DNA from: an uncultured Anaerolineae bacterium
GTDB taxonomy: Bacteria > Chloroflexota > Anaerolineae > Aggregatilineales > UBA3940
Direction of reading: 5' to 3'
Assembly: GCA_964603985.1 (NCBI GenBank)
Contig: CAZRXG010000008.1
Coordinates: forward strand, 10,531 to 74,530
DNA length: 64,000 bases
Of the stretch, positions 1 through 64,000 are shown one piece after another (positions within the stretch are counted from its first letter, which is position 1; every line of letters starts with the position of its first letter). Under the pieces are notes generated by a model, which made no database searches, was not told where the DNA came from, and saw only the letters and a list, made by a program, of their open reading frames with translations. The translations under genes were made by a program, and so were the position numbers.

Positions 1-40
1 GGGGGCCGAATAGCGACCCGGCAGGTCGCTTGTGCGTCCG

Positions 41-107
41 AAGCGGGCGCGCAAGAAGCGGGCGCGCAAGAAGCGGGCGCGCAAGAAGCGGGCGCATAAG
101 AAGCGCG
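41..107. repeat. 15-bp tandem repeat AAGCGGGCGCGCAAG, about 4.4 copies (the fourth copy is a variant ending GCGCATAAG)
   Basis: Read directly. Units lie at 41-55, 56-70, 71-85 and 86-100, with a partial unit at 101-107. The repeat is upstream of grpE. Confidence 0.9.
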
Positions 108-129
108 TTAGATTCGCGGGATTCTAACG
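106..129. promoter_or_regulatory. Imperfect palindrome or hairpin CGTTAGATTC-GCGG-GATTCTAACG upstream of grpE; function unknown
   Basis: The arms CGTTAGA and TCTAACG are perfectly complementary, and the inner arm positions pair with one mismatch. It lies 50 nt upstream of the grpE ATG. It does not match CIRCE or HAIR. Confidence 0.35.
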
Positions 130-178
130 TGCATCTAATGAGGGGTGGTTAAAATACCAGGTGGTTTGAGAGCCGTAT

Positions 179-820
179 ATGATCGAACGCCTACCAGGCA
201 AACAGGGAGAAACGGTGAACGAAGAACAACATGTGAAAGAGACGGGAACCGCCGAACCGATAACAGATAAAACGGACGACGTGGAGGAAGCCGAGGCAGT
301 GGAGACGTTTGTTGTAGAGGAAGAGGCTGAGGCTTTCGAGGAAGAGGAAGAACTCGATCTGGAGACACGGCTGAGCCAGGCCGAGGCACAGGCTGCCGAG
401 TACCTGGACGGCTGGCAGCGCGCCCGCGCCGAGTTAGCCAATTTCAAGAAGCGCGCGGAGCGCGAGCGCGGCCAGTGGGAAATGATGTTCCGGGGAGTGG
501 TGATCGGCGATTTGCTGCCGGTTCTGGACGACCTCGACCTGGCGATGAAGAACCTGCCGGACAGTCTCAAAGGGCACGAGTGGGCCAACGGCATCGCGCT
601 GATCCACCACAAGCTGCACGCGCAACTGGAGGACATGGGTCTGAGCGAGATCGAGGCACAGGGGCAGCCCTTTGACCCGGAGCTTCACGAGGCGGTCGCC
701 CAGATCACGAGCAGCGAGCACGAGCCGGGGACGGTAGGCGTGGTGCTGCGTAAGGGCTACCGGTTAGGTGACCGGGTGCTGCGGGCGGCGCTGGTGCACG
801 TGGTGGGCGAGTTCGACTGA
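179..820 (+). CDS. grpE: Nucleotide exchange factor GrpE
   Basis: 213 aa with an acidic N-terminus followed by the typical GrpE core (YLDGWQRARAELANFKKRAERE, DDLDLA, FDPELHEA). It sits directly upstream of dnaK. Confidence 0.93.
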   Translation: MIERLPGKQGETVNEEQHVKETGTAEPITDKTDDVEEAEAVETFVVEEEAEAFEEEEELDLETRLSQAEAQAAEYLDGWQRARAELANFKKRAERERGQWEMMFRGVVIGDLLPVLDDLDLAMKNLPDSLKGHEWANGIALIHHKLHAQLEDMGLSEIEAQGQPFDPELHEAVAQITSSEHEPGTVGVVLRKGYRLGDRVLRAALVHVVGEFD

Positions 821-913
821 GAGGGCATTGACAAAACCGTTACGCACATTATGGCGTATTAGGCAATAGAACTAATCAGATACCAGACAGCGAAAAAAGG
901 AGTGAATTAGCAG

Positions 914-2794
914 ATGGGGAAAATTATTGGGATTGACCTGGGGACGACAAACTCGGCTGTTGCCGTGGTGGAAGGCGGCGAGTCGATCATCATTCCCTCT
1001 GCGGAAGGGGGACGCCTGTTCCCATCGGTGGTAGCGATGGCCAACGGCGAATTGATGGTCGGGCAGGTCGCCAAGCGACAGGCCGTGGTTAACAGCGAGA
1101 ACACGATCTACTCGATCAAGCGCTTCATGGGGCGCAAGTTCAGCGATCCCGAAGTTCAGCGGGCGATCAAGCTGGTGCCCTACGAGGTGACCGAGGCCAA
1201 AAACGGCGACGTGCGGGTCATGATGGGCGGGAAGGAATATTCACCGCCGGAGATCTCGGCGATGATCCTGCAGAAGGTCAAGCGGGATGCCGAGGAGTAC
1301 CTGGGCGAGGAAGTCAAGCAGGCGGTGATCACGGTCCCGGCCTACTTCAACGACAGCCAGCGCCAGGCGACCAAGGACGCGGGGCGCATCGCCGGGCTGG
1401 AAGTGCTGCGCATCATTAACGAGCCGACGGCCTCCTCGCTGGCCTACGGGCTGGACAGGCGCGGCGACGAGACCATCGCGGTGTACGACCTGGGCGGCGG
1501 CACGTTCGACATCAGCATCCTGGATGTGGGCGAGGGCGTCTTCGAGGTGCGCGCGACCAACGGCGACACCTTCCTGGGCGGCGACGACTTCGACCAGCGG
1601 GTGATCGACTGGATGGCCGATGAGTTCCTGCGCGAGCAGGGCATCGACCTGCGGAGCGACAAGAACGCGCTACAGCGCCTCAAGGAAGGGGCCGAGAACG
1701 CCAAGAAGGAACTGTCGACCAAACAGGAGGCGGAGATCAACCTGCCGTACGTCACGGCGGACGCCAGCGGCCCGAAGCATCTACAGATGACGCTGACACG
1801 GGCCAAGCTGGAGCAACTGGTCGAAGACCTGATCGCGCGGTCGATTGAGCCATGCAGGCTGGCGCTGAAGGACGCGGGTCTCTCGTCGAGCGACATCGAT
1901 GAGGTGATCCTGGTGGGCGGCATGACGCGCATGCCCGCCGTGCGCCAGGCGGTACAGGGGTTCTTCGGCAAGGAGCCGCACAAGGGCGTCAACCCGGACG
2001 AGGTGGTCGGGCTGGGCGCGGCCATCCAGGCGGGCGTGCTGGGCGGCGACGTGAAGGACATCCTGCTGCTGGATGTGACGCCGCTGACGCTGAGCGTCGA
2101 GACGCTGGGCCGCGTGGCGACGCCGCTGATCGAGCGTAACACGACGATCCCGACTTCGAAGAGCCAGATCTTCAGCACGGCAGCCGACGGCCAGACGCAG
2201 GTGGAGATCCATGTATTGCAGGGTGAGCGCCCGATGGCCGCCGACAACAAGAGCCTGGGCAAATTCATCCTGGACGGGATTCCGCCCGCACCGCGCGGCG
2301 TGCCGCAGATCGAGGTGTCGTTCGACATTGACGCCAACGGCATCCTGAACGTGAGCGCGCAGGATAAGGCCACCGGTCGCGAGCAGAGCATCACCATCAC
2401 AGCCTCAAGCGGGCTGAGCGAGAAAGAGATCGAGAAGATGGTGGAGGATGCGAAGAAGCACGAGGCCGAAGACCAGCAGCGCAAGGAACAGCAGATGGTG
2501 CGCAACGAGGCCGACAACGCGGTCTACACATCCGAGAAGATGATCCGCGACTACCGGGAGCAGTTGACGGAAGACATCATCGAGGCGACCGAAGAGAAGG
2601 CCGAAGCGGTGCGTAAGGCGATGGAGTCGGACGACGTGGACGAGTTGCGTCGCAAGACCGACGACCTGCTGCGCCAGCTTCAGTCGCTGGGCGCGTCGAT
2701 GTACGAGCAGGCCGGCGGTGCGGCGGGCGGCGCCGAGGAGGGCGAGCCAGGCCCCGGCGACGAGGACGTGGTCGAGGGCGAAGTGATCGACTGA
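914..2794 (+). CDS. dnaK: Molecular chaperone DnaK (Hsp70)
   Basis: 626 aa with the Hsp70 signatures [17 protein letters not shown] and [12 protein letters not shown] Shine-Dalgarno (SD) sequence AAGGAG lies upstream. Confidence 0.98.
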
Positions 2795-2824
2795 ACGCAC
2801 CCTGCGGGGTGATGGTTGAGCAAT

Positions 2825-2861
2825 AAACCGGCATTGTGCGCGGGCACGATGCCGGTTTTTG
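2825..2861 (+). terminator. Rho-independent terminator after dnaK
   Basis: The stem ACCGGCAT...ATGCCGGT is followed by TTTTT, about 30 nt after the dnaK stop. Confidence 0.75.
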
Positions 2862-3020
2862 ATTCGGGGATCGGCACCCGGCATCCGGCCCGTACGGTGG
2901 GCGTTGGGGGATCGTCATCCCTGGGCAGGGGATCGGTATTATACTGGGGGCAACCCGGCGCGGGTGGAAGGCTCTGCGCCGTCACCCGACAGTAACCCAA
3001 TTGCATAGAAGGAATCCATC

Positions 3021-5180
<2,160 letters not shown>

Positions 5181-5200
5181 GGGGCGGAGGGGTTCAAACC

Positions 5201-5227
5201 GCAGATTGCGCGGATTGCGCGGATTTT
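5201..5227. repeat. 9-nt tandem motif GCAGATTGC|GCGGATTGC|GCGGATTTT (member of a dispersed family)
   Basis: Read directly. It contains two overlapping copies of TTGCGCGGATT (5206-5216 and 5215-5225). Confidence 0.85.
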
Positions 5228-5311
5228 ACATACTCAGTATGCCCGGAGCACGAACGGTGGTTTCCGATACCGACGAGGTATTGACCGGCATCCTGGATGA
5301 CCTCAGAGATT

Positions 5312-5340
5312 TTGACAGAATACATTATTTTGAATACAAT
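5312..5340 (+). promoter_or_regulatory. Sigma70-type promoter of the TetR gene (TTGACA-17-TACAAT)
   Basis: TTGACA lies at 5312-5317 and TACAAT at 5335-5340, separated by a 17-nt spacer. The palindromic operator follows immediately. Confidence 0.7.
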
Positions 5341-5359
5341 ACTGACATGTCAGTTCAGT
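5341..5359. promoter_or_regulatory. Putative TetR operator: 14-bp perfect palindrome ACTGACATGTCAGT within the 19-nt element ACTGACATGTCAGTTCAGT
   Basis: A perfect palindrome abuts the -10 box. The same 19-nt element occurs as an exact reverse complement at 6084-6102. Confidence 0.7.
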
Positions 5360-5369
5360 TTGGAGAATC

Positions 5370-5963
5370 ATGAAAGCCGACCAAAGAAAAAAACAAATCC
5401 TCGACGCAGCGCTGACGGCATTTGCAGAGCATGGCTATGAGCGCACGAGTATTGCAGTTATCTGCAAGAAGGCGGGCATTGCCCGGCCTACTCTTTATCA
5501 GTATTTCGACAACAAACAATCAGTTTTCCGAGCGCTTCTGGAAAGCTATCTGCTTGGATTCCATGAGGCGCTTCATGCGCGACAACAGGCAAAGGATGGC
5601 GGGAAAGCGCTTTCGCAGCGGGAAACCATGCAATCCCTTCACGAGGAACTGTTGGAGGAGATTTCTAACAACCGCGACTTCTATACGATTCTATTCAAGG
5701 AAGCGAAGGCCAAGAATGCGGAAACTGGAGACATTGTCAGGGAATTCATGCAGATGCTGATACACAAGTTAGCGAGCGAAATGGAATCGGAGTCGGGCTG
5801 GGAGGATATGAGCGAGCAGGACATGAAATTTGCCGTGGTGTATATGATTGGCGGCACGATGCAGACGGTGGAGTACTATCTTTTCGACGATGAACATACC
5901 ATGTCAACGCAAGAAATTGCTGAAAGACTTACGTTTATCGAATCGAGGATCAAAGGGGTATAA
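5370..5963 (+). CDS. TetR/AcrR family transcriptional regulator
   Basis: 197 aa with an N-terminal TetR helix-turn-helix (HTH) motif (ILDAALTAFAEHGYERTSIAVICKKAGIARPTLYQYFDNKQSVF). An SD GGAGA precedes it. The gene lies in an AT-rich segment. Confidence 0.9.
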   Translation: MKADQRKKQILDAALTAFAEHGYERTSIAVICKKAGIARPTLYQYFDNKQSVFRALLESYLLGFHEALHARQQAKDGGKALSQRETMQSLHEELLEEISNNRDFYTILFKEAKAKNAETGDIVREFMQMLIHKLASEMESESGWEDMSEQDMKFAVVYMIGGTMQTVEYYLFDDEHTMSTQEIAERLTFIESRIKGV

Positions 5964-6083
5964 CGGCGCAATGCGGAACAGTGGAGAAATTGTGTTGAAA
6001 GCCGGGAGAATACACCGCCAGATGCGGTTGGATTGTTGATCCAATCGGGCCGCTCTGTGTTGAACAATATTTTTTTTCTTTGT

Positions 6084-6102
6084 ACTGAACTGACATGTCA
6101 GT
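6084..6102. promoter_or_regulatory. Second copy of the putative TetR operator (ACTGAACTGACATGTCAGT)
   Basis: It is the exact reverse complement of 5341-5359. It overlaps a weak promoter-like TTGAAC (6060-6065)-17-TACTGA upstream of the membrane-protein gene. Confidence 0.65.
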
Positions 6103-6149
6103 TTTTGTGATGTTTGGCTCGATGAATTGTATCAGGGAAAAAACAAGAA

Positions 6150-6698
6150 GTGAAGAACCTGATGGGGAAAAAGGCAAGAATAAATCGCACACTCAACATT
6201 TTGAACCTGTTTGTATCCATTATTGTTTTCGGCACAGGGCTGATTCTTTTTACTCAGTTTCATGTCGGAGACGGAGCATATCGAAAAGAGTGGCTTGGGC
6301 ATGTGAAAACGTTCTGGCTGCACATTCACCAGGCAGCGGCCATTACTTTTTCAATCGGATTTGCGGCTCACATCCAGACGCATTGGAAATACATCAGGAT
6401 GGTGGTGAAGCGATGGCGTGTGGACCTGTCCAAAAGAATCAAATCAACCACGCGTGAACAAATTCTGTTGCTCATTGCCACGCTGGTTGTAATGTGGGCC
6501 GGATTTTACCCCTGGATCACCATGCCGGGAGCAACGTTGGCGGTCGAGACATATCACAACTGGATCGATGTACATAATGTAGTCGGGCTTATTCTTCTTC
6601 TTGGGATAGCTATACATATCATCAGGCGGTGGCAGCGGATATTTTACTTGCGCCGAAACGCAAAGCTGCGAAATATGCCACGCTTTGGGAACCGTTGA
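6150..6698 (+). CDS. Membrane protein with about 4 transmembrane (TM) helices and His-rich helices, DUF4405/cytochrome-b-like (tentative)
   Basis: 182 aa with hydrophobic helices carrying conserved His (LHIHQAAAITF, AAHIQTHW, IAIHIIRRW). The start could be GTG 6150 or ATG 6162. Confidence 0.7.
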   Translation: MKNLMGKKARINRTLNILNLFVSIIVFGTGLILFTQFHVGDGAYRKEWLGHVKTFWLHIHQAAAITFSIGFAAHIQTHWKYIRMVVKRWRVDLSKRIKSTTREQILLLIATLVVMWAGFYPWITMPGATLAVETYHNWIDVHNVVGLILLLGIAIHIIRRWQRIFYLRRNAKLRNMPRFGNR

Positions 6699-6718
6699 CC
6701 GGAGAGCAAAAACATATT

Positions 6719-6973
6719 ATGGAGGGGAACACAGTGAGGTCGCGAGGAAGAAGCACAAAACACATCTGTTTGGATACCAGCAAGTGCGAAGCCTGCTGGG
6801 TGTGTATCGACGAGTGCAAATACGGCGTACTGGGGAAAGTGGATTTCTGGTTTCATAAGCATGTAGTCGTTAAAGACTCAGAGAAATGTAGCGGCTGCAA
6901 ACACTGCGTCGACGTATGTCCTAATGGCGTGTTTGAGCCTGTGCTACAACCCCAAACCGTTACAAATCGTTGA
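6719..6973 (+). CDS. 4Fe-4S dicluster ferredoxin-like protein
   Basis: Two Cys clusters are present (CEACWVCIDEC and CSGCKHCVDVCP). The long 6629 start overlaps the upstream gene. ATG 6719, or GTG 6734 preceded by GGAGGGG, is more plausible. Confidence 0.8.
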   Translation: MEGNTVRSRGRSTKHICLDTSKCEACWVCIDECKYGVLGKVDFWFHKHVVVKDSEKCSGCKHCVDVCPNGVFEPVLQPQTVTNR

Positions 6974-7119
6974 AGTATTTGTGTCATTGGACACAGTCGC
7001 AGACATAAAACCCCGCATTGGTAATAGTCGCGACCGTTGGGCATCTTGCGCGGATTGATACACTTCCGGTCGATTGCGAGGGAACGTGCTATACTCTGGC
7101 CCCAGGGCGCGTTTTGCGT

Positions 7120-7638
7120 GTGAGAAATCTGAAAGCGGGAGGATCGACGGGCTTGTCTGGTTACACCAAGAAACTTGTGATCTTGTGGGCGGTCGTGATC
7201 GTGAGCTACGCGCTCATCGTCCTGCTGGCTAACCCGATGCGCCAGTGGCGGTTTACGCCGGAAGAGAAGGAAGCGATCTTCGAGGAGCTTCAGGTGGTGT
7301 GGTGCAGGAACATGAACCTGACCACCCACGCCGAACTGGAGGACATGCGGTACGTCCAGGTCGCCGCGATTCAGCAGGAGCATCGCCTGACGGCCATCGA
7401 CACGCGGAACATTGTTCTGTGGGCGGTTGAGCACGGGCGGGGCGTCGAGCCGTGCTTCTTCCAGGCGGCGTCCCGCACGCTGTGCGCGGGGGAGGATCTG
7501 CTTGACCTGACGCCGCAGGGGATCAGGGGGAGTTTTGGGCTTTCGGAGAGCGATGTCGAGCTCATCACCGGGTACGGCTTCCGGCAGGGCTGGGAAGCGC
7601 ATCCGTGCTACTATGAGGAGGGGCTGCCCATCCCGTAA
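7120..7638 (+). CDS. Hypothetical membrane-anchored protein
   Basis: One N-terminal TM helix (LVILWAVVIVSYALIVLLA). No family was recognised. The start is uncertain (the ORF opens at 7018, and GTG 7120 follows an extended -10-like TGCTATACT at 7087-7095). The antisense ORF 6853-7602 looks like low-complexity shadow. Confidence 0.55.
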   Translation: MRNLKAGGSTGLSGYTKKLVILWAVVIVSYALIVLLANPMRQWRFTPEEKEAIFEELQVVWCRNMNLTTHAELEDMRYVQVAAIQQEHRLTAIDTRNIVLWAVEHGRGVEPCFFQAASRTLCAGEDLLDLTPQGIRGSFGLSESDVELITGYGFRQGWEAHPCYYEEGLPIP

Positions 7639-7765
7639 GGCAGGGATCTGTGAGAGAATATTGAACCTTTTGTAGGAGTTAGGGGTATTCTAATTGGGAG
7701 ACGGGCAGCGTGGACTTTGCAATACCGGACTGAGATTTGCATCTCTCCCTCTCCTTCGCAAAAAA

Positions 7766-7800
7766 GGGGGATAGCTCCTGGGCTATCCCTCTTTGTTTTT
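7766..7800. terminator. Hairpin terminator, possibly bidirectional
   Basis: The stem GGGATAGC...GCTATCCC has AAAAA on its 5' side and CTTTGTTTTT on its 3' side. Confidence 0.6.
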
Positions 7801-7928
7801 GCTCCTGCCTCCGAGATTCTACGGCACGCCTTAGGACTCCGGTAGGATTTACAGCCGTCCGCTTCTCGCCTAAGCTGGAAGATAGATGAGGATAGTCATT
7901 CTCTTATTTATGAAGGGTGAGAGAGGCC

Positions 7929-8483
7929 ATGAACAGATCGAATAAGCACGGGACACGTTGGCTGGTTTTGATGGGGGCGCTGGTGATCGTGGCGCTGGTG
8001 GTGAGCGCGTGCTCGGTGCTCGGCGGCGCCAGCGGCGGGGTTGGCGGCAAGAAGGACGAGGGGAATCCCCTCCCGACCCCGCGCCCGGCCGAGGACGTGG
8101 GCGCAAAGTCGCAGAGCGCGGCCAAGGACACACCCGAGGCGACCTGGGAGAGCTACCTGCGCGACGTCATCGCCGAGCAGGTTTCACAGCGTGGGTCGCT
8201 GATCAGCCTGTACGAGCGCTACCAGAACCCGGACATCACCTCGCAAAACCTGGGCGGCACGTTGCAGGACATTGACCTGGTGGAAGACCGGACCGAGTTC
8301 TCCATGAGCGGCAACAGCGCGAGTGCCTGGACCGACTTCGACGTGCGGGTGACCTTCGCCAACGGCGACACAGACACGCGCACCTGTCACTTCACAGTCG
8401 CAATGGAGCTCGACGAAGAGGACGGCGTGTGGTACGTGGTGAACCCGGAGCCACTTGCCGTCTTCGCGGTGTGCAGCCCGTAG
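7929..8483 (+). CDS. Hypothetical lipoprotein
   Basis: The signal peptide carries a lipobox (LVIVALVVSAC). An SD GAGAGAGG lies before ATG 7929. No family was recognised. Confidence 0.75.
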   Translation: MNRSNKHGTRWLVLMGALVIVALVVSACSVLGGASGGVGGKKDEGNPLPTPRPAEDVGAKSQSAAKDTPEATWESYLRDVIAEQVSQRGSLISLYERYQNPDITSQNLGGTLQDIDLVEDRTEFSMSGNSASAWTDFDVRVTFANGDTDTRTCHFTVAMELDEEDGVWYVVNPEPLAVFAVCSP

Positions 8484-8669
8484 ACTGCGCCCGACCATAC
8501 AGAGGCGTTACATCTGGCGTGCTGGTACCGGGGAGGGATTTACATCTCGCCCCGGTCTGGTTTATGATAGAAGAAGCTGGACTCCGGGGAAAAGGAACTT
8601 TTACCGGTAGTTGTACGTTATATATGATGGAGCGTTTTTCAGTAGCGGAAGGATGTTCGGGTTGTGACG

Positions 8670-8801
8670 ATGGGAGGCGTGACATTGACCAACAAGGAGT
8701 CCACAGACCGCGTTGAGCAGCGGGGTCTGATTGCCGGAGCCGCATTTATGCTGCTTCTCATTCTTAGCCTCGTTGCCATCGCAACCATTTACATCGGCTG
8801 A
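8670..8801 (+). CDS. Possible small single-TM protein (43 aa)
   Basis: Hand-translated as MGGVTLTNKESTDRVEQRGLIAGAAFMLLLILSLVAIATIYIG. It has one clear hydrophobic helix and a weak ribosome-binding site. It falls below the ORF-track length threshold. Confidence 0.3.
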   Translation: MGGVTLTNKESTDRVEQRGLIAGAAFMLLLILSLVAIATIYIG

Positions 8802-8850
8802 GAAGCAAAAGGGGGAAATCGTTTTGCGTGATCAGCCAGCAACCCAGTGA

Positions 8851-8982
8851 GCGCGCCGGTGGCAAACAGGTAACCGGCGCGTTCGGCTTTTTCGGCCATC
8901 CTCGAAGATCATTGGCGGGTACAGGCCCGGCGCGCCGGTAGGCGAGTAAAGCAACCGGCGCGTTCGGCTTTTTCAGCCATCC
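8851..8982. repeat. Duplicated ~52-bp hairpin module (GCGCGCCGGT..AACCGGCGCGTTCGGCTTTTTC[G/A]GCCATCC), two copies about 79 bp apart
   Basis: Copy 1 is at 8851-8901 and copy 2 at 8929-8982. Each folds as a CGCGCCGGT/ACCGGCGCG stem followed by TTCGGCTTTTT. Copy 2 overlaps the murE stop codon. Confidence 0.8.
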
Positions 8983-10532
8983 CCGGAGGCCGTCGGTAGG
9001 GTGCGGAGCGGCGCGCCGCGCAGCGCGGCCCGCATCGCGTCACGGTCGTCCCAGGGGTACTCCACCGTCCCGAAGCACATGCTTTGCTCGTGACCCTTGC
9101 CGCAGCTCAGGACGATGTCGCCGGGGCGGGCAAGCTGCACGGCGTGGTAGATGGCCTGGCCGCGATCAGGGACGCGCCAGAACGTCTGCCCCTCGACGCT
9201 GCCGACCGCCGTACATGCCTCGGCGCTGACGGTCAGGATCTCCTCAAGCGACTCGGTGCGCGGGTCCTCGGCGGTGATGACAACCAGATCGGCGTGGCGG
9301 GCGGCGATCTCGCCCATCATGGCGCGCTTGGCGGGATCGCGCAGACCGGCGCTGCCGAAGACGACGATCACGCGCCCGGCGGGCGAGATCATCAGCCGGG
9401 CGGCCTCCAGCGTGCGGCGCAGGGCGTTGGGCGTGTGGGCGAAATCGACCACGGCCAGGAAATCCTGCCCCTCGTCGATGCGCTCCAGGCGACCGGGGAT
9501 GCCCTTGACCGCCTCGATGCCCGCTTTGATGGCCTCCGGCGGGATGCCAAGACCGTGCGTCGCGGCGACGGCGGCCAGGACGTTGCTGACGTTGAACTCG
9601 CCGACCAGCGCGCTGTCGATGGACAGCGTGCTGTCGTCGGGCAGACGGACGGTTAGGCGGGTTGCGCTGGGGGCGTAGGCGACACCGGCGGCAGTGAGAT
9701 CGGCGCCAGACCGCGCGCCGATGGCGTAGGTGATATGGCGGTCGGCGGGGATGGCGAGCAGGTAGTCGGCGCTGGGTTCGTCGTCGAGGTTGATGACTGC
9801 CAGCTTGGGCGTGCCGGGCTTGCGTGCGCCGGTCGCCAGATCGCGGAAGAGGGCGGCCTTGGCGTCGCGGTAAGCCTCCCACGAGCCGTGAAAATCGAGG
9901 TGCTCGTGCTGGATGTTGGTTACGACCGCCACGTCGAAATCGCAGGCGGCGACGCGGTGCTGGGCCAGGCCGTGCGAGGTGGCCTCCAGCGTGCAGTGCG
10001 TCAGACCGGCCTCGACCATGCGGGCCAGGTAGCCCTGCACCTGGGGCGCGGTGGGCGTGGTGACGTGCAGGCCGGTGGGGACTTCTTCGTCGCCGAGCAC
10101 GGCGTTGATGGTGCTGATCATCCCGGCCTTGAGCGCGGCGGCCCTGAGGACGCTGTGGATCAGGTTGGTGGTGGTGGTCTTGCCGTCGGTGCCGGTGACG
10201 CCGATCATGACCAATTGGCGGGCGGGGAACCCGGCGCAGGCGGCGCTGAGGTGGGCCAGCGCCAGCCCGGCGTCGGCGACGTGGACGTAGGGTACGGGGC
10301 AGTCCACCGCGTCAGGGGGGCGCTGGCCGACGACGGCCACCGCGCCGCGCTCGACGGCGGCGGGGATGTAGTCGTGGCCGTCGGCGGTGAGGCCGGGGCG
10401 CGCGACGAAGATCCCGCCTGGCTCGACGGCGCGGCTGTCCTCGACGACGGGGGCGGTGACCGCCGGGTCGGCGTCGAGGCGGGGCGTGCTGAGGATGTTG
10501 GGGATGTGGGATATCAGCTCAGATAGGTGCAT
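8973..10532 (-). CDS. murE: MurE-family UDP-N-acetylmuramoyl-tripeptide synthetase
   Basis: 519 aa with the Mur ligase P-loop GVTGTDGKTTTT, central and C-terminal Mur ligase regions, and an EDPR motif at the position of the MurE DNPR motif. Confidence 0.88.
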   Translation of the reverse strand: MHLSELISHIPNILSTPRLDADPAVTAPVVEDSRAVEPGGIFVARPGLTADGHDYIPAAVERGAVAVVGQRPPDAVDCPVPYVHVADAGLALAHLSAACAGFPARQLVMIGVTGTDGKTTTTNLIHSVLRAAALKAGMISTINAVLGDEEVPTGLHVTTPTAPQVQGYLARMVEAGLTHCTLEATSHGLAQHRVAACDFDVAVVTNIQHEHLDFHGSWEAYRDAKAALFRDLATGARKPGTPKLAVINLDDEPSADYLLAIPADRHITYAIGARSGADLTAAGVAYAPSATRLTVRLPDDSTLSIDSALVGEFNVSNVLAAVAATHGLGIPPEAIKAGIEAVKGIPGRLERIDEGQDFLAVVDFAHTPNALRRTLEAARLMISPAGRVIVVFGSAGLRDPAKRAMMGEIAARHADLVVITAEDPRTESLEEILTVSAEACTAVGSVEGQTFWRVPDRGQAIYHAVQLARPGDIVLSCGKGHEQSMCFGTVEYPWDDRDAMRAALRGAPLRTLPTASGDG

Positions 10533-10615
10533 GGCGTATGACCGATGGCTGGCTTTGTTGGCAGAGTATAAAGCGGATCGCCGCCCCGCGCTATGGTTGT
10601 CCCGGCCTGGCTATC

Positions 10616-12340
10616 TTATTTATCCCAGTCTTCGGCCAGCGTTGACTTGGCTTCTTTTAGATCGATCCATGCTTTGTGGCCGTGCTTTTCGAGCAGGTGG
10701 AGCAGGTTACTGCCGTTTAGCAACACCAATGGTTTGTCCTTTGCGAATTTGTAGGCATCAGGACCGTAATCGGCGGTGGTGACTAGAATGCCTTTGTTCG
10801 CACCCTCGTTCATCACGGTTCCGTAGAGGTCGCGAACCGCCGAAACACCAACAGCGTTCGTGTAACGCTTGGCCTGGATGACGATCTTACCGCCATGAAT
10901 CGGATCGGGATCAAACACAACGGCGTCGATCCCTCCATCGCGGCTTGCACGGGTCACTTTCACTTCACTGCCGGGGCCGGAGAATTCTTTCTCGAAGAGT
11001 TCGCGTACTAGGTGCTCAAAATCCTCCCAGTCCATAGCAGCCAGGTTGTCTCCCTCCCGCACGCCGTCGATGACAGCGTAGGAATCGATGAAGCGGCTGT
11101 CTTCCCGATCCATCTGGAGAATGGGGGCCACCGGTGCCATGCTGTGTAACTTGGAACTACCTACGCCCTTGAGCTTCTTGAAACAAGCTTTTGGTTCAAC
11201 GCTGGCGAGGTTTACCGCCTCGAACTCTTCTTTATCTGCCATAAGTGAGAGGACGCAGGCGTGTACTTCCTGGCCTGTTGCCGGGTCAATTGAATCCACA
11301 TATCCGTTGAAGACAACGGATATTAGAGCGTTAATCCTGTCAGCTTCGTAGAGTTCGTGGATAGTACGCAGTGCAATCTGATACAGCAGGTTATCGTAGA
11401 GCGCGTTAAGCTGCGTCTGCGAAATGTGCTTCTCGTCGAATTCGTCCCGGGTCTGTACGTATTTGACTTCTTTGAGCGTCGGTATACTGTCGACGGCGGG
11501 GAGTTGGTAGTCTACTATCAGGATCTTGCTCTCTGGATTGTAGTCCAATTCACACGACTGGGGGAAATAGTCCGGATAGTCCGAATTTGAGAGCACCATG
11601 TCACAGTAATCGACAATGGCTTCAGGATCGTTGCCTAAATATCTCTCCATCTTTGCATCAACGGACGCATTGCGTTCGTCGCGCCTTCTTAGGAAGGCTG
11701 CGCGTTTTGCGTCCCATGTCGATAAGGCTGCTTGATATTCAGACTGTAGCCTGCTGATTGTCGCGGTTGTCTTTCCTTTTGCCTCCTGCCATTGTTGGTG
11801 CTCACGTTTGAAGCGGGCTTTTCTCTCTTTTTCCCTCGCCACTCTCCGAGAAGTGAAAACACCGTCGAGGAAATCGTCCAGGAAGCCGATCTTAATCTCA
11901 TACTTCTGATCTGATAGTTGGGGTTCTCGCGGAATCTGTGGTAATGCGGGTTTCTCCGGTCTGGGCACGGGGTAGTCCGAGAAGTCTTTCAGAGATTCCC
12001 AGTCAACCGTGTCGTCCACACCAAGGGTATGAGCTAGTGTATTCTCTAGGGCAGACAAAGCCTGTTGAGCTTCCTCGGTGCGTTCGTCGGCGAGGAGTTT
12101 CTTTTCCTCAATTTCCTTTGCCCGGCGCTCGCGCTCCAATCGCTTCCTCTCGGCTTCCTGTTTGCGTTCCCACATCTCATCCCATTGCGCCATTTTTGCT
12201 TCGGCTTTTTGCTCGACTATGTAGAGGTTGTCGCCTCGAACAACTTCGTACTTGTTGAGTCCTCCGTGCCGGATCTCCAGCACATATCTTTTAAGACCGC
12301 TCTTTGTATGGGTAACCCGGATTTCACCCCTCTTGCTCAT
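10616..12340 (-). CDS. Mrr-type (PD-(D/E)xK) restriction-endonuclease-domain protein with a long N-terminal coiled-coil and uncharacterised region
   Basis: 574 aa. The C-terminus matches the Mrr_cat pattern (FEHLVRELF...DGGIDAVV...IVIQAKRY...GILVTTADYG). The N-terminus has charged coiled-coil stretches (ERKQEAERKRLERERRAKEIEEKK). The gene is AT-rich. On the minus strand, a -10-like TACAAT (12362-12367) and an SD AAGGGGGG lie upstream. Confidence 0.85.
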   Translation of the reverse strand: MSKRGEIRVTHTKSGLKRYVLEIRHGGLNKYEVVRGDNLYIVEQKAEAKMAQWDEMWERKQEAERKRLERERRAKEIEEKKLLADERTEEAQQALSALENTLAHTLGVDDTVDWESLKDFSDYPVPRPEKPALPQIPREPQLSDQKYEIKIGFLDDFLDGVFTSRRVAREKERKARFKREHQQWQEAKGKTTATISRLQSEYQAALSTWDAKRAAFLRRRDERNASVDAKMERYLGNDPEAIVDYCDMVLSNSDYPDYFPQSCELDYNPESKILIVDYQLPAVDSIPTLKEVKYVQTRDEFDEKHISQTQLNALYDNLLYQIALRTIHELYEADRINALISVVFNGYVDSIDPATGQEVHACVLSLMADKEEFEAVNLASVEPKACFKKLKGVGSSKLHSMAPVAPILQMDREDSRFIDSYAVIDGVREGDNLAAMDWEDFEHLVRELFEKEFSGPGSEVKVTRASRDGGIDAVVFDPDPIHGGKIVIQAKRYTNAVGVSAVRDLYGTVMNEGANKGILVTTADYGPDAYKFAKDKPLVLLNGSNLLHLLEKHGHKAWIDLKEAKSTLAEDWDK

Positions 12341-12634
12341 GAGGCCCCCCTTATGAAAACTATTGTATTCCAGCGAGTGACGGCCTTGCCGCTACGATGA
12401 AGATTAGCTTACTTTATGGCTGAATTAAGCCCAACGGGAGTTGGTCAGACCATACCATATAGTATGGGACATCGCAAAATGGACGCAAAAAGTGGCGGTA
12501 CTGACGTAATGACCGGCGGCGCTTTGCGCGCCGCCGTCTCTTACAGCCGGGGTTGTGGATTTCTTCGGGACTACCCGACGATGGTCACCTCCCTCGCGGG
12601 TGGCGCGTAACCGGTGTTGGGAGCACCATCCGCG

Positions 12635-13030
12635 CTATTTGACGACGACGGTCACCTCGAAGGTCCCGATGGGCGCGACATCCTCCTCCCAGGGGCGGCG
12701 GTAGACCAGCTCCAGGGCCGTCTGGCCGGGGGCGACCGCCTCGAAGGTGAAGGTGAACGTGCCGCCTGCACCGACCAGTCCCTCCGCGTTGGGGTCGGTC
12801 TCGTATTCCGGCTCGCCAGCCGACTTGAGCACGGCCTCATCGACCGAGCCGACCTCCCACAGGTAGCCGGTGGTTGGGTTGCCGACCAGCACGACCTCCA
12901 GCTTATCGCCGGTTTTCAGCTCGACGGTGCTGCCCGCGTCCTCTTCGCCCAGTTGGGTGGCAGACGATCCGCAGGCAACCAGCAGGGCGGCCAGCAAGAC
13001 TATCGCAAAGAAGCCAGGTAAACGGGACAT
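12635..13030 (-). CDS. Chagasin-family (I42) cysteine-peptidase inhibitor, lipoprotein
   Basis: The motif GNPTTGYLWE is typical of chagasin/ICP. The lipobox is LLVAC. ATG 13030 is preceded by GGAGG. Confidence 0.8.
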   Translation of the reverse strand: MSRLPGFFAIVLLAALLVACGSSATQLGEEDAGSTVELKTGDKLEVVLVGNPTTGYLWEVGSVDEAVLKSAGEPEYETDPNAEGLVGAGGTFTFTFEAVAPGQTALELVYRRPWEEDVAPIGTFEVTVVVK

Positions 13031-13083
13031 CACGTACCTCCGGTGTGAAAAGCAGACAGGACAAACATAACGGTGTGGGCCGA

Positions 13084-13431
13084 TCAATCGTCGCGGATGA
13101 AGTGCGGCATGTCGGCGGGGATCTCCAGGGACAGCTCGACCAGGCCCGCGAACTCGCCGTCGCGGTACCAGGGCATCTGGTAGATCAACTTCTTGACGCC
13201 GTGCTTCTCGATGGTGTACACGTTCGGCTCCTGGTTGTCGAGCAGGTGCTGAAGCTCGGTGCGGGCAGGCTCAGGGTGGCAGTCGAGTGCATTGGTGCCG
13301 ATCAGCTTCTCGCCGCCGTCCTCCGCGAAGACTTCGAGCGCCTCGTCGTTCATCGCCAGGATGATGCCCTCGGCGTCGCAGACGGTGATCGAGCCGGGGA
13401 ACTCCTTGACCCAGGTGTGCAGTTCTTGCAT
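13084..13431 (-). CDS. Stand-alone PAS-domain protein
   Basis: About 115 aa with a PAS-like core (VCDAEGIILAMNDEALEVF...GTNALDCHPE). ATG 13431 is preceded by GGAGG. There is no output domain. Confidence 0.7.
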   Translation of the reverse strand: MQELHTWVKEFPGSITVCDAEGIILAMNDEALEVFAEDGGEKLIGTNALDCHPEPARTELQHLLDNQEPNVYTIEKHGVKKLIYQMPWYRDGEFAGLVELSLEIPADMPHFIRDD

Positions 13432-13518
13432 GTGGCCTCCGCGTGTGGCTGATGGCATATAGCCGATGGCGTATAGCGTGTGGCGTATTTTGACGGCGTT
13501 GTCACGAAATCCGGTCGA

Positions 13519-14103
13519 TCATTTGAACGGGCCGACATACTTTTCGACGTAGCGGCGAAAGATCGCTTCTTGTTCGGGTGATTCAAACGCCCTTTTAGGG
13601 ACGAATTGAAACATATGTTTATTCATTGCATGGACCAGTAGATAGTACTGTTTTGTCTCCATTGCTTTGTGGAAGATAGCCCATTCCACTTCACTCTTCG
13701 TTTGTACAGAAGCAACGTGTAAGTGGTAGTCATCCATCACCCAGGTAATTTGTTTGAGCTTATCCTCATGTTTTTTGATCTGCTGACCGGCCAGATAAGG
13801 TCTGAGAAACAGTGTATGGAACGGAAGGAACAAGGGGACACCGATACACACTAACAGGAAGAGAGGCGAACAAGTGCCGGTGATCAGTTCCCTACCTGCC
13901 AAATTGAGCACAACAGCCCCCAGACCGACACACATCGTAAGACCGGCCATAAGGCTAAAGACAACGATGAGGATCAAAGACAACGGTTGTCGCAGCGTAA
14001 ATGCTCGAATGACACGCGAGTAATCCTCATGAGTGAGGGTAAAAGAGAGATCGAGGGGTTCCAAGGTGATCCTCCCATCAATCCTGTGTTGGGTGGTAAA
14101 CAC
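13519..14103 (-). CDS. YcxB-like membrane protein
   Basis: 194 aa with two central TM helices and a C-terminal region resembling the YcxB family (WAIFHKAMETKQYYLL). The gene is AT-rich. Confidence 0.6.
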   Translation of the reverse strand: MFTTQHRIDGRITLEPLDLSFTLTHEDYSRVIRAFTLRQPLSLILIVVFSLMAGLTMCVGLGAVVLNLAGRELITGTCSPLFLLVCIGVPLFLPFHTLFLRPYLAGQQIKKHEDKLKQITWVMDDYHLHVASVQTKSEVEWAIFHKAMETKQYYLLVHAMNKHMFQFVPKRAFESPEQEAIFRRYVEKYVGPFK

Positions 14104-14295
14104 CCCCTACCAGAGTTTTAACCTTTCTCGCCCATTTTGCAAGTGGGCGAGCTGGCTACCGGTTCTCCAGAAAAGCCGAGAGTCGAGGCTTACGGAAAAA
14201 GCCTCGACTCTGCTAAAGGGCCGGGAAGCGCGTCCCGGTGGGTGTCGGAGTGGGCGGGCGCAGGAGCGGCGCAGCAGCAGCGGCGCAAAAGCGGG

Positions 14296-15354
14296 CTAGA
14301 AGAACATCTTGGCAAGCCGCAGGATGCCTTGCTTCCAGGGGGCGCGGTGCGAGATGCCCGATTGGTGCTCGAACTGCTCCAGGTTGTCCAGATACCATTG
14401 ATAGTTGCGGATCAGGGCGTCTTTGTTGGAGTAGCGAGGCTTGAAGCCCAGCACCTTCTCGGCCTTCTCGACGCCGACAAAGGAGTCGGTGGCAGCCGTC
14501 TCGTAGACCCACTTGTAGAGCGGCGACAGGCCGAGCGCCTCCAGGATGCGCAGGGCAAGGATGACCGGCCCGGCGGGGAAGGGGATGATGCGTTTGCCAT
14601 GGCCCGCGTAGTCGAGGACGGCCTGCCAGTCTTCGCCCATGGTGGCGAACTCCTGCGCGCCGATGTTGAAGGTGTCGTTGGCGACCTCCGGGTCGAGGGT
14701 GGCGGTCAGGTAGATGGCCTCGCACAGGTCTTCCACGTCGAGAAGCTGGTAGCGGTTCTTGCCGCTGCCGATCATGGGGAAGCTCTTGCCGTCCTTGGCC
14801 CAGTCGTAGAACAGGGCGAAGACGCCCAGCCGCTCCGGGCCGATGAAGGACTTGGGGCGCAGAATGGGCACGCACATGCCTTTGGCGCGGTATTCGAGGC
14901 AGACCTCCTCGGCGAGCACCTTGGCCTCACCGTAGGGGCCGACGCCTTGTTTCTTGTCGTCTTCGTAGATGGGGTGGTGATCGGGGATGCCGTAGACGGC
15001 GGTCGAGGAGATGTGGATGAAGCGCTCGACGCCGCGCTGGAAGGCCGAGTCGATCACGTTGCGCGTGCCGTCGATGTCGGTGGAGAAGATGTCCTCCCGG
15101 CTGTAGAGAGGCAGCGCCGCCGCCGCATGCACGACGATGTCGATGCCCTCCATTGCCCGGTCGACGACCGCCCGGTCGCGGATGTCGCCGTCGATGATGG
15201 TCACGCTGTCCTTGACGTCGGGGTAGTCGAAGGGGGCAAAGTCGAGCGAGGTGACCGTGTGGCCTCGCTTCAGCAGATAGCGGATGAGGTTGATGCCCAG
15301 GAACCCCGCCCCACCGGTGATCAGGTACGATTTTTTGTCCGTCATCGGGTTCAA
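14296..15354 (-). CDS. NAD-dependent epimerase/dehydratase (SDR) family protein
   Basis: Rossmann motif TGGAGFLG and catalytic YxxxK (PYGEAKVLAE). 352 aa. Confidence 0.88.
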   Translation of the reverse strand: MNPMTDKKSYLITGGAGFLGINLIRYLLKRGHTVTSLDFAPFDYPDVKDSVTIIDGDIRDRAVVDRAMEGIDIVVHAAAALPLYSREDIFSTDIDGTRNVIDSAFQRGVERFIHISSTAVYGIPDHHPIYEDDKKQGVGPYGEAKVLAEEVCLEYRAKGMCVPILRPKSFIGPERLGVFALFYDWAKDGKSFPMIGSGKNRYQLLDVEDLCEAIYLTATLDPEVANDTFNIGAQEFATMGEDWQAVLDYAGHGKRIIPFPAGPVILALRILEALGLSPLYKWVYETAATDSFVGVEKAEKVLGFKPRYSNKDALIRNYQWYLDNLEQFEHQSGISHRAPWKQGILRLAKMFF

Positions 15355-15503
15355 TTCCTAGAGGGTCTTCGCCTTGTGGAGCGAAGACTCATGTCTCCTT
15401 GTGTAAAGTGGTAAAGCGTTGCCGGTGCCTGGAATTGCGGCTCCCGGCCCGATAGCCATCCAAACGAGCGTAGTTTATAGCCTATTTACGCTCCGGAAGC
15501 CAG

Positions 15504-16130
15504 TCATCCGGCGGGTAAGCTGCGAATCTGGCGTAAGATCCTGTCGAGGGCGTGATCAATATCCCGGCTGGTATCGACCAGGATGTGGGGGTGCTCGACG
15601 CGGCCCATGCGGGGGGAGAGCTTCTTGTAGATCTGCCAGTCGGCGTCCGAACTGCCGGGCGGCTGCTCCTCTTCGCGGCGGTCGGCCAGGCGCAGCCAGA
15701 CCAGGTAGGGTGGGGCGGTGGTCAGGATGGTGAGGGGGTGGGCACCGGCATCACCGGCAAGCTGGCGGAGTCCGGCGCGCCGCCACTCGCTCAGGTTGAC
15801 GGCGTCGCAGATCACGTCGCGGCGCTCGCCCAGCAGGCGGCGCAGCAGCGCATCGACGGCGCTGTAGACGGCGTGGTTCTCGCGGGGGGTGTAGGTCGGC
15901 GTCTCGAAGAGGGCGGCACGCACCGGGTCGCTGCCGACGAGCGTGAAGGGGGTGGCCTCGCATAAGGCGCGCGCCAGGTGGGTCTTGCCGGTGCCGGGCA
16001 GGCCGGTGAGGATCAGCAGGACGGGCGGGCGCTCGCCTGAGACGGGCGGGGAGAGCGCCAGCCCGGTGTAGATGACGTCGATGGTGGCGGGGTCGGATGG
16101 GTCGTGGGCCGGGCCGGTCGTTGCTGCCAT
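15504..16130 (-). CDS. P-loop ATPase/kinase (AAA_33-like)
   Basis: Walker A motif GLPGTGKTHLA. The size (~200 aa) is typical of small P-loop kinases. Confidence 0.7.
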   Translation of the reverse strand: MAATTGPAHDPSDPATIDVIYTGLALSPPVSGERPPVLLILTGLPGTGKTHLARALCEATPFTLVGSDPVRAALFETPTYTPRENHAVYSAVDALLRRLLGERRDVICDAVNLSEWRRAGLRQLAGDAGAHPLTILTTAPPYLVWLRLADRREEEQPPGSSDADWQIYKKLSPRMGRVEHPHILVDTSRDIDHALDRILRQIRSLPAG

Positions 16131-16170
16131 GGCCGGTCATCTCCCGACCGTCCGGCGGCGGGGATGGTGC

Positions 16171-16893
16171 TTACCCCCTCCTGCGACCGAGCAGGCCGCC
16201 CACCACGCCGAGCACGAGCACCAGCGGCGCGCAGATCATCATGCCGATGCCGATCCAAAAAGCCATACGTGCCCCACTGCGGATCGACTCAACCATCTGC
16301 ACGCGGTCGCCGCCGAAGATGCGGGCGGGGATCAGGTCGCCGGTGGTGGCCTTGCGCCCGACGATGGTGACCAGGTCGCCGTTTTTGAAGCCGCGCGTGC
16401 GCTCGGAGCCTTCGGGGAGCTTCTGGCCCTGGTAGGAGGCGGACAGCGTCCCGGTCCCGCGCACGAGCGTTTCGTGCATGCTGCCGCCCAGGGTGGCCGA
16501 ATCGACGGGGGTGGTAGTCAGCGTGCCGCCCCTGATCTCGATGGCGAGGGCGGGCACAACGCTCTCAATCGTCTCCCACGAGCCGCTCGGTGAGTCGTCC
16601 TCGTCGTCGGGCGGCTTGACATCCCAGCGCTCGTGCTGGTAGGCGATCAGGCCGTCATCGGTCAGCGTCTCGTTGCCGTTGAGGGTGCCGGTGACGGCGA
16701 CCTCCTCGCCGGTGGCAGTGGCTGCGAAGGCGGCGGCGTCAAGCTCCGGCAGGTTCTCGATGCGCCGCCACTCAAGCGCCTGCTGGGGCGAGATGACAAA
16801 GGCCAGCAGCGCCCCGCAGATCAGGAAAAGCACGGCGGCGATGACGGCTCCGACGACCGATCCAATGCGATCACGGATACCTCTCAGCAGCAT
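16171..16893 (-). CDS. Membrane protein with an N-terminal and a C-terminal TM helix (possibly GIDE-like)
   Basis: 240 aa. Hydrophobic N- and C-terminal helices flank a soluble beta-rich domain. The family assignment is tentative. Confidence 0.6.
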   Translation of the reverse strand: MLLRGIRDRIGSVVGAVIAAVLFLICGALLAFVISPQQALEWRRIENLPELDAAAFAATATGEEVAVTGTLNGNETLTDDGLIAYQHERWDVKPPDDEDDSPSGSWETIESVVPALAIEIRGGTLTTTPVDSATLGGSMHETLVRGTGTLSASYQGQKLPEGSERTRGFKNGDLVTIVGRKATTGDLIPARIFGGDRVQMVESIRSGARMAFWIGIGMMICAPLVLVLGVVGGLLGRRRG

Positions 16894-16990
16894 GGTGTTC
16901 TCCCTTTCGTTTGCCTTTACGGTTGCCGGTACGAAACGCCGCCAGAGGGTTGGCTTCGGCGGCAGGTCGATGTCGGTGCGGCGGGCAAGG

Positions 16991-17317
16991 TCAGCTCAGG
17001 TGCGGGAGCAGTTTCTCCAGCAGGCGATCCTTGGGCATGAAGCCGGTGATGCGCTCGGCGATCTGGCCGTCCTTAAAGAGGATCAGCGTAGGGATGCCCA
17101 TGATGCCAAAAGCCTGCATGGTGTTCGGGTTTTCATCGGCGTCGAGCTTGGCGACCTTGATCTGGCCGTCGTACTCCTCGGCGATCTCGGCGACGAGAGG
17201 GCCGATCATCTTACAGGGGGCACACCACTCGGCCCAGAAATCGACCAGCACCGGCTCTGCCGAATCGAGCACGTCACGCTCAAATGATTCGTCGGATGTT
17301 ACAAACGGTTCTGACAT
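16991..17317 (-). CDS. trxA: Thioredoxin
   Basis: 108 aa with the active site WAEWCAPCK. Confidence 0.95.
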   Translation of the reverse strand: MSEPFVTSDESFERDVLDSAEPVLVDFWAEWCAPCKMIGPLVAEIAEEYDGQIKVAKLDADENPNTMQAFGIMGIPTLILFKDGQIAERITGFMPKDRLLEKLLPHLS

Positions 17318-17459
17318 TCTCTTGACTCCTCGAAGATGATGTAACTACAGCCGGTATAGAGACGTTGTGTCCCGCCGGAGACTTACGCCGGAGCGCCATG
17401 ATACTACCACGCGCACAGTCGCGGGGCAAGCCCGGCCCGCAGTCGGGAGGTTTCAGGCC

Positions 17460-17486
17460 GCAGATGACGCGGATTACACAGATTTT
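17460..17486. repeat. 9-nt tandem motif GCAGATGAC|GCGGATTAC|ACAGATTTT
   Basis: Read directly. It is intergenic, between trxA and the CAP/LysM gene. Confidence 0.8.
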
Positions 17487-17541
17487 GGGCACTTTTCACC
17501 CGGCGCTGTGTGGCCGGGAACGCTCAACTGCGTAAGTCCTG

Positions 17542-18540
17542 TTATTGTTTGCGTGAAGCTAAAGTTCTCACCACTGCGATGCCTGCCAATGTCAATATTC
17601 CTAACCCTACAATCAGGTACAGCGAAGGCTTCTTTGCTCCTCTGGAAGTTCGCGAATCGGTTACATCAAGCGTTGGCACCACGCCGGTGGTCTGTCCCGG
17701 TACTACAGGAGATTCGAGCGTGGCTTCGGTGGGGGTCTGGGGTGATGGAGTATTGGTGGGTAGTGTTGGCGCACGCACAAGCAGAATGTCACCTGGATGC
17801 AGAATCGAGTCTTCTGTCAGGCCGTTGAGTGCCAGCAACTCGGCTACATCAATGCCATAGAAAGCTGCAATTGTCCAGGCCGTCTGTCCGGATTGGACTT
17901 TGTGATAGATTGCTCCGGTCTCGTCAGGTTCGCTCAGCACGAAAGGAATATCGGGGACGGCTTCGGGGACAGTTTTAGGGACGGTTTCCTGCTCCCCGGT
18001 GCTGCCCGGTGGAGAATCTCCGGCGACCCATCCAACCATCATGACGTACCATGAGTAGCCATTCGCTTCTGCATACCCAACCCCAATATGCTCGTAGTCG
18101 GATGAGACCATGGCATTGAGATGGCCCCAGTCGCTTTGCCACATTCTTACGACGAGGGCGGGGGTGTTGATGCTTGCCGTACCATGCGCGGCATTTTCCG
18201 TAGCATATGATCTTGCGCCATTGCCATAGCCTGCTGCCTGGGCTCGATCGTTGGGCGAACTGCCACCCGGCCCATCGTGACCGATATGGTTGTTTGCGGC
18301 ACTCCAACTCGCTTGAGCCTGAGCAACACCCATCAGCACCTCATCGACCTGATAGGGAGGAACACCGTAAGAAGCTCTCAGCTCATTCACGAGTCGAATG
18401 ACCTCACTCGCCGGGTCGCCCTGAGCCTGTGCAGTGGAACTTCCCAATGGACACCACAAGCAGAGAAGAAGGCAAAATAGTAACCGGCTCACATTCTCTA
18501 TCCCCTGGTTTTGCTTGGCATGGCTAAGACAGTCTACCAT
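17542..18540 (-). CDS. Secreted CAP/SCP-domain plus LysM-domain protein with a C-terminal TM anchor
   Basis: The CAP-like region reads NELRASYGVPP...GHDGPGGSSP...YSWYVMMVG. The LysM region reads YHKVQSGQTAWTIAAFYGIDVAELLALNGL. A Pro/Thr linker and a C-terminal TM helix follow. A signal peptide is present, and the start may be GTG 18492. Confidence 0.8.
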   Translation of the reverse strand: MVDCLSHAKQNQGIENVSRLLFCLLLCLWCPLGSSTAQAQGDPASEVIRLVNELRASYGVPPYQVDEVLMGVAQAQASWSAANNHIGHDGPGGSSPNDRAQAAGYGNGARSYATENAAHGTASINTPALVVRMWQSDWGHLNAMVSSDYEHIGVGYAEANGYSWYVMMVGWVAGDSPPGSTGEQETVPKTVPEAVPDIPFVLSEPDETGAIYHKVQSGQTAWTIAAFYGIDVAELLALNGLTEDSILHPGDILLVRAPTLPTNTPSPQTPTEATLESPVVPGQTTGVVPTLDVTDSRTSRGAKKPSLYLIVGLGILTLAGIAVVRTLASRKQ

Positions 18541-18680
18541 TCCTCGGCTGGCCTAGCCACGACTAACGATGTGGCGATGGGGGGCCGAGGCGCACTTTTG
18601 CCAACGCAGAGAACGCGATACACTTGTAGCAACACGATAAACCGTGTCCCTACGCAATTCGACGAGGAGAAGAAACCAGC

Positions 18681-20132
18681 ATGGCAGAAAAGGGCGTCAC
18701 CCCGCAGAGCGAGGATTTTTCGCGTTGGTACACCGACGTGGTGCAGAAGACCGATCTGGCCGACTACGCACCGGTGCGCGGCTGCATGATCATCAAGCCG
18801 TATGGCTACGAATTGTGGGAGAACGTTAAGGCGGGGCTGGATAAGCGCTTCAAGGCGACCGGCCACAAGAACGCCTATTTCCCGCTGTTCATCCCGATGA
18901 GCTTTTTGCAGCGCGAGGCCGAGCACGTCGAGGGCTTCGCGCCGGAGCTGGCGGTCGTCACACACGGCGGTGGCAAGGAGCTTGAGGAGCCGCTGGTCGT
19001 GCGGCCCACCTCGGAGACGGTGATCGGGCACGCCTTCTCGCAGTGGATTCAGTCGCACCGCGACCTGCCGCTGCTGATCAACCAGTGGGCCAACGTGGTG
19101 CGCTGGGAGCTGCGGACGCGGCTGTTTTTGCGCACGCTCGAATTCCTGTGGCAGGAGGGCCACACCGCCCACGCGACTTACGAAGAGGCGCAGGAAGAAA
19201 CGATGCGTATGCTCGACGTGTACGCCGACTTCGCGATCAACGAGGCGGCGATCCCGGTCGTCAAGGGGCGCAAGAGTGACAGCGAGAAGTTCGCCGGGGC
19301 GGAGGCGTCATACGCCATTGAGGCGATGGTGCGCAACCGGTGGGCGCTCCAGGCGGGCACGTCGCACAACCTGGGACAGAACTTCGCGAAGGCGTTCGAC
19401 ATCAAGTATCTGGACGAGGGCAACGAGCTTCAGTACTGCTGGACGACCTCGTGGGGCCTGAGCACGCGCATGGTCGGGGCGATCATCATGGCGCACGGCG
19501 ACGATCAGGGCCTGCGCCTGCCGCCCAGACTGGCACCGATCCAGGTGGTGGTGATCCCGATTTACAAGAACGATGAGCAGAAGCGGGTGGTGATGGACAG
19601 CGTGGCGCGGCTGGCCGACAGCCTGCTGAGTGTGGGGATGCGCGTCCACGTGGACGACCGTGAGGGCGTGACGCCGGGCTTCAAGTACAACGACTGGGAG
19701 ATGCGCGGCGTGCCGGTGCGGCTGGAGGTCGGGCCGAGGGACGTGGAGAGCGGTAAGGCGGTGCTGGCGCGGCGGGACGTGCCCGGCAAAGACGGCAAGC
19801 GGAGCGTGGAGCAGGCCAGGATCATCCCGGAGGTGACGCGGACGCTGAACGACGTGCAGAAGAACCTGCTGCAACAGGCGACCGAGTTCCGTGACGCCCA
19901 CATGCACGAGGCCAACAGCTACGACGAGCTGAAGGAGATCGTCGAGGATGGGTGGGCGCTGATCTGGCACTGTGGGACGGCGGAGTGCGAGGGCAAGATC
20001 CAGGAGGAGACCAAAGCCACGTCGCGCTGCTTCCCGCTGGATGCCAACAAAAAGGAACCGGCCAAGGGAAAGAAGTGCGCGGTGTGCGGCCAACCGGCAC
20101 AGGGGAAGGCGTACTTCGCGCGGGCGTATTAG
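18681..20132 (+). CDS. proS: Prolyl-tRNA synthetase, archaeal/eukaryote-like type
   Basis: 483 aa. The N-terminus FSRWYTDVVQKTDLADY...GCMIIKPYGYELWE and the C-terminal Zn-binding-like tail are typical of the short ProRS form. Confidence 0.93.
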   Translation: MAEKGVTPQSEDFSRWYTDVVQKTDLADYAPVRGCMIIKPYGYELWENVKAGLDKRFKATGHKNAYFPLFIPMSFLQREAEHVEGFAPELAVVTHGGGKELEEPLVVRPTSETVIGHAFSQWIQSHRDLPLLINQWANVVRWELRTRLFLRTLEFLWQEGHTAHATYEEAQEETMRMLDVYADFAINEAAIPVVKGRKSDSEKFAGAEASYAIEAMVRNRWALQAGTSHNLGQNFAKAFDIKYLDEGNELQYCWTTSWGLSTRMVGAIIMAHGDDQGLRLPPRLAPIQVVVIPIYKNDEQKRVVMDSVARLADSLLSVGMRVHVDDREGVTPGFKYNDWEMRGVPVRLEVGPRDVESGKAVLARRDVPGKDGKRSVEQARIIPEVTRTLNDVQKNLLQQATEFRDAHMHEANSYDELKEIVEDGWALIWHCGTAECEGKIQEETKATSRCFPLDANKKEPAKGKKCAVCGQPAQGKAYFARAY

Positions 20133-20291
20133 CCGGGTGAGGGCGACGAATCGAGCAGCCGACCGGGGCGCATTGTGGCAGCACAGTCGATCCCGGTCTT
20201 TGATCTGTGTATACTCATAGGCATAGACAGGCCGGTCAGATCGGGCCGTTTGGGCGCGGGATGGTATCCCGTCGCCGGTTGAGCATGAGCC

Positions 20292-21344
20292 ATGCCCACG
20301 CTGTACAACTGGTTTGAGCGCGAATACGAGCGCCTGGAAACAGAAGGCAAAGGGGAGCTGGTTAAGCAATTCGATGCCTTCAGGCGTGCGTTCCTGGATT
20401 ACGAGTACCAGGCCGCGCTGGATGCGATCCCGGTGCTGCACGAACTGACGGACGCATTTGGCGAGCCGGGGATGCGCCTGGCGACCGACTACTATCGCAT
20501 GGCGGCGGAGACATACTGGCTGGGCAACCTGGCGCGCGGGCTGGACATCGCGACCCAATCGACCGTCCGGGCGCGGTCGGTGTTGTGCGCGGGGGAGGTG
20601 CTTGAACTGTACCTGCGCATCGACCTGCTGTTTGCGTGGCTGGACACCGACGGCCCCGGCTACGCCGCCGAGGTGCTGGCGGCCTTTAACGAGATGCCGG
20701 GCTACCTGCCCAGGGATCTAGCCGTGCGCTTCAAGATTCTTTATGCCTACGACCTGATGCATGGCGGCGCGACCGAGGAAGCGCTGGCGATGATCTTCGC
20801 CATCCTGTCCGAGCTGGGCGAGGATTGGCCGCGCCCGTTTCACCACTTCATGCGCGCCGACGCGCTGGCCCGCGTTGGGCGGCTGGAGGAGGCGCTGGCC
20901 GACTACCGGACCGCGATGCAGGGCTTCAACCGTATGGGTCACACAATTGAAGGCGTGGCGATGCAGATCAACGCGGGGAGCACGCTGGTCGAGATGGGGT
21001 GCGTCGAGGAGGGGTTGGAGGCCCTGGAGGCGGCGTACTCGGCGGCCGGGCGCTCGCTGAACCGTGCCCACGTCGGGATGGCGCAGGGCGCAATCGGGCG
21101 GGCGCTGACTCAGCTTGAGTGCTATGCGGAGGCCGTCGAGTGGTTCACGGGCGCGTTGAACACATTGGATGGATTGGGATGGCTGCGGCTGGAAGCGGAA
21201 CTGGCGTTGGAGCGGCTGAGGGTCGCCCGGCAGTGGGGTGGGACGGCGGAGCGGTGGGCATGGGAGAGCGACGCCTGGCGGCGCGTTGGCTACCTGCGCT
21301 CGACCGACCTGCGGGACGAGCTGGCGGGGATCGACAGTGAGTAG
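20292..21344 (+). CDS. Hypothetical helical-repeat (TPR-like) protein
   Basis: 350 aa, Ala/Leu-rich with helical repeats. The C-terminus (GWLRLEAELALERL...YLRSTDLRDELAG) is shared with the next gene. Confidence 0.7.
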   Translation: MPTLYNWFEREYERLETEGKGELVKQFDAFRRAFLDYEYQAALDAIPVLHELTDAFGEPGMRLATDYYRMAAETYWLGNLARGLDIATQSTVRARSVLCAGEVLELYLRIDLLFAWLDTDGPGYAAEVLAAFNEMPGYLPRDLAVRFKILYAYDLMHGGATEEALAMIFAILSELGEDWPRPFHHFMRADALARVGRLEEALADYRTAMQGFNRMGHTIEGVAMQINAGSTLVEMGCVEEGLEALEAAYSAAGRSLNRAHVGMAQGAIGRALTQLECYAEAVEWFTGALNTLDGLGWLRLEAELALERLRVARQWGGTAERWAWESDAWRRVGYLRSTDLRDELAGIDSE

Positions 21345-22398
21345 CCTGGGCCGGTGGCTGGAAACCCAGCGCTGTCAACTGCCGCTGCCCGTGTGGCTGG
21401 ATCTCAGCCTGGGTGTGGCACGCCTCGATGGGCTGGTGAAGCGCGAAGAATTTTCCGCAGCCGAGCTGCAACTGTCCGGCCTGTACAGCCTGATCCGCAA
21501 GCACGACCTCCAGGAGTGGCAGGTTTTCGTGCAGTTGATGGAGGGGTCGCTGGTGCTGGCCGCAACCAGCAACCTGAACCGGGTGATGGACATCGGCATG
21601 CGGGCGCTATCGACCGCCGAGCGAGTCACCGGCACACACAGCCACGCGCTTCGGCTGGGCGCTCGCCTGCTGGTGACGCGCTGCTGGTTGAAGATCGACG
21701 AGGTGGGCTACGCGCGGGAGGCGCTGGCCGTCGGGGAGGACACGCTAACCGGCAACGACCTGGGCGAGTGGGAGTTCTGGTTCCTGGCTTCCAACGCGTG
21801 GGCACTGTGGGCACTGGGACGGCAGGAGGAGGCCAACGCGGTGCTGGCGTCCATGCTGGTCAAACGACCGGTCTGGACGAACAAAGCCGACGAATTTGAG
21901 GGGCGGGCCTACATCGCCTACCGGATGCGGCGGCAGGCCGAGGCGGCGGGGTATTACAAGCAGGCGGCGGCGTACTTTGAGGCGGATGGGCTGCTCTACA
22001 GCGCGACGCGTTGCAGGCTCAACCGGGCGCTGTGCCTGCTGGAGGTCGGCGAGCATGAGGCGTCGCTGGGGCTGTTGGAGGAGACGCTGCCCCGCACGCA
22101 CCACCTGAGCAACCCACACTACCGGGGATTGGGTCACTGCTTCCGGGGGCGCAACGCGCTCGCGCTTCACGATTACGAGCGCGCGGTCGAGGATCTGAAC
22201 CAGGCGTTGACGCTTTACAAGGGGCGCGGATGGCTGCGCGACGAGGCCCAGATGTCCATCGAGCGGCTGGAGGCGATGCGGGCGCTGGGCGGCCACTCTG
22301 ATTGGGAGGAAGCTGCCGGGTGCGCGCGCCAGTGTGTGTCGCGGTTACGCTCGACGGATCTGCAGCCGCGTCTGGCGGAGGCGCTGAGGGGGCACTGA
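21337..22398 (+). CDS. Hypothetical helical-repeat (TPR-like) protein, paralog of 20292-21344
   Basis: The start GTG 21337 overlaps the upstream stop codon by 8 nt. The C-terminus (GWLRDEAQMSIERL...RLRSTDLQPRLAEAL) parallels the upstream gene. The N-terminal extension from 21238 in the ORF track is Arg/Gly-rich and was rejected. Confidence 0.65.
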   Translation: MSSLGRWLETQRCQLPLPVWLDLSLGVARLDGLVKREEFSAAELQLSGLYSLIRKHDLQEWQVFVQLMEGSLVLAATSNLNRVMDIGMRALSTAERVTGTHSHALRLGARLLVTRCWLKIDEVGYAREALAVGEDTLTGNDLGEWEFWFLASNAWALWALGRQEEANAVLASMLVKRPVWTNKADEFEGRAYIAYRMRRQAEAAGYYKQAAAYFEADGLLYSATRCRLNRALCLLEVGEHEASLGLLEETLPRTHHLSNPHYRGLGHCFRGRNALALHDYERAVEDLNQALTLYKGRGWLRDEAQMSIERLEAMRALGGHSDWEEAAGCARQCVSRLRSTDLQPRLAEALRGH

Positions 22399-22444
22399 GC
22401 GCGGCCTCAAGGAGCTTCGAGGTGCCCGGCCAGGCCAATAGAGG

Positions 22445-23017
22445 CTATTTTTTCTCCTTACCGGCAGTCTTGGGCATGCCTTGGATGTGCACCATCAGTA
22501 TCATGTTGCCCAGGCCCAGCAGGACTTCGTCCTTGAGGGCCATCGCCACACCGACCCCGGAGCGCACCCCATCGACGGTGGTGCCGTTGGTGCTGCCCTG
22601 GTCGATCACGAACAGGTTGGTCGGAGTGGGACGCAGCATGGCGTGCTCGCGTGAGACGCCCAGCTTTTGCGCTTCGCAGGCTTCGAGGTCGATGATGATG
22701 CGGCCCGGCCGGCTGTGGCCGCGCCCCAGGATGACATCGCCGTACAGGTCAATCCCCATCAACATGCGTCGGTCTTCGACGTAGAATTCCAGCATCAGAC
22801 GCCAGGGTTCCTTGATCAGCAGTTCGTCGTCTTCTTCTGGCTCGTATGGCAGCGGGCGATAGGTGACATCCTCCGACCGGGCGTGGAAGCCGAAGGGTGT
22901 GTAATGTGCCATGAAGCGGTCGAAGACCGTCTCCATCAACTCGTTGGCGTCAAGTGGGACGACGTAGGTTTCTTCCCGGTCTGTTGGCTCGTGGCTCTTA
23001 GATGGCTCGTCGCTCAT
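22445..23017 (-). CDS. FHA-domain protein
   Basis: C-terminal FHA pattern (ILGRG...VSREHAML...VIDQGSTNGTTVDG). Confidence 0.8.
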   Translation of the reverse strand: MSDEPSKSHEPTDREETYVVPLDANELMETVFDRFMAHYTPFGFHARSEDVTYRPLPYEPEEDDELLIKEPWRLMLEFYVEDRRMLMGIDLYGDVILGRGHSRPGRIIIDLEACEAQKLGVSREHAMLRPTPTNLFVIDQGSTNGTTVDGVRSGVGVAMALKDEVLLGLGNMILMVHIQGMPKTAGKEKK

Positions 23018-23189
23018 AGGAATCGGCGCAAGGAGCCGCCCTGCCGGGCGGAGGAGTGCGCCCTCTCTCCTTTCTGTGGCTATTCCGTCCGTCTCTCTAA
23101 ATCACGTAATCTTTCAAGCCGACAGGGTCGTCACATGCAGTATATCCGGGTATGGGCTTTTCGCAAATCGGGCGGGGGGAAGCTTCAGC

Positions 23190-23208
23190 CCACGGATGGC
23201 ACGGATTT
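23190..23208. repeat. 9-nt tandem motif CCACGGATGG|CACGGATTT
   Basis: It shares the 17-nt string CCACGGATGGCACGGAT exactly with 30564-30580. Confidence 0.8.
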
Positions 23209-23272
23209 CGGGGGTGGATGGCTGTTTTACGGTGCGGCGCGGTAGGATGCAATTGCGGGGAGGGAAAAGCTA

Positions 23273-23301
23273 TTGACAGTCTGGGGGAACTTTGCTACAC
23301 T
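23273..23301 (+). promoter_or_regulatory. Sigma70-type promoter of the trpS leader (TTGACA-17-TACACT)
   Basis: TTGACA lies at 23273-23278 and TACACT at 23296-23301. Confidence 0.65.
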
Positions 23302-23339
23302 GTCGGACAGTAAAGAGACATACCTGAACAACGGCGAAC

Positions 23340-23642
23340 CGGAATAGTAAACACCAAAGCGACGTTCAGAGAGCCGCCGGTGGGTGTGAGTGCGGTACGG
23401 GCGCGGGTGCCGAATGGGCCGGGGAGTTGCCGGGGCGAACGACCGGAATGGTTCAGTAGCCTGGGCCGGAGACGCCACCGTTACCAGGGCGCAGGATACC
23501 ATCGTGTATTCGCTAGAGTGAAGCTGGCTTTTCCACCTTGCGCCTCACCGCAGGGTTTTTTCTTTGGCGGGGAATCCGGCTTAACAAGGGTGGCACCACG
23601 GGCAAATGGACGCTCGTCCCTTAAGGGGGACGGGCGTTTTTT
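23340..23642 (+). promoter_or_regulatory. T-box riboswitch leader (tRNA-Trp specifier UGG inferred) with terminator
   Basis: The stem I AGAGAG and GGTG elements lie at about 23368-23383. A GAA-UGG-G specifier candidate sits at 23415-23417. The T-box core AACAAGGGTGGCACCACGGG is at 23583-23602. A terminator stem at 23611-23636 is followed by TTTTTT, directly upstream of trpS. Confidence 0.8.
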
Positions 23643-23679
23643 GTGAGATGAGCGAACGCAAGGAGAATGTGCGAACCAT

Positions 23680-24735
23680 ATGAGTGCAGAGAACGGAAAG
23701 AAGAAGACCCGGATACTGACAGGCGACCGGCCCACCGGGAAGCTCCACCTGGGGCACTACGTCGGCACGCTGGCGAACCGCGCCAGGTTGCAGGACACAC
23801 ATGATCTTTTCCTGCTGATCGCCGACTACCACTCGCTGACCACCCACCCGGAGAAGGTGGACATCGAGGCGACGCGGCAGAACGCGCTTGAGGTGGTGAA
23901 GGACATCTACGCGGCGGGCGTCGATCCTGACAAGGCAACGCACTACCTGCAATCCGACGTCCCGGAGACAGCCGAGCTGACGCTGCTCTTTTCGATGCTG
24001 ACCACCGTGCCGAGGTTGCAGCGCGTGCCGACGCTCAAGGAAATGATGCAAAACCTGCACATCGAGGAGCCTTCGGCGGGTCTGCTGAACTACCCGGTGT
24101 TGCAGGCCGCCGACATCCTGATCGTCAAGGGCGCGCTGGTGCCGGTGGGCAGGGACCAGGCCAGCCACATCGAGGTGACGCGCGAGATCGCCCGGCGCTT
24201 CAACCACCGCTTCGGCGAGGTGTTCCCGGAGCCGGACGCGATGATCCCGGAGGACACGCCGACGCTGGTCGGGGTCGACGGGCAGGCCAAGATGAGCAAG
24301 AGCCTGGGCAACGCGATCCTGCTCTCCGATGACCCGGACACGGTGCACGAGAAGGTGATGAACATGTACACCGACCCCAAGCGCATCCACGCCACCGATC
24401 CGGGCACGGTTGAGGGCAACCCGCTGTTCATCTACCACGACCTGTTCAACCCGGATCGGGAGCAGGTGGAGGAGTTCAAGGAGCGTTATCGCACGGGCAA
24501 GATCGGCGACGTGGAGTGCAAGAAGGTGCTCTCCGAGAAGCTCAATGCCTTCCTCGACCCGATCCGCGAGCGGCGGCGCTTCCTCGAAGAGCGGCCCGAC
24601 GACGTGATCGACATCCTGCGGAAGGGCGTGGCGCGGGCGCGGCCCATCGCCCAGGAGACGCTCGCCCAGGCGCGCGAGGCGATGGGGCTGGTCAGCCCGC
24701 TGGGCGAGCGGGTGATCGATCTGTATCGCTCGTAG
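23680..24735 (+). CDS. trpS: Tryptophanyl-tRNA synthetase
   Basis: 351 aa with the class I signatures GKLHLGHY (HIGH) and KMSKS. Confidence 0.95.
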
Positions 24736-24942
24736 AACGAAGGACAGGCAGGGGATGAGCCTGCCCCCGACGTGATGAGGAGGTGCACACAGAACACAGG
24801 ATGAAGCGGCCAACCCGTTTGTGAACCGGCCCCGGCGGAGCGAAGTCCGGCCCCGGCCCGGTCGATCAGGGCGATGCGCAGGTCCTAATCGACAAGAGGG
24901 GACCTGGACGATTATTCTGAACTTCGTTGAGGAGGCATCACA

Positions 24943-26325
24943 ATGGGTGACAACGATAAGACCCGGAAGTACGTCCTGCCGGAGAGCGAGATTCCGGAGG
25001 TGTACTACAATATCGCGGCCGACCTGCCTGAGCCGGTGCCCCCGGTGCTGCATCCGGGCACGGGGCAGCCCGTCGGGCCGGACGATCTGGCGCCGCTGTT
25101 TCCAATGGCGCTGATCGGTCAGGAAGTCAGCACCGAGCGCGAGATCGAGATCCCGGAGCCGGTGCGCGATGTGTATCGCTTCTACCGGCCCAGCCCGCTG
25201 ATCCGGGCGCGCGGTCTGGAGAAGGCGCTCGACACACCGGCCAAGATCTACTACAAGTACGAAGGCGTCAGCCCGCCAGGCTCGCACAAGCCGAACACGG
25301 CCATCGCGCAGGCTTTCTATTCCAAGGAAGAGGGCGTCGCCAAGCTGACGACCGAGACCGGCGCGGGGCAGTGGGGATCGGCGCTGTCGATGGCGTGCGC
25401 GTTCTTTGGGCTTGAGTGCAAGGTCTTCATGGTGCGCGTGAGCTACGACCAGAAGCCGTATCGCCGCGCGCTGATGGAAGCCTACGGTGCGACGGTCCTT
25501 CCCAGTCCCAGTGAGGAGACCGAGTCGGGGCGCGCCATCCTGGCCGAAAATCCCGACTCGCTGGGGTCGTTGGGCATCGCCATCTCGGAGGCGGTGGAGA
25601 TCGCGGCTCACAACGACGACACCAAGTACAGCCTGGGCAGCGTGCTGAACCACGTGCTGCTGCACCAGACGGTGGTCGGGCAGGAGGCACTCAAGCAGCT
25701 TGAGATGGCGGGCGACTATCCCGACATCGCGATCGGCTGCACGGGCGGCGGCTCGAACTTCGCCGGGCTGGTCCTCCCATTCATCGGGCGCAAGCTGCGC
25801 GGCGGGGAGGATTTGCGCGTCGTGGCGGTCGAACCGGCGGCCTGCCCCAGCATGACCAAGGGGCCGTACGCCTACGACTTTGGCGATACCGCCAAGCTGA
25901 CGCCGCTGGTCAGGATGCACACGCTGGGCCACAAGTTCGTCCCGCCGGGCATCCATGCGGGTGGGCTGCGCTATCACGGCATGGCCCCTCTGGTCAGCCA
26001 CCTGCTGCGGCTGGGCCTGATCGAGGCCATCGCGCCGCATCAGCTTGAGACGTTCGCTGCCGGGATCGAGTTCGCGCGCTCCGAGGGCATCATCCCCGCG
26101 CCGGAGGCGAATCACGCCATCGCGGGTGTGATTCGGGAGGCGCAGCGCTGCAAGGAAGAGGGCGTGAGCCGCACCATCCTGTTCAACCTGTCCGGGCACG
26201 GCCACTTCGACATGCAGGCATACATCGACTACAACGCCGGGAAGCTGCGCGATTACGAGTATCCTGAAGAGGAGATCGCCATGGCGTTGGCCGGGCTTCC
26301 CGTCATTGAAGCGTTGTCTTCTTGA
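24943..26325 (+). CDS. trpB: TrpB2-type tryptophan synthase beta-like PLP enzyme
   Basis: 460 aa. It has the long N-terminal extension and the motifs [18 protein letters not shown] and [11 protein letters not shown] that are characteristic of the TrpB2 subfamily. An SD GAGGAGG precedes it. Confidence 0.88.
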
Positions 26326-26479
26326 AGAAGGACTCTCTTTTTCTTCCTCTCTGACCCCCGCCCAACCCCCTGACCGGCCCTGGGGTAGGGTGGGGGTCGC
26401 CGGTTCCGGGCGGTGAGACGGCTCGTTCTCCTGGCCTGCCGGGGTGGTTTTTGGGCTGTGATTGGGCGGGCCATCGCAA

Positions 26480-26509
26480 TTGACAACTCATTTACAGGTG
26501 CGTTAGAAT
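26480..26509 (+). promoter_or_regulatory. Sigma70-type promoter upstream of rpsA (TTGACA-17/18-TAGAAT)
   Basis: TTGACA lies at 26480-26485 and TTAGAAT at 26503-26509. A structured leader of about 130-160 nt follows. Confidence 0.6.
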
Positions 26510-26636
26510 ATCGCCTGTCCGCGGCGAGACGAGGCTGTCCATGTGTCAACCTGACCTCAAGGTGGCCGATGTAAATTGCACGGAGGCAAGATGTTGTTGA
26601 CCCCGTCGGCAGGACGGGGCATCTCCGAATGCTGCT

Positions 26637-27866
26637 GTGGGAGCACAGCCGGGAGCATATCCTTTAGCCATGAATCAGACCCCATTATCCTCTGACGACT
26701 CGCAAGTCGATTTTGCCACGCTGTTAGAACAATCCTTTGAGGCTCAAGACGAACTTGAAACCATCGAGCGCGGTGATCTGGTCACCGGGACGATAGTCGC
26801 AATCGACGGTCAGGGCCTGATCCTGGATGTCGGTTTGAAGCGCGACGGCGTCGTCCCGCGTAGTGATCTGGACGCCCTGAGTGACGACTGTGACTACCAG
26901 GTCGGGCAGGAGATCACGGTCATGGTCATCAGGACGGAGGATCAGGACGGCAGCCTGCTTGTCTCCATCCAGCAGGCCTATGCCAGCCAGGACTGGGATG
27001 CAGCCCGCGCGCTGATGGAGAAGGATGAACTGTATAGTGGCGAAGTCGTGGCCGCCAATCGGGGCGGCCTGATTGTACCTTATGGCCAACTGCGCGGCTT
27101 TGTCCCGGCCTCGCACGTGGTTGGTCTGCCGCGCGGCCTGGACAGCCAGGCGCGCATAGACCACCTCTCCGGGTACATCGGGCAGCAGCTTGACCTGAAG
27201 ATCATCGAGGTCAACCCGCGCCGCCGCCGTCTGGTGTTATCGCAGCGTGAGGCGCAGCGCCAGGCGCGCGAGCAGGCCAAGCAGCATTTGCTGGAGAACC
27301 TGAGCGAGGGCGACGTGGTCAAGGGACGCGTCAGCAGCCTGCGTGACTTTGGGGCGTTTGTTGACCTGGGCGGCGCGGACGGGCTGGTGCACATCTCGGA
27401 GCTATCGTGGAGCCGCATCCGTCATCCCAGCGAGGTTCTGAGCGTCGGTATGGAGGTCGAGACGTACATTCTGCAACTCGATCACGAAAGGATGCGCATT
27501 GGCCTCAGTCTGAAGCGCCTACAGCCCAACCCCTGGCAGGAGATCGCGGAGACGTACAGCGTTGGGCAGGTGGTTGATGGGACCGTGTCTCGTGTGGTAT
27601 CATTTGGGGCGTTCGTAGAGTTGGAAAACGGTATTGAGGCGCTGCTTCATATCTCGCAGATGGGTGATCCCCCTCCGCAAACGCCGGAGGAGGCCGTCGG
27701 GCCGGGTGAGCACGTCACCACGCGGATCATCAGTCTGGAGCCGGATAGGCAGCGTATCGGTTTGAGCCTTAAAGGCTTCTCGGCGCAGGAGATGGCGGTG
27801 GACGGTCCGGCGGACCCGGACGCGGATGCCGCCGACGAGCCGCTGGCAGAAATAGATACGGTATAA
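26637..27866 (+). CDS. rpsA: 30S ribosomal protein S1 (four S1 domains)
   Basis: Repeated S1 motifs are present (G.V....G..V.LG...G..H.SE). The start is either GTG 26637 or ATG 26670. Confidence 0.9.
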   Translation: MGAQPGAYPLAMNQTPLSSDDSQVDFATLLEQSFEAQDELETIERGDLVTGTIVAIDGQGLILDVGLKRDGVVPRSDLDALSDDCDYQVGQEITVMVIRTEDQDGSLLVSIQQAYASQDWDAARALMEKDELYSGEVVAANRGGLIVPYGQLRGFVPASHVVGLPRGLDSQARIDHLSGYIGQQLDLKIIEVNPRRRRLVLSQREAQRQAREQAKQHLLENLSEGDVVKGRVSSLRDFGAFVDLGGADGLVHISELSWSRIRHPSEVLSVGMEVETYILQLDHERMRIGLSLKRLQPNPWQEIAETYSVGQVVDGTVSRVVSFGAFVELENGIEALLHISQMGDPPPQTPEEAVGPGEHVTTRIISLEPDRQRIGLSLKGFSAQEMAVDGPADPDADAADEPLAEIDTV

Positions 27867-27887
27867 CACGGTGATGTAGGCAAGGAG

Positions 27888-28097
27888 GTGATGGTATTGA
27901 GCGTGACGCTCCAACCCGGTGAGTCGCAGGAGCAGTTGCTCAGGCGCTTCCGTAAGCAGGTAGCCAAGAGCGGCATTTTGAGCACTGTTCGCCGCAAGCG
28001 CTGGCACGTCAGCAAGAGCGAACTGCGCCGGATTCAGAGGAAGAAGGCTATCCGTCGAGCCCGTCGTCGCGTAGCCAAGTCCGGTCGGGGTGGCTGA
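27888..28097 (+). CDS. rpsU: 30S ribosomal protein S21
   Basis: About 66-69 aa and basic. The sequence ESQEQLLRRFRKQVAKSGIL...RKRWHVSKSELRR matches the S21 pattern. An SD AAGGAGG precedes it. The exact start is uncertain (27888, 27897 or 27903). Confidence 0.85.
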   Translation: MMVLSVTLQPGESQEQLLRRFRKQVAKSGILSTVRRKRWHVSKSELRRIQRKKAIRRARRRVAKSGRGG

Positions 28098-28140
28098 TCA
28101 GGATTGATTGTTTGCTGATAGATTTTGGTTAAAGGGTTAC

Positions 28141-28398
28141 ATGGGTTCCAGAGATAAGATCGAGGTCGAAGGGACGGTCGTCGAGGCACTGCCTGGCACG
28201 CAGTTCCGCGTACAGCTTGACGATGGTCACGAGGTGCTGGCCTATCTCTCCGGCAAGATGCGCAAGTATTACATCCGCATTCTGCTGGGGGATCGCGTGC
28301 GCGTCGAGATAACGCCCTACGACCTGACCAGAGGCCGCATTACGTACCGCTATAAAAAACACCAGACCCGTCCAGGATCTGACTCGGCAAACGGCTAG
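28141..28398 (+). CDS. infA: Translation initiation factor IF-1 with a short C-terminal extension
   Basis: The IF-1 core is [67 protein letters not shown], with about 13 extra residues at the C-terminus. Confidence 0.92.
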
Positions 28399-28443
28399 CG
28401 GCAGAGCGGTCAGCCTTTGTAGAGAAAGGCGATCAGGATGGCG

Positions 28444-28469
28444 AAACTGGCATCGTGATGCCAGTTTTT
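28444..28469 (+). terminator. Rho-independent terminator after infA
   Basis: The stem AAACTGGCAT-CGTG-ATGCCAGTTT is followed by TT. Confidence 0.75.
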
Positions 28470-28491
28470 GATTCCACGTCGCGGGTAACGT

Positions 28492-29595
28492 TTAGCTGCT
28501 TTCTTTGTCCGTGTTTCCCCACGATACACCCCCCCGCGCCAACAGGGAACTTCTGACCGACTCAAGCAGCGCGTCGAGGTGGGCGGGCACGGTGCCGTCA
28601 AAAACCAGCTCACACGCCCCGCGCAGCCATTCGTCGACCGTATCCACGGCGAACGACCACGCCCCGCCGTCCCTGGCCCGCACCATGCGGGCTGCCCAGT
28701 GCGCGGCGACGTTGAGGTAGCGCAGCGGCACCCAGACGCGCATGCGACCGAGAATCGCGCGGGGGTCGGCGAGCGGGTAATGTGCCAGCAGCTCAAAGTG
28801 GCGATCTGTGTCAACGTACCAGGTCAGGAAGACGCCCAGGTCGGCCACCGGGTTATTCAGCCCCAGTTCCTCAAAGTCGATCAGACGTAGCGCACCCTGG
28901 CGGTTGACCATGAAGTTGCCGTGATTGGGGTCATTGTGGGCGGCGACGACGACCCCGATCCGCCCGGTGTGGCTGCGGATCGTCTCCAACTGCTCGAACA
29001 GATCCTCGACGATCGCGCTCAGAACGTTGATCTCGTGCAGGCCCGCTTCCCGCCAGCGGCCCGTCACAGCATCGAACCAGCGCTCGTGCGTCTCGCGCAG
29101 GTATGTAGCCAGGGGATGGAGGGCGGTCAGGTCTACGTCGTTCAGATCGAGGCACAGCGCCTTGTACAGAGGCTCGTACGTGTGCAGCCGGGTCAGCAGG
29201 GCGACGGCCTCGTCGGCGCGGGCCTCAAGCTCCTCGCGGGGCAGGGGGTGTAGACCGGCCTCGACGACGGCGGCCCGACCGCCCAGCGCCTCGCTCTCCG
29301 GCGTCAGGCCCAGGATGCGCGGCCCAATGCGGGCCTCGTACAGCAATTCGCCCAGTCGGAGGTGCCGCCAGCGGTCGGGGAAGCGGGTGGCCGGGCCGAG
29401 CAGGTACCTGACGTAAGCCCAGGGATGCCCGCTGGCATCGATCCGCCAGACGTGCTTGGCCGCCCAGCGGCTGACCAGCTTATACTCCGTCGTGCCCGGC
29501 AGTCGAATGTCAAGCTCGTGCAGCAGGCCATCCAGTTCCTGGTGGGTGGCCGGTCGGCGCTGTGACCGGCTGGAGCGGCTGGGTGTGGTGGGCAT
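28492..29595 (-). CDS. Phosphotransferase (APH/choline-kinase-like) family protein
   Basis: The catalytic loop HNDPNHGNFMV and the motif IDFEELGLNNPVADL are typical of the APH fold. Confidence 0.82.
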   Translation of the reverse strand: MPTTPSRSSRSQRRPATHQELDGLLHELDIRLPGTTEYKLVSRWAAKHVWRIDASGHPWAYVRYLLGPATRFPDRWRHLRLGELLYEARIGPRILGLTPESEALGGRAAVVEAGLHPLPREELEARADEAVALLTRLHTYEPLYKALCLDLNDVDLTALHPLATYLRETHERWFDAVTGRWREAGLHEINVLSAIVEDLFEQLETIRSHTGRIGVVVAAHNDPNHGNFMVNRQGALRLIDFEELGLNNPVADLGVFLTWYVDTDRHFELLAHYPLADPRAILGRMRVWVPLRYLNVAAHWAARMVRARDGGAWSFAVDTVDEWLRGACELVFDGTVPAHLDALLESVRSSLLARGGVSWGNTDKESS

Positions 29596-29597
29596 GC

Positions 29598-30512
29598 TTA
29601 CTCCGGGCGTCGCTGGGTGATCAGCATCATCCAGTCCCCCATCTGGCGCTGGCCGAGCAGCTTGAGGTCGATGGCGTCCAGCGCGGCGATGACCTCCGGG
29701 GCCTGATCCTCAATGATGCCGGAAAAGACGAACCTCGCCCAGGGATAGATGATGTGCTGGATGCCTTCCTGGGCCATCTTCAGGATGACCCTGGCGGTGA
29801 TGTTAGCCATGCCCAGGTCGAAGTGACGGGCGGTGCTGGTAAGCCCTTCGAGCGAGCCGTGCTGGACGGTGACACGGTCGGCGACGCCGTTGCGGGTCAC
29901 GTTCTCCTGCGCGACGCGCACGGCGGTCTGGTCGATATCGCGCGCCAGGATGCGGTGGCAGCCCAGTTTGGCGGCGGCGATGGACAGAATCCCGGAGCCG
30001 GTGCCCAGATCGACCATCGAGAGGCCGGGGCGGGCGAACCACTCGCAGGCCTGTAGGCACAGTTGGGTGGTGGGGTGCGTGCCCGTGCCGAAGGCCATGC
30101 CGGGGTCAAGCTCGATCACGATGTCGTCCGGCCCGGCCTTCACCTCGGCCCAGGCCGGTTTGATCAGCAGGCGCTCGCCGACGCGGATGGGATGATAGTG
30201 CTGCTTCCACGCCTCGGCCCAGTCCTCCTCTTTGACCACCCGGAAGTCGGGGGCGGGGATCGGGTGGAGGCGGCCCAGGTAGTACAGCGCCTCCTCGATG
30301 GCGCGCTGCGTATCGGCGGCGCGGTCGTCGGCGGGGATGTAGGCGCGCACCAGCAGCGGCCCTTCTGCGGATGGGGCTTCTTCGGGCCAGATCTCGCCGG
30401 GGAAGGCGTACTCAATGGCAACACCCCGGTGGACGTAGCGGCGCAGCACGTCAGCGACGGCCTCCGCGCCCTCGCCGTCGACGGTCAGGGAGATCTCGAT
30501 CCAGTCGGACAT
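29598..30512 (-). CDS. prmA: Ribosomal protein L11 methyltransferase
   Basis: The PrmA N-terminal region and the SAM motif DLGTGSGILSIAA are present. The start was placed at ATG 30512 (MSDWIEISL); the ORF itself opens at 30548. Confidence 0.88.
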   Translation of the reverse strand: MSDWIEISLTVDGEGAEAVADVLRRYVHRGVAIEYAFPGEIWPEEAPSAEGPLLVRAYIPADDRAADTQRAIEEALYYLGRLHPIPAPDFRVVKEEDWAEAWKQHYHPIRVGERLLIKPAWAEVKAGPDDIVIELDPGMAFGTGTHPTTQLCLQACEWFARPGLSMVDLGTGSGILSIAAAKLGCHRILARDIDQTAVRVAQENVTRNGVADRVTVQHGSLEGLTSTARHFDLGMANITARVILKMAQEGIQHIIYPWARFVFSGIIEDQAPEVIAALDAIDLKLLGQRQMGDWMMLITQRRPE

Positions 30513-30563
30513 GGGGGATATTGTACAGGCGAAAGGGGCTAAGCCCAAAAAGGGGTATTCAGT

Positions 30564-30591
30564 CCACGGATGGCACGGATGACACAGATTT
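30564..30591. repeat. 9-nt tandem motif CCACGGATGG|CACGGATGA|CACAGATTT
   Basis: Read directly. It is intergenic, between the prmA start and the GT87 stop. Confidence 0.85.
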
Positions 30592-30599
30592 GGTTTCGT

Positions 30600-31781
30600 T
30601 CAATGCGTGTGGTCTGTGCGCTCCGGGGCTGCCCGGCGGCGGGGGGCCAGGCTGATAGCGAGCGTCAGGGCGGCCAGCAGGGGGATGATCACCTGCTCGA
30701 TTGCCAGGGGGGTGCTCTGTTTCAGGTGCAACTCCCAGATCGCCCAGGGGGCCAGCACGAGCACGGCGGCCAGCCCGCGCGCACCCGGCCTCGCACCGGG
30801 GCGGACGGCGACCAGGGCCGTGAAGAGGGCCAGCGTCAGAGTGTAGCTACCCGTCTGGGGGACGGCCACCAGGACGAGTGGCAGCAGCGCGGCCACCGCC
30901 AGCGCCGGGCGGTGATTGGCTTCGCGGCGGGCGCGCCAGAAGGAATAAACCGCCGCCGCCGTGACTGCGATCCCCGCCAGCCATCCCCAGGGGGCAAACA
31001 GCGCGGGAGGCCACAGCACGGGCGCGTAACCGGCGTAGGCGGTGGCCCCGGCCAGAAAGTCGAGCGGCCAGGTGGGGCGGCGGACGAAGGCGGGCAGGCT
31101 CAACGCGGCCAGCCAGCCGATCCAGCCGGTCACCAGACGCGGGCGGCGCTCGGCGAGGGACAGGACGGCGAGCGCCAGCCCGACCGGGCCGCCCAGCTCG
31201 GGGCGCAGGGCGGCGAGTGCCAGGCACAGCCCGGCCCACGCGTCGTGCCCGCGACGGTAGAGCGTCACCGCACCGGCCACCGCCAGCCAGATGGCCACAC
31301 TGGTCTGGCCGATCACGTACACGATCCCGGCGTAGCGGAAGACGTAGGCGGCCAGCACCAGCAGCCCCATCCACACCGGGCGCGGCAGCCACCCCACGCC
31401 GTCGAGTGTCAGCGCAACGGCCAGCGCAATGCCCACCAGTTGCAGCGCCGACCAGATCGAGACGGCCACCGGGAATGGCAGCGCCAGGAAGGGGGCCAGC
31501 ATCACCACCGCGTAGGCGGGGTAGGCAAAACCCTGCTGGTTGGCCGCCGCCGGAAGCTCGCGCCCGAACACCGCGCGTTGAATGGCGCGCGCCGTCTCCA
31601 GGCTGTAGGGGTCTTCACCGGCCCAGAAGACGCGCCCGCCGTACCAGAGCGTGTAGAAGTCGAAGGCGTTGCCGCGCGCGGCGACCAGTATGCGGTAGGT
31701 GACCAGGCTGATCAGCCCCACCGTCAGAACGGCGAGGACGATCACCACGATCAGCAGGCGCTTCTTTGCAGGCTCGTTCAT
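30600..31781 (-). CDS. Polytopic membrane glycosyltransferase, GT87/DUF2029-like
   Basis: 393 aa with about 10 TM helices. The N-terminal loop motif AFDFYTLWYGGRVFWAGEDPYS is typical of DUF2029. Confidence 0.75.
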   Translation of the reverse strand: MNEPAKKRLLIVVIVLAVLTVGLISLVTYRILVAARGNAFDFYTLWYGGRVFWAGEDPYSLETARAIQRAVFGRELPAAANQQGFAYPAYAVVMLAPFLALPFPVAVSIWSALQLVGIALAVALTLDGVGWLPRPVWMGLLVLAAYVFRYAGIVYVIGQTSVAIWLAVAGAVTLYRRGHDAWAGLCLALAALRPELGGPVGLALAVLSLAERRPRLVTGWIGWLAALSLPAFVRRPTWPLDFLAGATAYAGYAPVLWPPALFAPWGWLAGIAVTAAAVYSFWRARREANHRPALAVAALLPLVLVAVPQTGSYTLTLALFTALVAVRPGARPGARGLAAVLVLAPWAIWELHLKQSTPLAIEQVIIPLLAALTLAISLAPRRRAAPERTDHTH

Positions 31782-34243
31782 GGTTCCAGCGGGAGATAGG
31801 GATCGTAGCGCAAAAGGTCGTCGTAGACGCCCTGGGCTTTCTCGTGCTCGCCTTCCCGCTCATACATGTGGGCCAGCTCCACCAATGCCAGGTACGACGG
31901 GTCGGGCGACGGTGCGACGAGGATGGGGAGCAGCGGGAAAGCGTCTTTGCGGCTGTAAACCGCGTAGCTCCACCCCTGGCGTATGAGGATCATCGGCCCG
32001 GCCCGCTGGTAGGCGTAGGCGGCAGTGGCGAGGTCGCCTTGGGCTTCGGCCAGGCGGGCGAGGGTCACGTAGGCGCGCCGGTGGCCGAGGAAAATCGCAA
32101 TGCGGGCATCGTGCTCGGCCTGCTCAAGATTCCCCAGTGCCAGGTGCGCTTCTGAGCGCAGGGAATAGAGATTCCCGTCGCGCCGGTCGGCCTTCAGGGC
32201 CCGGTCCAGCAGGCGCAGCGCTTCCTCCGGATCGCCTTCGATGTACAGGGCGATCTCGGCGTCGCAGCACTGCGTTTGGGTCGAGGCCGCCGACTCTTCC
32301 AGGCCCGCCAATCGAGGCCAGCACTCGGAGGAGATGATTCGAAGCTGCTCGACGGGCACGGTGGTGAAGCCCTGCTCTGCGAGGAAGTCCGCGTGGACAC
32401 TCTCTCTCAGCGGGGTGGCGCTCCAGTAGTCCGAGGCGGCCCAGTAACGGTGGCGCTCCAGCGCCAGGCTGTATGACCGGTAGGCGCGCGCGTCGTCGCC
32501 GAGCGCCTCGGCGTACTCGCCGACCCACAGGGAGTAGTGCGAGTCGCGCGGGAGGATGTCTGCCGCGCGCTGCATCTCCGCCAGCGCCGCCTCCAGGTCG
32601 CCGGAACGCGCCAGCAGCGCGGCGTGGTTGGCGTGCATCACGTCGTGGGTGTCTTCGTAGCGGAAGGCTTCCCGGTAGGCCGCGAGCGCGTCCGGGAGAT
32701 AGGTTTCGTCCTGCGCGGCCAGCGTGCCGAGGTAGCGGGCGCGCTGGGCGGCGTACAGGCCGAGCGCCGGGTCGAGGCGGCGGGCGGTGTCGATGGCGTC
32801 GAGGGCGGACGGCAGGTCGCCCTGCGCTTCGTATTTGTTGGCCTGCACGGAGAAGTAGTAGGCGCGGTGGGATAAGGCCCACCCCGCAGCGGCGGTGATC
32901 AGCAGGGCCAGCAGCGCCGCCGGAAGAACGCGGCGGATACGACCCGGTTCGCGTTGCTCACCCTTCAGGGGGGTGACCAGGTAGGCCGCGAAGGTGAAGA
33001 CCGGCAGCAGGTTAGGCGTGATGGAGAACGCGTCAACGAGGTTGTGGGCGCTGAACCCCAGCAGCGCGGCGCACACCCCGGCCACACGGACGCGCTCCGG
33101 GCCGTCGGCCTGCCGCCAGCGCCGGAAACCCACCCAGACCACCGTCCCGGCCAGCCAGGCCAGCGCCAGCACGCCCGGAATCCCCGCTTCGGCCCACACG
33201 AACAGGGGGAAATTGTCGGGGCGCAGCAGGTAATCGCGGGCGAGCTGTGGGTCACGGTACAGGCGCAGCCCGCGCCCGAAGCCATACGGCCCGGCCCCGG
33301 TCAGCGGGTCGTGGCGACCGGTCTCCCACGCGCTGTGCCACATGTCGAGGCGCACCGCGTCGCCCGATGCGCTCGAATAGCCGGTCAGGCTGCTGCGCAC
33401 TGCGTCCAGGCGAATCACCGCCGCGGCCAGCACAACCGCCAGCGCCGGGACGATCACGATCAGCGCGGCGCGCACGCGCCGGTCGGACAGCAGCGCCTGT
33501 GCCCGATCCCGCCAGCGCGAACTCCCGACCAGGAACAGGAACGCAAAAACCGACAGCGAAACCGCCGCCGAGAGGATCCCCCCGCGCGAGAGGGTCAGGA
33601 GCAGCCCGATCAGCGCACCGGCCAGCCACAGCGCCAGCATTTGCCGGGTCTGCTTCGAGCGCGTCGCGACGGCCCACGCCAGCCCGACCGGAACCCACAC
33701 GGCCAGATAGCCGGAGACGCGCGTCGAGCCGAGCGGCCCGATGCTCAGCCGGTAGGAAACCGGCGGGATGGGGTCGCGCAGGCCGCCGAGCGCAAACCAG
33801 CCGCCGCCGAAGGAAAGCAGGCCGAAGTACCAGGCGATAAGCTGGACGAAGCCGATCAGGATCATGACCGCCGCAGTGAAAAACATCGGTTTGAGGACCG
33901 CGTTGGGGTGGTGGGTGCGCATCAGGCCGACCAGCAGGTAGAACAGCAGGCTGTGCATTCCCAGTTCCCACAACTGCTCGACGCTGACGCGCACGTCGAG
34001 GGCGAAGACCGTCGCCAGGACGTAGACCAGGAAATACGCCGCCAGGGGCCGGTCGAGGGGAGTGGCGGGGAAGGGCTTGCGCCGCACAAGCAGGCTCACC
34101 AGCCAGCCGCCCAGTAGCAGCGTCAGCAGGGCGTGGTGTGCGACGCGTGGCCAGAACAGCACGTTGGTGAAGGACGTGCCGCCCAGCAGCGTAAGGTAGA
34201 GGGCCAGGGTGGTGATGATAACGCTGCGTACTTTGCGGCTCAT
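31778..34243 (-). CDS. O-antigen ligase/Wzy-like polymerase domain fused to C-terminal TPR repeats
   Basis: 821 aa. The polytopic N-terminal half carries a Wzy_C-like LTLSRGG motif. The C-terminal ~350 aa are TPR-like (Y..A.....G....A...). It overlaps the downstream gene by 4 nt. Confidence 0.8.
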   Translation of the reverse strand: MSRKVRSVIITTLALYLTLLGGTSFTNVLFWPRVAHHALLTLLLGGWLVSLLVRRKPFPATPLDRPLAAYFLVYVLATVFALDVRVSVEQLWELGMHSLLFYLLVGLMRTHHPNAVLKPMFFTAAVMILIGFVQLIAWYFGLLSFGGGWFALGGLRDPIPPVSYRLSIGPLGSTRVSGYLAVWVPVGLAWAVATRSKQTRQMLALWLAGALIGLLLTLSRGGILSAAVSLSVFAFLFLVGSSRWRDRAQALLSDRRVRAALIVIVPALAVVLAAAVIRLDAVRSSLTGYSSASGDAVRLDMWHSAWETGRHDPLTGAGPYGFGRGLRLYRDPQLARDYLLRPDNFPLFVWAEAGIPGVLALAWLAGTVVWVGFRRWRQADGPERVRVAGVCAALLGFSAHNLVDAFSITPNLLPVFTFAAYLVTPLKGEQREPGRIRRVLPAALLALLITAAAGWALSHRAYYFSVQANKYEAQGDLPSALDAIDTARRLDPALGLYAAQRARYLGTLAAQDETYLPDALAAYREAFRYEDTHDVMHANHAALLARSGDLEAALAEMQRAADILPRDSHYSLWVGEYAEALGDDARAYRSYSLALERHRYWAASDYWSATPLRESVHADFLAEQGFTTVPVEQLRIISSECWPRLAGLEESAASTQTQCCDAEIALYIEGDPEEALRLLDRALKADRRDGNLYSLRSEAHLALGNLEQAEHDARIAIFLGHRRAYVTLARLAEAQGDLATAAYAYQRAGPMILIRQGWSYAVYSRKDAFPLLPILVAPSPDPSYLALVELAHMYEREGEHEKAQGVYDDLLRYDPYLPLEP

Positions 34244-34400
34244 GGCTCCCTGTGTCGGTGACCCGGCTGTCCCGGACGATGGGCGGGGGCGACCCGTTTT
34301 ACGCAGACCCCTTCAAACAGGGGCCGGGATGGTCAGAGATATGGAACCGCCAACCGGCAGGCTCAACGCTGCGGCATCGTCAGGCGCGGGCCGGGCCGCC

Positions 34401-35552
34401 TCACTCCCCGCCCAGCCAGTCGAGGACGCGCTCGAAGAAGCCCCTCTCGTTGGCCGGTGGGATGACGGCGTCGCCCAACGTCTCGCCCAGTTGCTCAAAC
34501 AATTCACGCTGCTCCGGTGTGAGCTGGCCCGGGATATCCACCTCGACCATCACCTGGAGGTTGCCGTAGCCGGTGTGCGTGCCGTCGCGGCGCAGACGCG
34601 GGACGCCCTTGTTCTTGATGATGAGCACCTCGCCCGACTGCGTGCCGGGCGGGATGATGAATTCCTCCTCGGTCTCGCCCAGCGGCGTGAGCACGGGGAC
34701 CATCAGCGTGTGACCCAGCGCGGCCTGGGCGACGTTGATCTGGAGCTTGATGAGCAGGTCGTCACCCCGGCGGCGAAAATAGGGATGGGGCCGCACCGAG
34801 AGCACGATGTACAGGTTGCCCGGCGGGCCGCCGTTGGTGCCCGGCTCGCCCTCGCCGCTGATGCGGATCTGAGTGCCGTGATCGACCCCGGCGGGGATGC
34901 TGACCGTCAGGCGGCGGGTGTCGCGGATCTGGCCGCGCCCGGAGCAGCGGCGGCAGGGGGTGGTGACGATCTCACCGGTTCCATTGCACTCCGGGCAGGT
35001 GGTGATGTTGACCATCTGGCCCAGGAAGGTCTGGCGCACGTTGCGCACCTCGCCCGTCCCGTTGCAGGTTGGGCAGCGTGTGGGGGTGGTGCCCGGCTCG
35101 GCGCGCGAACCGTTGCACACCGGGCAGGTGGCCGTCCGCTCAAACTCGATCTCGCGCTCGGTGCCGAAGATCGCTTCCTCGAACTCGATCGTCAGGCGGT
35201 ACTGCAAATCCTGGCCGCGGCGGGGGCCGCGACGGGTGCGCGTGGTGCGGAATCCACCGCCGAAGAACTCGCTGAAGATGTCGCTGAAGTCAGTGAAACC
35301 GGCGAATGGGTCGCCTCCCCCGGCACTGCCGACGGCGGTGTGACCGAAGCGGTCGTAAGCGGCCCGCTTCTGCGGATCGCTGAGCACCTCGTAGGCCTCG
35401 TTGATCTCCTTGAACCGCTCTTCGGCGTCGGCGGCGTCGCTGACATCGGGGTGATGCTGGCGCGCTTTACGCCGGAAGGCGCGTTTTAGCTCTTCGTTGG
35501 AGGCGTTGCGGCCAACGCCCAGAGTTTCGTAATAGTCCCGCTTGCGTACCAT
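34401..35552 (-). CDS. dnaJ: Molecular chaperone DnaJ
   Basis: The J-domain with HPD (ARQHHPDVS), a G/F region and four CxxCxGxG zinc motifs are present. Confidence 0.96.
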
Positions 35553-35698
35553 TGGCGATAATTCACTTCCCTGTAAACATTCCGACGGAGCGGCTTCAGA
35601 TTATAGCGCCGGGGGACGCGTCTGCGCCACAGCTTATCACGACCCCGGGTGTTTCCCCAAAAAGCCGGGTCTCAGTGTGGAACCGCCGCCGGGCACGG

Positions 35699-36766
35699 CT
35701 ACGGCAGCCACAACCGGCTGTGATCGCCCAGGTTCATCTTGATGGCCCTGGGCTTGCGCCCGTCGTGTTTGATGGTCGCGTGCCGCCCGATCAGGCTGTC
35801 CTGGATGCGCGTCCTGACATCCAGGATACGGCAGTGCTCCAGCACGATGCAGCGCTCAAGCTCGCTGTTCTCGACGGTCACGTTGTGGTAGATGCTGGTG
35901 AAGGGGCCGACGTAGCTGTTCTCGATGCGGGTGTTCTCGCCGATGATGGCCGGTCCCCGGATGACGCTGTTGATCACCTGCGCGCCCGCCTCGACCGTGA
36001 CGCGGGCGTCGATGCGGGACTGCGCGTCAACCGTCCCGGCAATGCAGGGCGTCAGCTCCTCCAGGACGTAGGCGTTGGCTTCGAGCATGTCGGTCGGCTT
36101 GCCGGTGTCGATCCACCACCCCTGGTGGACGTAGGGAAAGACCCGGTAGCCGCTGCCGACCAGCCATTGGATGGCGTCGGTGATCTCAAGCTCGCCGCGC
36201 CGCGAAGGTTCAATCGCGTTGACCGCCTCGAAGATGCTGGCGTCGAACATGTAGATGCCGACCAGCGCCAGGTTGGAGGGCGGATCCTGGGGCTTCTCGA
36301 TCAGGCGCTTGATCTGCCCGCTGCCGTCCAGTTCGGCCACGCCGAAGTGCTCCGGGTCGGGCATTTCCTTGAGCACGATCTGGCTGTTCCACTCGCTTCC
36401 GGCGAACTGTTTGATGAGCGTGCTGATGCCGCCCTCGATCACGTTGTCGCCCAGGAACATCACGAAACGCTCGTCGCCCAGGTAATCCTGTGCGATCTTG
36501 ACGGCGTGCGCCAAGCCAAGCGGCGCTTCCTGCGGGATGTACTCGACCGCGACGCCCCAGCGATCCCCGTCGCCGACCGCCTCCACGATCTCCGGCGCGG
36601 TGTCGCCGACCACGATGCCGATCTCGTCGATGCCCGCGTCGTGGATGGCCTCGATCACGCGGAACAGGACCGGCTTGTTGGCGACCGGGATCAACTGCTT
36701 GGCGCGGGTGTAGGTCAGCGGATAGAGGCGCGTTCCCTTCCCCCCCGAAAGGATCAGTCCTTTCAC
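35699..36766 (-). CDS. rmlA: Glucose-1-phosphate thymidylyltransferase, long form with a left-handed beta-helix C-terminus
   Basis: The N-terminus GLILSGGKGTRLYPLTYTRAKQL is followed by a C-terminal hexapeptide-repeat region. 355 aa. Confidence 0.85.
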   Translation of the reverse strand: MKGLILSGGKGTRLYPLTYTRAKQLIPVANKPVLFRVIEAIHDAGIDEIGIVVGDTAPEIVEAVGDGDRWGVAVEYIPQEAPLGLAHAVKIAQDYLGDERFVMFLGDNVIEGGISTLIKQFAGSEWNSQIVLKEMPDPEHFGVAELDGSGQIKRLIEKPQDPPSNLALVGIYMFDASIFEAVNAIEPSRRGELEITDAIQWLVGSGYRVFPYVHQGWWIDTGKPTDMLEANAYVLEELTPCIAGTVDAQSRIDARVTVEAGAQVINSVIRGPAIIGENTRIENSYVGPFTSIYHNVTVENSELERCIVLEHCRILDVRTRIQDSLIGRHATIKHDGRKPRAIKMNLGDHSRLWLP

Positions 36767-36850
36767 CGTTTACTCTCCTGATGGCTGCGAAGCCGGGTCG
36801 ATCTGGCGTAGGTGGTGCCCTGAGCAAGCGCCGGGATGGACACGGCCCGG

Positions 36851-37924
36851 CTATTCGTCGTCCCCGTCCTCCGGTGGTCTCCCTATGCCCTGCTCGGTCT
36901 TGGCGAGTGAAGCGGGCGGCGTCCTGTCCCGGTCGGTCGGCGCTTTCTTTCTCCTGCTGGTCAGGTCTTCCGAAGAAAAGAACATCTCCGGCTTCGAGTC
37001 GATCTCCGGCCCGGCAGGTCGGCTCCTGGCCTGCTGAACGGTGGGCATCTCCTCTTCCTCTTCGTAGTACCAGCGCGGGTGACGCGGCAGCCGCGCGATG
37101 TCCTCGCCGTCCATCGCCCGGCGGATCAGCTCGCCGATGCGCACCCCCCACCAGCGCAGCACCGCCGCGCCGATGTCGGCGTTGGCGTGGGCCGGACCGG
37201 CTCCGACGTACCCCGGCCAGTCGGGCATCTGGTAGAGCTGGTTCCACTCGATGCTGCGCAGCGTCTTGTAGATCGGGTTGACCAGTTCGGGGCGCAGGTG
37301 GAGCATCATCGAGGTTTCAAACATCGAGGCGTGGATGCTGCCCTTGAGCGCGACCTCTTCCTCCGGGTTCAGGGGGCGACCGAGCAGCGTCGCCAGGCCG
37401 GGGATCATGTCTTCCTCGGCCCCCTCCTTGACGTAGCCCATCGGCTCGTACATCACCAGGCCGGGGTGCCGGGCGCGCATCTCGGTGCAGACCTCTTCCA
37501 GCACGATGCTCTGATCTTTGCCGCCGTGAAAGCCGACCGGGAAGATCCAGCGGAAGCCGTAGCGTACCATGTGCCCCAGCAGGTCGGTGATCAGGCCCTT
37601 GAACGTCTCGCGGCTGAGCCACACGCTCCCCGAATGGGCGAACAGCTCAGGACGCCGCAGGTCGACCGGGTCGGTGCCGTAGGGGACCGTCGGCAGGAGC
37701 AGGACATGAAGCCGGGTATCGCCCTCCAGGAGCCACGCCGCCGCCGCCGTCGTCACCGCCTCGACGGCAAAAGTGTCGGTTCCAAGCGGCAGGTGATCGG
37801 CGTGCTCCTCCAGCATCCCGACCGGCAGCAGCACCACCGTCCCGGAGCGGTCGAGCGCTCTGAAGTCCTTCAGGCTCAGGTTAGCGAGCCGGCGCAAACG
37901 TGTGTGTACCATGTATGACGCCAT
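36851..37924 (-). CDS. Creatininase-family amidohydrolase with a charged C-terminal extension
   Basis: The motif LLPVGMLEEHADHLPLGTD matches the creatininase family. About 90 extra C-terminal residues are rich in E, P and R. Confidence 0.8.
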   Translation of the reverse strand: MASYMVHTRLRRLANLSLKDFRALDRSGTVVLLPVGMLEEHADHLPLGTDTFAVEAVTTAAAAWLLEGDTRLHVLLLPTVPYGTDPVDLRRPELFAHSGSVWLSRETFKGLITDLLGHMVRYGFRWIFPVGFHGGKDQSIVLEEVCTEMRARHPGLVMYEPMGYVKEGAEEDMIPGLATLLGRPLNPEEEVALKGSIHASMFETSMMLHLRPELVNPIYKTLRSIEWNQLYQMPDWPGYVGAGPAHANADIGAAVLRWWGVRIGELIRRAMDGEDIARLPRHPRWYYEEEEEMPTVQQARSRPAGPEIDSKPEMFFSSEDLTSRRKKAPTDRDRTPPASLAKTEQGIGRPPEDGDDE

Positions 37925-37974
37925 GAGTCCCTCCTGGGGCCACCTGAGCGAACGCCCAGCCTGCCTCGTTGTGT

Positions 37975-38634
37975 CTAGTCGCCGTAGTAGCCGCCCATGC
38001 GGGCGTCAACCTGTGCGTTGGTCAGCACTGCCCCAACAATACGCACATTGACCCGTTCAAGCAAGTCTCTGGCCTGCTCGGCGTGCTCGCGGCGCGTGCC
38101 GCCCGCGCGGATGACCATCAGCACCCCGTCGAGCTTGGCCGCCAGCAGGGTGGCGTCGGTGACGGCGATGACGGGCGGCGCGTCGAACAGGATGAAGTCG
38201 GCCTCCTGCTTAAGCTGCTCGACGATGGCGTCCATGCGCGGCGAGCCGATCAGGTCGGCGGGATTGGGCGGCAGGGGGCCGCTGGGCAGCAGGCGCAGGT
38301 TCTCGATCCCCACATCGACCAGCGGCGGCGCGGCCGTCTCTTCGAGCATCATGCTCGTCAGGCCCGGCTCCGGCTCGACGCCCCAGAGGGTGTGCTGGCG
38401 GGGCCGCCGCAGGTCGCAGTCGACGATGAGGGTCTTTTTCCCGCCCTGGGCCAGCGTCACGGCCAGGTTGGCGACGGCGGTGCTCTTGCCCTCCTCCGGC
38501 GTGGGACTGGTCATGACCAGCGTGTGGAGCGGCTCGTTGATGCTCGAAAAGATCAGATTGGTACGCAGTGCGCGGTACGCCTCGCTGGCCGGTGAGCGCG
38601 GGTTGGTCAGCGTGATCAGGTTTGCTTGAGTCAT
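37975..38634 (-). CDS. Polysaccharide co-polymerase-associated tyrosine autokinase (CpsD/CapB-type BY-kinase)
   Basis: Walker A motif SPTPEEGKST and Walker A'/B motifs LIVDCDLRRP and ILFDAPP are present, with a C-terminal Tyr cluster GGYYGD. The start was placed at ATG 38634. Confidence 0.88.
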   Translation of the reverse strand: MTQANLITLTNPRSPASEAYRALRTNLIFSSINEPLHTLVMTSPTPEEGKSTAVANLAVTLAQGGKKTLIVDCDLRRPRQHTLWGVEPEPGLTSMMLEETAAPPLVDVGIENLRLLPSGPLPPNPADLIGSPRMDAIVEQLKQEADFILFDAPPVIAVTDATLLAAKLDGVLMVIRAGGTRREHAEQARDLLERVNVRIVGAVLTNAQVDARMGGYYGD

Positions 38635-38832
38635 AACAACCTCGTATCCGATCTCCATCCGGTCGACCCGGCGAATAAGCTTCGCGGTTGTCGACCTCAT
38701 TCAGTCCGGTTACAGTTGGCCGAACCTCCGGCTTTGACCGCGTACCTATGATCGCTCCGGGGCGGTGCATCTACCAGTACGATCTCCTTCCCGGAAGGGT
38801 TGTAAGGCACGCAGCCCGGCGCGGCGGCCCGG

Positions 38833-39498
38833 TCAGCCCTCGGCGGGGGGGATGGCCCCCAGCACCGGCATCGACAGGACGCGGTCCACGTCCTCCGGCG
38901 AGCGGAGCACGCCCGCTTCCAGGTACTCCAGCACGAAAACAATCGCCAGCCCGACCATCAGGCCGAGGATGGCCCCGGCTGCCGTGTTGATCTTGGTCTT
39001 GGGGCTGTGCAGCACGTAGCGCGGGTCGTCGATGATCTGGGCGTCGATGCGGTCCTCGCGGTAGACTTTCTGGTTCTCCTCGTTGCGCCACTGGATGAAA
39101 AGCTCGGCCCAGGTGCGGGCGATGTCGTTCGCCACGTCGCCGTCGGCATTTTCCGCGTCAACCTGGATCACCAGCCGCGAGTCGTCGCTGGCGATGGTGA
39201 CATCGCTGCGCAGATCCTCCGGCAGCATGTCAAGCTTGAGGGTGTCGATCACGTCGGCAGCGCGGTAGTTGGAGTCCATCCAGGCGACGTAGGAGCGCAG
39301 CAGGTACTTGGCTGCCTGTGCCTGCCCGAAGTCGGTCCGGGCGGGCTGCACCAGGACCTTGATGGTCGATTTGTAGACCGGCGCACGCCGTTCGATGATG
39401 GTGCTGAAGCCGAAGGCCGCCGCCGCCGCGATGACGGCCAGCAGCAGCATGATCCAGCCGCGCCGCCAGATAATTCGCATGTAGGTCTGTAACTGCAT
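38833..39498 (-). CDS. Wzz/CpsC-like chain-length determinant protein (copy 2)
   Basis: N- and C-terminal TM helices flank a periplasmic-type domain. The C-terminal tail is VLSMPVLGAIP. An SD GGAGG precedes it. Confidence 0.8.
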   Translation of the reverse strand: MQLQTYMRIIWRRGWIMLLLAVIAAAAAFGFSTIIERRAPVYKSTIKVLVQPARTDFGQAQAAKYLLRSYVAWMDSNYRAADVIDTLKLDMLPEDLRSDVTIASDDSRLVIQVDAENADGDVANDIARTWAELFIQWRNEENQKVYREDRIDAQIIDDPRYVLHSPKTKINTAAGAILGLMVGLAIVFVLEYLEAGVLRSPEDVDRVLSMPVLGAIPPAEG

Positions 39499-39534
39499 GG
39501 GACCTCCACTCCCTGAAATATGCCTGAGCCGGAT

Positions 39535-40224
39535 TCAGTCGCGCGGGATCTCCGCCAGCACGGGCAGCCCCAGCTCCTCGACCTCGGCCCGCCGGTGCAC
39601 GGTCGGGTCGAGGTACTCGACCAGGAAAGCCAGCGCCACGCCCGCCGCCAGACCCAGCCCGAAGCGCACCAGCGGCTCGAAGCGGACGCTGATGGGGGGC
39701 GGCACCGGCGCGATGACCGGCTCGTCCAGCACCACCACGTCGACGCCCCGCGTGCCGAACTGGGGGAAGTACTCGGCGCTGCGTTCTTGCAGGACGGTTG
39801 TAGCCGCGCGGGCGATGGCTTCCAGTTGCCCGGCGTCGTGCCAGCTCAGGTAAAGCACCATCACACTGCGCTCGTTGTCGGCTGCGATGCCGCCCTGGAT
39901 CGCCCCCGCCGGGATGTCGATCTCCTGGGCGGCCAGCGCGGCGCTGATCTCCTCGGCGAAGCTGCTGGTGCGCACCCAGTCGGTCAGGCCGTTGATCACG
40001 TACTCGGAGGCCAGCCAGGGATAGTAGTGGCTGTCCTCGTAGCCGAACAGCCCGCTGATCTTGCCGGGAGCCTGGGCTGCCGTGTAGCGGATCTGGGTGG
40101 TGAAGCCCGCGCGGGGCGGCGCTTTCAGGTAGCCGTAGGTGGCGAACGCCAGCGCAGCCAGGGCAGGCAGCGCGATCAGCCACCACCGCCGCCGGACGAT
40201 TTTCCACAATGCGCGTAGTTCCAT
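39535..40224 (-). CDS. Wzz/CpsC-like chain-length determinant protein (copy 1)
   Basis: The architecture is the same as 38833-39498, with tail LGLPVLAEIP. The start was placed at ATG 40224 (MELRALWKIV). Confidence 0.8.
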   Translation of the reverse strand: MELRALWKIVRRRWWLIALPALAALAFATYGYLKAPPRAGFTTQIRYTAAQAPGKISGLFGYEDSHYYPWLASEYVINGLTDWVRTSSFAEEISAALAAQEIDIPAGAIQGGIAADNERSVMVLYLSWHDAGQLEAIARAATTVLQERSAEYFPQFGTRGVDVVVLDEPVIAPVPPPISVRFEPLVRFGLGLAAGVALAFLVEYLDPTVHRRAEVEELGLPVLAEIPRD

Positions 40225-40282
40225 CGTGTTCCCTCTAACCTGTTTCGCGGGAGGCGCGAGCCTGTACCCGTCCTTTGCCGTC

Positions 40283-41377
40283 TCACCCCACCCGCCGCTC
40301 ATCGTACCGCGCCTCGACGAAAGCCGCCAACTCACGTTTGAAGACCGCCGTGTCGAAGCGCCCGGCGTTGGCGCGGCAGCGCTCCGGGCTGAAGGTGTGC
40401 TGCTCGAAGCGCCCCAAAGCCTCGCACAGGCTGTCGACGGTCTGCCGGTCGAAGAAAAGCCCCGTCTCCCCGTCGATCACCGTGTCGAGTGCGCCGCCGC
40501 CGCGAAACGCCACGACCGGGCGGCCCGCCGCCTGCGCCTCGACGGGCGCGATGCCGAAGTCCTCCAGGCCGGGGAAGAGGAACGCCTTGCAGCGCGCCAT
40601 CAGATCCGGCAGGTCTTCGTCCGGCACGCGCCCCAGAAACTCGACCGTCGGCCCGGCCATCGACTCCAGCAGATCGCGGTCGCGTCCCGACCCGGCGACG
40701 AGCAGGGGCAGGTCGAGCCGGGTGCAGGCTTTGACGGCCAGATCGACCCGTTTGTACGGGATCAGGCGCGAGACGACCAGGTAGTAGTCGTCGTGGCGAC
40801 CGGCGGGCCGGTAGCGTGTCGTCTCGACCGGTGGATAAATGATAACCGACCGGCGGTCGTAATATTGTTCGATTCGCCCCTGAATCTCCGACGATATGGC
40901 GATAAAGTGATCGACGCGCTGGGCGGCGCGGTAATCCCAGCCGCGCAGCCCGCCGACGAGCGGTCTGAGCATCATCGCGACCGGCGCGGCGATGCGCTCC
41001 CGTCGGATGTAGTCCTCGAACTGCCACAGGTAGCGCGTCGGCGCGAGGCAGTAGCAGACGTGCAGCGCGCCGCCGGTCTGGACGCCGTGACAGAAGCCGC
41101 TCTTGTTGGTCAGGACGACCTCGTAGTCGGCGAGGTTCAGCCGGGCGAAGGCCAACGGATAGAGCGGCAGGTAGGGCTGGTGGTGGGCGTGGATGCCCGG
41201 CAGGCGATCCATCCACGTCGTGCGGATGTCCCAGGCGCGGTAGGCGTCGGGCATACGGTCGGCGGCGTACATCGAGGTGTACACCGGCGCGCCGGGGTAG
41301 AGCTTGACCAGCGTCTCCAGCACGTTCTCCGCGCCGCCGAGCTGGTTCAGCCAGTCATGGACGAGGGCTATCTTCAT
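40283..41377 (-). CDS. Glycosyltransferase family 4
   Basis: GT-B fold signatures with the C-terminal E(x7)E region (FPGLEDFGIAPVEAQAAGRPVV). Confidence 0.88.
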   Translation of the reverse strand: MKIALVHDWLNQLGGAENVLETLVKLYPGAPVYTSMYAADRMPDAYRAWDIRTTWMDRLPGIHAHHQPYLPLYPLAFARLNLADYEVVLTNKSGFCHGVQTGGALHVCYCLAPTRYLWQFEDYIRRERIAAPVAMMLRPLVGGLRGWDYRAAQRVDHFIAISSEIQGRIEQYYDRRSVIIYPPVETTRYRPAGRHDDYYLVVSRLIPYKRVDLAVKACTRLDLPLLVAGSGRDRDLLESMAGPTVEFLGRVPDEDLPDLMARCKAFLFPGLEDFGIAPVEAQAAGRPVVAFRGGGALDTVIDGETGLFFDRQTVDSLCEALGRFEQHTFSPERCRANAGRFDTAVFKRELAAFVEARYDERRVG

Positions 41378-42032
41378 AGATCATCTGGTTGGTGATCAGC
41401 CGCTCACGCACCGGCCAGAACGTCCGGCGGTGGATGGGGCAGGGGCCAAGCTCGTCCAGCGCCGCCCGGTGCTGGGGCGTGCCGTATCCCTTGTGGCGCG
41501 CGAACCCGTAGTCCGGGTAGGTCGTGCTCTGCGTGAGCATGTGCCGGTCGCGTGTCACCTTGGCGATGATGCTCGCCGCCGCGATGCTGATCGACTTCAG
41601 CTCACCCTTGACGAGCGGCTGCTGCTCCAGGTCGACATCGGGCAGCCGCATGTAACCGCCGTCGATCAGCAGCGCCTGCGGCGTGAGAGACAGGGCCTCC
41701 AGCGCGCGGCGCATTGCCAGCTTGCTGGCCGGGACGACGCGTATCTCGTCAACCTCCTCGGCGGACGCCACGCCGACGCCCACCGCCACCGCCACCGATT
41801 GGACCAGGTCGTACAGTTTGTCCCGCTGGAGCGCGGTGCACAGCTTGCTGTCGCGCACGCCGTCCAGCTCGTCGAGCAGGTTGGCGTGGTCGAGGGGGAG
41901 AATCACCGCCCCGGCGGTCACCGGCCCGGCCCACGCGCCGCGCCCCGACTCATCCAGGCCCGCGACGAGTGCCAGGCCCTGGGCGAGGAACTCCTTCTCG
42001 TAGCACAGCAGGTCGACGGGGGCGTCGCTCAC
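41355..42032 (-). CDS. rnhB: Ribonuclease HII
   Basis: Motifs GLDESGRGAWAGPV and DSK are present. 225 aa. It overlaps both flanking glycosyltransferase genes. Confidence 0.92.
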   Translation of the reverse strand: MSDAPVDLLCYEKEFLAQGLALVAGLDESGRGAWAGPVTAGAVILPLDHANLLDELDGVRDSKLCTALQRDKLYDLVQSVAVAVGVGVASAEEVDEIRVVPASKLAMRRALEALSLTPQALLIDGGYMRLPDVDLEQQPLVKGELKSISIAAASIIAKVTRDRHMLTQSTTYPDYGFARHKGYGTPQHRAALDELGPCPIHRRTFWPVRERLITNQMIYEDSPRP

Positions 42033-42775
42033 GATTCGCCCCTGTCGTACAGGCCGCGCCAGCCGTTGATGCGGGCGCGCATCACCTCGACGAACATGTT
42101 GACCGCGTCACGGAGGGGGTGGATGCGACTCTGCGGGCGATAGTACCACGTGATCGGCACCTCGGTGAGCCGGTGGCCGCGCCGCAGCGCGATGAACAGC
42201 ACCTCGACATCGAAGCCCCAACCGTCAATCGTCTGCAAGGGAAAAACCTCGTGAGCCACCTCCCGCCGGAAGGACTTGAACCCGCACTGCGTATCGTGGA
42301 TCTTGGGGATGGCCAGCACGCGCACGATGAAGTTGAAGACGCGTCCCATCAGGTGGCGGTATTCCGGCTCATCGACGCGGCGCGCGCCGGGCGCTTCGCG
42401 GCTGGCGATGGCGACATCGTAGCCGTCCAGGTGGGGCGGCAGAAACTTGCCGATTTCCTCGATGGGCATCGAGAGGTCGGCGTCGCAGATGAACAGGTAA
42501 TCGCCCCGCCCGGCCAGCATCCCCTTCTTGACGGCTGCGCCCTTGCCCTGGCGCGGCTCGTGGATCACGCGCGTGTAGGGGTGCGCCGCCGCGAACTCCT
42601 GCGCGATGTGAGGCGTCGCGTCGCTGCTGTTGTTGTTGACAACGATCACCTCGACGCTGTAATCCTGCTGCTCAACAAACGCCGCGATTTGCGCCAGGCT
42701 GTCGCCCAGGCGCTTCTCTTCGTTGTAGGCCGGGATGATAATTGAAAGAAGCGGCATTCTTTCCGGATCGGTCAT
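42029..42775 (-). CDS. Glycosyltransferase family 2 (polyprenyl-phosphate sugar transferase-like)
   Basis: The N-terminus LSIIIPAYNEE and a DAD motif (ICDADLS) are present. 248 aa. Confidence 0.88.
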   Translation of the reverse strand: MTDPERMPLLSIIIPAYNEEKRLGDSLAQIAAFVEQQDYSVEVIVVNNNSSDATPHIAQEFAAAHPYTRVIHEPRQGKGAAVKKGMLAGRGDYLFICDADLSMPIEEIGKFLPPHLDGYDVAIASREAPGARRVDEPEYRHLMGRVFNFIVRVLAIPKIHDTQCGFKSFRREVAHEVFPLQTIDGWGFDVEVLFIALRRGHRLTEVPITWYYRPQSRIHPLRDAVNMFVEVMRARINGWRGLYDRGES

Positions 42776-42923
42776 GTATGGTAGCCTCGCTCATTTTGTC
42801 GTTTTCTGGCAGCGACCGGCCAATCGGAACCGGCCAGGGTATGGCAGCCCTCGCGGCGCGCCCGGTCGCGGTCGTAGGATACCGCCTGACGCGCAACCTG
42901 CCAACGATTCGCCGCCTCCGGCA

Positions 42924-43532
42924 TCACAGCACGCCCCTGCTTGCGAGTTCGGCGGCCAACTGCCGCGCGCTCTCAAACCGGATGCCCGGTATGCCGACCG
43001 ACCCGGCAACCCGGACGTTGGCCGGGCTGTCGTCGATGAACAGGCAGTCCTCCGGCGCTGCCGGGAGGGCATCCAGCACGGCCCGGAACGTGGCCGGGTT
43101 CTCTTTGGTGCTTCCCAGGTCGAAGGAGAAGAAGATGTGCCCGAACAGGTCAAAGAAGGTGTGGATGGTTCTGATGTAGGCCACCCATTCCCGCCCGTGA
43201 TCGGAGAGCAGCACCACATTGTAGCGGCGCGCCAGATCCGCCAGGATGGCGAGCGCCCCGTTCACCTCGTGGTGGAAATTGGCCCGGATCACGGCCTTCA
43301 GGCGTGTCACGTCGGTGGGCCACCCTTCGCGGCGGATGAGCTGCTCCAGATAGGCTCGCTCGGAGGTGCGGCCCTCGAAGAACGCGTCCAGCCCGGCCCC
43401 ACCCATGCTCGGCCAGATGGACTCCTCCGGCACGCCCAGCTCCGGCCCCAGCACCTTCTCGATGCCGGCCAGGCCGGAGATCAGCGTCTCAGACAGGTCG
43501 AAGATGACATGACGGACGCCCTCGGCGCTCAC
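42924..43532 (-). CDS. HAD-superfamily hydrolase
   Basis: The HAD motif I is VIFDLSETL and the C-terminal motif is FIDDSPANV. GTG 43532 overlaps the upstream TGA by 4 nt (GTGA). The longer ORF extending to 43895 is an Arg/Gly-rich extension and was rejected. Confidence 0.8.
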   Translation of the reverse strand: MSAEGVRHVIFDLSETLISGLAGIEKVLGPELGVPEESIWPSMGGAGLDAFFEGRTSERAYLEQLIRREGWPTDVTRLKAVIRANFHHEVNGALAILADLARRYNVVLLSDHGREWVAYIRTIHTFFDLFGHIFFSFDLGSTKENPATFRAVLDALPAAPEDCLFIDDSPANVRVAGSVGIPGIRFESARQLAAELASRGVL

Positions 43533-44503
43533 GTCCCACCCCCACCCGACCCGGTCCGCGCCAGGATCGACTCGACGTACTCCAGCGACGCCGTCCGCCC
43601 GGCCTGGATCGGCCTGCGTTTTCTGAGTGCGCGCGGCAGCGTCAGCAGACCGGCCAGCATGCCCCGCAGTCGCGCGCGGGCTGCCCGGCCGCGCCACGCC
43701 TTGAGCGCCTCCCACGCCCGCCGGGCCTGCGCCCCGACGACCTGCGGCCAGTACCGGCGCAGGAGCGGGCCGGGGTAATTCTTGGCGATCACCCACAGCG
43801 TATTGCGCCCGTCGTAGTAGCTGGCCGTCGCGCCGCCGCCGGTCGCCGCCAGGCGGTGGTACACGACCGCCTGCGGCGCGTAGACCGTCTTCCACCCGGC
43901 CAACTGCGCCCGCCAGCCGAGGTCAATGTCCTCGCACGAGAAGAAGAAATCGTCGTCCAGCAGCCCGATCTGCTCCAGCATCTCCCGCCGGTAGGCCGCT
44001 GCCCCGCCGCACGCGCTGAAGACGTACTCCTCGCGGTTGTAGGCTTCGCCGTCCGGCTGCCACACACCCCGGTTGCCGGGCAGACCGTCCACGCCGTAGT
44101 AGTCCCCGGCGGTATGTAGAATGTTGCGCCGGTCGAAGAGCAGCATCTTGCTGGCGACGCTCCCCGCCTCCGGGTGGCGCTCGAACGCGGCGACTACCTG
44201 GGCGACCCAGTCGAGCGCGGCCTCGGTGTCGTTGTTCAGCAGGATCACGATCTCGCCGTGTGCGGCCTCGATCCCGGCGTTGCACGCGCCGGTGAAGCCC
44301 CGGTTTTCCGGCAGCTCGACCAGCCGCACCGCCGGGTAGTCGCGCCGCAGAAGCGCCTGCGAGCCGTCGGTCGAGGCGTTGTCGGCGACGATCACCTCAA
44401 GGTCGGGGTAAGTCTGCCGCCGCAGCGCGTCCAGGCAGGTCGGCAGGTGGTCGATCCCGTTCCAGTTGGGGATGACCACCGACACCGGTGGTCGATCACT
44501 CAC
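43529..44503 (-). CDS. Glycosyltransferase family 2
   Basis: Motifs VSVVIPNWNG, NNDTE and CEDIDLGWR are present. 324 aa. Confidence 0.9.
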   Translation of the reverse strand: MSDRPPVSVVIPNWNGIDHLPTCLDALRRQTYPDLEVIVADNASTDGSQALLRRDYPAVRLVELPENRGFTGACNAGIEAAHGEIVILLNNDTEAALDWVAQVVAAFERHPEAGSVASKMLLFDRRNILHTAGDYYGVDGLPGNRGVWQPDGEAYNREEYVFSACGGAAAYRREMLEQIGLLDDDFFFSCEDIDLGWRAQLAGWKTVYAPQAVVYHRLAATGGGATASYYDGRNTLWVIAKNYPGPLLRRYWPQVVGAQARRAWEALKAWRGRAARARLRGMLAGLLTLPRALRKRRPIQAGRTASLEYVESILARTGSGGGGT

Positions 44504-45347
44504 CGCCCAACTCCCCTTCGTGCGCGGCGATGTAGTCGGCCAGCGCTTCCTCCCAGGGGCGCATCACCACCCCGGCTGCCGCCGCGAAGACGTTGGCCAG
44601 CGGCGCGTAGGGCGGCGGCGTCGAGGCGCGCTCAAACGCGTCGGAGGTGATCGGCTCGACCGGCATGTCGATGCCTGCCAGGCGCAGGATCGCCCTGGCG
44701 AACTCGTAGCGCGAGCACGCACCGGCGTTCGTCAGGTGGTAGATGCCGGGCCTGCCGGTTGCGATCAGGCGGGCCAGCCCGTCGGCCAGGTCGAGGGCGT
44801 AGGTGGGCGAGCCAACCTCGTCGGTGACCACGCGCAGAGGCTCTCCCGACCGGGCGCGGGCGATGATCTTGTGGATGAAGTTCGTGCCGCCGGGCGCGTA
44901 CAGCCACGCCGTGCGCACGATCATGTAGCGCGGCGCAAAGCGCTCGATGACCTGCTCGGCCACGAACTTGGAATAGCCGTAGGGGTTGACCGGGTTGCGC
45001 CGGTCGTATTCCTGGTAGGGGCGGTCGGACTGGCCGTCGAACACCTCGTTGGTGCTGATCGCCACCAGCAGCGCATCGACCTCCTGGCAGGCCAGCGCGA
45101 CGTTGTACGTCCCCACCCCGTTAACGTGCACCGCTTCCAGCGGGTGATCGGCGCAGTAATCGACCGCCGTCAGCGCCGCCGCGTGGATGACCACGTCCGG
45201 GCGGAAGGCGCGCAGGCTCTCCAGGGTGGCCTCGGCGTCGGTCATGTCCCATTCGGGCAGGTCGCCGCCCTCAAGCGTGTGATCGCTCAGGCGGGCCTGC
45301 AACGCCCTGCCAAGCTGTCCTTTGTGGCCGGTGATGAAAATCCGCAC
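44496..45347 (-). CDS. rfbD: dTDP-4-dehydrorhamnose reductase
   Basis: The RmlD pattern is ITGHKGQLG...YGYSKFVAEQ. GTG 45347 is preceded by AAGGAG at a 6-nt spacing. Confidence 0.88.
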   Translation of the reverse strand: MRIFITGHKGQLGRALQARLSDHTLEGGDLPEWDMTDAEATLESLRAFRPDVVIHAAALTAVDYCADHPLEAVHVNGVGTYNVALACQEVDALLVAISTNEVFDGQSDRPYQEYDRRNPVNPYGYSKFVAEQVIERFAPRYMIVRTAWLYAPGGTNFIHKIIARARSGEPLRVVTDEVGSPTYALDLADGLARLIATGRPGIYHLTNAGACSRYEFARAILRLAGIDMPVEPITSDAFERASTPPPYAPLANVFAAAAGVVMRPWEEALADYIAAHEGELGGE

Positions 45348-45597
45348 GCGCAACTCCTTGTCAGCACTTAAGGCGACCGGTTCTTTTCGTGGGGCGAGGT
45401 GCTGCCCCGGCGGTCGCCCTCCCGCCAACCGAGGCGAGATTATACCCACAATTCGGCCTGCCGCGAACCGTCGGGCGGGAGACAGATTTTTGTAACGATC
45501 TGCTCTCGGCGGGGGCGAAACATGTGGTATAATCGGGCAAAATAAGCACTCACCTGCCGGGTTCGGCTGTCAGGCCGATCCCGGCAGAGACAATAAG

Positions 45598-45921
45598 GTG
45601 GCCATCGCCGTGAGAAAGAGACCTGCCCCCTGGGAGACAATTGAATCGGACGTTGTGCTGGATAACCTGATCCGCGAGGTGCTCGAAGAACGCGTCGCCG
45701 GGGCCAGACCGCGCAAGAGCCGGGAGGCGTTCCTGACGTTCGTTCGCATCGTCACACGGGGAGGGCAGTGCGCGCCGGTTGACATGCAGGCTATCAGGGC
45801 GCGCCAATACCGTGATGTCGCTCACGTGCACTGCATGGACGATGCCTCCTGGCAGCACAGCCTGAGCCTGGCACAGGCCGTCTTATACCTCACCGGACCG
45901 TGGGGCCGCCTGATATGCTAG
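45598..45921 (+). CDS. Hypothetical protein
   Basis: About 103-107 aa; no family recognised. It is preceded by an extended -10-like TGTGGTATAAT (about 45520-45531) and a leader hairpin, and followed by a hairpin terminator. The start may be GTG 45598 or GTG 45610. Confidence 0.45.
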   Translation: MAIAVRKRPAPWETIESDVVLDNLIREVLEERVAGARPRKSREAFLTFVRIVTRGGQCAPVDMQAIRARQYRDVAHVHCMDDASWQHSLSLAQAVLYLTGPWGRLIC

Positions 45922-45942
45922 GCCGCCTGCCCCTTGCAACTG

Positions 45943-45976
45943 AAATCCGCTGCCGGTTCGACGGGCGGCGGATTTT
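45943..45976 (+). terminator. Hairpin terminator (AAATCCGCTGCC...GGCGGCGGATTT followed by T)
   Basis: A 12-bp stem with one G-U pair and a trailing T-run. It contains the recurrent GCGGATTTT string. Confidence 0.6.
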
Positions 45977-46000
45977 GTGATTCCACGCCGGGAGCGCGCG

Positions 46001-46918
46001 TCAGTCCTCCCGCGCAGCCAGTTGGCGCTTCGCCTGCCAGATGAACACTTCCGGCAGGACAAGCTGCCCGGTGGTACACAGGATGACCCAGAACAGGACC
46101 ACCAACGCAGCGCCGATGATCTGGGCGATGTAATGCGGCTGGCGCGGGAACAGTTCCGGGTACACGCTTTGACTTGAGTAGTGGGGGTCAAAGATCGAGA
46201 GGATGATCAGCGTGATCAGCGCACCGCCCCACAACAACGCCAGCACCCCGGCCAGCCCCGCGCCCAGCCGCGCGCTGAACGCCAGCCAGACCTGCTCCTG
46301 GCGCTGCTTTGACCACGTCGCGGCCAGCGCGCCCAGCGCCGAACTGTACCACAGACGTAGAAACGGCCCCACGATCCAGTAGAGCGGGCCGAACATCAGC
46401 GCCCCAACCATCCAGATGGGGCACGCCCTAAAAGCGCGCCGCAGGTCGGAGAGGTCCACCCAGTCCAGGCGCACGCCGAACAGGTGCACGTAACTCCACA
46501 CCACCGCCAGCACGATCCCCAGCAGCAGGATCAGCCGCACGAGTACCAACGCCAGGGCGAAGACGAACATCCGGCGGCGGGCGATCCAGAGGCGGGGGCG
46601 CAGCCAGCCTCCCTGTCCCCGGGCGGCGACCGTCCCGCCGCTCGCGGTCGCCAACCCCAGGCCCCACGTGCCCAGCAATTGTATGATCGCCAGCATGATC
46701 AGGGTGCGGAGCATCCACTGGTCAGCCAGGTACTCGCGCGGGTTCGTAACCCAGAAAGGCGCGCGCTGGAGCGTGATCAGGTTGAAGAGGGGAAGGAGGC
46801 ACACGGTCAGCAGGAGCGTGGCCGGGATGCAGCCCACCCGCACCAACCGACGGCTGCGGCGGCTGCCGGTGCGTCTGGCGGGGGAGGGGGAATGTACCTG
46901 GGCAGTCTGGCCGGTCAC
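46001..46918 (-). CDS. Hypothetical polytopic membrane protein
   Basis: 305 aa with at least 6 predicted TM helices. No family recognised. Confidence 0.65.
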   Translation of the reverse strand: MTGQTAQVHSPSPARRTGSRRSRRLVRVGCIPATLLLTVCLLPLFNLITLQRAPFWVTNPREYLADQWMLRTLIMLAIIQLLGTWGLGLATASGGTVAARGQGGWLRPRLWIARRRMFVFALALVLVRLILLLGIVLAVVWSYVHLFGVRLDWVDLSDLRRAFRACPIWMVGALMFGPLYWIVGPFLRLWYSSALGALAATWSKQRQEQVWLAFSARLGAGLAGVLALLWGGALITLIILSIFDPHYSSQSVYPELFPRQPHYIAQIIGAALVVLFWVILCTTGQLVLPEVFIWQAKRQLAARED

Positions 46919-46924
46919 GATGGG

Positions 46925-47911
46925 TCACACCTCCAGGTGGCGGGCGCGGCGCTGAATCATGCGCAGCGCCAGCAGGGTGAGGCCGATCTGCAGGGCCAGC
47001 ACTGCCAGAATGTAGACGATGGCAGTTAGGCTGAGCACCCAGGCAATCGCCAGGTCGCTTGGCTCCGGCCTATCGCGGAAGGCCCGCATCGGTGCGGAGT
47101 AAGGCGTCGACCAGTTCATAACCAGCAGGTAGATCAGGAAGTAGATCGCGCCCACGTTGAGCAGAATCGAGGCCACCCAGCCCCCCAGGCGGGCGGCCAG
47201 CCCGGCGGCCACGGCCCGCGAGCGCGAGCGCGCGAGGGCGGAGGCCAGCACCCCCAGCGTGCCGTTCAACACGAACTGGATAACTGGCTGAAGCGCGTAA
47301 AATACCAGGAACGTCACGATGGCGATGGTGATGGGCAGCCACAGCCCTTCGGTCCAGAAATCGTGCCGCTCTCCGGCGTCCATGTAGTAGAACGCGTTGC
47401 GCAGGATATAGGCGATGCCGAACAGGCCGGTCACCAGGCTGATGGTGCGCAGGATGACCAGACCGGTGAAGGGGGCGCGCAACTGGGACAGCGCAGCGGC
47501 CAGCTTGGCGAGGATGATCTCGCGCAGAGGAAGCGTTGTGGTGCGCAGCAGCCGCCAGCTTTGCAGCTCGACTTCGCCGCTGATGGTGGGCGTCGCCTGG
47601 GCGATCACCAGGATATTGACCACCGCCCCGGCGATGGCCTGGATGAACATTATCGCAGCCACCACCAGCCACAGCGTGCCGAGGTAAGCCTCGCCGATGT
47701 CCCAGAAGGGATCGGAGAAGATGATGACTACCATGATCGAGAGGATCACCAGGCCGGTGATGGCAAAGATGACCGGCATGCATCCCAGGCGCAGGGCTAT
47801 CAGGCTGCGGTTCTGGGTCCGGCGTTGGGTCTCCAGGTGGTAGACCGGATGCTCAGGGCGCGCCCAACGGGGCAGGGCGCGCTGGAATTGACGTGCGATT
47901 CTGGCAAACAT
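46925..47911 (-). CDS. Hypothetical polytopic membrane protein (ABC-2-permease-like topology, tentative)
   Basis: 328 aa with at least 6 TM helices. It lies 6 nt upstream of 46001-46918 on the same strand. Confidence 0.65.
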   Translation of the reverse strand: MFARIARQFQRALPRWARPEHPVYHLETQRRTQNRSLIALRLGCMPVIFAITGLVILSIMVVIIFSDPFWDIGEAYLGTLWLVVAAIMFIQAIAGAVVNILVIAQATPTISGEVELQSWRLLRTTTLPLREIILAKLAAALSQLRAPFTGLVILRTISLVTGLFGIAYILRNAFYYMDAGERHDFWTEGLWLPITIAIVTFLVFYALQPVIQFVLNGTLGVLASALARSRSRAVAAGLAARLGGWVASILLNVGAIYFLIYLLVMNWSTPYSAPMRAFRDRPEPSDLAIAWVLSLTAIVYILAVLALQIGLTLLALRMIQRRARHLEV

Positions 47912-48006
47912 CGGGCGTATTGTACACCAAAAGGTGCCCGTTCGGGTAAATGCACAACCAACGACCGGGCCACGACTGCCCCACGCCCGGTGCCGGGTTG
48001 AGGTGT

Positions 48007-49380
48007 CTACGGCACTTCGATGTGCCCCAGGAACAGCATCCCTGCGATCTGGCGTGCCTCGCCGGTTTCGATGTTGATCTGCCAGGTGTCATACACCGCC
48101 GGTTCGCGCGTGGTCAGCAGCCAGGTTCCTCCGCCGGTCCAGCCCAGCGGGCGGTGCCGGTCGATGCCCAGTTCGGCGACCACGCGCTGCTCGCCCGTCA
48201 CGAGGTTGGCCCACACCAACAGGTAGTTCTCAAGCTCAGGCGGGCCGTAGCTGATGACGTAGATCAGCTCGCCGCCGGGCGTGAAGAAGGGATAACCTAC
48301 CTCGAAGGCCGCCCCCGCCGGGACGCCCTGCGGCTCGAAGCGGCCCACGACCGACCCGTTAGCCAGGTTGGTCACCACGATGGGCACGCCGCCTGGGACG
48401 GTCGGCAGGGCGCGGACCAGGTAGGCCCCGTCCAGTGAGATGTGGGCGTCACAGCCGCGCCCCTCCCCGCAGGCAGGCTCGCCGGGCAGCCGCGCCGACG
48501 TGCCGGTCGCCACGTTGAGCGCGTAGAGGTCGTAGCGCTGGTTGAAGACGGTCGCCCCGGTCGCGCTGGCCGGGCGGAGGTCGTAGAAGACGGTGCTGCC
48601 GTCGTTGGTCAGGCGGAGCAGCCGGATCGTCATGCCCGGATCGAGGGCCCCCTGGGCGACCGCACCGGCGGTGCGGCCATCCGACGACGACTGGTGGATG
48701 GTGTACGACGTGCCATCGCCCGACACGCTCAGCCAGGCCAGGTAGTCGCCGGTGGCGTTGGGCAAAAGCTGGAAGTAGGACGCGCCTGACGGCGGCTCGG
48801 CGAAGGTGAGTGTCTCAACCGCACCGGCCGTGTTCGCGCGGCGCGGCTGGCGTGTCCATTGGGCGTGGTAGTAGACGTACTGCCCGGCCCGCACCGCCTT
48901 GCCGTCGTCGGTCTGGATGGCGACCTCGGTCGCCTTCTCGCTGGTGGTGGTCTCGACCCAGCGCAGCAGTTGGTAGCCGTTGCCGTCCGGTGCGCCCAGG
49001 TATACATCAAACGATCCCGAAAGCGGCGGCGTGCCGGGCGAGGCGGGTGTCGGAAGGCCGAGCTGCGGCGAGGGCGAGGCGGCGGTGTATTCCTCGCTTA
49101 AGTTGGTCGGCGAGGGGAGCGGCGTCAGGCTGGGAGTCGACGGGGGGAGGGCCTGTGTGTCGGGCTGTGCCAGGGTTTCCGGCGGGATGTCTGCCGGGGG
49201 CACCTCGCCGGGGGATTCGGCCCCGGCCCCTGGATCAACGGAGGGTAGCGGCGGCGTGGCCTCGGCGGCTGTCTCGTCCGGCCCCCGCGCACAGGCGGCG
49301 CCGATCAGCATGATAATAATAATGACGATACCGGTAAACCATCTGATTTTTCTCATCAAGTTTCTCACCCCTCTGATCAA
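48007..49380 (-). CDS. Secreted protein or lipoprotein, possibly PD40/TolB-like beta-propeller
   Basis: A signal peptide with lipobox LIGAAC is followed by a Pro/Ser/Thr-rich linker and then repeated beta-strand-like segments (DGSTVFYDL, SLDGAYLV, FFTPGGELIYV). The fold assignment is tentative. Confidence 0.65.
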   Translation of the reverse strand: MIRGVRNLMRKIRWFTGIVIIIIMLIGAACARGPDETAAEATPPLPSVDPGAGAESPGEVPPADIPPETLAQPDTQALPPSTPSLTPLPSPTNLSEEYTAASPSPQLGLPTPASPGTPPLSGSFDVYLGAPDGNGYQLLRWVETTTSEKATEVAIQTDDGKAVRAGQYVYYHAQWTRQPRRANTAGAVETLTFAEPPSGASYFQLLPNATGDYLAWLSVSGDGTSYTIHQSSSDGRTAGAVAQGALDPGMTIRLLRLTNDGSTVFYDLRPASATGATVFNQRYDLYALNVATGTSARLPGEPACGEGRGCDAHISLDGAYLVRALPTVPGGVPIVVTNLANGSVVGRFEPQGVPAGAAFEVGYPFFTPGGELIYVISYGPPELENYLLVWANLVTGEQRVVAELGIDRHRPLGWTGGGTWLLTTREPAVYDTWQINIETGEARQIAGMLFLGHIEVP

Positions 49381-49392
49381 CTCCGGCAGCGG

Positions 49393-50163
49393 CTAACGCT
49401 CCTGCTGCGCCCGCACGGCGTTTACCAGCCGGGGGAGAACTTCCCCCGACGGCCCCTCCAGGAAGATGTCGGCCACCGGCGTGATCAGGCTCGGCTGCGC
49501 GTTGATCTCGATCACCATCGCCCCGGCGTGCTTAGCCTGCGCGGGCAGCGAAGCCGCGGGCTTCACAATCCCCGACGTGCCCACCACCAGCATCACGTCA
49601 CACGCGGCAGCCACCTCGAAGGCGCGTTGCAGCGCGGCGGGCGGCAGGGTCTCGGTGAACCATACCACGTCGGGCCGGATGTAGTCCCCGCAGTGTGGGC
49701 AGGTGGGCGCGCGCTCCCCGTCGTAGTCTATCGTATCCAGGTCGATCAGCGTTGGGCTGCCCCGGCAGTCGGCGAAGCAGCGGTAGCGCCGGATGTTGCC
49801 GTGCAGCTCGACGATGTCGCTGCTGCCCGCCTGCGCGTGGTAGCCGTCTATGTTCTGAGTCAGCACGACGACCTGCGGGACAAGCTCCTCCAGCTCGGCG
49901 ACGGCGTGGTGCCCCGGATTCGGCTTTGCGCCCCCGACCAGGTCGCGGCGGTACATGTACCATGACCACACCAGGTCGGGGTTGCGCCGGAAGGCGTGCG
50001 GCGTGGCAAGCTGCTGCGGGTCGTACCTGGCCCACAGGCCGGTCTGCGCCTCGCGGAAGGTCGGGATGCCGCTCTCTTTCGAGATGCCCGCCCCACTGGC
50101 AACGGCGACCAGACGCGCCCTGCTGAGGACGTCGGCAGCCCTGGATAGTTCCTCTAACCCCAT
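49393..50163 (-). CDS. cobB: NAD-dependent protein deacylase (Sir2/CobB)
   Basis: Motifs GAGISKESGIPTFR, TQNIDGYH and the Zn ribbon CxxC...CPHCG are present. Confidence 0.92.
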   Translation of the reverse strand: MGLEELSRAADVLSRARLVAVASGAGISKESGIPTFREAQTGLWARYDPQQLATPHAFRRNPDLVWSWYMYRRDLVGGAKPNPGHHAVAELEELVPQVVVLTQNIDGYHAQAGSSDIVELHGNIRRYRCFADCRGSPTLIDLDTIDYDGERAPTCPHCGDYIRPDVVWFTETLPPAALQRAFEVAAACDVMLVVGTSGIVKPAASLPAQAKHAGAMVIEINAQPSLITPVADIFLEGPSGEVLPRLVNAVRAQQER

Positions 50164-50205
50164 GATGGAAACGATTGTACCCGGCCTCCGGGGGAGGGCA
50201 AGTGC

Positions 50206-50817
50206 CTATTTGCTCAGCGGCACTACCGACCGGACGACCAGTTGCAGCAGCCCCAATTCGACCTTGTCGCCGGGTGCAAGCCCGTGCCGCTTCCCCGGTT
50301 CCAGGTAGGCACCGTTGACCCACGTCCCGTTGGCGCTTTCGAGGTCGGCCAGGTACAGCGCTTCCGGGGTGGGGAGCAGGACGGCGTGCTGCCGCGAAAC
50401 GCCGTGCTCCCGCGCCATGTGCGGCGTCAGGTCGAGGTCGGGGTTGCGCTCGCCCTCCGGGTCGATCCGCCCGATCACCAGCGATTGCCGCACGTCCAGC
50501 CCGATCCTGGTCTTGCTCGGCCCGGTGGCCTGGAGGATGACCCGCCAGGGGGGTGGGTTGGGTAGCCTGGGGATCAGGCGCACCCGGTTGGTGTCGCCCA
50601 TCCTCGGCGGCAGCGGGCCGCGCGCCTGACGCGACCCCGGCGGCGACTCCTGTAAGACGGTCGCCGGAGGGGGTTTGCCCGGCGGTGGGGCGCCCTCCGG
50701 GCGGCGTCTCTCTGGAAGCGCTTTGAGCGGCTTGGTATCCGATTCCGGGTCGATGGGCGGCTCTTCGATCTCAAAGCCGCCCTCGTCCCGGTCGTCGTCG
50801 CCAGGTGGCTGACTCAT
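50206..50817 (-). CDS. FHA-domain protein with a Pro-rich N-terminus
   Basis: C-terminal FHA pattern (VIGR...VSRQHAVL...LADLESANGTWVNG). Confidence 0.8.
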   Translation of the reverse strand: MSQPPGDDDRDEGGFEIEEPPIDPESDTKPLKALPERRRPEGAPPPGKPPPATVLQESPPGSRQARGPLPPRMGDTNRVRLIPRLPNPPPWRVILQATGPSKTRIGLDVRQSLVIGRIDPEGERNPDLDLTPHMAREHGVSRQHAVLLPTPEALYLADLESANGTWVNGAYLEPGKRHGLAPGDKVELGLLQLVVRSVVPLSK

Positions 50818-50851
50818 ATAGGGTCTCCCCTCGCAGTGGGCGGCGCTGGGG

Positions 50852-51190
50852 CTATGCCTCCTCCTCTTCGTAGGTGTCGTACTCCTCGCCCATCCCGGCC
50901 TGATCCATCTTCATGAAGACGTACCCCACAAACGCGCCGATTCCCAGCGCGGCCAGCGCACCGGGGCTGCTCCAGCGGGCGTGGGCCATCATGCCGAAGA
51001 GGAGCACCGCGCCCAGGAAAACTAGTGGCACGTAGAAGCGCATATGCAGCTTGTAAGCCAGCGTATAGCGCACCACCCGCCCGGCGACGAAGCCCAGCCC
51101 CAGTGTTCCCAGTGGGCGGAGCAGGACTCCTAAAAGGCCAAGGATCGGGTAGAACAACTCGTTGATGACCTCAGCGACCGTTAACTGCAT
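50852..51190 (-). CDS. Small membrane protein (3 TM helices)
   Basis: ATG 51190 is preceded by AAGGAGG. It has hydrophobic helices and an acidic C-terminal tail. Confidence 0.65.
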   Translation of the reverse strand: MQLTVAEVINELFYPILGLLGVLLRPLGTLGLGFVAGRVVRYTLAYKLHMRFYVPLVFLGAVLLFGMMAHARWSSPGALAALGIGAFVGYVFMKMDQAGMGEEYDTYEEEEA

Positions 51191-51283
51191 TTTGTCCTCC
51201 TTTTGGCTATCGGAACAGACGTGTACAGTACTGTACCCCAAAGTACGGCAAATTGGGAAATCGTCCCTTGTCCGGGGCGGGCG

Positions 51284-52147
51284 CTAGGCGGTCAGGTTGG
51301 TCAATATCAGCGCCAGCGACCCGGCCAGGTTCCAGATCACGTGCCCCAAAACGGGGGCCTGCACCGACCCCGTCACGGCGCGCAGCGTGCCCAGGTACAG
51401 CGAAAACAGGGTGATCAGGATGATCGACGGCGCGGTTTCGAATCCGGCCAGCAGGTGTACGACGGCGAACAGCAGACTGGTCACCACCAGGGGCACGAGG
51501 TGTCGCTGCCAGGGATGCACGCCCTCGCGGCGGCGCGGCAGCAGCGCATTGTACAGCGCCCCCCGGAACAGGAACTCCTCGGCCAGCGGCGCGACCGTCG
51601 ACACCACCAGCGTCGAGGCGATCATCAGACCGGGCTGGCTGAACAGGTACAACTGTGCGCTGACCTCTGTCGACCCGGCCAGCCGCTCAACCCCGGCCGT
51701 GGTGATCAGCAGGAAGGGCAGGGTAATCAGCCCCACCCTCCACAGCCCGATCCGCTCAGGCCGCCGCCACGCCAGCCACTCGGACGGCCCGAAGTCCTGC
51801 GAGCCGCTCAGCTGGCACCACAGCCGGGGCCACGCCCCGGCCAGCGCGATGGTCGCCAGGGCCGCCACCGCCGCCGCCAGTATCGACAGCCAGATGCCCG
51901 GCTCCGAGGTTATGAAGCGTTCCAGGTCCTCCAGGGTGCTCAGTTGCCCGTTGGATATCAAAATCATCACCACCGGCAGCGCCACCAGCGCCTGCAACGG
52001 CAGGTACGTCAGGAACAGCAGCGCGGCCAGGGACCACCGCCCCAGGCGGGCCGGTTCAGGGGTCGGGTCTGGCGGGGGGCCGGGAGTGTACTCGCTTGGT
52101 GGGGGTATCGCTTCCATACGAAAATCGCTTTCGGCCTTCCAAATCAC
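51284..52147 (-). CDS. CPBP-family intramembrane glutamic endopeptidase
   Basis: Motifs EEFLFRG, FAVVH and HVIWN are typical of CPBP/CAAX proteases. Confidence 0.85.
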   Translation of the reverse strand: MIWKAESDFRMEAIPPPSEYTPGPPPDPTPEPARLGRWSLAALLFLTYLPLQALVALPVVMILISNGQLSTLEDLERFITSEPGIWLSILAAAVAALATIALAGAWPRLWCQLSGSQDFGPSEWLAWRRPERIGLWRVGLITLPFLLITTAGVERLAGSTEVSAQLYLFSQPGLMIASTLVVSTVAPLAEEFLFRGALYNALLPRRREGVHPWQRHLVPLVVTSLLFAVVHLLAGFETAPSIILITLFSLYLGTLRAVTGSVQAPVLGHVIWNLAGSLALILTNLTA

Positions 52148-52791
52148 AGGCCCAGGTCGGCTTTGAGGGTTCGCAGCGTGTAGATCGCCTGCTCGACCCG
52201 CCCCGCGTTGATCGGGTCGTTGAGCCAGCGTGACGCGCCCGATGGATGCGGCAGCGGCACGATGTGACGCCCCTCCGGGTTGATGATTGACTCGCCGACC
52301 ACGTCGGTCAGCCTGACCTTTGACGGGTAGAAGAGGTCAACCGCCAGCCTGCCGACCGGCACGATCACCTCCGGCTGCACGAGCGCCAGCTCGCCCTCCA
52401 ACCAGGGACGGCATAGTTTGCGCTCGGCAGCCGAGGGGACGCGGTCGCCCTCACCCTTTGGATTGCTGCCGGGGAAGCACTTGGTCACGCTGGTGATGTA
52501 GCACGTCCGGCGGAAAGTCTCCTCGTCCCACCCGGCGCGCTCCAGCCAGCGGAACAGCCGCTGACCCGCATCGCCGCCGAAGGGGTAGCCCAGGTGCGCC
52601 TCTGACGCGCCGGGGGCCTGCCCGATCACCGTCAGCCGCGCCGACTGCTTTCCGGAGCAGATCGGCTGGGACTCGATGCGGTGACCGGCCTCGGCGCACA
52701 GGCGGCAGCGGGATAACGCGGCGTGCAGGGCTTCGATGTCTGGGTAATCGGCCATGTTCGGAGTGTACCACCCGTCCCCGGCCAAGTCCAC
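52144..52791 (-). CDS. Uracil-DNA glycosylase superfamily protein (family 4/5-like)
   Basis: An Fe-S Cys motif (CRLC) and motifs GQAPG and HPSGASRW are present. An alternative start is ATG 52755. It overlaps the CPBP start by 4 nt. Confidence 0.82.
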   Translation of the reverse strand: MDLAGDGWYTPNMADYPDIEALHAALSRCRLCAEAGHRIESQPICSGKQSARLTVIGQAPGASEAHLGYPFGGDAGQRLFRWLERAGWDEETFRRTCYITSVTKCFPGSNPKGEGDRVPSAAERKLCRPWLEGELALVQPEVIVPVGRLAVDLFYPSKVRLTDVVGESIINPEGRHIVPLPHPSGASRWLNDPINAGRVEQAIYTLRTLKADLGL

Positions 52792-52912
52792 CCACTCTGC
52801 CGGGTGAGGCCCGACGGTGAAAGTCTGCCCGGTAAGCGATCCGGCCTACAACGGCACGCAACAACAGGTTATAATCTGGCAATCCAATGTCCTTTTCTGC
52901 GGAGAGAGATAC

Positions 52913-54043
52913 ATGCCGAACATAGTCACCGATCTTTACAAACACGGACAGAGCCTCTGGTACGACAACATCGCCCGCGACCTGCTCGAATCGGGTGAGA
53001 TACAGGCGCTGATCGACGGGGGCATCCTGGGGATGACCTCCAACCCGACGATCTTCATGAAGGCCATCACCGGCGGGACGACCTACGACGTGCAACTGCG
53101 CGAGCTTGCGCTGGCCGGGAAGACGGCCGAGGAGATCTACGAGGCGATGGCCGTCGCCGACATCCAGCGCGCTGCCGACATGCTGCGCCCGGTCTACGAC
53201 CGCACCGACGGCCTGGACGGCTACGTCAGCCTCGAAGTGTCGCCGTTCCTGGCCTACGACACCGAGGTAACCGCCAGCGAGGTCGTCCGGCTGAACGAGG
53301 TGGTCGACCGCCCCAACCTGATGACCAAGATACCGGCCACGCCGGAGGGCCTGCCTGCCATCGAGCGGTCTATCGCCGCCGGGTACAACATCAACGTCAC
53401 CCTGATCTTCAGCCGCGACATGTACATCCGCGTCATGGAAGCCTACATCAGGGGGCTGGAGCGCCGCGTCGAAGCGGGGCAGCCGCCGAGCGGCATCGCG
53501 TCGGTGGCGTCGTTCTTCGTCAGCCGGGCCGACACGCTGGTCGATAAGCTGCTCGACGAGATGATCGAGCAGGGCGGCGACGAGGCACGGCTGGAAGCCC
53601 TGAAGGGCAAGGCCGCCATCGCCAACACCAAGCTGGCCTATCAGCTTTTCAAAGAGACCTTTGGAAGCGGGCGCTTCAAGGCGCTGGCCGACAAGGGCGC
53701 GCGCGTGCAGCGCCCGCTGTGGGCCAGCACCAGCACCAAGAACCCGGCCTACAACGACGTGCGCTACGTCGAGCGGCTGATCGGCCCGCACACCGTCAAC
53801 ACCGCCCCGCCGCACACCATCGTGGCCTTCAAGGATCACGGGACGGTCGCCGACACGCTGGAGCTGGGCATCGAGGCCGAACAGGCCGTCATGGACGAGC
53901 TGGCTGCGGTTGGGATTGACATGCAGGCCGTCACCGACGAGCTGCTGGACAAGGGCGTCAAGGCTTTCGCCGACTCCTTCCAGCAGCTGCTGGACGCCGT
54001 CGAGGAGAAGCGGCAGCAGTTTGTCGAGGAGCCTGCCGTTTAA
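52913..54043 (+). CDS. tal: Transaldolase (long form)
   Basis: Motifs QSLWYDN, TSNPTIF, SLEVSP and KIPAT are present. ATG 52913 is preceded by GGAGAGAG, with a TATAAT at 52870-52875. Confidence 0.92.
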   Translation: MPNIVTDLYKHGQSLWYDNIARDLLESGEIQALIDGGILGMTSNPTIFMKAITGGTTYDVQLRELALAGKTAEEIYEAMAVADIQRAADMLRPVYDRTDGLDGYVSLEVSPFLAYDTEVTASEVVRLNEVVDRPNLMTKIPATPEGLPAIERSIAAGYNINVTLIFSRDMYIRVMEAYIRGLERRVEAGQPPSGIASVASFFVSRADTLVDKLLDEMIEQGGDEARLEALKGKAAIANTKLAYQLFKETFGSGRFKALADKGARVQRPLWASTSTKNPAYNDVRYVERLIGPHTVNTAPPHTIVAFKDHGTVADTLELGIEAEQAVMDELAAVGIDMQAVTDELLDKGVKAFADSFQQLLDAVEEKRQQFVEEPAV

Positions 54044-54144
54044 GGGTGTAGAGTCCGGCGCATCGTGGTTTTTACTCAGGCCCGCGCGTGAGCGTCGCGG
54101 CTGTGGCGCCGGATGCGCCGGGCAGTCTGGAGCTTAGAGACGAT

Positions 54145-54897
54145 ATGATCAAGCGGATCGTCTCATTAGAACCGAGCGTCACGGCGACGCTGGTCGCGCT
54201 GGATGTGCGTGACCGGCTGGTCGCCGTGACCCGGTATTGCCACCGCCTGGCCGACGTGGGCGATCTGCCGCAACTGGAGACCACCTGGTCGGTCAGGGTG
54301 GAGGACATCACCGCGCTGCGCCCCGACCTGGTGATCGCGGGCACACCTTACCGCGCGGGCCGGATCGACGAGCTGCTGCGGGCGCACCTGAACGTGCTGT
54401 GCCTTTACCCGCAAACCCTGGCCGACGTGTACGACCACATCCGCTGGCTGGGGAATCTGTGTGGGGTCCCGGAGCGGGCCGACGCGCTGGTCGCCGAGAT
54501 GGAGGCGCACCTGGAGTCGTTCAAGGCCCGCGCGCGGGGCAAACCCCGGCAGCGCGTTTACGTCGAGACGTGGTTCGATCCCCTGATGAACGCCCCGGAG
54601 TGGGTGGCCGAGATCGTCGAGGCGCTGGGCGGCGAGTTCGTCCCCCAACCGGCGGGACGGCGGATCGACGAGGCGGAGATCATCACCGCCGACCCGGAGG
54701 TGATCGTCCTGAGCTGGGCGGGTGTGGGGGAGATCGACCCGGCAGGCGTGTCAAGCCGCCCCGGCTGGGATCGGATCGGCGCGCTGCGTAAAGGGCGCGT
54801 CGTGGCGGTGGACGAGATCACGCTCAACGCGCCGGGGCCGAATCTCAAGCAGGGCGTGCGTGAAGTGTGGCGCGCGCTCTACCCGGACGAGGGTTGA
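54145..54897 (+). CDS. BtuF/FhuD-like (cluster A) periplasmic-binding-fold protein
   Basis: Motifs IVSLEPSVTATL, PDLVIA and DPEVIVLS are typical of cobalamin/siderophore-binding domains. No signal peptide follows the ATG 54145 start. Confidence 0.75.
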   Translation: MIKRIVSLEPSVTATLVALDVRDRLVAVTRYCHRLADVGDLPQLETTWSVRVEDITALRPDLVIAGTPYRAGRIDELLRAHLNVLCLYPQTLADVYDHIRWLGNLCGVPERADALVAEMEAHLESFKARARGKPRQRVYVETWFDPLMNAPEWVAEIVEALGGEFVPQPAGRRIDEAEIITADPEVIVLSWAGVGEIDPAGVSSRPGWDRIGALRKGRVVAVDEITLNAPGPNLKQGVREVWRALYPDEG

Positions 54898-54951
54898 GGC
54901 GGCGCGGGTTGGCCTGAGTTTGCTGCTTCCGGGGGGGAGCGGCTCCGCCGG

Positions 54952-55272
54952 CTATCCGCTCGGCATCGTCGCCAGAACGGCCTGCAGGCGGCTGTCCGCC
55001 GTCCAGATGTGGTGCATCAGCCCGCCGGGCAGCACCAGCACGTCCCCCGTCTGCACGTCGGCGATTTCGCTGCCGGAGCGCACCTTACCCTCGCCGGAGA
55101 TCACGACCATCATCACGTCGGCGGCGACCTCGCGCTTGCCGGTGTCACCCTTCCGGTCCAGTTGCAGCAGCATGGCCGTCATCCGGTCGCCCGACCGGAT
55201 GGGCACGTACATCGTGTTTGCGCCTCCCTCCAGCGGGGCGGCCTCGCCGGGATCATACCGAATCAGTTGCAT
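54952..55272 (-). CDS. Cupin-domain protein
   Basis: 106 aa with a beta-barrel cupin pattern (GDVLVLPGGLMHHIW). Confidence 0.75.
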   Translation of the reverse strand: MQLIRYDPGEAAPLEGGANTMYVPIRSGDRMTAMLLQLDRKGDTGKREVAADVMMVVISGEGKVRSGSEIADVQTGDVLVLPGGLMHHIWTADSRLQAVLATMPSG

Positions 55273-55328
55273 AGACTGTCCACTCCTCGATCAGGGCAGA
55301 GAGAACTAGGGGCCGGGATGATTCTCTG

Positions 55329-55679
55329 CTAGAACCCGAAACCGCGAAAGATGTTCAACGCGCCAACGATGGCGATCAGCGCCAGGATCAGCAGCAAGAT
55401 CAGAAAGGCCAGGTTCACGCGGAAGCCGACGTTCGCTTTGTGCCTGATTTCCTCCGTGACCGACCTTTGTTTGTGTTTGAAGTCGCTGCGGGCGGCAGAG
55501 CTGAGAAACGTGCCTATTGCGCTGGTCATCAAAGCCAGCCACATGATATGCACCAGGGGGCTTTTGAGCATGCTCAGTATGATGGCGAATGTCACAACGC
55601 CCGACGAGACAAAGGCCAGGATGTAACTGTATTGGGCAAAAGTAGCAGGACTGGGACGTCTCATCAAAACACCTCTCAT
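55329..55679 (-). CDS. Small membrane protein (3 TM helices)
   Basis: 116 aa and hydrophobic. The gene is AT-richer than its flanks. No family recognised. Confidence 0.6.
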   Translation of the reverse strand: MRGVLMRRPSPATFAQYSYILAFVSSGVVTFAIILSMLKSPLVHIMWLALMTSAIGTFLSSAARSDFKHKQRSVTEEIRHKANVGFRVNLAFLILLLILALIAIVGALNIFRGFGF

Positions 55680-55736
55680 CCGATAACCGGTAACACAACT
55701 CCGGAAGCCAACTTGCGAAAGGGCGGGCAGGCCGGA

Positions 55737-56576
55737 CTATCCGGCCAGCGAGCGGTACGCTTCCTGGATCAACAGCGCGTCTTCCTCCAGGTTGGGGCTT
55801 TCACAGACCAATGTGCCCCGCACGTCGAAATCCACGCAGGCCTGCAAGAAGGCCCGCCACTCGAGGTCCGACTCCTCCAGAATAAGGTGGTTCTTCTCAC
55901 CCTTCGGCCCGTACTCGATGCCTGACAGGTGGAAATGCATGTCGTGCAGGCCTTTCCGTTTGCCCAGCGCCTTCTCGACCCGCTTGAACATGGCGGCGAA
56001 TTCCTGGTAGCTGTTGAAGCTGCCGTCGCCGGGGCGGGCGTGCAGGTGGGCCACGTCGACGCAGGGAGCCACGCCGTCCACCTCCTTGGAAAGCTGGAGA
56101 AGCTCGTCCAGCGTGCCGAACACGGCGCTCTTGCCCATCGTCTCCGGGCGGAGCGTGACCTCGACGCCCTCCTCGCGCAGTATCCCCTGGATCTCGACCA
56201 GCTTCTGTCTGACCCGCTCGTAGACCTGCTCAGGCGGCTGGTCGTGATACGAGCCGGGATGGAAGATGATGGCTCTCGCCCCGGCCAGGTAGCCCTTGCG
56301 GGCGGCGGCCAGCAGCCGCGCGTCGCTCTTCTCCATCAGCTCGGCTGTCTGGCTGTTGAGGTTGATGAAGTACGGCGCGTGGACGCTGAGCTTCACGTCG
56401 TGCTCTTCGGCGGTGGCCTGCATCGTGAGGCACGATTCGTCCTTGACACGCACGCTGCGCACCCAGGCGATCTCCAGCGCGTCCAGGCCCAGTTCGCGGA
56501 TGTAGGCAATCGCTGCCGGGGTGCCGGATCGGGGAGTGCCCTGCGGTGCGCCGACTGTGCCAAAGCGTAGGTTCAA
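55737..56576 (-). CDS. nfo: Endonuclease IV-like TIM-barrel (xylose isomerase-like) protein
   Basis: 279 aa with an AP-endonuclease-2 family pattern (LSVHAPYFINL, IIFHPGSY, PETMGK, CVDVAHLHA). Confidence 0.8.
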   Translation of the reverse strand: MNLRFGTVGAPQGTPRSGTPAAIAYIRELGLDALEIAWVRSVRVKDESCLTMQATAEEHDVKLSVHAPYFINLNSQTAELMEKSDARLLAAARKGYLAGARAIIFHPGSYHDQPPEQVYERVRQKLVEIQGILREEGVEVTLRPETMGKSAVFGTLDELLQLSKEVDGVAPCVDVAHLHARPGDGSFNSYQEFAAMFKRVEKALGKRKGLHDMHFHLSGIEYGPKGEKNHLILEESDLEWRAFLQACVDFDVRGTLVCESPNLEEDALLIQEAYRSLAG

Positions 56577-56700
56577 GCGGTGTGCCTCCGGTGTGTGAGT
56601 GTGGCGATGTTCTCCTACTTACAGGATAGGCTTCCCGGCGGATTTTGCAAGTGACTCTCTATCCGGGCATCTTGTGATTTCATTCGAACGTACAACTATC

Positions 56701-59100
56701 TTATTGGGCCGAGGTATCAGGTGGTGGCAATGGGAGCGGATCGCTGTGCCGGATGCTTGCCCAGTATTCCTGGTAACTATCGATCTTTTTACCCAGTCTT
56801 TTCACCAGGGATTTTGCTCTCGATATATCCTCTTTTGGAAGCCAAGTACGCTCCCCTATTGTTTCTGCCAGAAACTGCCCAAATGCAAGGAAGCTTGGGT
56901 CTTTGATGACTCCGCTTTCAAATAGAGTGGCAAAAGCCGTAACGTTGTCACATTCAGCACATGCCGCAGCTAGGAAGAAAGCAGACCACTCTGCCTTTTT
57001 CTTCTCCCTTCCGGACAGAGCATCGTAGGATAGAGAGCTATAATGCTCTGCTAGGTCGGAGAGTACGGGGAACAAAGTATTGGATCCTAGGGTTGCGCCC
57101 GCAATGATGCCGAATACTCCAACGAAAAAGAGATGTGGAATAGCTTGCGCCTTGAACTTAGGTTTCTCATCAAGCTCTGCATAGTTGTTGCAGAATTTGT
57201 CCCAAGCTTCGGGAAGCAAGTCAAGCACTTGATTAACCACAGCGGCTTTAACAGTTTTTGGAGCTAGGTACGTGGCCTGAGCTACCATTCCCAGATTCAT
57301 TGAATAAACGAGGACATCGGAAGAAGATGGTGTTACCTGCTCCATAATGCGGTTGAGGTGGTTCTCACTGTCGGGGCACAGACCGCAGGCGAAAAATGTC
57401 GCGTATGACCACCAGGGGTCGAGGAAGTTGTTGACAATAACCTGTTCCGCATCAGGGCGACTATCAATCTCAAGCCCAACAAAATACTCTTGGAACGAGC
57501 GATGTTTAAACTCATAGGCGCCTTCATCGTTTGAAAACAGCAGTTCGGATCGTTCGGTTATCTCCTTGGAAAGGATGGCAGGAATAAGTTCCTCTATGCC
57601 GCGTTCCTGGCTGAACCTCTGCACTTCCTTGTCAAAGTCGGATTGGGTGATCTGTGTCTCGTATTGCTCGTGAATTGACCAACTTATTTTTCGAAGGAAG
57701 AACTGTTTTATCCTCCACTCGATCTGTAACGATATGTCTCTACCCGTGTCCCAGCGGCCTAATGCGAGTTCAACATATTTTGCAAATAACTCAGTCAGAT
57801 TAGCTGGGATCTCTTGACCACTTTCATGTAGGCTGGCTACCAATGCAAGTGTCAGCGGCGTAGAAGGTAGTCCGTGAAGAGCGGTTGGTCCACTTACCAA
57901 CCTCGCCAGCTTCCTGCCAGCCTGACTGTTTTCACCATACCAATTCTCTACAAATTCGATCATCTGCGAGGGGGATAGCTCATTGATCCTGAGAACGCGG
58001 AAACCGGACAGAACAGTTGGCTGATCGAAGATATCTAGTAGCCGTGAAGTTAGGACTATCCTTACGGTGGGATATCTATGACTGAACTCTCGAACGAGGT
58101 TGAGGGTGGTTTCTATGCGCTCCTCAGATTGCAATTCATCCAGACCATCGAGTAACACTATCACGGAGCCTTCTGTCAAATCTTCATCAAGTCCTTGTTC
58201 AGTGCCGACCGAACAAAAGCGATGAAACTGTTGGCTAAGTGCGCTCTCTATAGCTTGAGGGTCAGACAAGTCTAAGTTCTTGAAATTCACCAAAACTGGA
58301 ATTGGGCCTCTCCGAGCAGCTTTCTCGTTGCTCTCAATTATGTGAAGTAGCATTTTCCTTAGAAGTGTCGACTTGCCGGATCCAACATCGCCGAGGATGA
58401 CCGTGTTCTCAGACATCCTCAAGATATTGTTGAAAGAGTACCGCTTTTCGCGTTGTTTAGTTTGCTTTGCGTGTTGTCTTGTGATAGGTGTCAGTACAGG
58501 AGGTACGAAGATCGAAGATACCTGATGCTGCTCACTGGAACAGCCGAGGACTCGCAGTTCTTCTATTCGGCTATAAGTTTCCCAAGTTGATGCATAGTAT
58601 TCAGAAACGTATGGGTCGCGTATGGTAAAGAATGACTTATAATGACGCTCCAAAAGGTCGATAGTAGCATCACCGTCTACGAACTGCACGTTCCTAAAGT
58701 CCTTGTCGAGAGCTGCCATTATTATTGTTTTCGCGTTGTCTGATATGTTTCCTGTTGTCCAGACAATGACTTCATTCACAGGAGCCTTCTGTTTTCCTCT
58801 CACGTCTTCAACTGGAACTTGGAATGCCATATTGATTTGGTCTCTGACGATGGCGAGATTGGCTTTACCTCCTGCTGCTGCACTTATGTCGCCTGCTTTT
58901 GCCACGACTGCATAATACTGCCTGCCTCCGAAGTCAGATGGTTTAGAACATACTATGTCCTTGCCGAATTCTTGGCGTCCATGTGTCTCTTGGACGTTCT
59001 CGTACCCCATTTTAATGAGTAAGGGAACCAATATATCTGCTCGAAACTTGGCCTCGTCAAATTCCCTCAGGATACCTCGCTTCTCTGACTGTGTGATCAC
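56701..59100 (-). CDS. STAND/NACHT NTPase with an N-terminal Mrr-like PD-(D/E)xK nuclease domain and an unassigned C-terminal domain
   Basis: 799 aa. The N-terminus reads LLIKMGYENVQETHGRQEFGKDIV...YYAVVAKAG (PD-(D/E)xK-like). Walker A is GDVGSGKSTLL and Walker B is VIVLLDGLDE, followed by a NACHT-like region. The last ~330 aa are helical with no repeat family I recognise. The start GTG 59100 is preceded by GGGGGTG. The gene is strongly AT-rich relative to its flanks. Confidence 0.88.
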   Translation of the reverse strand: MITQSEKRGILREFDEAKFRADILVPLLIKMGYENVQETHGRQEFGKDIVCSKPSDFGGRQYYAVVAKAGDISAAAGGKANLAIVRDQINMAFQVPVEDVRGKQKAPVNEVIVWTTGNISDNAKTIIMAALDKDFRNVQFVDGDATIDLLERHYKSFFTIRDPYVSEYYASTWETYSRIEELRVLGCSSEQHQVSSIFVPPVLTPITRQHAKQTKQREKRYSFNNILRMSENTVILGDVGSGKSTLLRKMLLHIIESNEKAARRGPIPVLVNFKNLDLSDPQAIESALSQQFHRFCSVGTEQGLDEDLTEGSVIVLLDGLDELQSEERIETTLNLVREFSHRYPTVRIVLTSRLLDIFDQPTVLSGFRVLRINELSPSQMIEFVENWYGENSQAGRKLARLVSGPTALHGLPSTPLTLALVASLHESGQEIPANLTELFAKYVELALGRWDTGRDISLQIEWRIKQFFLRKISWSIHEQYETQITQSDFDKEVQRFSQERGIEELIPAILSKEITERSELLFSNDEGAYEFKHRSFQEYFVGLEIDSRPDAEQVIVNNFLDPWWSYATFFACGLCPDSENHLNRIMEQVTPSSSDVLVYSMNLGMVAQATYLAPKTVKAAVVNQVLDLLPEAWDKFCNNYAELDEKPKFKAQAIPHLFFVGVFGIIAGATLGSNTLFPVLSDLAEHYSSLSYDALSGREKKKAEWSAFFLAAACAECDNVTAFATLFESGVIKDPSFLAFGQFLAETIGERTWLPKEDISRAKSLVKRLGKKIDSYQEYWASIRHSDPLPLPPPDTSAQ

Positions 59101-59168
59101 TTGTCACCCCCAGACGATTGATACAGCCACAAATCAGCCCGTGCTGAACAGAAGGGGCTGTGTTCTTC

Positions 59169-61712
59169 TCAAGTCTGCCCTTTGTTGAAAGGGTACTCCA
59201 GCATCTCGTCGATGTGGTCGCTGACGATGTCCAGTGCCTTGCGCTGCGGCTCCGGGATCTTATCGAGCAGCGCCCAGCGGATGATCTTGCCCACAAACGA
59301 CTTGGGCATCTCGTCGACGATGAACACCAGCGCCGGGATTAACTCTTTGGGCAGGCGGCGGATGCAGTAGTTCGAGATGGTGCCCGGCTCGATGTGGCGC
59401 GTGACGGTGACGAAGGCGACCGCCTTGTTACCCACGCCGATCACAGCCGCCTCCTTGACCTCCGGCAATTCGTACAGCACTTCCTCCACGTCACGCGGGA
59501 AGGCCGGGCGTGGCTCTTTATCCTCTTGCTCCGGGTACCACATATCTTTCTTGCGGCTGATGATCTGGAAGTACCCCTCGGCATCCATACGGGCCACGTC
59601 GCCGGTGTACAGCCAGCCCTCGCGCAGCGCCCGCTCGGACTCTTCGGGCATCCCCCAGTAGCCGTCCATGATCTGCGGCCCCCGGATGACCAGCTCGCCG
59701 ATCTCGCCCGGCGGCAGCGGGTTGTCCGTGCCCAGGTGGATGATCCTGGCCTCGGTGTTGGGCAGCGGGAGTCCGATTGTGCCGACCTTGCGCGCCCCGA
59801 ACAGCGGGTTGGCGTGCGTGACCGGCCCGGCCTCGGTCAGCCCGTAGCCTTCGACCAGACGGCCTTTGGTCAGCTTCTCGAACGTCTCCTGCACCTCGAC
59901 CGGCAGAGGCGCAGCCCCGGAGATGCAGGCTTTGATGCTGCGCACGCCGTAGCGCCGCACGCCGGGGAAGTTGTTGAGTGCCACGTACATGGTCGGGACG
60001 CCGGGGAAGATGGTTGGCCGGTAGCGCTTGATCGCCTTCAACACGTCGGCGGTGACGAAGCCGGGCAGGATGATCATGGCCGCCCCGACCGTTATCGCCA
60101 GGTTCATGGCCGCCGTCATGCCGTAAATGTGGCCGAAGGGCACCACGCACAACACCCGCTCGCGGCCTTCCTCCAGGCCGGGGTACCAGTGCCGCGTCTG
60201 GAAGGCGTTGGCAACCAGCGCGCGGTGGCTGAGCATCACGCCCTTGGGCCGGTCCATCGTGCCGCCGGTGTACTGGATCAGGGCCAGCTTGCGCGGCGAG
60301 ACGTTCACCCCAAGCGGGTTGGCGTGGTAGCTGCGCATCAGGTCGACCCACGTGCGCTCTTCTTCGTGTAGGGGCTGCTCCGGGTGGCGGCTCTCCTCGC
60401 CCCCGAACAGCGCGAGAGCGATCTTGTGCCACCACTTCAGGTAGTCCGTGACGTTGGTGTAGATGACGTGTTCGAGATCTGTCTCGTCGAGCGCCCGGCG
60501 GGCCAGCCCGGCGAAGCGGGGCAGCGTGATCAGGATGTGGGCCTGCGAGTCCTTCACCTCGCGGACGATCTCCTCCGGCGGTGAGATCGGACTGGCTCCC
60601 ACCACCACCCCGCCCGCCTTCAGCACGCCGTACAGCGCGATCACCCACTGGGGCGTGTTGGGCAGCAGGATCATCACCCGTGTGCCGGTGTTGACGCCCA
60701 TGCCCCGCAGCGCGTTCCCCAGCCGGTTCGACTGCCGCTCGACCTGGCGGTAGGTCAGCGTCCGGTTCATGAAGACCGTCGCCGGGCGGTTGGGAAAACG
60801 CCGCGCGGCGCTGGTCAGCAGCGTGTGGAGCGGGCGCTCAGGGATGCTGAGCGTGAACGGCACGCCCTCCTCGTACACTTTGAGCCAGGGCCGCTCGGCC
60901 AGCAGCTTGAGATCCTTCTCAACGTCGTCTCGGCTGGTGCGCCACCGCTCCCCGCCCAGCCCCAGGAAGCGGTTCACCGCCCGCTCGACGGCGTCGTGAC
61001 GCTCCAGAATCACCATGTGTTTCGATACGCCGACGTTCACGTCTTCGGCGTGCGGGATGCGGCGCGCCACCTCCTCGTAAGCGGCGCGCGGGAAGACCAG
61101 GTCGCGGTCGCCCCGGATCACCAGGACCGGCATGGGCAGCTCGCGCATCACCTGCGAGCCATCCCAGCGGGCCAGCCCGTTGCGGAAAAAGCGCTTGATG
61201 ACGGCGGGCGGGGCCGAGATCTGGTGGTGCACGAAAGGCCGGATCAGGTTGAGGATCGCAGTCGGCAGCGCGAGCAGCGCGCGCGTGTAGAAGGGCAGCC
61301 TGAACTTGACGGCGGTTGAGGTCAGGATCAGGTGGCTGACCCGCTCCGGGTAGCGGTGTGCGAAGGTCACCGCCAGCGCCCCGCCGAAGGAGTGCCCCAT
61401 CAGCACGACCGGCTCATTGACGCGCAGTTCGGCCAAGACGGCGGCGATGTCCTCGACCATCTCGTCAACCGTGTACGCGCTCGGCGGCCTGTCCGAGTGC
61501 CCGTGCCCGCGCAGGTCGAGCGCGATGCAGCGGTTCATGTCCGAGAAGGCGCGCAGTTGGTAGATCCACTGCATCGCGTTGCCGCCGAAGCCGTGCACCA
61601 TCATGATTGTGTTGAGCGGGTGCTCCGGTGCGATGTCGATCACGCTCAGCCGGATCGGCGGCTTGCGCGAGGTGGTCACGTCGTGGCGATATAGCTCCAG
61701 GTCGACCTGCAT
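59169..61712 (-). CDS. Fusion protein: N-terminal alpha/beta hydrolase plus C-terminal AMP-dependent acyl-CoA synthetase/ligase
   Basis: The N-terminus has HGFGG, the nucleophile elbow GHSFGG and DLRGHGHSD. The C-terminus has the AMP-binding motifs YTGGTMDRPKG, GYGLTE and TGD. ATG 61712 is preceded by GAGGGGGA. Confidence 0.88.
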   Translation of the reverse strand: MQVDLELYRHDVTTSRKPPIRLSVIDIAPEHPLNTIMMVHGFGGNAMQWIYQLRAFSDMNRCIALDLRGHGHSDRPPSAYTVDEMVEDIAAVLAELRVNEPVVLMGHSFGGALAVTFAHRYPERVSHLILTSTAVKFRLPFYTRALLALPTAILNLIRPFVHHQISAPPAVIKRFFRNGLARWDGSQVMRELPMPVLVIRGDRDLVFPRAAYEEVARRIPHAEDVNVGVSKHMVILERHDAVERAVNRFLGLGGERWRTSRDDVEKDLKLLAERPWLKVYEEGVPFTLSIPERPLHTLLTSAARRFPNRPATVFMNRTLTYRQVERQSNRLGNALRGMGVNTGTRVMILLPNTPQWVIALYGVLKAGGVVVGASPISPPEEIVREVKDSQAHILITLPRFAGLARRALDETDLEHVIYTNVTDYLKWWHKIALALFGGEESRHPEQPLHEEERTWVDLMRSYHANPLGVNVSPRKLALIQYTGGTMDRPKGVMLSHRALVANAFQTRHWYPGLEEGRERVLCVVPFGHIYGMTAAMNLAITVGAAMIILPGFVTADVLKAIKRYRPTIFPGVPTMYVALNNFPGVRRYGVRSIKACISGAAPLPVEVQETFEKLTKGRLVEGYGLTEAGPVTHANPLFGARKVGTIGLPLPNTEARIIHLGTDNPLPPGEIGELVIRGPQIMDGYWGMPEESERALREGWLYTGDVARMDAEGYFQIISRKKDMWYPEQEDKEPRPAFPRDVEEVLYELPEVKEAAVIGVGNKAVAFVTVTRHIEPGTISNYCIRRLPKELIPALVFIVDEMPKSFVGKIIRWALLDKIPEPQRKALDIVSDHIDEMLEYPFNKGQT

Positions 61713-61858
61713 GCGATGGTCCCCCTCTCTGTCCCGTTGTCCTGTTCCTCTGGCGTGTGAGGCATTATAGCATGGGACGCGGTGGGGGAGAATCGGGACA
61801 GCGGGCAGGGGTGTCCTTGGGGCAGGTATGCACGCTGCGTGCCTGCTGTGTTTTGCTC

Positions 61859-61895
61859 TAAAAAGGAGCACCCCGGCCCTCACACCAGGGTGCTC
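61859..61895 (-). terminator. Rho-independent terminator after the MFS gene
   Basis: On the minus strand, the stem GAGCACCC...GGGTGCTC is followed by CTTTTT. Confidence 0.7.
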
Positions 61896-61951
61896 AACGG
61901 ATAGAAGCGACGACAGGCTCCTCAGCCCATATAACGAGGGCGTGTCCCGCT

Positions 61952-63262
61952 CTAACCCCCCGCCTTACCCATCAGCGCGGCGCGCTCGACCAGCGTGGCG
62001 GGCTGACCGGCCCGCTTCTGGAACACCTGCACGTCGATACGCCGCAGTATGACCAGCGAAACCACCAGGAACAGGGCTTCGATCACGAAGACGACCACGT
62101 AGCCGGTGACCGGGCTTGCGACCAGCGCGGTCACGCCGTCGCGCACCACCCCGCTCAGCAGTTGCCCCAGCAGCCGGGCGACCGCGGTAGCCATGCCCCA
62201 CGCCCCGATGAACAGCCCGACGTTCTCGGCGGTCGTCATGTCGAGCATCAGCGAGAGGTTGGAGACGGTCGAGAGGCCGGTGCCGAGTCCCAGCAGGACG
62301 ACGCCGCCGTAAAACACGCCCATGCTGGCGACCGGGCCGCTGAGCGCGATCAGCGCAAACCCGATCAGCGCCCCCCACGCCCCCCAACGCGCCACGCCCT
62401 TCTTGCCGAGGCGGCTCTGTAACGCGCCCGCCAGCACCAACGTGATCAGCATGCACGTGCCCCAGATGGCGGTGATGCGCGTCGTCGCGGCGGGGCTTAA
62501 GCCGAACGCCTGCCCGCCGTAAGGCTCAAGCAGCACGTCCTGCCCCAGGATGGCCGCCAGCAGCACGATCATGTACCAGAAGAAGAGCCGCGCCTGTCGG
62601 TTGTCGAGGATCGCGCGGGTCATGTCCGCCCAGGTGTGCCGCTTCTCGGTGACGGCGGTCCGGGCGTCGAAGCGTGGCTCCAGCCCGATCAGGCCGATCA
62701 CGCCTATCGCCAGCGCCGCGCCGCCCACCAGCCAGAAGGCGCGCACCAGCGCGTCGGGCGTGTAAGGATCGACCAGGTGGCCGACCGTGATGGCCGTCAG
62801 GATGATGCCCACCACCATCATGAAAAACATGGTCGCGATGGTGCGGCTGCGGCCTTTTTCGTCCAACTCCGAGGCGAGCGAGAAGTACGAGACCGCCGCG
62901 AAGTTGTACCCCATGCCCCACGCGCCGAAGGCCGCACCGCTCAACGCCAGGGCGGGCAGCCCGCCGCCCGCCAGCGCGAAGGCCGCCTTCGGCGCGACGA
63001 ACGCGCCCCCGACACACATCAGCAGGCCCAGCACGATGTAGGGCGTGCGTCGCCGCCCCCAGATGGGATGGCGATCCGCGTAGGAGCCAATCGCCACCTG
63101 GATGGGCGAGAAGAAATACGGCAGCGCGACCAGCACCGTCACCAGCGTGGCCGAAAAGCCCAACTCGTGGATCATCACGCGGTTTAGCGTGCTGGTGAAC
63201 GGCACCAGCGTGATCGCCAACGCCGTGTGGATCAGGCCCAACTGCACCCGTTTACGCCACAT
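61952..63262 (-). CDS. BCD/PucC-family MFS transporter
   Basis: Motifs TLNRVMIHELG and SYADRHPIWGRRRTPYI are typical of the PucC/BCD family. It has about 12 TM helices. ATG 63262 is preceded by AAGGAG; the ORF opens at 63346. Confidence 0.85.
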   Translation of the reverse strand: MWRKRVQLGLIHTALAITLVPFTSTLNRVMIHELGFSATLVTVLVALPYFFSPIQVAIGSYADRHPIWGRRRTPYIVLGLLMCVGGAFVAPKAAFALAGGGLPALALSGAAFGAWGMGYNFAAVSYFSLASELDEKGRSRTIATMFFMMVVGIILTAITVGHLVDPYTPDALVRAFWLVGGAALAIGVIGLIGLEPRFDARTAVTEKRHTWADMTRAILDNRQARLFFWYMIVLLAAILGQDVLLEPYGGQAFGLSPAATTRITAIWGTCMLITLVLAGALQSRLGKKGVARWGAWGALIGFALIALSGPVASMGVFYGGVVLLGLGTGLSTVSNLSLMLDMTTAENVGLFIGAWGMATAVARLLGQLLSGVVRDGVTALVASPVTGYVVVFVIEALFLVVSLVILRRIDVQVFQKRAGQPATLVERAALMGKAGG

Positions 63263-63371
63263 TTGAGTCTGACTCCTTTGTTGCCTGCGTCGGGCGGCAA
63301 CTCCACGCCCGTACCCGTGCCGGGGTAGGGGGGCTGTCGCTGCCAACGCACTTCCAACCCGCCCAATCTTA

Positions 63372-63397
63372 ACACAGATTTACACAGTTTTACAGCC
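63372..63397. repeat. 10-nt tandem motif ACACAGATTT|ACACAGTTTT|ACAGCC
   Basis: Read directly. It is intergenic, upstream of the MFS gene. Confidence 0.75.
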
Positions 63398-63718
63398 AGA
63401 ATCTGCATATATTAGGGGTGATATTCGTAACAAATCTATGTAATTCTATCAATATCGCCAGGGCCGGACCATCGTATCCCGCCTTCTCCGGCCCCGCGCA
63501 ACCCGTGACAAACATCAGGCCAGATCGTGACAGGCAACACTACATCGCCCCACCCCCCGACGTTTATACTGCAAGTACATAGTGTGCCCTCCAACATAGC
63601 TACACCTGAGAACAACCGGCGTCGTAAGGTCTTGGGCATCTCTGCGACAGGGCGTTGGTTCGTAAGCAGAACCGCAGGGCTTCCCTGTGGGTCAGATTTG
63701 TATGAGAGGGTGGATCAA

Positions 63719-64000
63719 ATGGTGAACACGCTGGAGAGGGCAAAACAGGACTCTGGCGGGGCGATCCCGCCTGAAAAGCTGGTACATCCCGACGGTGCAA
63801 CGCACAAGAAGACACACCCGCCGCCCCGGGCGCGCACCAACGCCATCATGAAGTCAACATTCCTCGACGACCTGAGAAGAAGCCCCGATGACGATACCCG
63901 CCTCGCTGCCGTCCTCGCGCTGGGTGAGATCGCCGACCCCGGCACCATCCCCGACCTGATCAAGGCACTTTACGACCCCCTGGTTGAAGTCAGGCACCTC
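63719..64000 (+). CDS. HEAT-repeat (PBS-lyase-type) protein, 5' partial, runs off the window
   Basis: Hand-translated as MVNTLERAKQ...DDTRLAAVLALGEIADPGTIPDLIKALYDPLVEVRHL. The RxxAxxALGxIxD pattern is typical of HEAT_PBS repeats. The start is ATG 63719 or ATG 63848. Confidence 0.6.
   Translation, partial: MVNTLERAKQDSGGAIPPEKLVHPDGATHKKTHPPPRARTNAIMKSTFLDDLRRSPDDDTRLAAVLALGEIADPGTIPDLIKALYDPLVEVRHL

Follow-up and report, generated by a model that had tools for sequence, protein, structure and literature searches.

A stand-alone Mrr-type nuclease gene with a portable N-terminal module in an Anaerolineae contig

The window (the whole stretch of 64,000 nucleotides that was analysed) contains an intact gene for a 574-aa protein. 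Judged from its sequence and its predicted structure, this protein belongs to the Mrr_cat / PD-(D/E)xK superfamily, and nuclease activity is predicted for it. Stand-alone Mrr nucleases are already familiar, and automatic annotation would call the gene a type IV restriction enzyme. The novelty lies in the N-terminal unit of roughly 400 residues: it is highly conserved across phyla, no Pfam family covers it, none of its relatives has a solved structure, and we could find no description of it. On balance we lean towards a defence nuclease that was acquired horizontally and acts autonomously as one polypeptide, with the N-terminal module in control of the C-terminal Mrr domain.

Results

Gene, locus and base composition

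The gene is a single ORF with an ATG start, taken from the ORF list. The initial annotation had described a lone minus-strand gene between murE and a chagasin/PAS pair within 10600-12420, and this range encloses the ORF. The features of the locus are as follows.

10616..12340, minus strand: complete gene for a stand-alone Mrr-type nuclease with a portable N-terminal module (ORF list; PADLOC PDLC03663)
8973..10532, minus strand: murE (three Mur ligase Pfam domains)
12635..13087: chagasin-family inhibitor
13084..13458: PAS protein
10573..10589, minus strand: terminator-like hairpin GCGGGGCGGCGATCCGC, then a T-rich tail (consensus scan, pattern match only)
12345..12350, minus strand: G-run AAGGGGGG on the coding strand (read from the sequence)

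A YcxB-like protein and an epimerase are also encoded nearby. The hairpin lies 27 nt past the stop codon of the Mrr gene, ahead of murE. The G-run, 5-10 nt upstream of the ATG, is a possible ribosome-binding site.

The Mrr gene has a GC content of 0.519 and a GC3 of 0.593, compared with 0.71 and 0.906 for murE and 0.642 and 0.808 for the chagasin gene. GC is thus lower than in both flanks, as had been claimed. The mean across the window is 0.637, and the gene falls within the lowest 4.7% of same-length windows. No convincing insertion scars (flanking direct or inverted repeats, a tRNA or an integrase) were found beside it. The ten neighbouring ORFs scanned (window 5370-16130) included no methyltransferase or specificity subunit, in agreement with the initial annotation. 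An identical protein is present in public data (P0001) and also on a Logan contig, where its neighbours are unchanged.

The Mrr nuclease domain

The C-terminal domain was assigned with Pfam, alignment and Foldseek.

10673..11041, minus strand: residues 434-556, Mrr_cat PD-(D/E)xK nuclease domain (Pfam PF04471)

PF04471 (Mrr_cat) matches residues 434-550 with E=1.6e-32 and 112.5 bits against a cut-off of 21, which confirms the Mrr_cat pattern first read from the translation. Invariant residues were scored in an alignment of 42 homologues, which share 57-67% identity with the query. The initial annotation had made its reading depend on conservation of the catalytic D/E/K residues, and E442, E447, D468, D472 and Q489-A-K491 are invariant in all 42 sequences. 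The model shows the alpha-beta-beta-beta-alpha-beta core fold of the PD-(D/E)xK superfamily, with helix 438-452, strands 459-463, 473-476 and 485-491, helix 499-512 and strand 516-521. Foldseek matched nuclease-containing structures, namely MspJI, AspBHI, AF1548, Can2 and Cdn1. The match to AF1548 (1y88) has an rmsd of 4.2 Å and a TM to target of 0.49.

Head, helices and linker

The AlphaFold2 model of the full protein has a mean pLDDT of 84.6. It starts with a small beta head and two very long helices; the central alpha/beta domain comes next, and a flexible linker leads to the Mrr domain. The parts outside the central and Mrr domains are listed below.

12227..12340, minus strand: residues 1-38, small basic three-stranded beta head (AlphaFold2, pLDDT about 90)
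12044..12226, minus strand: residues 39-99, long helix 1, coiled-coil arm 1 (AlphaFold2, pLDDT 93-97)
11855..12043, minus strand: residues 100-162, proline-rich segment joining both helices (alignment and AlphaFold2)
11636..11854, minus strand: residues 163-235, long helix 2, coiled-coil arm 2 (AlphaFold2)
11042..11140, minus strand: residues 401-433, flexible acidic linker (pLDDT 51-67)

The strands of the head are modelled at residues 8-11, 17-25 and 30-36. H25 and K30 are invariant in the alignment, and the mean pI of the head across the family is 8.9. With the whole model, Foldseek returned short dsRBD-like matches of 52 columns. They may correspond to the head but were kept as a lead only, because the query residues involved are not reported. 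A LysM-like head was rejected. The phmmer match to 6ve2_O reached only E=0.04, and the predicted three-strands-then-helix topology does not fit that of LysM, which is beta-alpha-alpha-beta.

W53 and W57 in helix 1 are invariant. The segment between the helices carries the motif HTLxIDDxVDWExLK, with L102, P128 and P140 invariant and W114 nearly so. Its pLDDT is 82-95 (residues 101-150), so the model does not show disorder there. Helix 2 is the least conserved part of the protein: its mean identity is 30.5%, whereas the central domain reaches 67% and Mrr 84%. The linker drops below a pLDDT of 50 at residues 410-414, and its family mean net charge is -3.3. The beta-rich head and the two coiled-coil stretches that had been placed in the first ~200 aa are therefore both present in the model, but helix 2 runs on to residue 235.

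The central alpha/beta domain

The domain between the helices and the linker was also modelled alone, with a pLDDT of 85.3 and a pTM of 0.78 (AlphaFold2).

11141..11635, minus strand: residues 236-400, central alpha/beta domain, fold family unnamed (domain-only AlphaFold2 model)

With clustering at 50% identity, no fewer than 2,813 clusters contain this domain. Its conservation was computed over 150 representatives of all architectures; S253, Y255, P281, Y320, R325, E329, D334, N345, G346, G356, C362 and C386 are conserved at 90% or more. Its mean identity exceeds that of the head and the helices. The domain is strongly acidic, with a pI of 4.7. In the query its net charge is -15. The family mean net charge of -10 is easier to reconcile with regulation or protein binding than with DNA reading.

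The initial annotation could not name the central ~200 aa. That holds for Pfam and NCBIfam, which gave no match, and for PDB sequence and profile searches, which gave none either. The separate fold check that had been proposed led to the same result. Foldseek of the isolated domain against the PDB returned nothing significant (best E=0.016, TM 0.27), and MspJI and AspBHI were not among its top 50 matches. A BFVD search found uncharacterised phage proteins only and no enzyme fold. PADLOC does have a name to offer: its profile PDLC03663 ("type IV restriction enzyme", mREase_IV) covers residues 46-557, nearly the full length, with E=5.3e-67. A PADLOC match to NsnC (Menshen) at residues 271-369 (E=0.013) was too weak for use.

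Two identities were tried for the domain and rejected. Its strand-helix order resembles a PD-(D/E)xK core, and a candidate D277...E290-x-K292 lies on its strands 2 and 3. However, E290 and K292 vary, none of the three reaches 90%, and hhalign gives a probability of 1% against Mrr, so a duplicated or degenerate Mrr or PD-(D/E)xK domain was discarded as an active nuclease, although the fold may be related. An SRA-like reader as in MspJI was discarded as well, since the whole-model Foldseek match was not reproduced with the central domain alone.

The N-terminal module on other proteins

We detected the head, helices and central domain in relatives with custom domain HMMs. Mrr is absent from 65 of the 150 representatives. 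Four module-bearing relatives (P0206, P0232, P0246 and P0263) are SngA proteins with an N-terminal head, coiled coil and central domain, and clear SngB and SngC genes follow them. P0246, P0206 and P0232 match PDLC03663 positions about 28-399 plus SngA, and the head, both helices and the central domain were found in each. P0246 consists of the module followed by SngA TerB/TerB_C, and SngB (E=1.6e-164) and SngC (E=8e-232) are encoded downstream. P0263 marks a second Shango locus with the module. In P0206, nearly the whole PADLOC SngA profile (positions 45-521 of 528) is matched downstream of the module, with no overlap, so canonical SngA would lack the module.

P0130 consists of the module only and is overlapped by an SNase gene; in other relatives the module is fused to RNase_T (DEDDh exonuclease) or HIRAN. 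Short module-only forms were considered as artefacts, and this was rejected because several are complete genes and are not followed by a remnant of Mrr. Some complete module-only genes have no adjacent effector, which suggests that the module may have activity of its own. One short form is followed by an IS1595 transposase, and one module-only relative adjoins a SNIPE/T5orf172 gene.

As judged from these sequence contexts, the N-terminal module is a portable unit that recurs with five or more different partners, all of them related to nucleic acids. The initial annotation regarded the N-terminal two-thirds as a sensor or regulatory module. A separable module is supported by its recurrence on other proteins and alone; its sensor role is putative. 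We found no description of the module in the literature on Shango/SngA, on TerB-N/TerB-C with a restriction endonuclease, on PDC-S02 or on single-gene Mrr systems. In the literature searched, we also found no experimental characterisation of the full-length Mrr family and no mechanism for Shango.

Spread and inheritance

Full-length relatives are spread over more than 20 phyla, and one ANME-2 archaeon has a copy as well. Copies from Planctomycetota and Bacillota are 57-58% identical to the query, compared with 51-53% for some Anaerolineales copies, and the N-terminal module is 50-67% identical across phyla. Matches were found in 211 plasmid records, just 3 of which cover at least 80% of the query. 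Relatives are carried at 32 viral-contig loci, and one copy immediately follows a LexA/CI-like repressor gene of a prophage. Because of this spread, identities that do not follow taxonomy, the foreign GC and the copies on plasmids, viral contigs and prophages, we conclude that inheritance is not vertical and that the gene was horizontally acquired. Vertical inheritance had been named as evidence against a defence role, and the patchy distribution is the opposite of it.

Gene neighbourhoods

Across the 80 homologous loci examined, no conserved partner gene was found. PADLOC families matched numbered 164 for 118 adjacent genes, compared with 31 for 118 distal genes taken from the same loci at a distance of 6.5 kb or more. 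The measure is crude: it counts families, the ORFs were called with a custom procedure, and defence islands may include the distal control. The families matched by adjacent genes include AbiU, AbiLi, AriA, CapP, type I and IIG restriction enzymes, MkoA, GajB and ThsB. Adjacent genes are thus moderately enriched for defence models. The Halobacillus copy sits in an obvious defence island, beside a ScoMcrA-like HNH enzyme, a DUF87 ATPase and a DUF4145 protein. Many other loci, including that of the window and at least 2 sampled homologous loci, have housekeeping surroundings. Enrichment near defence genes, by which the initial annotation had proposed to check its reading, is present but moderate.

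Discussion

The intact motif, the lack of a partner gene, the non-vertical inheritance and the moderate defence enrichment support the earlier idea of a stand-alone defence or abortive-infection nuclease. In the mechanism that we propose, the C-terminal Mrr-type PD-(D/E)xK domain would be the effector and would cut DNA. Oligomerisation, together with recognition or regulation, would fall to the N-terminal module. Its two long helices probably pair as an antiparallel coiled-coil arm and may mediate dimerisation. The module would keep the linker-tethered nuclease inactive or untargeted until a cue comes from foreign nucleic acid or infection, and would in this way control the nuclease instead of merely accompanying it. 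The gene product would most likely serve in defence against phages. The identity of the module across phyla is far above that of typical phage-protein sensors, and this counts against the proposed mechanism, as do the module-only genes that have no effector beside them.

A classical type IV restriction enzyme would account for many of the same data. The module would then be a new modified-DNA reader with a dimerisation arm, and Mrr would cut foreign-modified DNA in the manner of E. coli Mrr or MspJI. In PADLOC the whole architecture is classed as mREase_IV, Mrr_cat is intact, a methyltransferase is neither nearby nor conserved, and MspJI and AspBHI are the top whole-model Foldseek matches. Modification-reader domains are shuffled among different nuclease domains, and the modularity seen here is compatible with that. 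However, neither Pfam nor Foldseek on the isolated central domain shows a known reader fold, and that domain is strongly acidic. The MspJI/AspBHI matches, with TM values of 0.16-0.23, reflect the nuclease domain plus length, and the PADLOC name comes from a database and not from an assay. The module is also found on TerB/Shango proteins and without any nuclease. We consider this explanation rather unlikely, but a serious competitor.

The central domain could itself be an enzyme, as a second effector or in signal processing, and the protein would then be a dual-activity defence factor. This would fit its conservation above that of the head and helices, its highly conserved polar residues (S253, Y255, Y320, R325, E329, D334, N345, C362 and C386), the complete module-only genes, the PD-(D/E)xK-like strand-helix order and the dual-nuclease precedent Upx (PMC13099982). 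Against it are the lack of conservation in the candidate motif, the hhalign result and the absence of an enzyme fold match in the PDB and BFVD; the conserved polar residues might just as well belong to a binding interface. We regard an enzymatic central domain as improbable. A gene outside defence altogether, either a nuclease for DNA repair or genome maintenance or a selfish, toxin-like gene that spreads horizontally, seems more doubtful still. It would agree with the housekeeping neighbours at many loci, the window included, and with the unusually high cross-phylum conservation. It agrees poorly with the patchy, non-vertical spread and foreign GC, the plasmid- and prophage-borne copies, the excess of defence-model matches in adjacent genes and a module common to Shango, which is experimentally anti-phage.

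Conserved across phyla and recurring with different partners, Shango among them, the module is a candidate for a control unit shared within bacterial immunity. Tentatively, the head, coiled coil and acidic alpha/beta unit could be an undescribed but widespread immune module that senses infection or gates effectors and has interchangeable outputs, although we hold this to be doubtful at present. The outputs proposed are Mrr, SNase, a DEDDh exonuclease, HIRAN and the Shango TerB-ATPase-helicase. If this is true, the single-gene Mrr form offers a tractable one-gene system for studying what the module-bearing subset of Shango senses.

Comparison with known systems

Like E. coli Mrr and the Mrr_cat family, the query has an intact C-terminal D...QxK motif in a stand-alone gene without a methyltransferase. 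Unlike E. coli Mrr, it has no Mrr_N winged helix, and the module of roughly 400 residues takes its place. A cognate methyltransferase is absent, as is the case for type IV enzymes (none in the ten ORFs, and no conserved neighbour at 80 loci). No recognisable modified-DNA reader (Mrr_N, SRA, PUA/EVE, YTH and similar) was found by Pfam, or by fold in the central domain. In contrast to CoCoNuT/McrBC-type systems, there is no McrB GTPase or McrC in the protein (PADLOC, Pfam) or among the window neighbours, and no partner is conserved at the 80 loci.

The modification-dependent type IIM enzymes MspJI and AspBHI are the best whole-model Foldseek matches (E about 1e-6) and also place a recognition part before a C-terminal PD-(D/E)xK nuclease. 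Superposition is poor (TM 0.16-0.23, rmsd 19-22 Å), and the query lacks their SRA-like domain. DUF4041/SNIPE with T5orf172 (Vassallo et al. 2022) combines in one polypeptide a central coiled coil and, at the C-terminus, a domain that cleaves DNA (PMC9519451). The query shares this plan but has a different nuclease family, with no PF13250, no T5orf172/GIY-YIG (Pfam, E up to 1) and no membrane anchor. Upx is a 1272-aa single-protein dual PD-(D/E)xK defence system whose C-terminal nuclease is regulated by upstream domains (PMC13099982). The query resembles it as a single protein with a canonical C-terminal PD-(D/E)xK nuclease; its domain layout differs, and Upx was not retrieved in the PDB sequence or Foldseek searches.

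Shango consists of the TerB protein SngA, the ATPase SngB and the helicase SngC, and is experimentally anti-phage (bioRxiv 10.1101/2022.11.11.516204). The query gene differs from it in having Mrr, with no match to TerB, TerB_N or TerB_C (Pfam) or to SngA (PADLOC), and in having no SngB ATPase or SngC helicase beside it. What the query and some SngA proteins have in common is the N-terminal module, which makes the gene a relative of this Shango subset and not a member of it.

Gene and surroundings

5370-5963: TetR regulator, GC 0.48
6150-6698: DUF4405/cytochrome b561-like protein, GC 0.47
8973-10532: murE, one flank of the gene under study
10589-10573: terminator-like hairpin (pattern), after the stop codon
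10616-12340, minus strand: ORF of 574 aa with the Mrr domain
5-10 nt 5' of its ATG: G-run
12635-13458: chagasin-family inhibitor and small PAS protein, other flank
13519-14103: YcxB-like membrane protein, GC 0.47

As first annotated, a single minus-strand gene lies between murE and the chagasin/PAS pair. It is an intact ORF with an ATG start, the only long one at the site in the ORF list. Its GC is indeed lower than that of the flanks (0.519, GC3 0.593, against 0.71 and 0.906 in murE and a window mean GC of 0.637), within the lowest 4.7% of equal-length windows. With the G-run before its ATG and the hairpin past its stop codon, the gene looks like a self-contained transcription unit. No flanking repeats, tRNA or integrase were found around it, and the ten neighbouring ORFs scanned (5370-16130) included no methyltransferase or specificity subunit, again as annotated. 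Its own neighbourhood is housekeeping. The region is a mosaic of foreign-looking genes amid GC-rich core genes (∼63-71% GC).

Low-GC islets also lie on either side, at 5001-8000 (TetR and DUF4405 genes) and 13301-14200 (YcxB-like gene). The window's lowest-GC islet (56.5-59.4 kb, GC down to 0.467) holds a 799-aa ORF (56701-59100, minus strand). Its N-terminal part carries GKDIVCSK...YYAVVAKAG, a motif like that of restriction endonucleases; after it come a P-loop, GDVGSGKST, and a Walker B-like motif, LLDGLDE. A PDB sequence search returned no relative. These motifs suggest a defence NTPase of the STAND/NACHT type whose N-terminal domain is REase-like.

Protein architecture

Mrr_cat matched residues 434-550 (E=1.6e-32), which bears out the C-terminal Mrr nuclease of the initial annotation. 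The related model NA-iREase1 scored lower, and no other Pfam model and no NCBIfam model matched. In an alignment of 42 homologues with 57-67% identity to the query, E442, E447, D468, D472 and Q489-A-K491 were invariant. These are the residues expected in an active Mrr-type PD-(D/E)xK site, and the catalytic D/E/K set is thus conserved. The same alignment was used for AlphaFold2, which gave a whole-protein model with a mean pLDDT of 84.6.

Segments of the 574-aa protein in the AlphaFold2 model, with mean identity to the query
8-36: three-stranded head, 50%
39-99: first helix, 53%
between the helices: proline-rich segment with conserved motif HTLxIDDxVDWExLK, modelled confidently
163-235: second helix, 30%
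239-394: central alpha/beta domain, 67%
∼400-435: linker, low confidence
C-terminal to the linker: Mrr core (Mrr domain, 84%)

The beta head and two coiled-coil stretches described earlier correspond to the head and helices. They had been confined to the first ∼200 aa, whereas the second helix reaches residue 235. The central region, said to resemble nothing nameable, had no Pfam, NCBIfam or PDB match, although the PADLOC profile PDLC03663 ("mREase_IV") spans residues 46-557 (E=5.3e-67). By this match, PADLOC already lists the architecture among candidate type IV enzymes; the designation is a label. Throughout the family the central domain is acidic (mean net charge -10, pI 4.7) and the head basic (pI 8.9).

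Partners of the N-terminal unit

We searched a central-domain profile against 1.84 billion representatives and obtained 2,813 clusters at E ≤0.001, 759 of them at E ≤1e-30. Among the best 150 of the 2,813, Mrr was present in 85 and absent in 65; in 53 of those 65 the central domain lay ≤60 residues from the protein end.

Partners of the N-terminal unit (head, helices and central domain) in relatives carrying it
Mrr_cat, C-terminal fusion: query and 85 of 150 representatives
TerB_N/TerB/TerB_C (Shango SngA): P0206, P0232, P0246, P0263
SNase, separate overlapping gene: P0130
RNase_T (DEDDh) exonuclease, N-terminal: P0136, P0160, P0223
HIRAN: P0141
Zinc ribbon, C-terminal: P0251, P0265
Unit only, no partner: P0126, P0148

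Judged from these architectures, the N-terminal unit is portable across partners, which is the main new point. In P0246, residues 25-390 match PDLC03663 and residues 449-792 match SngA, the TerB protein of the Shango defence system. SngB (ATPase, E=1.6e-164) and SngC (helicase, E=8e-232) are encoded downstream. P0263 marks a second, independent Shango locus with the unit. Shango has been shown experimentally to be anti-phage (bioRxiv 10.1101/2022.11.11.516204); according to a 2025 preprint, the mode of action of TerB-domain defence proteins is still unclear.

P0130 is a complete unit-only gene whose end is overlapped by the SNase gene (PF00565, E=3.6e-20). P0126 lies inside a toxin-antitoxin cluster, and the DNA downstream of it holds no trace of Mrr. 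P0148 (421 aa) is flanked on one side by a canonical Mrr gene (Mrr_N + Mrr_cat, 310 aa) and on the other by a SNIPE/T5orf172 nuclease gene (554 aa), an order shared by two independent contigs (loci L085, 2958-7034, and L086, 2033-6109). One possibility is that these genes make up a small defence island; another is a split form in which the unit works with a separately encoded nuclease. An IS1595 transposase comes after another relative, P0149, which is therefore probably truncated.

The central domain

The isolated central domain was modelled with pLDDT 85.3 and pTM 0.78. Foldseek against PDB gave nothing significant (best E=0.016, TM 0.27), PDB sequence and profile searches found no relative, and BFVD matches were uncharacterised phage proteins only. 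MspJI and AspBHI matched the whole model in Foldseek (E ∼1e-6, rmsd 19-22 Å, TM ∼0.2). These matches vanished with the isolated domain, and an SRA-like reader of that kind was rejected. The strand-helix order resembles a PD-(D/E)xK core, with D277/E290/K292 at nuclease-motif places. An active Mrr-like nuclease was also rejected, since these residues vary and hhalign against the Mrr domain gave a probability of 1%.

Across 150 diverse representatives, S253, Y255, P281, Y320, R325, E329, D334, N345, G346, G356, C362 and C386 were ≥90% conserved, and N345, G346 and G356 were invariant. These positions could form a binding site or an active site.

Distant phage relatives of the domain lack Mrr. 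The PHROGs family phrog_38135 matches residues 224-391 (E=3e-4), and the BFVD entry A0A8S5QPN9, a 243-aa phage protein, matches with E=4e-4 and TM 0.51. Such proteins might serve as decoys or represent the unit's phage counterparts.

Distribution and mobility

The protein collection gave 6,953 matches at E ≤0.001 among 8,000 candidates scored. The best 120 of these were full-length, and their names go no further than "restriction endonuclease" or "restriction system protein". A relative was encoded by 551 stretches (one genome per species). The best 80 of the 551 were near-full-length, nearly all matching from about residue 1-25 on; their hosts are bacteria from more than 20 phyla, plus one ANME-2 archaeon. 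Vertical inheritance, held at the outset to speak against a defence role, does not fit the identities, which cut across taxonomy: Planctomycetota, Eisenbacteria and Bacillota copies share 57-58% with the query, against 51-53% for some Anaerolineales copies. This points to spread by horizontal transfer.

Matches occurred in 211 plasmid records, three of which covered ≥80% of the query. Other plasmid forms are shorter and start around query residue 183-199, without the head and first helix; many plasmid matches are probably the Mrr domain alone. The family was essentially absent from complete phage genomes and was found on 32 IMG/VR contigs. On the Pseudochrobactrum plasmid NZ_CP075356.1 (locus L123, 7114-9668), 33 bp separate a prophage LexA/CI-family repressor from the full-length relative downstream of it, the classic arrangement for a prophage-borne superinfection-exclusion gene. 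A Cro/CI regulator adjoins the relative, the prophage-like region carries RecT and a PD-(D/E)xK recombination nuclease, and TcmP and DUF5131 genes follow the relative. In Clostridium felsineum, the element carrying the copy measures 19.7 kb and includes a tail-fibre gene.

Neighbouring genes

Four genes per side were clustered at 80 loci. No conserved partner gene was found there; the largest cluster was generic ABC ATPases (4 loci). Flanking genes were then compared with PADLOC at E ≤1e-8: 164 families were hit by the 118 genes directly next to the target (≥120 aa), and 31 by 118 distal genes (≥6.5 kb off, same loci). Adjacent families include AbiU, AbiLi, AriA, CapP, type I and type IIG restriction enzymes, MkoA, GajB, ThsB and several PDC candidates. 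A rough count from the listed rows gives ∼18-20 defence-like proteins adjacent and ∼8-10 distal. By Pfam, the adjacent set mixes housekeeping enzymes with resolvases, ResIII, AAA_21, DUF4062 and Peptidase_M78. A Halobacillus copy adjoins a ScoMcrA-like HNH enzyme, a DUF87 ATPase and DUF4145; two other sampled copies lie amid tRNA synthetase, histidine biosynthesis or pilus genes. The family's link to defence genes is real yet moderate: the expected enrichment was seen in the adjacent set, but some sampled loci, and the window itself, are housekeeping.

Discussion

We lean towards reading the window protein as a stand-alone defence nuclease. The Mrr domain would be the DNA-cutting effector, and the N-terminal unit would serve for oligomerisation and for recognition or regulation, with a flexible linker that would let the nuclease be restrained or let go. 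The main alternative, a true type IV enzyme with the unit as a new reader of modified DNA, seems rather unlikely. DNA contact through the basic head and helix 2 is still conceivable; the central domain, however, is acidic, known reader folds are absent, and the unit occurs in TerB/Shango fusions and in genes of its own.

Those autonomous genes, and the high conservation of the central domain, would also suit a catalytic role for that domain, which we consider improbable given that no enzyme fold matched. Least probable of all is a role outside defence, against which stand the family's distribution and its carriage on mobile elements. Beyond the nuclease reading, it is conceivable, if doubtful, that immune systems share the unit as a control module, through which Shango sensing would become tractable.

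Literature searches found no published experimental work on the family. The Mrr-family nuclease Sll1429 of Synechocystis reportedly has a part in resistance to mitomycin C and to phages (Gu et al. 2025, Microbiol Res 296:128123). Stand-alone Mrr nucleases are familiar, and the window gene would receive an automatic type IV restriction enzyme annotation. What is new, with no description found in the literature and databases searched, is the N-terminal unit, together with the size of its superfamily and the fact that Shango and several nuclease types share it.

Follow-up and report, generated by a model that had tools for sequence, protein, structure and literature searches.

A low-GC accessory gene of an Anaerolineae bacterium encoding a nuclease-NACHT protein with a predicted, divergent NCH1-like C-terminus

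The gene and its junction

The stretch of DNA analyzed herein (the window, 64,000 nucleotides from an uncultured Anaerolineae bacterium) carries a single low-GC gene between two native genes of high GC content. The features of this junction are as follows.

55737-56576, minus strand: nfo-like AP endonuclease gene (Pfam AP_endonuc_2; GC3 0.87), the native downstream neighbour, outside the system
56576-59186, no strand: variable low-GC segment (islet), delimited by the GC profile and by blastn, in which it shows no nucleotide homology to L002, the syntenic locus in the nearest relative found
56701-59100, minus strand: nuclease-NACHT-NCH1-like gene from the list of open reading frames (799 amino acids, GTG start, stop codon at 56701-56703)
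59105-59111, minus strand: Shine-Dalgarno-like GGGGGTG, read from the sequence, 4 nt upstream of the GTG start
59169-61709, minus strand: gene for an alpha/beta-hydrolase and acyl-CoA-synthetase fusion (Pfam; GC3 0.91), the native upstream neighbour, outside the system

A preliminary description of this DNA had placed a 799-residue reading frame at these coordinates on the minus strand, and it is there as claimed, with GTG as its first codon. The identical protein in the databases (P0001) was called 30 residues shorter; homologues align from residue 1 of the 799-residue form, and M1 is nearly invariant among them. The GGGGGTG upstream of the GTG would likewise favour the longer form. The gene is oriented like its neighbours, from which gaps of 68 and 124 bp separate it, and it stands by itself: consistent with the earlier account, no partner gene was found in the window or in the four homologue contexts examined.

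The gene had also been described as far more AT-rich than the genes on either side, and the composition bears this out. Windowed GC is 0.45-0.49 within the islet versus 0.62-0.70 beyond it, and the reading frame itself has a GC of 0.473 and a GC3 of 0.485, the latter about 40 points under the 0.87-0.91 of its neighbours (the nfo, fusion, MFS, transaldolase, UDG and cupin genes). Low GC by itself is no proof of recent transfer, because every family member examined lies 11-22 GC points below its flanks, including two whose positions in related genomes are syntenic with each other. Of the earlier suggestion of a horizontally acquired defence gene, two parts stand: one gene encodes a nuclease-NACHT (STAND) protein of an anti-phage type, and that gene is accessory in its genome.

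The presence or absence of the gene at the junction, a check that the preliminary description had proposed, could be read in the nearest relative found (L002). Homology to L002 in blastn ends at position 59187 of the window and restarts at 56575, the fusion gene and the nfo-like gene being 78% and 79% identical to their counterparts in nucleotide sequence. Between them L002 has an SHMT-like gene and no nuclease-NACHT gene, and tblastn detected no SHMT remnant in the islet of the window. The nuclease-NACHT gene is therefore accessory, because the same junction is otherwise occupied in the closest relative found. When genomes were scanned with the fusion protein encoded next to it, only two true orthologous loci came up, with synteny kept in one only, so that the presence/absence evidence comes from this single relative. 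In all contexts examined elsewhere, family members occur alone and beside neighbours that differ between lineages and are unrelated to one another; tyrosine recombinases or a DNA methyltransferase lie close by in some of these, which gives them a mobile or defence-like character.

Two motifs had been put forward as marks of the islet edges, and neither carries significance. GCGGATTTT, reported at 56637-56645, lies one base further on (56638-56646); it has four copies in the window, which share no similarity in the surrounding sequence, and none of them is at the right edge. The hairpin at 59130-59160 has no folding advantage over shuffled sequence (z -0.03) and is not terminator-like. No repeats, direct or inverted, were found to flank the islet, and neither were tRNA genes or Rfam matches; we rejected the edge motifs as insertion scars.

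Nuclease and NACHT domains

The domains and residues of the encoded protein are as follows, all on the minus strand.

58621-59100: Mrr-like PD-(D/E)xK nuclease domain, the putative effector (residues 1-160; Pfam Mrr_cat, structural model, invariant residues)
58957-58959: codon of D48, the predicted catalytic aspartate, aligned with D48 of bNACHT25
57931-58425: NACHT nucleotide-binding domain (residues ~226-390; Pfam NACHT, invariant columns, Foldseek)
57457-57930: remainder of the NACHT module, helical and winged-helix (residues ~391-548; read from the secondary structure that the model shows)
56740-57456: all-helical putative sensor region (residues 549-787), confidently helical in the model
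56740-57288: divergent NCH1-like domain (residues ~605-787; family alignment and hhalign)

The domain content and the catalytic and switch residues were observed directly. Motifs of a PD-(D/E)xK or Mrr-like nuclease had been recognized by eye at the N-terminus; Pfam Mrr_cat matches residues 14-149 with 26.6 bits (cut-off 21), and E44, G46, D48, K68 and Q88 are invariant in 64 family members; H40 is invariant too. The domain was modelled with a pLDDT of 93.2 as a mixed alpha/beta core, and restriction endonucleases top the list of PDB folds resembling it in Foldseek (MspJI, EcoO109I, EndoMS, the SPARDA nuclease, SwaI and FokI), the individual matches being weak (best E 1.6e-3, TM 0.51). A valine takes the place of the canonical acidic residue in the (D/E)xK motif (V66-A67-K68).

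The NACHT arrangement of GSGKST and LLDGLDE, also pointed out earlier, is equally well founded. Pfam NACHT matches residues 233-388 with 35.4 bits (cut-off 26.7). In Walker A, G242 and K243 (codon 58372-58374) are invariant in the 64 members, as are D318, D321 and E322 of Walker B and R353. H533 (codon 57502-57504), in the motif FKHRSF of the winged-helix part, is invariant in the same set. In Foldseek, NLRC4, NLRP3 and NOD2 head the matches of the full-length model (pLDDT 87.2; E 7e-12 to 1e-10), and a sequence search of the PDB with the protein returned nothing at E up to 1.

The closest characterized homologue is bNACHT25. This protein and bNACHT32, both of E. coli, belong to bacterial NACHT clade 6 (Kibby et al. 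2022/2023; Conte et al. 2025, PMC12169576). The full bNACHT25 gene was taken from complete E. coli genomes by means of the DNA of its N-terminal fragment. In BLASTP, the 799-residue protein and bNACHT25 (WP_001702659.1, L020:4001-6256) are 26% identical across 606 collinear columns (E 6e-41). D48 falls on D48 and FKHRSF on FLHRSF, H533 and S535 being aligned with H506 and S508; beyond residue 627 there is no pairwise alignment. Outside the family, the NCH1-bearing proteins P0068-P0071 come nearest (E 1e-32 to 1e-34), and these are 41-48% identical to the N-terminus of bNACHT25; other NACHT proteins follow at about 1e-18. This ranking can serve only as a proxy for a place in clade 6.

[quoted passage not shown] H506 and S508 of bNACHT25 are the equivalents of H443 and S445 of NLRC4; their mutation hyperactivates the protein, and D48A relieves the toxicity of a hyperactive allele (bioRxiv 10.1101/2022.07.19.500537).

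The C-terminal region and NCH1

About 330 C-terminal residues had been left unassigned. A real C-terminal domain does exist there (residues ~549-787, all helical), but residues ~390-548 of that stretch belong to the NACHT module. The C-terminal region starts with a conserved segment, WW..FFACGL, and continues into the divergent NCH1-like domain. No Pfam family matches residues 548-799 in hmmscan at E up to 10, NCH1 (PF22728) included, although the Pfam NCH1 score is 132 bits for bNACHT25 (at its residues 576-741) and 97-105 bits for P0068-P0070. The family alignment places the Pfam NCH1 domain of P0068 (residues 590-759) opposite residues 605-787 of the present protein. When the C-terminus was compared with NCH1 proteins by pairwise BLAST, the result was no better than E 0.003 and reached only the start of NCH1, with no match to P0069.

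Searched as a profile, the last 172 residues matched only 39 proteins among 1.84 billion representatives, all of them in the same family of ~800 residues bar three tandem-repeat sequences. P0146 and P0152 were judged spurious when inspection showed translated tandem repeats; P0153, whose matches are likewise numerous, short and repeated, was judged spurious on that ground. Since this search reaches no protein outside the ~800-residue family, the link to NCH1 is drawn from profile-profile comparison. An earlier hhalign run on the NCH1 region alone, with four template sequences only, gave a probability of 43.5% (E 2.4e-4). A search for further NCH1 domains yielded only seven proteins, and the later NCH1 profile, enlarged by bNACHT25 and relatives, comprised nine sequences. 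Against this nine-sequence profile, the NCH1 region alone gave a probability of 92.2% across 161 collinear columns (E 6e-7), which rose to 96.6% (E 5e-10) when intermediates were added, the NCH1 set being shallow in both cases. Scores of shuffled controls were at most 18 and that of the reversed control 15.4, versus 47-63 for the real comparison. An intermediate subgroup bridges the present C-terminus and the NCH1 domains.

On this evidence the C-terminal helical domain is assigned, by sequence comparison, as a divergent NCH1 of the kind carried by bNACHT25 and bNACHT32, and the whole protein as a distant homologue of bNACHT25 over its full length. The preliminary description had suggested an undescribed sensor with an undescribed trigger, and had named a match to a characterized sensor clade as the finding that would tell against it; the NCH1 homology seen with hhalign is such a match.

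A probable bNACHT25-type protein among known defence systems

The gene probably encodes a single-protein STAND/NLR-type anti-phage sensor-effector of the three-part bNACHT25/bNACHT32 design. Like bNACHT25, it joins an Mrr-like PD-(D/E)xK domain with D48, a NACHT module with an FxHRSF histidine and a helical NCH1-type C-terminus, in that order, in one gene of accessory or mobile DNA (752 residues in bNACHT25 and 799 here). Both are low-GC genes, that of bNACHT25 having a GC of 0.32 against 0.47 in its surroundings. In terms of class membership, the nuclease with its catalytic aspartate, the NACHT domain with the winged-helix histidine and a remote NCH1 homology are present, and Pfam PF22728 gives no match. 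Differences lie in the overall identity of 26%, in the C-terminal ~190 residues, to which Pfam NCH1 is blind and where kinship is seen at the profile-profile level only, and in the site: bNACHT25 resides in a lambdoid prophage of E. coli, whereas the Chloroflexota gene lies between housekeeping genes of a GC-rich genome.

By analogy with bNACHT25 and NLRs, the protein may work as follows. At rest, the NACHT and winged-helix module would hold it inactive, H533 occupying the position of H443 in NLRC4. The C-terminal domain would register infection, as proposed from bNACHT25, in which sensing is indirect and the host chaperone DnaJ is required. The NACHT module would then drive oligomerization, and the clustered Mrr-like nucleases would degrade DNA, so that the phage is stopped and the cell sacrificed.

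Three other readings of the gene deserve consideration. That the C-terminal domain is a sensor unrelated to those of known bNACHT and Avs proteins, with a new trigger, is what the absence of any Pfam family at E 10, the 39 family-bound profile matches and the end of the bNACHT25 BLAST alignment at residue 627 would lead one to expect. We consider it unlikely in view of the hhalign results and their controls, the bridging subgroup, the common position, length and all-helical nature of the two domains, and the homology of the remainder of the protein to bNACHT25. A different trigger sensed within a homologous NCH1-type domain is possible. Alternatively, the N-terminal domain could be a dead restriction-endonuclease fold, an adaptor or DNA-binding module of a protein that signals without cutting DNA. 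The valine in the (D/E)xK motif fits that idea, as does the existence of a Pfam family of NACHT-associated inactive endonucleases, one of which (NA-iREase1) was found on another protein of the window. Nonetheless, such a loss of activity is very improbable: E44, D48, K68 and Q88 are invariant, NA-iREase1 is not among the Pfam hits of this protein and Mrr_cat is above its cut-off, and bNACHT25, with an equally non-canonical motif (ICK), still needs D48 for defence and toxicity (PMC12169576; bioRxiv 10.1101/2022.07.19.500537).

Least credible to us is a native housekeeping or DNA-repair-associated gene of merely odd composition, standing beside nfo and about 4 kb from a UDG gene. Its orientation and short gaps would suit a native gene, the edges lack mobility genes, repeats and tRNA genes, and two other genomes keep a family member at a syntenic site; yet the L002 junction holds the unrelated SHMT-like gene, the GC3 is 40 points under that of the neighbours, the neighbours of the family are unrelated between lineages, and the closest characterized homologue is an anti-phage protein.

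No PADLOC model names it or bNACHT25 as a system; the run on the locus, one of the checks proposed at the outset, assigned no named system, with only the NACHT core touching the candidate PDC-S60. That core (residues ~190-558) is common to DS-8 (DefensePredictor; NCBIfam NF053861) and PDC-S60, with E values of 9e-16 and 4e-19, respectively. The profiles have ~1000 positions each, of which only the middle third is matched: NF053861 scores 56.8 bits, over the NACHT core only, against a cut-off of 790, and positions 347-710 of 1027 in PDC-S60 are covered by residues 189-558, short of full-length membership in either. Moreover, DS-8 is a metallophosphatase-NACHT protein (PMC13092281), and so differs in its effector. 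The Avs1-5 models among those of PADLOC gave no match at E up to 1. Avs proteins with N-terminal nucleases follow the same logic of nuclease effector, STAND NTPase and C-terminal sensor on one polypeptide. The Avs sensor is long and TPR-like and binds terminase or portal, whereas the present C-terminus is a short NCH1-like helical domain, and the NTPase is NACHT rather than Avs-type STAND. Animal NLRs (NLRC4, NLRP3 and NOD2) and the present protein have in common the NACHT fold, the helical and winged-helix parts and the autoinhibitory histidine, but the latter lacks an LRR sensor and has a nuclease fused in cis in place of a CARD or PYD effector; identity is 11-14%.

At 50% identity the subfamily falls into about 35-40 clusters, most of which come from environmental metagenomes, the named members being Chloroflexota, Bacteroidia and Spirosoma; it is a divergent, mostly environmental branch of a defence type already known to work from a single gene. 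Through this branch, the bNACHT25-type architecture of nuclease, NACHT and NCH1 reaches beyond the prophages of enterobacteria, into GC-rich Chloroflexota and further bacteria of the environment. Since Pfam NCH1 and PADLOC miss this branch, such genes are under-counted in defence surveys. We advance more tentatively, as a proposal that we do not favour over its opposite, that the branch is distinct also in that its strongly diverged NCH1-like domain answers a different cue than bNACHT25, for example without the DnaJ route or by guarding another host process; if so, comparison with bNACHT25 would reveal the portion of NCH1 that determines trigger specificity. For studies of how NCH1 domains sense infection, the divergent C-terminus provides natural material for comparison. 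Apart from these points, this would be an ordinary accessory defence gene.

Gene model and accessory status

The gene lies between an nfo-like gene and a hydrolase/acyl-CoA-synthetase fusion gene:

56701-59100, minus strand, nuclease-NACHT ORF of 799 aa with a GTG start

ORF listing confirmed this reading frame as first described. The public database version of the same protein, P0001, has 769 aa and starts at M31. The long form starting from the GTG at 59100 is the better gene model, because the alignment of about 60 full-length relatives begins at its residue 1, residues 1-30 are confidently modelled as two helices belonging to the nuclease domain, and a Shine-Dalgarno-like GGGGGTG lies 4 nt upstream of the GTG. 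These first 30 codons occupy window 59011-59100, and a short version would be without the first two nuclease-domain helices.

Windowed GC was 0.45-0.49 within the ORF versus 0.62-0.70 on either side, in keeping with the AT-richness originally claimed. The gene has a GC of 0.473 and a GC3 of 0.485, as against a GC3 of 0.87-0.91 in its neighbours (nfo-like, fusion, MFS, transaldolase, UDG and cupin genes). Species-representative genomes were scanned with the flanking fusion protein, and two orthologous loci were recovered. The first, L002, from a Chloroflexota MAG (HyVt-442), has flanks with 78-79% nucleotide identity to the window and keeps its gene order: fusion gene, X, nfo, small membrane protein, cupin. 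At position X, L002 has a GC-rich gene of the SHMT family, the NACHT gene being absent from the locus; no SHMT remnant was found in the window. The second, L003, from an Anaerolineaceae MAG, shows 55% identity and lacks the downstream synteny. Nucleotide homology to L002 ends at window 59187 and restarts at 56575, so the variable segment is 56576-59186, with both cuts exactly at the ends of conserved genes. One informative relative (L002), together with composition, thus supports the accessory status of the NACHT gene, and its proposal as an accessory defence gene is likewise supported.

Just past nfo lies a 116-aa membrane-protein ORF (55329-55679, minus; GC 0.54, GC3 0.73) with no Pfam match. 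Since L002 carries a 113-aa membrane-protein counterpart with 68% identical flanking DNA, this ORF appears to be native and outside the islet.

The edge features proposed in the preliminary description were not borne out. GCGGATTTT, said to mark the left edge, is located at 56638-56646 and has no copy at the right edge. The window contains four copies (5219, 45337, 45968 and 56638) versus 0.4 expected, a count reached in 0 of 100 shuffles; the sequence surrounding the four copies shows no similarity, and the excess is probably compositional. A partial duplicate, GCGGATTGCGCGGATTTT, precedes the copy at 5219. The putative right-edge hairpin (59130-59160) shows no folding advantage over shuffled sequence (z -0.03) and has no terminator-like character, and a search of the islet flanks for repeats, tRNA genes and Rfam matches found none.

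Domain architecture and homology to bNACHT25

Pfam scored two domains above the curated cut-offs, Mrr_cat (residues 14-149) and NACHT (233-388), which upholds the suggested PD-(D/E)xK/Mrr-like N-terminus and NACHT arrangement. Among 64 family members, E44, G46, D48, K68 and Q88 of the nuclease domain, G242, K243, D318, D321, E322 and R353 of the NACHT domain, and H533 of the winged-helix region are invariant. An AlphaFold2 model built from the family alignment was confident (pLDDT 87.2, pTM 0.79) and matched NLRC4, NLRP3 and NOD2 in a Foldseek search of the PDB (E 7e-12 to 1e-10). The NACHT fold therefore reaches about residue 548, taking in the helical and winged-helix parts, and the C-terminal portion left unassigned shrinks from about 330 residues to about 240, all helical.

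The E. coli anti-phage proteins bNACHT25 and bNACHT32 belong to bNACHT clade 6 and combine an Mrr-like PD-(D/E)xK DNase, NACHT and NCH1, with NCH1 sitting where the window protein has its unassigned domain; in bNACHT25 D48A abolishes defence, mutation of the histidine equivalent to NLRC4 H443 yields a hyperactive protein, and host DnaJ is needed for phage sensing (bioRxiv 10.1101/2022.07.19.500537; PMC12169576). Full-length bNACHT25 (WP_001702659.1, 752 aa) was taken from a complete E. coli genome. BLASTP aligned it with the window protein at 26% identity over 606 collinear columns (E 6e-41), pairing D48 with D48, VVAK with VICK, and FKHRSF (H533, S535) with FLHRSF (H506, S508). The alignment ends at residue 627 of the window protein, 24 residues into the bNACHT25 NCH1 (576-741).

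The C-terminus had been proposed as a possibly undescribed sensor. Residues 548-799 gave no Pfam match even at E 10. The last 172 residues were also built into a profile (30 sequences). Run exhaustively against 1.84 billion representative proteins, it retrieved 39 with E no higher than 0.001; judged by their length and where they matched, these were family members or their fragments, bar three repeat artefacts. At the sequence-profile level, the C-terminus is thus confined to a small family. Profile-profile comparison, limited to the NCH1-equivalent region and using nine genuine NCH1 domains (bNACHT25 included) as templates, did connect it to NCH1.

Profile-profile comparison with NCH1
Window clade (47 sequences): 92.2%, E 6e-7, score 47.0, 161 collinear columns, whole domain
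Window clade plus intermediate subgroup: 96.6%, E 5e-10, score 63.3, 163 columns
Column-shuffled templates (30 per query profile): score 18.0 or less
Reversed template: 0.5%, E 0.11, score 15.4, 9 columns

An earlier comparison with only four templates had given 43.5% for the NCH1 region alone and 91% when the upstream conserved segment was added. We conclude from these comparisons, made with a shallow NCH1 profile, that the C-terminus is best read as an NCH1 that has diverged strongly; the proposal of an undescribed sensor is not supported. The diverged NCH1 of this subfamily may encode a distinct trigger specificity.

Family, distribution and mode of action

About 70 family members of about 800 aa were found, with 56% down to 21% identity; the few named ones belong to Chloroflexota, Bacteroidia and Spirosoma. 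As proposed for the window, the gene has no partner in any of four homologue contexts. One context has two tyrosine recombinases nearby; in another, the gene directly follows a DNA methyltransferase in a neighbourhood resembling a defence island. The other two (L024 and L025), from related 3.3-3.4 Mb genomes, share a syntenic site, FG-GAP, NACHT, Band_7:

L024, 8001-10508, family NACHT gene
L025, 8001-10463, family NACHT gene

Between the two genomes, identity is 81% and 61% for the flanking proteins but only 47% for the NACHT proteins, with a NACHT gene GC of 0.37 versus 0.46, reflecting either fast divergence or allele replacement at one site. Both also carry a DnaJ/CbpA-like gene (DnaJ and DnaJ_C; L024 14971-15858, L025 18065-18463) 4.5-7.5 kb downstream of the NACHT gene, with several unrelated genes between; its proximity is notable as bNACHT25 needs DnaJ, yet probably coincidental.

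All four homologue genes are 11-22 points lower in GC than their flanks, and bNACHT25 likewise lies below its own. Low GC is therefore a family property and by itself no proof of recent transfer. The bNACHT25 gene was matched in 17 of 5426 complete E. coli genomes. At one locus (NZ_CP091756.1, 2680446-2688923) it sits in a lambdoid prophage just after replication genes (YdaT, YdaV/DnaC-like, DUF1627, DUF977), with an IS3 transposase about 1 kb downstream. Remote REase-NACHT relatives (24-27% identity) are present on plasmids and viral contigs; the window protein's own subfamily was not found in deposited phage or plasmid records.

PADLOC returned the candidate PDC-S60 as best match, over the NACHT core only, and has no model recognising bNACHT25. 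The best NCBIfam match was DS8_antiphage (56.8 bits versus a cut-off of 790); DS-8 is a metallophosphatase-NACHT protein (PMC13092281). The window protein follows the known bNACHT25-type design, of which it is a divergent and environmentally distributed member; the analysis shows its architecture, conserved catalytic and switch residues, bNACHT25 homology and accessory status. By this design, it would be held as an autoinhibited NACHT switch that infection activates via the NCH1-type domain; activation would lead to oligomerisation, and the Mrr-like domain would then degrade DNA, presumably causing growth arrest or abortive infection.

Other low-GC stretches in the window

A second low-GC single-gene islet (10616-12340, minus; GC about 0.50-0.55) encodes a 574-aa protein whose PADLOC match (E 5e-67) is mREase_IV, the model for a Type IV methyl-directed restriction enzyme. 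The protein has a C-terminal Mrr_cat domain (E 1.6e-32) and shows no sequence relationship to the nuclease domain of the NACHT protein. Counting the NACHT gene, the AT-rich defence-type genes of the window thus number at least two. Low GC was also seen at 5000-7250 (0.46-0.51, within the 5000-7500 region) and at 13000-14500 (about 0.53):

5370-5963, TetR-family regulator, in the 5000-7250 stretch
6150-6698, DUF4405/cytochrome-b561-like membrane protein, in the 5000-7250 stretch
13519-14103, YcxB-like protein, in the 13000-14500 stretch
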